This document shows, piece after piece, positions 1 through 64,000 of a stretch of 64,000 nt of DNA. Position numbers and translations under genes: made by a program. Under the pieces are notes generated by a model. The model was not told where the DNA came from. It saw only the letters and a list, made by a program, of their open reading frames with translations, and made no database searches. Every line of letters starts with the position of its first letter. Within the stretch, counting starts at the first letter, position 1. Location of the stretch: positions 110,238,001-110,302,000 of the forward strand of contig NW_024704742.1 of NCBI RefSeq assembly GCF_018977255.1, read 5' to 3'. This DNA is from Callorhinchus milii (taxonomy: Eukaryota).

Positions 1-285
1 CTTCCTTTCTTCTGATTTACACTTTCTCTTGCTTGTATTGCAGTTTCTGTCAGTACCCTGTCTGTTAACTTGACACCCTGCCTGATTCCGTATGCTGCGC
101 CAGTACCAGCAAGTCATGAGCCAGCAATTTCTCCAAAGAGTCATACTGAGCTGCCTGGTTTCTCACAATTCCAACACACTGAGCTGCCTTATATAAAAAA
201 AGACACATCTCATGATATTTCAATTCCCTCTGGCAATACTTCTTGAAAATGAAACATACTTTTCCTTATAACAAAGCATCATGTT

Positions 286-759
286 GGGGTGAAAATTGTG
301 AAATATGATTTGAAAATTGTCACCATTAATAATATTAAATAATTGCAAATTACAGTCAAGGTCTCTCGATAATTATTGACTCAACACAAGGGTGACCTTC
401 CCCACCCAACTCCTTGAGTTTGGCACAATGATTAGGTCTGAAGTCACTTGACCTGTAACTGGAGCTGACGACTGCAAATTTGGGTGCTGGTTCTCGGGAT
501 ACAAGCTTCATTCTGATTTTTTTGGGGTTCAGTTAAGTTGGTATCCCAGGAAAGTATATTTAAGTGCCACACACTGCAGCAGGCAACTCTAATAGTAGCT
601 GGAGGTGGCATCAAGACCAACCATTCTACCAATGTTGGAAGTGGTGGAGGAGGGATCAGTACTCACAACAGTGGATGAGTCATTAAACTGTAGAGTGGTC
701 CTTGACCAGAATTTTGAACAATGTGATAATTATCACCTCCACCGTATAATTTTCACCCT
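286..759. mobile_element. Degenerate palindromic MITE-like element (Harbinger-like ends)
   Basis: Terminal inverted repeat gggtgaaaatt (287-297) / aattttcaccc (748-758), flanked on both sides by tgttg (or gtt). Internal mirrored motifs gtcaagg/ccttgac and tgactca/tgagtca. Confidence 0.55.
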
Positions 760-1120
760 GTTGTAGTTATTTTAATATCACTGCAACCCATCAGAGTCTG
801 ACCTATTTCTACAATCACGTTACTCACTTGGCTGAGCAGGGCTCCTAGGAAATCTCACTTCAGATTTGCTCTGCACAGGAACAATAGCTTCCTCCTTCAT
901 CCCCCTTTCAGGCCTTTCACCATTCAGTGGATGTGAGAAATTCGGCTCAACAGCAATTGGTTGTGCATGATCCAGAGCACTAGCAGAGAGTGTTATTCAA
1001 AGTTGATTAACCGTGAATGGTTGGTAAATATGAAATAGACTGTATTAATTATTTAGCAAATACAGTAGCACCATAACTATAAAGGTAAAGAAAAAAACTG
1101 GCGATCTGAAACAAGATGTG

Positions 1121-1920
1121 GAGTCCTGTAGCTCAGTGGTTAGAGCACTTCCCTTATAAGGGAAAGACCTGGGTTCAATTCCCAGCAGGGCGAAATATTG
1201 GGCAAGTTAGGAACATAGGAACCTAGGAACAGGAGTAGGCTATTCAGCCCTTCAAGCCTGTTCCATCATTTAATTAGATCATGGCTGATCTGTACCTCAA
1301 CTAATCCTTTCAATTCCAATTTCCCACTTTCTCCCCATATCCCTTAATACCCTGACCTACCAAAAATCTATCAACCTCACTCTTGAAGGTGTGGATGGAT
1401 CCAGCATCCACAGCTTTTTGGGGGAGAGAATTCCAGATTTCTACCACCCTTTGAGTGAAAAAAATGCTTCCTGGTTTCATTCTTAAATGGCCTGGTTCTA
1501 ATTTTAAGATCCCCTTGTTTTGGATTCCCCCACTAGAGGAAATAGCTTCTCTGCAATTACCCTATTGAATCCCTTTATCATCTTAAATACTTCAACCAAT
1601 TCACCCCTCAACCTCCTAAACTTAAGGGAACATGCCTCTGTTTACCTTAACAGTAAGTAGGAACCCGGTTGTTAATCGATTGGTAGATCACTTTTCCTGG
1701 GTAATAATTGCTTAAAAAAAATTGGTCACTCAATCCCCGACTGTTTGTGGGACACTGTGTGTGCAATTGGCTGCCACGTTTCACCCACAAAATATATAGT
1801 CAATTCACTTTACATGATATTCTGTGAAGCGCTTTGAGATGTCTCAAACACATGATAAGGCGCAAATAATAATAATAATCAAATAATCAAATGCAAGGAT
1901 TATTATTATTATTATTATTA
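1121..1920 (+). mobile_element. tRNA-derived SINE (long variant) interrupted by a CR1 fragment
   Basis: Head gagtcctgtagctcagtggttagagcac...gggttcaattccc with A/B boxes. The body resumes at about 1631 (catgcctctgtttacc...), followed by the Deu-like tgtttgtgggacactg...aattggctgcc, an L2-like tail and (TTA)n. Confidence 0.85.
1209..1630 (-). mobile_element. CR1 LINE 3' fragment inserted in a SINE
   Basis: Begins with the reverse-complemented CR1 tail repeats (aggaacataggaacctaggaac) and aggagtaggctattcagccc, then a decayed end of ORF2 (gaattccagatttctaccaccctttgagtgaaaaaa). Confidence 0.8.
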
Positions 1921-3094
1921 AAATAGAAAATGCCAATAACGCACAGCATTTGATCAGCATTTGAAAGAGAAATAGAATTTGGGATGTGACATTTAATTCC
2001 CATAAATGTATTATAGTATTTTGAAGCTTTTTTAAGGCTGCGTTTAGCTATTGACAAAAATATGAAGCCGTTTAAGCTAACCAGCAACAGGCAGGAACAT
2101 TTTCGTTAAAGTCCTATCAAGAGCTGGGAACTGACTGAAATGCTTTAATGCATACACAGGATCCTCTTTAAAGTGTAAGACTTGATAGCTGCTGAAAACG
2201 CTTTGATGTTTGAGAACACACAGATGCACAAACAGCATTGTACTAGAACATTATACAGAGATCCCAAATTGTGTTTAAGCTAAGTATTTCTGAGTACTTG
2301 TCACCATTAAAACAAGTGTCAGCATTGCACAACATCTCCAGTTTTCCTTGCTAGTGTTTACAACCAAGTATCACAAGGCCTTGCAAGTGGTGGGACACAG
2401 GAGCAGCTGTGTAAGAAGATCCAAACAAAAAAACAGGAATAAGAGGAGGCCATTCAGCCTACCAAGTGTGCAGTACAGTGGTTTATTTTCCTGTCTGTGT
2501 GTTGAGTATTTATGCTGCTCTCCAGTTGCCTTCTCCTGCATGTATGTACACTCATAGGGGGAGTTAACCATCATTTTATAAACTCTTCCTGCAAACAATG
2601 CACAGGTGATACTATACTTTTTGAGATCACTTAACAACTATTTCCTTCCTTCCCTATATAAATTGGAGTTGAACTGTGTGAATGGAAAATAATGAGTCCA
2701 GTTGAAAAGTCAACCTTGTGAAAATAGTCTCAACAGCGTATCGGTTTGTCCTATAAACACAGGCAGAATAGACTCGGATTCTGCCCAGAAAAAAATCCTT
2801 TAACTTTTTACCAACCAAGATCTTTCAAAGAATTTTTTTTAATACTATCAGTGGAGTATTGTGTATGCAATATAAAATTGCATAATAAAATAATACAATT
2901 CTAGAAAGGTTAAAGCACAGAAGGATGCTGTCCAAGTAAGATTCAAACATTTTATTTTTATTTTTATTTCATGAACACTTTAAAATGATTACGATTTATG
3001 TATGGCTGAGTCTTAGGTTGTAGATATATTTATTTTTTGGTCAGCCAAAAATTTGGATGTGAGTTCTTCAGATGAGTTAAATCATGGTCCTTTT

Positions 3095-3260
3095 TGCTTG
3101 TTCAGGAGGACATTAAAGATCCCACTGCACAATGTGAAAAGAGAAGGGTTTCCGCTGATGTGCTGGCCAATAGTCACTGCACTTTACAGTATTTTCTGTG
3201 AAGTGCATTAAAATATCTTCCCTAAATGAAAGGCGCTATATCAAATGTAAGGATCATTAT
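3095..3260 (+). mobile_element. Old Deu-type SINE fragment
   Basis: gttcaggaggacattaaagatcccactgcac...gtgctggccaa...aaaggcgctatatcaaatgtaagg matches fuller copies in this window (e.g. 60720-61017). Confidence 0.65.
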
Positions 3261-3414
3261 CCCTCAGTAGAAGGATGAAGATTCAGATGACTTCAGGGGA
3301 GATGGAGTTTTTTAAAGAAAATCGGTGTGATGATAAACTTTGATAAACTTTGGAGTGAATACAACAACATTTCTTAACAGATTTTTGATGCCAACAATTC
3401 TATTTAACCTTAAC

Positions 3415-3620
3415 CATTTTGTCTCAAAATTTGAGATCATGTTAGAATTGTGGAAATTTCTTAAATTTAGGGTTAATTATGTAACCGGGTTTTCCACCAT
3501 TTTAAAAAGAAACTGGCTTCCAAATTATAGGTGAATTCAAGATTTCTCCACAATTCTGTATGATCTTAAATTTTAGGGCAAAATCGACTTGCAGGCTGAG
3601 AGTAGGTGAAATTTCGGACT
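3415..3620. mobile_element. Palindromic MITE family member (family M1)
   Basis: aaaatttgagatcatgttagaattgtgga is mirrored by tccacaattctgtatgatcttaaatttt. It shares motifs with 5705-6116, 22735-22940 and 51639-51801. Confidence 0.55.
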
Positions 3621-4658
3621 TTGAAAGTGTTAATTAACACATCAAAATTTATTAAGAAACATCACATTTGCACCTTATTGCTTTCTTTGAAATCTAATGC
3701 TGCTAATGAGCAAAATTGTGAGCAGCTAGTACTGTAAGTTTGGTGCCCATGAATGTATTCTGCATATAATAAGATATTAACATCAGTGTGGAAGCCAAAT
3801 GTAAAACGACTTTATTTGGCAAAGACCAGAGAATATAATTGGACACGACAGGAGTATTGGTATTGCACACATTTGTCTTCTCTAATTCGAGTTTAAAGTG
3901 TTGGAAACTTAAAAAAGTGATATCTGCAGTTGTTATCAGTAATAAAGAAAAAGGTCTCTGGGCTTGAAATTCTGTCAGTCGTATCATAACCGGATATAGG
4001 ACAGTGGTCCTTACATTATTTTATGGGTCAATGTAACGCATGTAAATTACATTATTTAAGTGTTTGTCTCTGACAGGCTTAAAACCTGATGCTGGACTGG
4101 TTTGGGCATCTGTTTCAAATATTCTCACGTAGTGCATGTGTTCTTATTAATAGGGACCAGCATAATGGTGAAATTAATGGCTGTGCATGCTTTCTTGTCA
4201 TAGGAAGATCTGGCACAACAAGAGCCAATGCAGGATTGGAGGTGGAGAGCTTCCAACAATTTAGGAGCTGGCAGGAGTGCAATAGGTAATAGCTCCCTTA
4301 TTTGCCCTCAGGGGCCACCACAATTACGGTTTACCTAGGAGCTATGGTTGACAAGGTAATGGCAATACAATTATCATTTGGATGGTAATGCTCCAATTTT
4401 GTATTGTTGGTAAAATTACCTTCAGTAGTCTACATGTTGATTATTAATGAAACTTGCCCTTGTGCTTCTGGTTTCTATCTTTCAGCCTCGCTTCTGTTGG
4501 CTGTTACAATGAGTTTGCTATCTGGGCTTAAGTATCAACAATAGAGTTTCTGACATCTTCAAGGAGAATGTTAGCATCCTAGTCCCCAAACAGACGAAAA
4601 TGCTTACCCGGATGCCTCCAACAATGAGAAGTGGGGATATGAGTATCAAACACAAGAT

Positions 4659-4813
4659 CAGAGTTCTTCGTCATTGAGTTCTGACGAAGGTCGTGGACCC
4701 GAGACGTTGACTCACTTTCCTTTCTCCATAGATGCTGCCTGACCTTCTGAGTGTTCCCAGCGACTTCTGTTTTTGTTTTCAGATTTCCCGCATCTGCAGT
4801 ACTTTGCGTTTTG
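4659..4813 (+). mobile_element. Penelope-like element terminal fragment with hammerhead motif
   Basis: 14-bp TSD atcaaacacaagat (4645-4658) / atcaaacccaagat (4814-4827). The body ctgacgaaggtcgtggacccgagacgttgactc...agatgctgcctgacc...catctgcagta is homologous to 21091-21186 and to the recalled shark Penelope terminus. Confidence 0.75.
4675..4714 (+). ncRNA. Minimal type I hammerhead ribozyme fold (core mutated GAAA to GAGA)
   Basis: Stem I tgagtt/gactca, core CTGACGA, stem II ggtc-gtg-gacc, GAGAC, then a GTT triplet. Confidence 0.6.
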
Positions 4814-5609
4814 ATCAAACCCAAGATAACTTTATAATCGGTAGTTTTAAAAGATTGAAAGCTGTTCTCAGAAAGTACTATGGAAAACCGAAAAATATTT
4901 GTTTTTTGAAACTAGGTCTTTAATATTGCTAAGACCTAGACTATTTGTGCAACATAACCAGCTTGGCTCTGTTTAAAATTCTTCAACATCAGTCCTCCAG
5001 CTGGGTGCGAGTTAGAGAGTTACAGTTGTCACTGCAGTCTTTTTACTACATCATTGGGACAAATCAAGTACTGGGGAATTTATTGATACAGCCTCAGATC
5101 AAAAGAGATTTTAGTGCTAATGGAGTGCTATAGTTACAATTAAAGTGCTTGATGCTGGAAGATTAGTGACTATTTTGGGACGGCAAAGGATTGGATTAGA
5201 TTTAGGCACAGGACCTGGTGTACTACATCTGAAATGAAACATTATAGGATTGATCCACTGGTGTGGGAAGTTACTCAGATTAAACAATATTATATATCAG
5301 CTCTGGTCAACTTCAGTTAGTTCACATAGGACCACATAATGTTATCGATAAAAATCAAATTTTTAAGCTCAGTGTCAGGTGTAAATTGTTTCCTTTCCCC
5401 CAGCTATTCAATTTTCTCCAACCAATCGTCCCATCATTTGTGCTTTCATGGGCGTCTGCAACTCTTTGGTACTTCATTCAAACCACATTATTCATGTGTG
5501 TGCCTAGAGATTGGGACTAAAAAAGTGCTTCTCTTGGAATTAGAATTCATCTCGTCAATAGAAAAAGCTCCCCGTGCATCTAAATTGTTTTCAATCGCAG
5601 TAAGTGCAA

Positions 5610-6290
5610 CCGATAGGCTGTTCTTTCATGGATAGGATTCCACTTGAGCCTGATCCTGTCTTCATCTAAATGTCTACCCTTAAGCACTTTCCAGCATAGA
5701 TCAAGGCCTGAAATTCCACATGCAAGCCTGAAGACCAGGATGTGTGTGTATGGGTGGGGAGGAAATTCTAATTGAGTATAGACTTAGACGTTTTTCTTAA
5801 GTTCCTAAAAAAACCTATGGAAACATGGCTTCAAAATTAAGACCGAATTGGCCAAACTGTGCTTGTCCTGAAATGTTAAGAGAAACATTTAAGTCTAAAA
5901 GCAGGTGGAATTTCTCCTTTAAGATTGTCTTCACATTTAAGATCAGAAGCATTTTGGAAATTTAAATTCAGTCTTAATTTTGGAAGTCAGTTTTCCGTAG
6001 TATTTTCTAAGAACAGCTTCCAATTAAGACTGAATATAAGAAAGTTCCAAAATTCCTCATGATCTTAAATTTGAAGATAATGGTTTTAACGGTACGAGAA
6101 TGAAAAACGTCAGGCCCGTGTAGTGATAAATCCAGGCTGATTTTTTCCTCTCCTCCTTATTTCAGTAACAGTGAAAGGCTAATTATAGCATCCAAACTGC
6201 TGCCCCAAGTTAAGATCGACTAGCTCAACACAGAGAAGGGATCAGACCCACTCTGTATAGCTGAATAACAACAAAAAGCTTTATTGAACA
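5610..6290 (-). mobile_element. AmnSINE2-like ancient SINE, split by a MITE
   Basis: gagcctgatcctgtcttcatct...cactttccagca (to about 5700) continues after 6116 with tagtgat...ggctgattttttcctctcc...ctgctgccccaagttaagatcgactagctcaacacaga. This is collinear with the recalled AmnSINE2 consensus. Confidence 0.55.
5705..6116. mobile_element. MITE (family M1) with ggcctga/tcaggcc termini
   Basis: Terminal inverted repeat ggcctga...tcaggcc and internal inverted copies of cttccaaaattaagactgaat. It interrupts a collinear SINE. Confidence 0.6.
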
Positions 6291-8182
6291 ATGCTGCCAA
6301 TGTCATCCATGATGTGAGTGTAAAGAAAAACCTAAATAGTTCCATGATATCTATTCTTACTTTGATATTTTTGTTAATTTGTTAAGGTTGTTTGCAGGAG
6401 TACATTCTGTCAGAGCTGCTGTGGAGATTCTGTGCTGGAGTAAAGGAGAGACAGCTAATTAAACCTGATGGTAGTAGCCAACTGAGTGCTTTTATCTCCT
6501 GATGGTCTCGACTCCAAAACATAACCTAGACACTCAGATTCTCTAGGCACTGGTAGACAGTTTCATTGGCACACACATCGTGCCAGTTTAAATTTCAAAT
6601 GCATTCCTGGTATGCACTGGCTTCAAACATTAAAGTGTATTTTTGCTATCTAGACAGTACAAGAATTTAATATCCACTACCCAGCCAAGTTGATGTGTTG
6701 ATTCCAGAAAACCATATAATAATATGATGAGAACATGCCCTGGCTATGATTCATACCTAGGGAACAGCACAAATCCTAAAATCTAATATCAACTACTTTT
6801 TAGGAAAGAGACATGAGAATGCCCAAAGGGAGCCAATCTAAATTTTTGTCAGTTTGACGAGCTTGTCTTTCGTTTCAAATTCTTTTAAAGTTAAGCCACA
6901 ATTTAGCTTTCATTATTACATCCTGAATAGTGCAGCCAGTTGACTTGAGATCAGGAGATGTTTGACTCTTGCTGGTGGGTCTACTTCATTCCTTTATGCT
7001 TTTTAGGTTTAAAATTTGAGTACCATATTGTAATATCTGGATGGGGGAATGATAAGAAGGACCTTACTGTGGTTGAACTAGATCAACACAGAGTCTGAAC
7101 TGGCTTTTCAATTTTTACCAGTTAATGTAACCCTGTAAAATGCAAAATTTGAAGTCTGAATCCAAAATTATAATCTGAACAGGAGAGAATTTGGCTTCTT
7201 GTGATTCAGATTAAATAGGTGGTGTGTGTATGTTCATGCACACAAAAGGACAGATGTACCATTATTTTATTTGTTGTATTCAAAATTCTCCCTTCAATGC
7301 AGATCCAGAAGCTCAATCCCAGCCCACGAATGTTGGGTATGCAGTAATGCTCTGGTTTCTTCATCATCAGTGGCAGCGCAGCGTCTGCCTGAACCAACAA
7401 ATCGATTTCTTCAAACCTACAGATATTTTTATCCTTAAAACTCTACTAGGGAAAACTATTAATGTGTGTTGTCAGGGATTGGGCCCAAGCCAAGTTCTTG
7501 CCTTTATTTGTTCTTGGAACTAATTCATAATGGAAACTATTTGCATTTGCATTCTCCATTCAACAGTGATTGTTCTTTGCTTGGCAGACCTCATTCTGTA
7601 CCGGTCAATACATTTACCACCAAAGATTGGTACATTTCAGATGAGTGGAGCGTTCCTACTCTATGTTTAAATTCAATCAGGAGAAAGTATACATTTAATT
7701 CCCTGATGATTTACTGGTAGTCTAAGAACTGTGTGCACTTCTGATTCCCTGCAGTTTTGTAACAGTTGGTGTATGTATCCGATTCCATGGTTTCTAGTCT
7801 CTAATGCAACTAAATCCTTGGCAGTCTGGTGGAGCTTTTCTCATTTATGCATTGGCCTAGTTGAAATTCAAGATTTGGATTCAAAATATTTGGTATCTTT
7901 TACCCTGAGTTAATTATATGAGAATGGTTCAAGTTCTGCTCCATTTATGCCAGAAATAGGACATTCTACTTCAGACCAGTTATGGACTCCCACTCACGGC
8001 TTTTAAAATTATTGTGGATGTGTGCAAAATGCCCCAGAATAAATTGGTCAACAACAGTAATAGCACCAGAAATTGTCATCACATTATTGTGCAATGCTTT
8101 CTGGACGTTGCACCCAAAACACAAAACAATTTAGAGATGTGCTAGTGTTCGATGCCTCACCAATCACGGCTAATGTAGTGTA

Positions 8183-8231
8183 ATTTGACATCAAACTGAA
8201 GTAGTTGGGCTACTTCAGTTTGATGTCAAAT
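8183..8231. repeat. Perfect inverted repeat, 22-bp arms and 5-nt loop
   Basis: atttgacatcaaactgaagtag-ttggg-ctacttcagtttgatgtcaaat, with no mismatches. Confidence 0.95.
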
Positions 8232-10197
8232 CAAACTGTTTTTCTTCTCTTGGAAGAAAAACCTTAGTCATATTTTGAGACATTGTTTTCCAGTATAACA
8301 TGAGCATCTGGATCTAAAACTCAAGTATAATCAAATGCTTATCCCAAGAGTGATATACGCTGTTCAGAAGGACCAAAATTTCTAGAAATTTAGTTTCTCC
8401 TTTATTCTTCAAGCCAACTTGCAGTATATAAACACTGAAAGGCAAGATTTGTTTTGTCAAGACTAACCTTTTCATCCTTGCTCCCTTTTCTCTAAATTGC
8501 CATACAATCCTCCAAATGTTGCATTGATCAGCCAAAAGTAATTGCCCCAATTACCCTTAATTTGGTTGTTTAGTTAATGCTTCAGACACAGCCAACTGGA
8601 TCTCTAGTACAGATACACTATTGCCTTAAGGAATAGTCAACTAGGTTAGTAAGTAGATGATCTCCACAGCTGAGTCTTGATCACAAATACAAAGCATTTT
8701 GTTTTCTTTTTTGTGACAAAGGGTGTTTAGTGATTTAAATCTAATGACATTTTGAGAATGTGTGCTGGTCACAGTCTCTTTCCTGATACTTTACACAAAC
8801 TACAGTAAATAGATTACCTAAAATCCACTACTTCACCTCTGACTTTAAAGTGGCCGTGGACTGATGGGCTCTGCATTATGTCAAACACTTTAGGCTGATC
8901 AACATCCAAAGGGTGATAAGCAGATTAGGACCTGATTAAACTCTTATCAGTGGAATTCAAATGGGAGAACTGCCAGGACAGCAGTGCAGACAAGTGCACT
9001 CTTCTGTTTTCCTCTGCATGTCTGTCAGTGGCACAAGGCCAGATACCATCAGTATCAGAGTTTCATCAGATACTTAACATGCGTTTAAATGTTCCTCTCT
9101 TTACAAATTAATGGTGGAGCACTTGATACATTATTTTGTTTATTCAGTAACTCATAATGTTCCGTAAATTAGTACAGTAACAATAATTTGAGATGTCCAA
9201 AGGAATGCGCTGGTTTTCTTAACAATTAGTATTTGTCGACTGAGACCTGATCAATGGTCATAGGGGGCTGATAGAGGCAATAAACAAAGCACTAGCACTT
9301 CAACAAGTTCTGCTGACTTGTTGCATTGAAGGTATTGAGGCAAGCGATTCTCTCAGCCATAAATTCATCAGCCTTATCAGTACCATCACCAAGCTTTTAA
9401 GAATATTAGCAGTATGCTACACAGAATTAGTGGAAGACTGTAATGAGTATTATTTTACCAGAGTTTTCAATAATGGTTAAAAATAATTCAGCATGAGTGG
9501 TAGGGTGCAGACTCGTGCCCGTTGAGAACCACACGTTGAGTTCCCAACCTGAACTACTATATGGAGTCATTTAGTACGGGCAGACACCTACCTACAGGAA
9601 GAAAGACTTCCAGCCCCCTGCTAGCGTCATGATCATTTCACAGCTGGCCAAAAAATCAACATATAATATATCGTGGAGATTTGAAACAGGGTGTCTAACT
9701 GTCTATAGGCTAAGGACAGGTCAAAGCACAGAGAAGTGAAGGGAAGAGAGACAATGGGACTAAAATTAGGTATCTTCAAACACCAGGCGTCACTGCACTC
9801 ATCACGATTTCTGCTTTATGACTGTGACTGGTGGTTTGCTTTGGAGTTGTTTCTCAGCTAAGAGAAAGGCATGAAAAATCAAACAGAAAAGAATGGAAGC
9901 TGGCCACTAAGCAGGCTTTGCCAATCTTCAGGATCTTCATTTTGTTTTACAATTTTTTTTAGAGACTATCAAATTTCTAAGAAATTCAGTCACAAATAGT
10001 TGCATTTTCATCTCCAACAGTCGCTGAAACAAATTCTGTTTGAAATTTCAGTTATAATATGGATGTACAAATTGCTCTTTGAAAAATCATAAGCATCATT
10101 TGTTTAGTGCTGCAGCTGGTGAAAAGCAGATTCTTAAAGATTAAAATAATATTTACATTTTCTCTTGGGCTAAACTAAAGGATTTGAATAGTCCATT

Positions 10198-10516
10198 ATA
10201 ATAATAATAATAATAATCCTTGCATTTGATATAGCGCTTTTCACGTCGGGAGGACGTCCCAAAGCGCTTCACAGAACACACTGTAAAGTGAATTGACTGT
10301 ATATTTGTGGGCGAACGCGGCAGCCAATTGCGCACAGCAATGTCCCACAAACAGTCGTGGATTGAAAATGACCAATTTATTATTGTTTTGGGTTTTGGAG
10401 GGATTATTATTAGGCATGTGGAGTAAGAAAACTTGCCCAAGGTTTCGCCCTGCCTGGAATTGAACTCAGGTCTCTAGCTTGCAAAGCGAGTGCTCAACCA
10501 CTGAGCTACAGGACTC
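10198..10516 (-). mobile_element. Young tRNA-Ala-like SINE (short variant)
   Basis: Complete head (anticodon arm ctcgc-tttgcaa-gctag), Deu-like body, tail ...gtgaaaagcgctatatcaaatgcaagga(tta)n and probable TSD tccatt. Highly similar to 59568-59871. Confidence 0.9.
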
Positions 10517-11252
10517 CATTGCCTGTATAATCAGGGGCAAGCACTTGTTCCTTACCGGTTCAAGTTCAGAGTCCTTAAAATTCAGGTATCTTTGAACTGA
10601 GACCATAGATTGATTCTGATATTGCAGACCAGTCAATAAGGTTTCCTGAAACACCAGGGAACGCAGGAATATCTATGAGCCTGGACGTATACTGACCACT
10701 GCTCCCCAGGGACTGGACATGTTGTTAACACAAAGATGAGACACATTAATTTCCCTCTTTCCTGGCCTAATCCAATTGGTCTGCCTGAGCACAGATTTCT
10801 ATTCAACAAAAGTAGATTGCCAGGTAATTGGGGGGAAAAAGATTATTGTTACTACCAGGAATTGAACTTTCTCTGCTCAATAAACTGTGCAGTAATAAAA
10901 CATGTAAGTTATGTTAGTTTAAAAAAAAGGCCTATTGCTGTGGGTTCAGTCACTGGAAGTGGATTTAATTCGGAAAGAAATGCCTAGCAGTGCTTTTCCA
11001 CATGTGTGCAATAGGATATGGACATGATGTTGCTTACATGCAGTACAAGTGAGCCCTGTGCGCGTATGGAGTTGCTATTTAATATTAGAGCTGCCAACTC
11101 CAAACCTGCGATAAGCTACACTGGCACAGAATACATACAAATGGACATGTTACAGATAAAAAGCATGAACTGCGCTCATTTGGTTTACAGATTCATTCTA
11201 CTTGGTGTTCTATGTGGTCGATAGTGTAATATTTCATAATAAGATTTCATAA

Positions 11253-11412
11253 TTCCTTAATAAGAAATTCCAGTCACCCAAATGGGGATTTCTTCCAGTA
11301 ACTGGGTAGCATGTTAATCCGAAAGAAAGGAATTGGACGAGAAGTGTGTTCTACTTCGAGACCACTGTTCCTGTAAGCTGATAGTAATTCTAAGTGAATT
11401 CCTTATTAAGAA
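11253..11412. repeat. Small inverted-repeat element (about 160 bp)
   Basis: ttccttaataagaaattc versus gaattccttattaagaaa (16 of 18 positions complementary). Confidence 0.4.
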
Positions 11413-13515
11413 ACCTCAACAAGAGATATACGGCAAATTGGGCCCATGTTGAGGCATTTTAGTGCCAAAAACACTATTAGGATTAACCAAAAACTCTCAT
11501 AATTTCACAAAATTAATTTATTTCAGTTTTTACCAATAACAGTTGATTTGGAGTTTCTTGGTTCAAGACCACGGAATTTAAAGTCAAGGTTTTATTTTAT
11601 TTTCATATACGTTTCAAGATGAATTCTGGGCCAAATGTAACCAAGCAGAAATTATGTGTGCAACCTTGTGAACTTTGGTGTGCAACACAAATGTAATGGG
11701 AAACTTTGATTTCCTGAAAATAAACGTGTCATCCTATCTGATGTTTTCCACTGTTTATCAGAGCAAACAATCTAAACACTCAAACTTTATTATCAATGAA
11801 CTGTTGGAAAGAAAGACAGAGTTTAGGATTAAACCTTGGAAAGCTTTCACAAACTCGGTGTCCTTGAAGCTAATATAAATAACTTTCCTGTGTTGTTTTA
11901 ACCTTTCCGAGCATGTCACTCTGCTGGTCCGTATCCATCTCCTTTTATCGATGTCCGGTTTGGTATCTGTGCAGAGTCATCAATTTCACTAGCTTTTTGG
12001 CAGGGAATGGGAATGTATGGGAAGACTTGCTGGACTTTGTGTGTGGGTGTTAGCCTTCTTCAAGACTAACAATTTCTATCACATACTGAGATTTAGGCTC
12101 CATAAATCTTCTGTGTGACCCAGGTGAACTCCTGGAGCTTGAAGCTCACTAAAAAACTGATCAGACCTATGTTTGGTTTAAAGACTCTGTTCAGTGACAG
12201 GCGAGAAGCTCAGCAAATGCAGAAAACAGATACATATTAGCAGAAAAACTAATGGCTCTTGAAAGAATGTTTGACAACTGTTTAAACCTGTCGAGATCCC
12301 CCTCCTCCCATTAATCTGATAAACGACCAATGTTGTGCAAGCACAAGTGGATGGAAGCTGCACGGCTGAAAGTTTGCTCTCTATTTCATGTTTGTTACAA
12401 TGCAGCACAGATATCTTTTATAATACACCAGATGCTAACGTAAAGCTAAATCTGGCAGGTGCTGGTGCAACCTGAAGTCAATCCTGCAGCTTCATACATT
12501 TTTAAACTATTAGGACTGAATTAATATGATTCTGTAATTGCCCTCTATGACCTGCAATTGACCGCTTGAACTTCGAAGTTAGGGTCAGTTGGGGCCCAGA
12601 AAAGGTCAAAATCTGGTCACAGCACTTCAGCCCCAGAATGGTGAATAAGCGCACTTTATAGCTGTGATTTATGCAATTTGGACAGACAGGTTAAGGAGAC
12701 CTTAAAACATACCACAGTGCCCCCTCCTTTACTAGGTCATAATCTGTCCCGAAAATAAATTGTGATTGTCCTTTCTGAAGCCTCTTGTGGCTATGCCTTG
12801 AAGTGATTTATCGTTCAAATTCAAAGAATATATTCCCAGCATTCGAACACAATTAGATCATTTGCACGAATAAATAGACATCCTGAAACCTCACAGTTCA
12901 AAGCTGATGAAGTAGAAATGTTCAATATCCGTGAATTTCAGTGAATTCCTTTATGAAACAAGAATCTTTGCAATAAAACAGGTTGTTTGATATCATGGTG
13001 AATTAAAATTTGTCTCTGCTCTGCTTTGTCTCCAGCGACTCGCAATTTGCATGCTATTGTATGCAGGAAACAAATGTAATAAAACTATATTTAATCATGC
13101 TTCCTTAGTAACAGAAGAAGGCGTTTTTCAAATTGCTGAATTCAATAAATATAGGATTCCTTAAACATTGAAGAAAGAGAACATTTTTAACCTTTCTTAT
13201 ATTTTATTGATACAGAGTGAAATGTTACTGTAGTCTTCCAGCGATTAATGAGATGGACCAAATGTCCATTGATTTACTTGTCAGACTAAAGCTCCAAAGC
13301 TGTAATACTTAAAGTTTAATACAATACCCATTTTTCAGCAGTCCAAAAATTGTCATATACTGTACCATGTTTGCATGCCTGGGATTCACTGACTTTAACT
13401 TTGAAGTTGACGCATCTCTACTGTGCAGAAGAACCATTTACAAGGAAATGCCATTAAGTAGTCTGACAGTCATAGGCTTTCTAAATCGTTAGTCATACAC
13501 CATGCATGAACTGCT

Positions 13516-13745
13516 TTCACAGAGTCTATAGTGTGATATTCACAGGGTCCATAGTTCAATGTTCACAGGGTCTAAAGTGCAATGTTCACAGGGTCTTTAG
13601 TGTTGTGATCACAGCATCTATAGTGCAGTGTTTATGTGGTCTATCATGCTCTAATCACAGGTCTATCATACAAAGTTCAAGTGTCTATAGAACAGTGTTC
13701 ACAGAATCTATAATGTAATGTTCGCAGAATCTATAAGGTACAGTT
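13516..13745. repeat. Minisatellite, about 10 degenerate copies of a 23-bp unit
   Basis: Consensus ttcacagggtctatagtgcaatg repeated in tandem. Confidence 0.85.
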
Positions 13746-14259
13746 TACGTATTCCAGTGCTGACTTGGACCCCAAGAACATCAGGTGGTTGGTACATCAC
13801 AAGCTGCCTTGAAAAGGTCTTCTCACCACTCTGAAGACAGTTGTCCACCAGGTAACTGATGAGGCTTGGGGTGACTGGCGCTGCGAAGCATTACCTGGAG
13901 TTTTGTGAATACATGTTAATATATACAGTCCCTAGAATTTACCTGGATTGACTTGCAGAAAGGTAAGCAGCTGCTGCTTCAGCTCTGCACCTCCAACTGG
14001 TGGAACCATTGCTCAACGGGAAGGGATGTATGCTTAAGCTGCAGACAGGAAGATAGTGGCAATGCTATCACACATTCCAGGCTAAGCTATGTTATGCAAC
14101 AGGAAACTCACAGGGAGGTCCTGCTACCTATCATCCACCTAGTGAGGGCTCAAACCTGTGCTTCTTGGATGTTAAAAATGACCAACTGGTGACTGTCCTC
14201 CTGTGTGTGTGTGGGGGCGGGGGGGGGGGGGGGGGGTGAAGAAAGCAGGGTATCCTCAG

Positions 14260-14840
14260 TGCTGAACTGGCTCCAAGGTGAGATATTTGGCAACAGGATT
14301 TCAGAATCAAGTCTTTATTGTGACGGCCTCAGTAGTCTAGTTCTTGAGCCAGGCGAGTCCACTGTATTCCAGGGCACTACTGACGACAGCAAAGACAGGC
14401 TGGCTCATCGGCAGGACTTGGAAAGGCAGACCAGTCACTTGGGGCAGAGACTCTTCCCACTCAGCTCCCATTAAACCTGTAAGCCAAACGCCTAATGGGT
14501 ATTCTGGTCCTAGCTGGACAAACAGTGTGCTAAGCTTGCCAGACAGTCCTGTCAATGGCAAGCTCTGTAGTTTTAGCTGGTTAGACTCCAGCTAGACTCC
14601 TAATGCACACTCTGGGGTCCCCAAGCCTTGGCTCTTGCCAACCTGCCGCTAATAATTTCCAGAATTAGGTTAGCAGAATGTGTCCCTTCAGTGAGAGAGT
14701 GCGTATTCCATTCCAACAATCTATTGCTGGGATTTCCATATGTAATTGGGATACATGGAATTCTCGGTTTGGTTTGGATATTTGTAAGCATGGTGATGGA
14801 TTTCTGCATGTGTCAGACATACGGCTAACCAAACAACAAG
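14260..14840 (+). repeat. Unclassified interspersed repeat (family X), longest copy
   Basis: Homologous to 45505-45730 and 46972-47452 (e.g. ggggtccccaagccttggctcttgccaacctg and ggtttggata...catggtgatgg). Ends in an A-rich tail. Confidence 0.8.
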
Positions 14841-15204
14841 GACCAGTGATGTTAGTAATTGCTGGAAATTACTGGAAATAATTTATTGTACTTAGGTAAA
14901 ACCATTTTCTAGTAAACTAGAGTAAACATAGATTTTTACATAATATGTTTGAAGAGGAAGTGCAACATTCTTCTTAAAGATGTTCTGCACCATAACCTTC
15001 ATTGCACACTTTTGCTTTATAGTATTGCAATTAAATTCTTGACTGACCAAATATTGGAATAATAATGTGACCTGTGACTCAGATATTTACAATAACAGCT
15101 GGTTGTAAATATTTATATTATAGCATACTCTAATTTTTCTGAATAATGACACCAGGTCATCAGTACTCTGAGATTGTCTTACATTCTTAACATAGAGTTC
15201 TTGT

Positions 15205-15625
15205 CTGTCCCACATTGGGAATTTGAACTCACAGGCTGACACTTGAGTATAGTTTTGGGGGAGCACTGCATTATTGGAGGTGCCGTCCTTTGGATGAAAC
15301 ATTAAACCGAGGTCTTGTCTGCCTGTTCAGGTGGACGTCAAGGATGTTACGGCATTATTCAAAAAGAGAAGAGAGTTACTTCCGGGTGCTGGTGAACAAT
15401 CCTTCAATAAAATTGATCATTCACTTCATGGCTTCCTGCTTTGTGGGACATTGCTGTGTGCAAATTGGCTGCTGGCACATTCATCTACAAAATCTACAGT
15501 CATTACATTTCACAATACTTGTTTTGACATTTCACAGTCATTTTTACATTTTCACATCTCATAAAGTCCTGGAGATATCCTTACAAAAGGAAATGCACTA
15601 TATCAAATGAAAGGATTATTAGTTA
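15205..15625 (+). mobile_element. DeuSINE (SacSINE1/AmnSINE1-like)
   Basis: gggagcactgcattattggaggtgccgtcctttggatgaaacattaaaccgaggtcttgtctgcctgttcaggtggacgt...ttgtgggacattgctgtgtgcaaattggctgc matches the recalled Deu domain. Confidence 0.75.
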
Positions 15626-15772
15626 TTAAACATTGCATTACCATCACTGCGTTTTGGCATTTGGTTTGCAACTGCATTAATGTTGATGGGTTCTGCCGTT
15701 CAGCTACAATCACAATCGCCAGATTTGGACTGATTGTCCATTGCATCAGCTGGATTTAACCATTGAGATTTA

Positions 15773-15850
15773 TACGTCCATCTCCAGGGCTAGTCACTCA
15801 GGTTTGTATGTCCATCTCCAGGGTTAGTCACTCAGGTTTGTATCTCCATC
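15773..15850. repeat. 34-bp tandem duplication (2.3 copies)
   Basis: ta(c/t)gtccatctccaggg(c/t)tagtcactcaggtttg x2, plus a partial third copy. Confidence 0.9.
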
Positions 15851-16899
15851 ATGAGTGCTTGCTGTTGTCACTTGGGGTTGTTTGTCTTGTGACATTTTGT
15901 ATCCTATTGTGATTAGCAAATGATTTAAAGCCTTCAATATGCAATATTCTTGTACTATTAATTACCTTTCAGATGTTCCTTCTATTATTCTTACTTAACT
16001 GTATTACAATAAAGGAGTACAACGAGGATTGTGAGTCTCCAACTAAACTGAGACAGTAGAATAGTTATTTAAGCCTCTTTCCAGATATTTTATAATGTAT
16101 CATTTATATTTAGCTTCTTCTATGTGAATTTGAGATCTCACATGCGTGTAGTGTTTACAAATTATGCTGACAGGTTTCCTGGGCTGAGTTTCTTTGTGCA
16201 GACAAGTAAACCAATTATTATTTATTATTTTAACTTCTTTACCAATTCATTGCATTAATGCAAATAACCTCTTATTATAGCACCATGGGGTCTGGTTAGT
16301 ATGCAATTGGTTGGATTTATGCTTTGCTTGTAATTTGTCATTCCCACATTTTTAATGAATAGTCTCTGTTTCACTCACATATTAGTGTCACACAGATGTG
16401 AAGTTCTTTTGATACCACAAATGAAACAAGGTAGCATTGCAAACAGGAATATAGGTTAATGCCATGCAGGACGTTCAAATCCAAGGATAGGCTTCAGCAA
16501 AGCTATTTTACAAATCCTAAAGAACTGAATGTTGATGTGTAATGTTTATGTATATTCAGTATTTATACTCCTATCAATAAAATGTAATGCAATCCTTCCT
16601 GAAATAGGTTTCTCTGCTTTCATTATTGTTCCTGTTACTAAACCGATCACTTTACTAATAATACTATAATCCAATTTGTTACATCCAAAGTAATTATTTA
16701 ACATTCACAGTATTGGATTCAATAGATGATTTTAATTAAGTGCAGCAAGCACACACTTATCACATTTCTCTGAGTTGTTTAACAAAATAAATATTTAAGT
16801 ACATGTAGCCATGTACACAGCAAGCAGCAATGGTCCAGGAGGAAAATAAATGTTGTGCCAATCTTAGTAAAGTTTCCTTCCATACTTTACCACTGCAAG

Positions 16900-17295
16900 G
16901 TACAACAACAACTTTATAGTGTGTCCTTCGTGTGGGGTAGCACCTCAGAGCACTGAACAATGACAAAATGGCATAGTTTGATGCCGACTCAGGGATAAAG
17001 GCATGGTTGAAGAAGAAAGTCTTTAGATGTGATGTGAAGATGGACAAAGATGGGGCAAGTAGGAGGAATCAAGGCAGGGAGTTCCAGAGGTTTGGGGTGG
17101 TGGCTAAAAGCTTGGCTGATGACGGCGGGGGAGGGGGGGTGGAGGGATAGTGGAGTAATGTGTGAGCGGGTTGGAGAGGTAGGAAAGTGCTAGGCCATGA
17201 AATGATTTGTAGGTGATTGTGAGGATCTTGAAATCAATTTGCTCTGTGACAGGAAGCCAATGGAACCTGGTATGGAGTGGGGTGATGCGGGAGCG
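16900..17295 (-). mobile_element. L2 LINE 3' fragment, decayed
   Basis: Translates to ITPLHTRFHWLPVTEQIDFKILTITYK, matching the L2 ORF2 C-terminus at 57484-59229. (CAA)n tail. Confidence 0.85.
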
Positions 17296-17694
17296 GAAAT
17301 GTAAATATTGTGCCACATGTTGTACAATACAACATGGACTGATTGCCAATTATAATGTGAAAGAATGGAGTCCTCAACAATTGTTGAATATAAAAGAGAC
17401 TAAAAACAAATTTGAGTATTTTATTGTGATATTTAAGAATGTGAAAGTCGCCCATATTCAAATTCTGAATGAGCATAAACAGAGCTATTCGCTGTGACCC
17501 CGAATGGCTTATCATCCAGTTTCAGAGGATGGGTTGGGCTGGTGTTGTCACATTCTTTATTGCAAAACAAAGCAAAAATTAATGAGATGAAGCTATGTAA
17601 TAGGAGTGGCCACAGAATAGTTAGAGCAAGGGAATGGTACACCCCACCACCCCACACCCCCATTACACTTATGGAGTGCGTTGGCTCATGGTAT

Positions 17695-18248
17695 ACAACA
17701 ATAAAATGACATTTGTAAAGCGCCTTTCATGTTGGGAGCACGTCCCAAGGTGCTGAACAGTCAGGAATTAGGACCCGAGCGTGTGGTGCAGTGTTGGGAT
17801 GAGGGAGGGCAGAGGGGGTAGGAGGGTGGCTGAAGGCACTGTCAAAAAGGAGGATCCTGAGTCGTGCTTTGAAGGAGACAAAGGAGGGAGCAAGGCAAAG
17901 GGATTGTGGGATGGAGTTCCAAAAAGTGGGGCAGAGAGACTGAAAGCATGGCCACTGATGGCAGGGCAGGTCAGGCAGGAGACCTGGAGGAGGCCGGAGC
18001 CTGCTAAATGGTTGGAGCGGACTGGTTGATAGGGGGTCAGCAGGTCAGAGATGTAGGAGGGGGAGAGGCCTTGGAGAGTCTTGAAAATGAGGACAAGGAT
18101 TTTGAATTCTATCCTCTGAGGGATGGGGAGCCAGTGGAGCCGGGCGAGGGTGGGGGTGATGGGGTCACGGAGCCTGGTGTGGGAGAGGACACGAGCTGTA
18201 GAGTTCTGATCTGCAGCTTGTGGAGGGAAGAGTTGGAGAGGCCGACAA
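17695..18248 (-). mobile_element. L2 LINE 3' fragment
   Basis: [40 protein letters not shown], plus an L2 3' tail. Confidence 0.9.
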
Positions 18249-19039
18249 GGCATACATGTACAACACATGTGAATTAATGTTTGTAGCATTTTCTATGCCC
18301 GGATATCATTGGTGACCTGACAAGCCGTTAGGTATTTTTCAGAGCAGGAGATTGACTAATCAGCATTAGAAGTCGGGTGTAACGTCCTTCCAAAAAAGCA
18401 CACACGAATTCATAGACCAGCAGTCACTGGCAGGGCAGGGCTGAGGTCTCAGGGATCGGGACCAACAGGTAGAGGTAGGTAGATTGAGGTCTCGGTGATC
18501 AAGTGGTGAGTGGAGGCCATTACTGGGCTCAGGCGGAGCCACCATTTCACACTTTCATGCCCAAACCCCCGCGTAACGTCACTTCCATCCGTCAGGTATG
18601 AATTCCTGGAATGAAGTGCAGTGTCTCGCTCCCCTCCTCTGTCTTTTCCTTACAGGCTGCTCGGTGTTATCTTCCAGGTTGGGCAACCTGGTGGATAACA
18701 CAATGAGTGCTCTCCTGCTTTCCCTTCTCTGCACCACCTCTAACCCCTGCAGTCTTCATGCCTGTGGGCTGACCATGCCCCACTAACCATCTGCCTCAAG
18801 TCTCGGCAAGCGCATCTCGGCTGCTGCCCCCGACCCAAACTGCTTTTTCCCAAAAATACTCCCTGCCCTGTAACTCTCCCACTCTGTCCTCTCTCTTCAT
18901 CCTCCTCACCTCCTATCCCCACTTGACCATCTCACAGCCTCCCTTGCTCAGCTGGGGAATCCTCCATCGAGCTCACTGGGCACTTGCTGTTGGCTATCCA
19001 GTAGCAGCCACACTGACTGTCCCATTCCCCACTATCACT

Positions 19040-20815
19040 GCAAACCTGCCAGACCCAAACCCCGGTCCTCTCCCACACCAGGCTCGGTGACCCCCATCAC
19101 TCCCACACTCACCCGGCTCCACTGGCTCCTCATCCCTCAGAGGATCAAATTCAAAATTCTCGTCCTCACCTTCAAAATTCTCGTCCTCACCTTCACCTTT
19201 ATATGGACTTTCAAAAGGCATTTGACAAAGTGCCACATGAAAGACTTGTAAGAAAGATAGAAGCCCATGGTATAAAAGGAACAGTGGCAGCATGGATCCA
19301 GAACTGGCTGCGAGACAGAAAGCAGAGAGCTGTGGTGAATGGCTGCTTTTCTGACTGAAGGGAAGTGTACAGTGGCGTCCCCCAGGAATCGGTATGAGGA
19401 CCACTGCTCTTCTTAATATGCATAAATGATCTGGACTTGGGTATAGCAAATACCATTTCCAAATTTGCAGACGACACAAAGTTAGGTGGGGTGGTAAACA
19501 ATGGGAAGGATAGGAGCCAACTGTAGGAAGGCATAGACAGAATGGTAAAATGGGCAGACACATGACAGATGAATTTCAATGTGGAGAAATGCGAGGTAAT
19601 GCATTTTGGTAGAAAGAATGAGAGGAGGCAATATAGGCTGGTAATACAATCTTAAGGGGGGGGAAAGAACAGAGAGACCTGGGTGTTCAGGTAAATGAAT
19701 CCTTGAAGGTGGCAGGACAGGTAGATAAAGCTGTAAAAAGGACATATGGGATACTAGGCTTTATAAATAGGGGCATAGAGTACAAGAGTCAGGAGGTTAT
19801 GATTAACCTATATAAAACACTGGTTAGGCCTCAGTTAGAATACTGCACCCAGTTCTGGGCACCACACTATAGGAAGGATGTTAAGGCATTGTAAAGGGTG
19901 CAGAGGAGATTTACAAGAACGGTACCAGGAATGAGGGACCTTGATTATGAGGAAAGGCTAGAGAGGCTGGGACTATTCTCATTGGAGCCGAGAAGGTTAC
20001 GAGGAGATCTAATAGAGGTCTTCAAAATCATGAGAGGATTTGATAGGTTAGAAAGGGAAAAACTGTTTCCACTGGTGGGTGTGTCGGTTACTCGAGGTCA
20101 CAGATTTAAAATAGTCTCTAAAAGAAGCAGAGGGGAGGTGAGAAGAAAGTTTTTCACGCAGCGAGTTGTTCGAATCTGGAACGCATTGCCTGAAAGGGTG
20201 GTCAAGGGTGGTTCAATAACAACTTTTAAAAACACGGTGAACGGGTATTTGAGGAGGACGGGTCTCCAGGGTTATGGGGAAAGGGCTGGGGAGTGGGATT
20301 GACATTACATTGCTCTTTTCAAAGATCCGGCACAGACTTGATGGGCCGAATGGCCTCTTTTTGTGCTGTATGATTCTATGATTCTATGATCTATGAGTCT
20401 ATGATTCAAGGCCCTCCACGGCCTTGCCCCCTCCTACCTCTCCGGCCTGCTAATCCCTTATCAACTTGTCCATTCCCTCTGCTCAGCAAGCTCCAGCCTG
20501 CTCCATGTCCCCCGCCCGGGCCGCCCCACTATCGGCGGTTCAGCCTTCAGGCTCCCTGCCCGCATACCCTGGAACTCCATCCCGCATTCTTTTTGCCTTC
20601 CTTCAAGGCATGCCTCAAGACCCTTATCTTCAACCGTACCTTTGGCCACCCTCCTACCCTCTCTGCCTCCACCCTCCATCCTCCACTCTCCATCCTCCAC
20701 CCTCCCTGATCTCAACTGCCCCTGGCTCGGGTCCTGATCCCTGACTTTTCAGTGCCTTGGGTCGTCCTCCCAAAGTGAAAGGCGCTTTACAAAAGTAATT
20801 TGGTATTGTATTGTA
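19040..20815 (+). mobile_element. L2 LINE 3' fragment interrupted by a CR1
   Basis: gtcctctcccacaccaggctcggtgacccc...ttcaaaattctcgtcctcacc resumes at about 20408 with caaggccctccacggcc. Ends gtgaaaggcgctttacaaaagtaatttggtattgtattg. Confidence 0.85.
19199..20407 (+). mobile_element. CR1 LINE, 5'-truncated with a disrupted RT ORF
   Basis: YMDFQKAFDKVPH, SKFADDTKLGG, LYKTLVRPQLEYCTQFWAPHY and LRGDLIEVFKI motifs, with stops and frameshifts. The 3' end has tgggccgaatggcctc and (attctatg)n tail repeats. Confidence 0.95.
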
Positions 20816-21090
20816 TAGTCCACTTATGCTATAGTCAGGGTGCCTTATAACTTGGCCAACCTGTAACTGTTTATGATAAGACCATTCAGCTATTAAAACA
20901 GAATTGAATACCTATTTGAAGCAAAATAAAAGGTTATGTGTTGTGAATAGGGAATTGAGATGGCAATGGAGGAGTGAGCATCAGTATAGATTCTATAGAC
21001 TGAGTCACCTTTTTCTGTCCAATGGGAGAACAAGCCATCATATTCTCTGTTATGTATTATATGTGTGAAAACCAACACTTATTAACATAT

Positions 21091-21186
21091 AAAAACAGAG
21101 AGAGCTGGGAAACCTCAGCAGGTCAGGCAGCATCTATGGAGAAAGGAAGGTGAGTCGACGTTTTGGGTCCACGACCCTTCGTCAGA
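21091..21186 (-). mobile_element. Penelope-like element terminal fragment with hammerhead motif
   Basis: Perfect 14-bp TSD acttattaacatat (21077-21090 / 21187-21200). Homologous to 4680-4775. Confidence 0.8.
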
Positions 21187-21189
21187 ACT
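21151..21189 (-). ncRNA. Minimal type I hammerhead ribozyme fold (core mutated GAAA to AAAA)
   Basis: Minus strand reads (a)gtt CTGACGA a gggtc-gtg-gaccc AAAAC GTC gactca. Confidence 0.6.
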
Positions 21190-21691
21190 TATTAACATAT
21201 TGTATGTGTAAGGCATATGGTATATGAACAAATAACCATTGAGGGTCAAAAGCTCAGTTCTAGCTCATGTTGGCAAACTACACCTGAGTTAAGAATCTAT
21301 GAATAGTCCATCACTGCAGTTTTTTCACGATAAAAATTATATAGTTTCATCTTTCTCTTTTTAATTGCAGATGAACTACACAGGAAGAGATAATAAGGAG
21401 GGGGAGGCAATGCTGAGTCTTCAAAGAATATATTATAAAGGTGCTTAATAGTGCTTTGGATGTCATATATTCTGTATTTTAATGAGAATTTGTGCACTGT
21501 TATCTTATGATTTACAACCTATAGCTTTAAGGGATTAAGCTAATTTGCATACTTTTGCATTTTGGATCCAGTGTAAAAATATTAGCTAAATCGCTTGTTG
21601 TAGCATAAATTATGACACTTTTTTTGAATAGTTTTTGGCATCTTACCATTATGTAAATAGTTATGTTTTAATGCTGAATTTTGAGCAGTTA

Positions 21692-21830
21692 TAAAACAAC
21701 CCTTGTATTTGATATAGTGCCTTTCACATCGGGAGGGTGTCTCAAAGTGCTTCACAGGATTTACTGTGAAGTGTAGGGTCAGTATATTTGTAGTCGAACA
21801 CAGGAGCCAATTAGTGCATAGCAATGAATA
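21692..21830 (-). mobile_element. SINE 3' tail fragment
   Basis: ccttgtatttgatatagtgcctttcacatcgggagggtgtctcaaagtgcttcacagg is the reverse complement of the shared SINE tail. Confidence 0.7.
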
Positions 21831-22044
21831 CTAGCAATTGTTTTAGTAACCCTGCAGAGATGAGAGTTTCTTCCTATATCTTAGTCAACATCCCCCCAGA
21901 TTATAGCTGTTTGTGAGACCTTGTTGGACCAAATTGCTGCTGTGCTTACCTACAAAAAGCAATCACTACACCTGCCAATAATTTCTATAAAAATGTAAAG
22001 TGCTATAAAAATGGAAAATTGTTTTTCCTTTCTAAAAAGAGGGG

Positions 22045-22520
22045 TAACCTCCATTGTCCCCTTCCTGCTTGTTGGCCTTCCCAACTCCTCCCTCCACAGG
22101 CTGCAGATAATCCAGAACTCTGCAGCTCGTGTCCTCTCCCGCACCAAACTCCGTGACCCCATCTCACCCATTCTCGCCCAACTCCATTGGCTCCCTATCC
22201 TTTAGAGGATCCAGTTCAAGATCCTGCTCCTCACCAACAAAGCCCTCCATGGCCTCGCCCCACCCTACCTCTGCGACCTCCTAAACCCTACCAACCCGCC
22301 AGCTCCCTCTGCTGAGCCGGCTACGGCCTGCTCCACGTCCCCCGAGCCACCCGCCCCACCATTGGCAGGAGAGCCTTTAGTAATTCTGCCCCCAACCTCT
22401 GGAATTCCATTCCCCAATCACTCTGCCTCGACCCCCTCCTTAGCCTCCTTCAAGTCTCGCCTCAAAACGGGCGAAAGGCACTATACAACTGTAATCTTGT
22501 TGTTGTTGTTATTGTTGTTA
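22045..22520 (+). mobile_element. L2 LINE 3' fragment
   Basis: [45 protein letters not shown] and a (TTG)n tail. Confidence 0.9.
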
Positions 22521-22734
22521 ATGGTCATACCAACAGGCAGTAGAACTGAATCCGGCTTACACTGCTTACAAATGATGTAACTAGTAAAATGTTATCTTGA
22601 CCTTGTCATTACAGGATGGACATAGGAATGCACAGCAGTGGTAAAGACTACTTGTCTGTTCGCTTTTGCACCCAGTGCACACTCCTACCATGAACACAGA
22701 CTCATAATCCGATCCATTCATTTCTGATTGTTCT

Positions 22735-22940
22735 GATTGAAATTTGGCTTTAACATCTGATTTTTGGAAAACTCAGTCTAAATTCAGTCTAAATTTGGAA
22801 GCTGATTCCTTTACAAAAATTTCAGAACAACGGATTCCAAGTTACAAATGATTTGAAGAATTTTCCAAAATACTGAGCGATCTTAAATTTTAAGGCAAAA
22901 TAATCTCATAGGCAAAGCTTAGGCAGAATGTTGGACCTCA
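22735..22940. mobile_element. MITE family M1 relic
   Basis: aaattcagtctaaatttggaagctga and gatcttaaattttaaggcaaaa are shared with 5960-6080 and 3560-3585. Confidence 0.45.
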
Positions 22941-23079
22941 GTTGTTTTACATGATTCATCCAAGACTAGACTAAGGAATATAGAAATGTACAGATCTAGA
23001 AAATAACATTTGCCAAGTCACAAGGTAAATAAAAACATACTTGTGTGTATGTGGGTGTATATATGGTATTCACCAATGG

Positions 23080-23320
23080 GGTGTGTCAACTTGGCTCAGC
23101 TGGTAGCGCTCTTGCCTTGGAATAAAATTGGATACTGACTCCATGGCTGTGTGTGTGACATTGGTGTGCGTAATTTGGCTGCATGTTCACCTACAAAATA
23201 CACACAGTCACATCACTTATTATATGTCCCATGCAGTGTTTTGAGACATCTCGATGATGTGATATGGAACTGTATCAAATGCAAGGATTATTATTGTTTT
23301 ATTATTATTATTATTGTTAT
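23080..23320 (+). mobile_element. Internally deleted DeuSINE
   Basis: Head ttggctcagctggtagcgctcttgcct joined to the Deu 3' part and an atcaaatgcaagga(tta)n tail. Confidence 0.65.
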
Positions 23321-23705
23321 ATGGGGGGAAGATGTGGAATCCGACCAATTTAAAAGCTTCTTTCATAGACAATACACATTTCAGGGCTCATGCATTATAT
23401 TTATGTGTGCCTTAAAACAAAGTGGGAATTTTTTCTTAAAGTTTTATACGGATTTCTGAACCAAAAAGCAAAAAAAAATTTCAAAGTAATTGACGAATAA
23501 TCTATGTGAATGACCTCTCACGGCTATCACAATTTTAACAGCATCCATAATTTCAATGGAATCACAAACTTGATGATTACCTTCAGTTTATGCACTAGAT
23601 GAATGTTAGGATACAATAAAAATGGCCTTGAACCACAATACAATCAGCACTTTAGGGAGATAAAATGTTTTATGTTGAGCTCGACATGTTCTTAAAAAAC
23701 ACTTG

Positions 23706-49548: not shown

Positions 49549-50084
49549 AAATGGAATGGGCTTCTCTCGCAATCTCACCAATGGAAATCCTTCATTTCTA
49601 CTGGATACAAATTTTACCTTGAAGCACAAAACACAAGTACCATGGTGTACTATAGTATTATCTGCCCCCTCCCACCTCCAACAAACATTTCAAAAGACTA
49701 TCTGTATTATAAGACAAAGCAAACTTGTTTGTATTTTGTATGTGATTGTATCATCTTTAATGAATTGCAACTGAAGTCATTGGAGCTACCACATTCCAGT
49801 GATGGATGACTAATTTTTCAAAAGTGCATCATTGAAATTGAAAAAAAAGTACATTGATAAATGGTCCTCAGATATCAATGCCAATATTCAACAGAAATAT
49901 AGAAAATGATCTAACAGTAAGGAAAAATGTGTCACTTTTCTTGACCTTAATTACAGAGAGATCCTATGAACGATAATATTAGCAAGACTCTATCCCAACA
50001 TTTTCTTTAAGTTTTCAGCAAAACAATTGTATTGGAAGGAAGTTGGAGCTAAAAACAATTGCAGGATAGCAATTCCACCTGGAT

Positions 50085-50430
50085 CAGCGTGGCTTACTTG
50101 GTAACATTCTTGTCTCTGAGTCAGTAGGTTGTGGGTACATTGGTACTTTGAATTTATAATCCAGACTGACACTCAATACGATGTTCAGATGGACATTGAA
50201 GATCCCATAGCACCATTCAAAAAATGAAAAGTGTTTCTCCCAGTGTCCTAATCTACAATCTTTCAGATAAAATTGGTAGTTCATTTCTTGGTTGTCTGTG
50301 GGCTTTGCTGTGCGTAAAGTTGCTGCCTACAAAACACAGTCCCTACACTTTACAGTGAATCCTGTGAAGTGTTTGAACATCCTCCTGATGTGAAAGGTGC
50401 TATATCAAATGCAAGGATTATAATTATTTT
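50085..50430 (+). mobile_element. DeuSINE with an internal deletion
   Basis: Head gtggcttacttggtaacattcttgtctctgagtcagtaggttgtggg, then gttcagatggacattgaagatcccatagcacc, and tail gtgaaaggtgctatatcaaatgcaagga. Confidence 0.75.
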
Positions 50431-51638
50431 TAATTAATTCTATTTACTCAATTTTTCTTAGCAGGTAGACTTTGAGAAGTTTTAAATACATTCTTAATTT
50501 TTAAGCAGGTGTTCTGTCTGAACTACAGAAAAAAACTAATAATAATAATAAAGAAATACTGGCTTGAAATTTAAGAGTGAATTTACAAATTTGTCAAAAT
50601 CCTAATACTCTGAAATGCTAAGAAAATAAAGATGAAATTTCTCCCCCTGAATCTCCATCACCATTTATAACTGGGGAGCACTGCAATCTCTTTAACCATT
50701 GATAAATCTTCAGACAGCTCAGATCAGTTCAACTTCACCCAATAGAATGCTTTGTATTTACTATACAACATATGTGAAGGACACAGAGATAAATATGAAG
50801 TTTAGTTAATGGGATAGGGAGTGCTGCTTCACCTCATTTTTTTCCTGCTACAAGGCTAGGGAGCTGATCTATAGTATTCATACTGATAATCACAACTCTG
50901 AAAACCTAAGCAGCAGCTGTCAGGACTCGAGGAAATGACACCGAACTGAACAAACAACCACTGCAATTTGGCTTAACAGTTTGTAACAGAGATTAAGCCA
51001 AGAATGGTATCTACACTTTAAGTTATGCCGCATGAAATAGTTAGCACACATAAAACTGAATATACTCCTCAGCTTAATTCAAAGTAGCAATGCCCATCTG
51101 AACCAATAAGGAACACCCACTGCAGTAAAATTGCTATTAATGTAATAGTTTCCTCTGCATTTATGGGATTGGTCTCCTGAATTGCTAAAGGAAAGCTGGA
51201 ATGCGTGTCTAACATTTTCATTGGCACACAACATATTATATTGGAAGTTTGAAGCATATCTTTTGAATGAGCAGAGAAACAGCAATGACAATGTTATCAG
51301 AGGACTGGGGTAATAGAGACGCTATTTATATGAATGTTCTGGGAGACTATGTTTAATGTACTGAATTGGTTGCTGTTATAGCTTCCTTTTTCAGGCAAGG
51401 AAACTGCATATTTTATGAATGCACTGGCAATGGCTAGATTATTCACAGTAAATTGTATGACATAATTTCATTTCAGATCTTCTTTTGACTAATGATTCCT
51501 TCAGGTCCAGTTCATTAGCTAGAATATTCAAAACTCTGAGGATGCACAGATACACTAATCTCCTGCGACTTGACAGAAAACAAATGAAAATACTCAGGAG
51601 AAGTACGCAAACAAAACATTTCAGGAATTTGTGCTTCA

Positions 51639-51801
51639 GCCCTGAAATTCAACCCAGTCTTAGCCTCTCAGACTATTTTGTCTTAAAAATTGAAGCCTTC
51701 ATGGAACTAAATCATTTTCCACAATTCTGCACAATCTTGAATTTTAAGACAAAGTGGTCTTATAGGCTTTACAGGCTAAAACTGTGTGGAATTTCCAACC
51801 C
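51639..51801. mobile_element. MITE family M1, short derivative
   Basis: gccctgaaattcaacc...ttttgtcttaaaaattgaag is mirrored by cttgaattttaagacaaag...ggaatttc. Confidence 0.5.
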
Positions 51802-52719
51802 ATCATGTGACTTTGTACACTCATGGCAATAGATAGGTAGTTACAACACAGCTTTTTCAGGCTACAGTTCTGTACTCCCATCCAGGACTGGCCAAGTGAG
51901 GCAACATCTTCCATTCCTGTTAAGTGGAAGAAAAACATTTCTGCAGCCTTAATCCAGCTCAGCTCTCTGTCAGCGGTGGGGGGGGGGGGGGGGGGGTGGG
52001 TTGTGGGGGGGGGGGGGGAGGTGTGGGGAGCTGTCGTACATAATTCCGTAGATTCAGCACTAATTGACACTAACTGGCCAATCCTACTCTGAAAGGACAT
52101 AAGAATAGATGATGTGGGAAGTAGAAATATCCTGCTGGGTCATTATTGTGAATTCTGCAATCGTTGGAGTTAAAGCATGTTGAACCCTATTCTATTATTA
52201 AAAAAAGCTTTAGCATCATCAAGTGAAGATAATGGGCAGAGACAGAGGACAATTTTCCAATTGCTGGTCTCTGCCGCTGTTGACACATTTCTGTTATAGG
52301 CTCCCCACCACCCCTAAACTCAATTAATTTATTGAACTGACAATCAGAAAATCTTCTAGATGATTTTCAGCTATACCATAGTGTTTATCACAGCCACAGG
52401 AATGCTCACATAGCACCAGCCTTCTTACATTCACTCTGTGAGGAGGAATAACTTGGTGCTTTACAATACCTAAAATCTCTCAAAGCACTTCATGATAATC
52501 ATTGTCATATATAGTGGGTATTTTGTAGGTAAATAGAAACATATTGAATTACATTACTGTGTTGTGCTGTGTCTTTAATACCACCAGCTAGTTTATTTTA
52601 TATTTACTACTTGTGTTTCAACGTAAGTTAGGGATCTGTTATCACCAAATATACAATTTTATTGGTTTGAAAGTGGAGCAGAGTTACTCGGGCATGCCAA
52701 TTTTAAAGGTAATCACAGC

Positions 52720-53092
52720 TTTCCCAGTGACTCAGTTAGAAAAGGCATATGCCTGGTGCAGACGTGAGCCCTGGTCTGTACTGAGATACATTTACTGTCA
52801 GTTGGCTTCAGTGCCGTGGCTTGGAAGGAAAAACAAAATCAGCCAAGCTACAAGCTTCCAGGGGATTGCTATCTTGTGGGTAAGTTTGTGTGTGAATATT
52901 GCTTAAAGAATAGGATCAGGTTGGTTGCTGTGGTCCAATGCAGTAGAATAACCTGCCAACACTCACTGTCTAGCCTCACAGATAAAGAATGACCATTTGT
53001 GAGAGATATTGGAGATTGGGCTGAGCCTGTGGAATTGCAGCTCAATATAAGTCAGCACCTTCAAGAGAAGGAGAGAACATTTGAGGGGAAAG
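52720..53092 (+). mobile_element. AmnSINE2-like relic
   Basis: ccctggtctgtactgag...aaaatcagcca...aggatcagg...aataacctgccaacactcactgtctagcctcacagataaagaatgaccatttg...agtcagcaccttcaagagaagg. Confidence 0.65.
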
Positions 53093-53134
53093 AAACAAGA
53101 ATGTGGAATGTGGCATTTGGATCATATCTTCACC

Positions 53135-53320
53135 CAAAGGGGGGGGGGGGGGGTAGCTGTATGGCGGTGGAGGGGGTTGGGATCACGGAGGTAGGAGGGA
53201 AGCTAGGGTGGCCGAAGGCATAGTCGAAGAGGGGTGTCTTGAGGAGTGCCTTAAAGAAGGCATGGGAGGGAGCGAGGTGAGGGGAATGTGGGATGGAGTT
53301 CCAGAGGATGGGGACATGTA
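53135..53320 (-). mobile_element. L2 3' fragment
   Basis: ccgaaggcatagtcgaagaggggtgtcttgaggagtgccttaaag...ggatggagttccagagg. Confidence 0.65.
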
Positions 53321-53722
53321 GTGCTACATTGGAGACAAGCAGATGAGGAGAAGTGCATCAACATTAAAGAATATGCACAATTTTAATAATACTGGGCCCT
53401 CTTTAACAACCGTGCCCATTTACGGTGCAGCTAATCCACACTGAAACTCACCAGGTAAATAGCTGAAACTCACACAAACGTTCCATTCCTAGCTCTATCG
53501 GCACACAGCCTGCAAATATTTATTACAGACAAATAAGAGAATGGAATCTAATGGACTCTGAAATTAATAATTCTATCAACCATCTGTAGAACATGCTGAG
53601 AAAACGTGTCCAGTGTCCTCACTTTTCTCAGTTGAGCAACAAGTCAGACGAGTAATATTCTGGGCAGCATCTGATGGTTATTATGGTTGTGATGAATGTT
53701 CCAGCATGTTTTATGTTGGAAC

Positions 53723-53787
53723 AGGGAACCTCGAGCTGATTAAATCATGAGGTGTAGCCAAATGCTTTCATCGGTTCAAGGTTCCCT
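53723..53787. other. Long hairpin (26-bp stem, 13-nt loop) inside a larger degenerate palindrome
   Basis: agggaacctcgagctgattaaatcat pairs with atgctttcatcggttcaaggttccct (3 mismatches, 2 G-U). Weaker pairing extends over about 53685-53820. Confidence 0.7.
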
Positions 53788-54109
53788 ATTTGAGCAGAAA
53801 CACAAGGCTGTGAAACAACCGTGGCGTTTTACGAGCTTTTCATGGGGGTGCGCTTAGTTATGGAGCGCGTTCAAAGCTCTGGTTTCTCACGTGGTGCATT
53901 CCCATTCTCAGCCATATCATCAAAACAACAACTCGCGTTTATATAGTGTACTTCATGTATGATAACATCTCGATAGGATTGATTGAAGAGGTAGGTCTTA
54001 AGGTGGGACAGATAGGGAAGGGAAGAAAGCAAAGGCTTTCTTTGACCCAGTGTTAGTCCACTGAGCTATATGAAACAACTAAGTAAGCTTCAGCCTTCAA
54101 AAGTGATCT

Positions 54110-54330
54110 ATTGGAGAGAACTGCCTTCCTCACTCCCTTTGCCTCGCTCCCTCCCTTCCCATTTTCAGGTCTCTGCTGAAGACCTTTCTTTTCGACCACG
54201 CCTTTGGTCACCTTCCTCCCCTTCCCCCTGTCTTGGGCCCGGGATCCCTTACTGTAAAGTGCTCTGAGATGCCATCCGGCGTGGAGGGCGCTATATAAAT
54301 CCAAGCTGTTGTTGTTGTTGTTGTTGTTTA
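54110..54330 (+). mobile_element. L2 3' end
   Basis: ctttcttttcgaccacgcctttggtcacc...gtggagggcgctatataaatccaagc(tgt)n. Confidence 0.8.
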
Positions 54331-54839
54331 TAGACATACTAATACTAAATGGATAGAAAAAGTATACTCAGGGAAATACTTTCAAATATAATAATTCTTG
54401 CATTTGATACAGTGACTGATCATGCCATTGAAATGCTTTAAAGTGCTTCACAGGATGTACTGTAGAGTGCAGTAAGTGTGTATTTTGTCAAGGTAGCAGA
54501 ACGAGAGGGCATAAGACCTGGCTCCAGGATCAATACAATAAATAAAATTTATTAAGCTGCAGCCAAGATGGTGGCCAAAATCAGACAATAGCACCCATGC
54601 CAAAGTTGGTGGGTGGGGGTGTTGGGGAGGAGATGTTCAATTCTATGCCAGGCTTTCAAATAGATGAAAAGCACGTAATGTTTTTTAACAACACCGAATG
54701 TGATAATTATTGCACTGTTATGGGATGACACATATTTCACCCCGCTCTGTTCCTTATTGCCCTCAATCATATTTGATGAATATGGATTGAGGGAGCTGTA
54801 TAGGACCCAAGCACCAATTCCACACCATTGAATGCACTT

Positions 54840-55178
54840 TTTAGAACGACAGAAATTTACAGCACAGAAAAAGGCCACTTGGCACATCTTGTCTGTTGCT
54901 GGCTCTGTGAAAGAGCAAATCATTCAGTCCCAATTATCCGTCTTTTCCCTGTACTCTTGCAGATTATTCCTCCTTAAATATCTATCTAGTTCCCTCTTGA
55001 AAGCTAATATAAATCTTGCCTCAACTACTGCACCCAGCAGGGCTTTCCACATCCTAACAACTCTCTGTATAACAAAAATCCTCCTAATCTCTTCCTTTCC
55101 TAACTATCTTAAATTGATGCTCTCCAGTCACTGACTCACCACCCAATAGAAATAATTTCTCCCTATTGACTCTATTGC
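54840..55178 (-). mobile_element. CR1 3' fragment
   Basis: agaaatttacagcacagaaaaaggccacttggc...ttccacatcctaacaactctctgtataac. Confidence 0.75.
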
Positions 55179-56948
55179 CTTAAGTGTAGTATAATATGTG
55201 ATAACTGATACTTTAAAACATTTTATTATTAGTTTCAAATGTGTTTTAGTCTGGGATAATGTGAATCCAAATAGCACTTTAATATCTCCCAGATTTTCAG
55301 GTGATTTCAGAAAACAGTTTTGTCTATCATTTAAAAGATTCTATAAGTACCGATTAAAGGTAGAAATTATAGCCAGATACAGCCCATGTGCTTGCATGAT
55401 TTTTCATTGAGCTATTTTACATTTATAACTTGCTGGCACTTTGACATTCTATATATTAACATGAATATAGATAAACGTTATCAGGGCCAGCATGCAGCTT
55501 CATGTTAATCACTGGTAATAGAGACACATTGCCCATTTCAGTTCCGTACTAAACTGCCAAATTTTAAAACACTGTTATCTTTGCAGTGCCAATGAGTCAC
55601 ACAGATGGATATATTGACTTGCACTGTGACAAATTATTAAAATATATTTTGGAGCATTAGCTGAGACAGAATAGAGCAGGAAATTAGTCCCAGTCTAAGC
55701 GCTGGAACAAATTATACAAACGAAAGCGTGCTGAATAACAGAAATGTATTCAGTTGTGCTGCATCCCAATGTTAGTGATATAAACATAAGATGCACCAGG
55801 CTCAAAATTTAAACATTTAAATTGTGTTTACCCCCAAAAAGAAGCATGGCATTGTTTATTGTCTGAAGCATTTTAATGAAGTGAAAACAGATTTATTGGG
55901 GGAGGACATTTTTAAAGAAATTGTGGTAAAGTTAAACCGCAAAAATATGCATTTCTTTAGTTATGTGTATTACAAACAAAATAAAGAATGCAGCAAAATA
56001 TTCATTGTCCACTGAAAACTAGCTCATCTTGCATGAATACAGGAACTGATTTTGTCCACAACATAATTTTGTCTGACAATAATAACCCTTGCATTTGGCA
56101 GGGTGCCCTACATGCCAGGAGGACATCCCAAACAATTTCACACAATATATTGTAAAGTGGAGTGACTGTGTGTTTTGTGCGCAAAGCATCAACTTGTAAA
56201 TTTTATGTGTAGGATATAGCAGTTATTGCCTCAATTTAAAATGTGCTGCTTAGATTCTGCTGGAATTGTGTGTTGTACACAGATCAAACATAATCCTTTG
56301 ACAAAACATTTTTAAAATTGTGTAAAGTTGATAAAACTTTCAAAATCAAATAAGAAGATATGCTCTGATATTCTTTAAAACAATGAACGTGATTAAACAA
56401 TTAATATGTTCTTAACGCATATAAGAGATCTTTCACCATAAAACCAAAATTGTGAAGCTAAATTAAAGGGTAATTTAAAGTTAAGCAATGTGTTTTTAAT
56501 GGCCTATGAAGGTTGAGTGTCATATCATGGTCTGTATATGGTCTCTGTCTGCTTGTCAGCCATGCATTCTTGACATGTAACCTTGAATGATGAAGAACAG
56601 CTGTCTAGCTGTGAGTCTAAGGATTGTCGAGTGACCCCAACAAAGAGTCAACCACCTGCCACCAAGAGTCACTTGTTTATGTCAACTGTTTGTTGATACC
56701 ACTGCTGAGGCACGCTGATGAGGACAGATACTGTGTAACCTGCTTCTTCACTCGGACAACCCCATTTGCCTGAGCGAGATGGCCTTACATTGGATTTTAC
56801 TATTAACAATATGGGAAAATATTACATTAAAGTTTGCTTCTGCATTCTGGCACAATAATAATATAATCCTTGCACTTGCGAGAGAGAAAAAGAAATCAAA
56901 GTCCGATGCTCATCTCGTATAGTTGAGGTAAATTTTCCTGATAAATCA

Positions 56949-57109
56949 GGGTCTAAATTGTGATATTTACAAACAGGTTTGATGTGCGACATAAAATATT
57001 CAGTGGACAATATTGAAAAATGTCAAATTTGCAATATATGCCTGTTGGAGTTTTTTCTCTGACTTTCTAGCACTTTGTCACTGGTTTGCCAATATCGCAA
57101 ATTAGACCT
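56949..57109. mobile_element. Small MITE-like element (about 160 bp)
   Basis: TIRs of about 25 bp: ggtctaaattgtgatatttacaaac / gtttgccaatatcgcaaattagacc. Confidence 0.6.
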
Positions 57110-57378
57110 CCACTGTGTAAACCAAGAATGTAAAGGGTATTGTACAGGATTCATTCAAAGCCTTTCAAGATTTAGTTTTCAAATTTTACAATAATAAAAG
57201 GACCCTGGGATAGCTAATATTGCTTGTTGATTTAGATACAATTTTGACAAATTTCAGTGCAGTCTCGGCTTCTCCTCTACAACAACAACAACAACAACAA
57301 CAAGATTCCATTTATAGAGCGCCTTTCACGTCAGGAGGACGTCCCAAGGCGCTGCACAGTTGGGTCATGACCCGAGCA

Positions 57379-57522
57379 GGGGGGAAATGGTCAGGGTGAG
57401 GGGAGGGAAGGGAGGGAGAGAGGAGGGGGGAAATGGTCAGGGTGAGGGGAAGGGAAGGGAGGGAGAGAGGAGGGGGGAAATGGTCAGGGTGAGGGGAGGG
57501 AAGGGAGGGAGCGAGGAGGAGG
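57379..57522. repeat. G-rich tandem repeat (3 units of about 46-49 bp) in the L2 3' region
   Basis: gggggaaatggtcagggtgagggga(g)ggaagggagggagagagga x3. Confidence 0.9.
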
Positions 57523-59349
57523 AAGAGAGTCGAGAGGGGAGCTGAAGGCACGGTCAAAGAGAAAGGTTTTGAGACCGGCCTTGAAGGAGGAAAGGGAGGA
57601 AGCAAGGCGAAGGCACTGGGGGATGGAGTTCCAGAGCCTCGGGGCTGAGAGGCTGAAGGCCCGACCACCGATAGTAGGGCGGTTGGGGCGGGGGACGTGG
57701 AGCAGACCGGAGCCAGAGGAACGGAGGGTACGGGCAGGTAGGTAGGGGGATAGTAGGTTGGAGAGGTAGGAGGGAGCAAGGCCGTGAATGGCCTTGTAGG
57801 TGAGGATGAGGATCTTGAAATCAATCCTCTGGGGGATGGGGAGCCAGTGGAGGCGAGCGAGGGTAGGAGTGATGTGGTCCCGAAGCCTGGTGCGGGACAG
57901 TACACGAGCTGCAGAGTTCTGAATGACCTGCAGCTTGTGGAGGGAGGTGCCGGGAAGGCCGGCGAGGAGAGAGTTCCCATAGTCCAGCCTTGAGGTGACA
58001 AAGGCGTGAACCAGGGTTTCAGCAGCGTGAGGGGTGAGGTAATGCCGTAGTCTGGCGATATTCCGGAGGTGATGGAAGGCGGTGCCAGTTGTGGTGCGGA
58101 TGTGAGGGAGAAAGGACAGCTCAGGGTCGAACAAAACGCCGAGGTTCCTGACTGGCTTTGAGAGGTGGAGAGTGCAGCCTTGGATGCTGATGGTGTCAGC
58201 GCCTGAGGTGCGGAGGCGCTGACGTGAGCCAATCAGGAGGGCCTCGGTTTTTCGCACGTTGAGCTGAAGAAAGTTGTCTCTCGTCCAGGACTCGATGTCG
58301 GACAGGCAGGCTGTCAGGACATCGGTGGTCGTGGAGTTGAGAGTAGAGGAGGAAAGGTAGAGTTGGGTGTCATCCGCATACATGTGGAAGTTAACCCCAT
58401 GTTTGCGGATGATGTCACCGAGGGGGAGCATATAGAGGGTGAAGAGGAGGGGACCGAGGACAGAGCCCTGAGGGACACCACATGAGACAGTACGGGGGGT
58501 GGAGGAGAAGCCATTCGTTGAGACGAAGTGAAGACGGTGGGAAAGGTAAGAGCTAAACCATTCAAGGACAGTGCCTTGAAGGTTGAGGTGGGAGGACAAG
58601 CGGTGGAGTAGGATAGCGTGGTCGACCGTATCGAATGCTGCCGATAGGTCGAGGAGGACGAGGAGACAGAGGGAGCCCTGGTCACAGATAGTCAGGATAT
58701 CATTGGTGACCTTGACCAGGGCAGTTTCTGTGCTATGAGCAGCACGGAAACCTGACTGAAGGGGTTCAAAAAGAGAATGGGTGGAGAGGAAAGAGCGCAG
58801 TTGGGAGGCGACAACTCTTTCCAAGACCTTGGAGAGAAAGGGGAGGTTGGAGATGGGCCGGTAGCTTGATAGCTGCGACGCATCAAGGGAGGGTTTTTTC
58901 AGGGTGGGCGTGATGATGGCAGTTTTTAATGGAATGGGGACAGAGCCAGAGGAGAGGGACAGGTTTATGATGTCAGTGATGTGTGGGGCAAGAAAATGGA
59001 GCTGGGAGATAAGGAGTGGAGTGGGGATGGGGTCAAGGGAGCAGGTGGTTGGTTTTAGGGATAGGATGAGTTCAGTGACAGAGGGTGGGGAAACGGGTAC
59101 GAAGGTGTGTAGGGGAGGATGGGTAGGAGTCGGAGTGTGGGAGGGAAGGGGTGGGTGGTGGGTGGAAGTTGGAGGGGAAGTGACCGCGGAGCGGATTCCC
59201 TTGATCTTGGATTCAAGGAAATCCAGCATCTCCTCGCAGTGAAGGTTGGAGGAGATGACCTGCGCGGGGTGGCGGGGGGGACGGAGGAGTCGGGATGTGG
59301 TGGAAAACAGTAGCCTGGGGTTGTTCTTCGCCTCCAGGATTATCCTGGA
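57484..59349 (-). CDS. L2 ORF2 reverse transcriptase (partial; endonuclease domain lost by truncation)
   Basis: 581-aa ORF with [39 protein letters not shown] and YADD. The frame stays open upstream of the Met ([15 protein letters not shown]...) to the truncation point. Confidence 0.93.
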
Positions 59350-59364
59350 GCACCTGCACCATCT

Positions 59365-60642
59365 AGCACCTGCACCATCTTGTGCAGTGTTCCTCAGGGT
59401 TCTGTCCTTGGTCCCCTTCTCTTCAATATCTATATGCTCCTTCTTGGTGACATGGTGACATCCGCAGATATGGAGTCAACTTCCATGTGTATGCGGATGA
59501 CACCCAACTCTACCTCTCTGCCACCACCCTCGACTCCAGCACTACTGCTGACAGCATCACCATCCATAATAATAATCCTTGCATTTGATATAGCGCTTTT
59601 CACGTCGGGAGGATGTCCCAAAGAGCTTCACAGAACACACTGTAAAGTGAATTGACTATATTTGTGGGTGAACGCGGCAGCCAATTGCGCACAGCAATGT
59701 CCCACAAACAGTCGTAGATTGAAAATGACCAATTTATTATTGTTTTTGGTTTTGGAGGGATTATTATTAGGCGTGTGGTTTAAGAAAACTTGCCCAAGGT
59801 TTTGCCCTCCCTGGAATCGAACTCAGGTCTCTCACTTGCAAAGCGAGTGTTCTAACCACTGAGCTACAGGACATCCATGGTTGCACACTCCACCTTACTA
59901 AGCCAGTCTGGAACCTTGGGATCTTGTTTGACCATCAACTATCCTTTCTACCCCATATCTGCACCATGACCCGCTCTGCTTTCCCCCACCTTCACAACGT
60001 CGCCCGGCTCCGCCACTGTCTCGCACCACAGGTCGCCGAAACCCTCATACACGCCTTCATTACATCGAGACTCAACTATGCAAACTCATTGCTTGTTGGC
60101 CTCCCCAACTCCACCATCTACGGGCTGCAGATCATCCAGAACTCTGCAGCCCGTCTCCTCTCCCGCACTAGACTCCGCAACCCTATTACCCCCATCCTTG
60201 CCCAACTCCACTGGCTTCCCATCACACAGAGGATACAGTTCAAGATCCTGGTCCTCACCTTCAAAACCCTCCACAGTCTTGCTTCCCCCTACTTCTCTGA
60301 CCTCCTAACCGCCTACCACCCTATTTGCTCCCTTGGCTTAGCATCCCCCGCCTTGTTCTCCCCACTATCGGTGGGCGGGCCTTCCACCACTCTACACTCA
60401 CCCTCTGGAACACCATCCTGCAGTCCCACCATCTCACCCCCTCACTCGCCACCTTCAAGACCCACCTCAAGACCCTCCTCTTCTACCGTGCTTTTGATCT
60501 CCCTGCTTTCCACCCTGCCCTCCACCCTCCCCAACCCCGACCCTCAGCTCGGGTCCGTAACTTTGACTGTCCAGCGCCTTGGGATGTCTTCCCGATGTGA
60601 AAGGCGCTATACAAATGTAATTTTGTTGTTATTGTTGTTGAT
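59365..60642 (+). mobile_element. Older L2 3' part (frameshifted), target of two later insertions
   Basis: [24 protein letters not shown] and FITSRLNYANSLLVGLP...HWLPITQRIQFK motifs, an internal deletion and a (TTG)n tail. Confidence 0.92.
59568..59871 (-). mobile_element. tRNA-Ala-like SINE (short variant) inserted in L2
   Basis: TSD catccat (59561-59567 / 59872-59878). Highly similar to 10198-10516. Confidence 0.92.
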
Positions 60643-60719
60643 CTAGAACAAGCCACTTTACGTTACAATATCAGAACACGTGAATAAGACTATATCCTGC
60701 TGAATGTTACACAACAAGG

Positions 60720-61017
60720 AATATACCATCCTTAGGATGAATTGTTAAATCGAGGTCCTGTCTGCCTATTCAGGTGGATGTTAAAGATCCTATGGCACTA
60801 TTTGAAATGAAAAGGGAGTTTCTCCTGGTGTCCTGGCCAACAATCCGCCAAATAAAATTGATCACTCATTCCATGGCTGTTTGTGGGACATTCCTGTGCG
60901 CTACCACATTTCACCCACAAAATACATAATCAATCCACTTTACAGTATACGCTGTGAAGCCCTTTGAGACATCTGAAATGGCACCATATCAAATGCAAGG
61001 ATTATTATTATTATTGA
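60720..61017 (+). mobile_element. DeuSINE, 5'-truncated
   Basis: gttaaatcgaggtcctgtctgcctattcaggtggatgttaaagatcctatggcactatttgaa...ggtgtcctggccaac...(tta)n. Confidence 0.8.
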
Positions 61018-61899
61018 TGATTCAGTGGGTGAGGGACGGTCCATGTAGAACTCTGCAATGAACTCAACAAGAATCAGTGTCTTGAGAATAAGGAAAGGAG
61101 AATATTAACAGAAACAATTATTACTATTATTAGAAGGGCAATAATAAAATCACGATGCACTCTGAATTTCTTGTTTGAATGGTGTGTGTCAGGCTGTTAC
61201 TAACCTGATTGTTCCCTGTACACTGGCAAGGAACTGTGCAATCTGACCTTGAGGTTTACAAAATATAACTGAGATGGTTGATGACAAGCAAGAATTTTCC
61301 TTTGTGGTTGTTTTATTTACAGGAAGGAACATAGGACTAATAAAGTCATTGGATCTGATGATCAAATATCAAGATAATCCAGAAGTAAGGACAGGATCTT
61401 CACCGGAACTCCTGATAGATTATAATACCACTTGATCAACAGAGATTGAATATACAAGTATACTGATTCCACCCAAAAAATCATCAAGGGTTCAATATTT
61501 ATCTGCTTCTCCACTGGACCCCCAACACCTGCCTCATTAAACTATCAGGAGAAATAGATCAAAGATGGCTGTAGTAAATGAACACAACCCAATCAATATA
61601 ACAAAAGGAAGCATGGAATGAATAAAACATAATAAGGCCATTAAATCTACTCATTTCACCTACCTCCAGAGTTCACCTGATCCACAATATACTCATGTAA
61701 AGTACATTACTTCCTGAATCTCAAAGTAATCTAGCAGAATACTCATCCATCCCCAAATCTCCACTATTCAACCCTAACATCCTCCTTTCCAAAGGCAACA
61801 TTCTCTCTTTCCTTCCTCCACTCCCAAAGCCCAGCAACTCTTCAGTCTAGTGCTGAATTATTTCATTAAAGTGGACCTATATTTTCTAATACTGTTCTC

Positions 61900-62200
61900 A
61901 AGTGGATACTTCTCCAAGCCTTTTGGAGCAGTTAATTGATGTAGCATCACCTACTTTTGTTGGAGTTTGATCTACAAATCCATGACTCTGAAGGGAAATG
62001 CAGCCTTCTAATCTTTAATCCTATTTGTGAGTTTTCCAGTTTAAATGAATGCCCTTTAGTTCTGCTCTTACTATCCATATCAAATAGCCTGCTTTATACA
62101 TAAGATATAAATTTAGGCTTTCATTATTTTAAAGACCTGGATCATGTTCCCCTCTTCATCTTTTTGAAAGAGACCAAGTTCAGCTCTATGGGTTTCTCCA
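61900..62200 (-). mobile_element. Very old CR1 relic
   Basis: ttaaatgaatgccctttagttct...cattattttaaagacctggatcatgttcccctc resembles the reverse of LRGDLI.VFKI. Confidence 0.45.
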
Positions 62201-62499
62201 TCCTGGACAAGTTAAAACATAAACTGAAAGCCATCCCTGTGTACCAGTGGCTCCATCAGCAGTGCCAGTCCAGTTGGAGATAAACGATTGACCTACTGTG
62301 TCGCCAGTTTGAAAAGGGATGGACCCCAAACTAAAGTTATCAAGTTTAGATCCAGACATCTTGTAGTTTTCAACTGTACAAATAAGGGTGAAGTTTCAAC
62401 TGAGACTATGTTTGCCATTGAACCAACTAAAATGTCAAGTAAGTACATTAGTATTGTAATTCACTGAGTACCTGTTTTGGATGTCAATGCATAATTATG

Positions 62500-62745
62500 C
62501 TAATTATCAAAAGAGCAAAGGGAGAGGTTGGGAGATTTTTTTTGCAATAGATGGCTGTTTGGACATGGATTGTCCTTCCTGGAAGAGGATTGGAGGCAGA
62601 GTCCATATTAGCTTCTAAAAGCAAATTGGATAAATATTTGAAAAAGGTGTCGGGAAAAGGCAGGAGAGTGGGACTAAATAGAAAGCTGTTTCAGATACCC
62701 AGCTCAGGTAGTTGGATCCAATGGCCGTCTTCTGGTTTGTATGAA
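62500..62745 (+). mobile_element. CR1 3' fragment, followed by a minus-strand L2 tail (62745-62870)
   Basis: caaaagagcaaagggagagg...gaggcagagtccatattagcttctaaaagcaaattggataaatatttg...aatggccgtcttctgg. Confidence 0.65.
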
Positions 62746-64000
62746 CAACAACAACAACTTACATATATATAGTGTGCTTCATGCAGAGAGTGTCTCGGAT
62801 ACTGAACAATGGTACAGTCTGATGCAGAGCCAGGCAGAAAGAGGAAATGACTGGGTCAAAGAGGAAAGACTATCTGCTATTTACTCTTAAAGTGAAGAAT
62901 CAGGTTGGTTTATGGACTCCATACAATACTCATGTCCAACAGATTAAGTTAGTTGTGAGATAAAAGTTGACACAATCCTCATGCAGTTTATCCTGAGCTA
63001 CTTGTCAAGTTTAGATTGTTACCTGAACTATGTGCTCATTTGACAGACATTATTAATACAATACAATATTACATATGCATAGCACCCTTCATGTCGGGAG
63101 GACATGAAGCCTACAATAGAAGTCTTAAATACTTGTCCATATATTTTACAGAATGAAAATTCATAAAAATTCTTTGACTTCCAGGACTAAACTCGTACTT
63201 TCTATTTAAATGGCTGCATTCAAAGTCTTTACTGTAATTATTTAGAAACTATACTTAATGTTTAACTGAACTGGGAGNTTTTTCCTTTTTAATCTTGCCA
63301 CTCTATGTCAAGCACATTTTTGTATTTGCCAGTGTTTTCATGGAAACGTTTCAAGAAACACTAATAGACGATAACATATTTTGTCGGAGAACACTTTAGA
63401 GCTTAACTCAGTGGTAATTTCTACTTAGTGCTAGAGCTCCGTAATGATTTTCAGGATTTAGTAAAAGCCCATTTTGAATCTGTAGTGCGGTTTAATACTC
63501 CTTCTGTGACATACCTTACTGCCAAATGTACTAACTACTTACCTGGCATCACAATTTAACATGGACAGTAAATGTTTCCATCTGGCCTGCCTATTTTATA
63601 CACATTTATTTGTTGAACACCGCTTGGATGTTTGGAAAGGTTTTTGTGCAAGTGTCCCGAGGGTAATCAAATTAATATAATACCATTCAAAAATGAGCCT
63701 CTAACTCTTCAGAGTACTTATAGTGATTTATGTGAGATCTGTAAATTGTAGAAGGAACAATATATATATTGCCTTAGAAAAACATTTTGTGACGTGGTTT
63801 TTACTATGTTCTTTCAACCATATGATGGCTATCAAAATCCTCCCGGTACAGAGTTGTATGTTTTGGTTGAGAGCTTAAAGTCTGGTTAATGTTTCATGAC
63901 ACCTGGTATCATAGATTGCCTACTTCCTGTGAACCAAGCAGCTTTGTCACGTTCAGCAAAATCAGGTAAACATGCCAGAAGTGTAAAGAATAATAATAAT

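What the first reader, a model, noticed from the sequence alone, without database searches (positions are those of the whole stretch)
4645..4827. Mini Penelope-like insertion carrying a minimal hammerhead ribozyme (copy 1)
Seen: a 155-bp insert between 14-bp direct repeats (1 mismatch). Its 5' part folds as stem I (tgagtt/gactca), CTGACGA, stem II (ggtc/gacc), GAGAC, GTT. Known: Penelope-like elements carry minimal type I hammerheads with a tiny palindromic stem III in their pseudo-LTRs, and these are thought to cleave as dimers. Inference: this is a non-coding, ribozyme-bearing retroelement terminus (retrozyme-like or an extremely truncated Penelope). This copy is probably inactive because of the GAAA to GAGA change.
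Basis: partly seen in the sequence, partly recalled or inferred. Interest (0 to 1): 0.7.

Follow-up and report, generated by a model that had tools for sequence, protein, structure and literature searches.

The report
Dead Penelope tail with broken hammerhead
This 155-base insert is one worn copy of a very abundant repeat that carries a minimal hammerhead ribozyme motif; it is likely the cut-off end of a Penelope-like jumping gene and is predicted not to cut RNA, so it is a correct catch of an already described kind of element.

Summary
In detail: 155 nt between 14-nt direct repeats (13/14), with the stated hammerhead layout. A second copy lies at 21091-21189 (-) with a perfect 14-nt duplication. 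Contigs from two runs of the same organism show a huge family (9,919 and 3,268 contigs laid). Its core reads GAAA (99.6% and 97.4% of depth at 4703), so this copy's GAGA is a copy-level mutation. The copy also lost a stem II G, and its 5' junction is predicted to misfold it. The family shows Penelope insertion marks: an optional 39-nt 3' tail, 5' inversions and rare head-to-tail joints. The only metagenome match to its core + stem II pattern lies 160 nt behind the stop of a Penelope-type GIY-YIG ORF. No parent ORF of this family was reached. Verdict: likely a dead, 5'-truncated Penelope-like end, a known kind (PMC4209133). This scan noted such inserts at 8 other places in this genome. Open point: many copies seem to start at the ribozyme's 5' edge. 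Interest 0.2.

The parts
4645..4658 (+). Left target-site duplication (14 nt, AT-rich)
   Evidence: 13/14 identical to 4814-4827
4659..4676 (+). 18-nt 5' junction sequence, not family-wide; holds an 8-nt inverted copy (4666-4673) of the core at 4682-4689, likely a template-switch or tiny inverted-partner scar
   Evidence: 44 of 20,000 random 18-mers give such a match; summed depth 31.5 in bin 4653-4675 against 50,990 in the next bin
4677..4712 (+). Minimal type I hammerhead motif: 4-bp family stem I (4677-4680/4709-4712, extended to 6 bp here by 4675-4676/4713-4714), CUGACGA, extra A, stem II, palindromic ACGU with no loop 3; scissile site would be 4708/4709
   Evidence: layout as in PMC4209133
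4703..4703 (+). A14-to-G core change of this copy; family has A
   Evidence: A in 99.6% (X1) and 97.4% (X5) of summed depth; copy 2 has A
4688..4700 (+). Stem II, shortened from 5 to 4 bp by loss of one G behind 4688, which leaves C4700 unpaired
   Evidence: table 4 (extra G in 46% and 40% of depth aligned through) and table 7 (245 contigs in X1 clipped at 4689 carry the extra G in their consensus); copy 2
4713..4774 (+). Body of the terminal repeat downstream of the ribozyme; ends in a T run where copy 2 and many family copies end
   Evidence: loose ends at 4773, 4774 and 4779 with low agreement (0.39-0.41)
4775..4813 (+). Optional 39-nt 3' extension, matching the 30-40 nt Penelope 'tail'
   Evidence: absent from copy 2; 318 contigs in X1 continue into it; tail described in PMC11167929 and PMC8557442
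4814..4827 (+). Right target-site duplication
21091..21189 (-). Copy 2 of the family, tail-less; 87 of 99 aligned letters match copy 1; G12-to-A core change, 5-bp stem II, GUC triplet; its first 3 letters overlap the duplication
21187..21200 (-). Copy 2, 5' target-site duplication (14 nt)
   Evidence: perfect match to 21077-21090
21077..21090 (-). Copy 2, 3' target-site duplication (14 nt)

Best explanation
The insert is one of very many dispersed copies of a short repeat with a minimal hammerhead motif, likely the 5'-truncated 3' end (pseudo-LTR plus tail) of an endonuclease-bearing Penelope-like retrotransposon, and this copy is predicted to be catalytically dead. Inferred mechanism: the element's GIY-YIG endonuclease made a staggered cut 14 nt apart in AT-rich DNA; its reverse transcriptase started on uncleaved element RNA at the outer of two start sites (hence the 39-nt tail; copy 2 used the inner site), copied through the whole ribozyme and stopped about 137 nt in; joining left an 18-nt scar with a short inversion, and repair made the duplication. 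In the parent element the ribozyme would cut weakly and only as a dimer through the ACGU palindrome or with protein help; the monomer is predicted to trap its core by pairing GACG with CGU(U/C). After insertion the copy decayed neutrally (A14G, loss of a stem II G, other changes). Shown: duplication, motif, family majority letters, two 3' end classes, inversions. Inferred: parent element, enzymes, order of steps, inactivity.
For: Family size: 9,919 (X1) and 3,268 (X5) contigs lie on the insert, with summed depth about 1.1 million against 5-11 in most flank bins (not a true copy number); 2 copies in 64 kb. Intact family core and palindrome. Copy 1 is 39 nt longer than copy 2, and loose ends pile at 4773-4779 or run into the tail, as for the optional tail that marks two RT start sites in the anole element (PMC11167929). 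14 of 15 listed joints are opposite-strand joints starting at 4678-4716, as in inverted 5'-truncated partners (PMC8557442). Both copies span the scissile site, as expected if unprocessed RNA is the template. The single match among 241 million metagenome records to the core + stem II pattern (L001) lies 160 nt after the stop of a same-strand ORF with a GIY-YIG domain (E 4.9e-5, above cut-off); of its 31 homologs 19 carry PF00078 and 26 a Cys linker before the YIG motif. The palindrome CpG decays like a CpG outside the motif: 14.0% at 4706 against 13.0% and 10.7% at 4761 and 4762 in X1. In the whole insert, stem I and II pairs have probability 0.00. Any core change was grounds for rejection in PMC3088659. 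Copy 2 is on the opposite strand, 16 kb away, so no same-sense partner was found in the window.
Against: No Penelope ORF of this family was reached: none in the window (31 relatives by tblastn and profile; 27 ORFs by Pfam), and no genome is held. L001 is from another source, its stem I is poor, its ORF is frameshifted, and its likeness to the family beyond the pattern is weak (16-nt gapped match; 137 and 11 of 5000 shuffles reach it). Upstream of the ribozyme the loose ends agree little (0.47-0.55 over 30 letters), which random truncation does not predict and a discrete short element does. The duplications (14 nt) are longer than the 8-10 nt in the rotifer passages read.
Confidence: 0.72

Rival explanations
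1. The family is a discrete non-autonomous element of about 100 or 137 nt (ribozyme plus RT-start region), amplified from its own master copies by Penelope proteins in trans: a SINE-like or retrozyme-monomer mini-Penelope.
For: Both window copies begin at the first base of stem I. Loose ends at 4687 and 4689 (83 and 245 contigs in X1) share about 14 letters and little further upstream. Seven contigs in X1 show head-to-tail joints (tables 5 and 5c). Pseudo-LTR-derived retrozymes with many monomers are reported in vertebrates (10.64898/2026.07.22.740005).
Against: Two loose-end consensuses share about 10 more upstream letters (X1 4689, X5 4694), so some copies continue. Counting contigs favours unique junctions over collapsed shared sequence. 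No promoter or tRNA head is in the insert. Tandem joints are 7 of 9,919 contigs. The same preprint says most PLE insertions are 5'-truncated single terminal repeats.
Confidence: 0.18
2. A solo pseudo-LTR left by recombination between the two direct pseudo-LTRs of a once longer insertion, with the original duplication kept.
For: It would keep the duplication and remove the ORF; solo pLTRs are reported in a rotifer (PMC3846280).
Against: Several solo pLTRs there lacked duplications. It needs tens of thousands of long precursors and does not explain the short inversion at the junction.
Confidence: 0.05
3. The repeat is the end of another retroelement class (LINE or SINE) and the hammerhead likeness is incidental.
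For: 14-nt duplications and T-rich ends also fit LINE-type insertion (general knowledge); the window is rich in LINE pieces and tRNA-headed repeats; Rfam gives no hit.
Against: The descriptor is met by chance 0.013 times per 64 kb; the family majority has the full core; the pattern's only outside match sits behind a Penelope-type ORF; the insert matches only copy 2 in the window.
Confidence: 0.03
4. This copy is kept for a host function, such as cutting or folding a host transcript.
For: The 5' junction is present in individuals of two studies, and no empty-site joint was seen in 2 of 2 runs that cover the site.
Against: Core change, shortened stem II and predicted misfolding; presence in two individuals fits an old neutral insertion.
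Confidence: 0.02

Closest known systems
Minimal hammerheads (min-HHR) of metazoan Penelope-like elements (Cervera and De la Pena 2014, PMC4209133; parts 1-2 of 4 read)
   Same: Type I, no loop 3, palindromic 15.2-16.2, one extra base between 9 and 10.1, G10.1-C11.1, short helix I; mostly dispersed single motifs 'probably related to truncated PLEs', thousands per genome in fish, coelacanth and frog.
   Different: Helix II is 5 bp with a 3-nt loop (7-8 bp in the schistosome families described); the majority triplet is GUU; cartilaginous fish are not named in the parts read; figures and supplements not seen.
Poseidon element PAc of the green anole (Frangieh et al. 2024, PMC11167929; parts 1-2 of 4 read)
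   Same: Hammerhead in the pseudo-LTR; two RT start sites downstream give an optional tail; AT-rich targets; uncleaved RNA is the template.
   Different: There the ORF starts inside the ribozyme and RT starts in an AC-rich stem-loop 111-118 nt into the ORF; here no start codon lies at stem II, the two ends are U-rich and lie about 66 and 105 nt past the scissile site, and nothing was tested biochemically.
Neptune/Nematis-type EN+ PLEs with a Cys linker before GIY-YIG (Craig et al. 2021, PMC8557442; passages read)
   Same: 5' truncation, inverted 5' partners, 30-40 nt tail; the L001 ORF behind the matching motif has the Cys linker.
   Different: The clade of this family's own parent is untested; no ORF was reached.
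Non-LTR retrozymes (PMC7229834, passages; bioRxiv 10.64898/2026.07.22.740005, parts 1-3 of 5)
   Same: Short, non-coding, type I hammerhead, likely PLE-derived, duplications longer than 4 nt, monomers occur.
   Different: Defined by tandem units, in PMC7229834 of 150-450 bp with canonical type I ribozymes and circular RNAs; this locus is a single 137-nt unit with a min-HHR, and tandem joints are rare in the family.

Membership tests
min-HHR motif (family level) | Core C3 U4 G5 A6 N7 G8 A9 and G12 A13 A14 A15.1 U16.1 H17 | tested here: met
   A majority at 4703, no other core row at 10% (depth is low at 4681-4688, where the loose-end consensus supplies the letters); core list from PMC3088659
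min-HHR motif (this copy) | Intact core and stems next to it | tested here: not met
   A14G and unpaired C4700; two defects
min-HHR motif | Palindromic 15.2-16.2, extra base between 9 and 10.1, G10.1-C11.1 | tested here: met
   ACGU at 4704-4707, A4688, 5-bp stem II in family and copy 2
min-HHR motif | Compensatory changes in the stems | tested here: inconclusive
   one contig table 5c has A-U in place of G-C at the base of stem II; no alignment of many copies was available
min-HHR motif | Weak self-cleavage as a dimer or with protein | not testable with these tools
   folding only
EN+ Penelope-like element | Parent ORF with telomerase-like RT and GIY-YIG endonuclease linked to this terminal repeat | tested here: inconclusive
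   none in window; no genome held; indirect link through L001
EN+ Penelope-like element | Optional 30-40 nt tail at the 3' end | tested here: met
   39 nt, present in copy 1, absent in copy 2; two end classes
EN+ Penelope-like element | 5' truncation with inverted partners and partial tandems | tested here: met
   14 opposite-strand joints listed, 7 head-to-tail contigs in X1; 8-nt inversion here
EN+ Penelope-like element | Short duplication of an AT-rich target | tested here: met
   14 nt in 2 of 2 copies; empty site not seen
EN+ Penelope-like element | Pseudo-LTR plus tail encodes the first codons of the ORF | tested here: inconclusive
   the frame from ATG 4732 is open to the end of the insert, but a search for longer proteins gave 1 candidate and no hit (weak test)
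Non-LTR retrozyme | Tandem array of two or more ribozyme-bearing units at the locus | tested here: not met
   single unit
Non-LTR retrozyme | Expression as linear and circular monomer RNA | not testable with these tools
   only contigs were available

The most novel reading that the evidence does not exclude
The family is a discrete 100/137-nt Penelope-mobilised mini-element at up to about 10^5 copies whose 5' end is set by the hammerhead itself: reverse transcription, or the master RNA, ends at the first base of stem I. The ribozyme fold, not its cleavage, would then define the insertion boundary, and thousands of junctions would map where a Penelope RT starts and stops in vivo.
Probability: 0.18. 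Interest if true: 0.5.

Novelty: new member of a known kind. Interest (0 to 1): 0.2.

Why it matters
The single copy matters little: it is a decayed insertion of a described kind. The family is a useful resource. Its many junctions can test in vivo the two-start-site model and the uncleaved-template model from the anole element, and the apparent pile-up of 5' ends at the ribozyme's edge could bear on the open question of what Penelope hammerheads do. No paper on this family turned up in four searches, but repeat libraries such as Repbase or Dfam could not be checked and may list it.

Tried and rejected
Rfam: no hammerhead family hit at gathering level over 64 kb or at E<=10 over 4400-5100. No whole genome is held. 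A downstream 25-letter pattern gave 0 matches in viral and metagenome contigs; the core + stem II pattern gave 0 in viral and prokaryote genome contigs. The L001 protein found no relative in viral contigs (6 pattern matches, none confirmed). No RNA holder listed; X5 is only guessed to be RNA and covers the flanks evenly. Organisms B and C (X8, X9): 0 contigs laid, which the tool says can be false, and the organisms are unknown. Search with the peptide from ATG 4732: no hit. A tblastn hit at 63920-63997 (E 0.74) is not a GIY-YIG remnant on inspection. The one tblastn hit of the 31 relatives (P0003, 58744-59124) falls in the window's LINE ORF, and the profile did not support it. The 110-aa minus-strand ORF over the insert has no Pfam match. 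The shared 16-nt stretch between L001 and the family is too weak to count as homology. Lunse et al. on dimer cleavage is not held; only its citation was seen. Look-ups of earlier findings by sequence and nearby gave nothing. A host gene around the insert was not sought beyond 27 of 31 ORFs of 110 aa or more.

Full report
1. Observation. The sequence is as described. A 14-nt direct repeat (4645-4658, 4814-4827; 13 of 14 identical) encloses 155 nt. Such a pair turned up in 10 of 3000 random windows of like geometry. The motif runs: stem I 5' strand 4675-4680, CUGACGA 4681-4687, unpaired A 4688, stem II 4689-4692/4696-4699, unpaired C 4700, GAGA 4701-4704, palindrome ACGU 4704-4707, U17 4708, stem I 3' strand 4709-4714. 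BLAST and nhmmer find one other copy in the window, at 21091-21189 on the minus strand, 87 of 99 letters alike, inside a perfect 14-nt duplication. A min-HHR descriptor finds only these two places in 64 kb, with two defects and one; Markov sequence gives 0.013 per 64 kb at that tolerance. Rfam reports no hammerhead.

2. The family. No assembly is held, so I laid public contigs on 4400-5080 at 80% likeness (4 runs: X1 and X5 of the window's organism, two studies; X8 and X9 of two other organisms, nothing laid). 9,919 contigs of X1 and 3,268 of X5 were laid, nearly all of the depth on the insert. Summed depth peaks at 1,075,486 against 5-11 in most flank bins. The tool warns that this is no copy number; with 2 copies per 64 kb, an order of 10^4-10^5 is my estimate. 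At 4703 the family reads A (217,135 of 217,905 in X1; 58,749 of 60,306 in X5), so the core is GAAA and this copy's G is its own change. The family has an extra G behind 4688, giving a 5-bp stem II as in copy 2. No row is listed for 4708, so the majority triplet is GUU. This copy also differs from the majority at 4746 and 4789 (98% and 99% in X1). The CpG in the palindrome has decayed in 14.0% of depth, CpGs outside the motif in 13.0% and 10.7% (X1), so dispersed copies show no sign of protecting it. Covariation evidence is one contig with A-U for G-C at the base of stem II. The 5' junction is present in both individuals and no empty-site joint was seen; contigs show presence, not absence.

3. 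Marks of Penelope-type insertion. Copy 1 is 39 nt longer at its 3' end than copy 2, and loose ends either scatter at 4773-4779 or run on into that extension. This matches the optional 30-40 nt tail (PMC8557442, passages), which in the anole element lies between two RT start sites (PMC11167929, parts 1-2 of 4). Of 15 joints listed, 14 are opposite-strand joints from 4678-4716, and 7 contigs in X1 join head to tail. The 18 nt at 4659-4676 hold an 8-nt inverted copy of the core (44 of 20,000 by chance). Both targets are AT-rich. Both copies span the scissile site, in line with the report that uncleaved RNA is the template. Duplications of 8-10 nt are described for rotifer elements (PMC3846280, passages); here they are 14 nt.

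4. Link to an ORF. The window holds no Penelope ORF: Pfam on 27 of the 31 ORFs of 110 aa or more gave RT only in two ORFs far from the insert, and 31 Penelope-type proteins gave no remnant by tblastn or profile. A pattern of the family's core and stem II had 1 match in the metagenome collection (L001) and none in viral or prokaryote contigs. That match lies 160 nt after the stop of a same-strand ORF with a GIY-YIG domain (E 4.9e-5) and a Cys linker. All 31 homologs carry PF26215, 19 carry PF00078, and 26 have the Cys linker. So this ribozyme design sits at the 3' end of a Penelope-type element elsewhere. Against over-reading: L001 is another source, is frameshifted, has a poor stem I, and shares little else (137 and 11 of 5000 shuffles reach the downstream score). 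The parent of this family remains unseen.

5. How it likely works. An element protein nicks AT-rich DNA, primes on uncleaved element RNA at one of two sites downstream of the ribozyme, copies through the ribozyme and stops early; repair leaves the duplication (inferred from sections 3-4). For the ribozyme, the isolated 40-mers of both copies fold best by pairing core GACG with CGU(U/C) (-10.3 and -11.5 kcal/mol against -7.7 and -7.3 for the open-core fold), so monomers are predicted to be off. Min-HHRs were inactive as monomers and weak as dimers (PMC4209133, parts 1-2 of 4), and the anole ribozyme cut only with protein. Copy 1 adds A14G, a shortened stem II and, in the whole insert, stem probabilities of 0.00; core changes were grounds for rejection in PMC3088659 (passages). 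Its only relative in the window is on the other strand. It is predicted to be dead.

6. Rivals. The serious one is a discrete non-autonomous mini-element. Both copies start at stem I, and loose ends agree little upstream of it (0.47-0.55 over 30 letters). But two consensuses share about 10 more letters, and contig counts favour unique junctions, so the test is inconclusive (0.18). The locus fails the tandem criterion for a retrozyme (PMC7229834, passages; bioRxiv 10.64898/2026.07.22.740005, parts 1-3 of 5; supplements not seen, and they may list this organism's families). Solo pseudo-LTR by recombination (0.05), another element class (0.03) and host function (0.02) have little support.

7. Novelty. 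The kind is described: thousands of dispersed min-HHRs per genome, probably from truncated PLEs. Searches showed no paper on this family; repeat libraries could not be checked. PMC6765202 and PMC6155905 were read as passages only; Lunse et al. only as a citation. Earlier notes of this scan describe similar inserts at 8 other places in this genome with the same reading, and one names the host as elephant shark; these are unchecked and not counted as support. My own data say only vertebrate-like DNA with LINE pieces and tRNA-headed repeats; a cartilaginous fish was my guess from recall. Verdict: new member of a known kind, interest 0.2.

Noticed in passing
window 57484-59475 (-): A 663-aa open frame with an RT domain (PF00078, E 1.1e-36), which looks like a well-preserved L2/CR1-type LINE ORF2 piece (clade label recalled); inverted partner pieces lie at 59771-60646.
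   Followed up: partly
window 1122-1193 (+), 10445-10515 (-), 23707-23778 (+), 59802-59873 (-): Four tRNA-like heads of one SINE family, with shared downstream body and A/T-rich tail; 10300-10495 and 59657-59852 are 94% identical.
   Followed up: no
window 4765-4782 (+): The tail begins with a pyrimidine run followed by CAG, resembling a 3' splice acceptor; the family's loose-end consensus also has a C-rich run and CAG at the 5' edge of stem I, where the Drosophila virilis Penelope intron ends.
   Followed up: no
tables 5 and 5c (other loci of the family): Seven contigs in X1 join the 3' part of one unit back to the ribozyme of the next; these natural head-to-tail dimers are the candidates for active cleavage.
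   Followed up: no
L001 118-1298 (-): A metagenome contig holds the 3' half of a frameshifted Penelope-type ORF with Cys linker and GIY-YIG, then the same ribozyme core and stem II; it shares a 16-nt gapped stretch downstream with this family that could be a conserved signal.
   Followed up: partly
window 13516-13743: A degenerate 23-nt tandem repeat of at least 7 units.
   Followed up: no
window 4732-4812 (+) and 4579-4911 (-): A 27-codon frame from an ATG runs to the end of the insert, and a 110-aa stop-free frame crosses it on the other strand; neither found support.
   Followed up: yes
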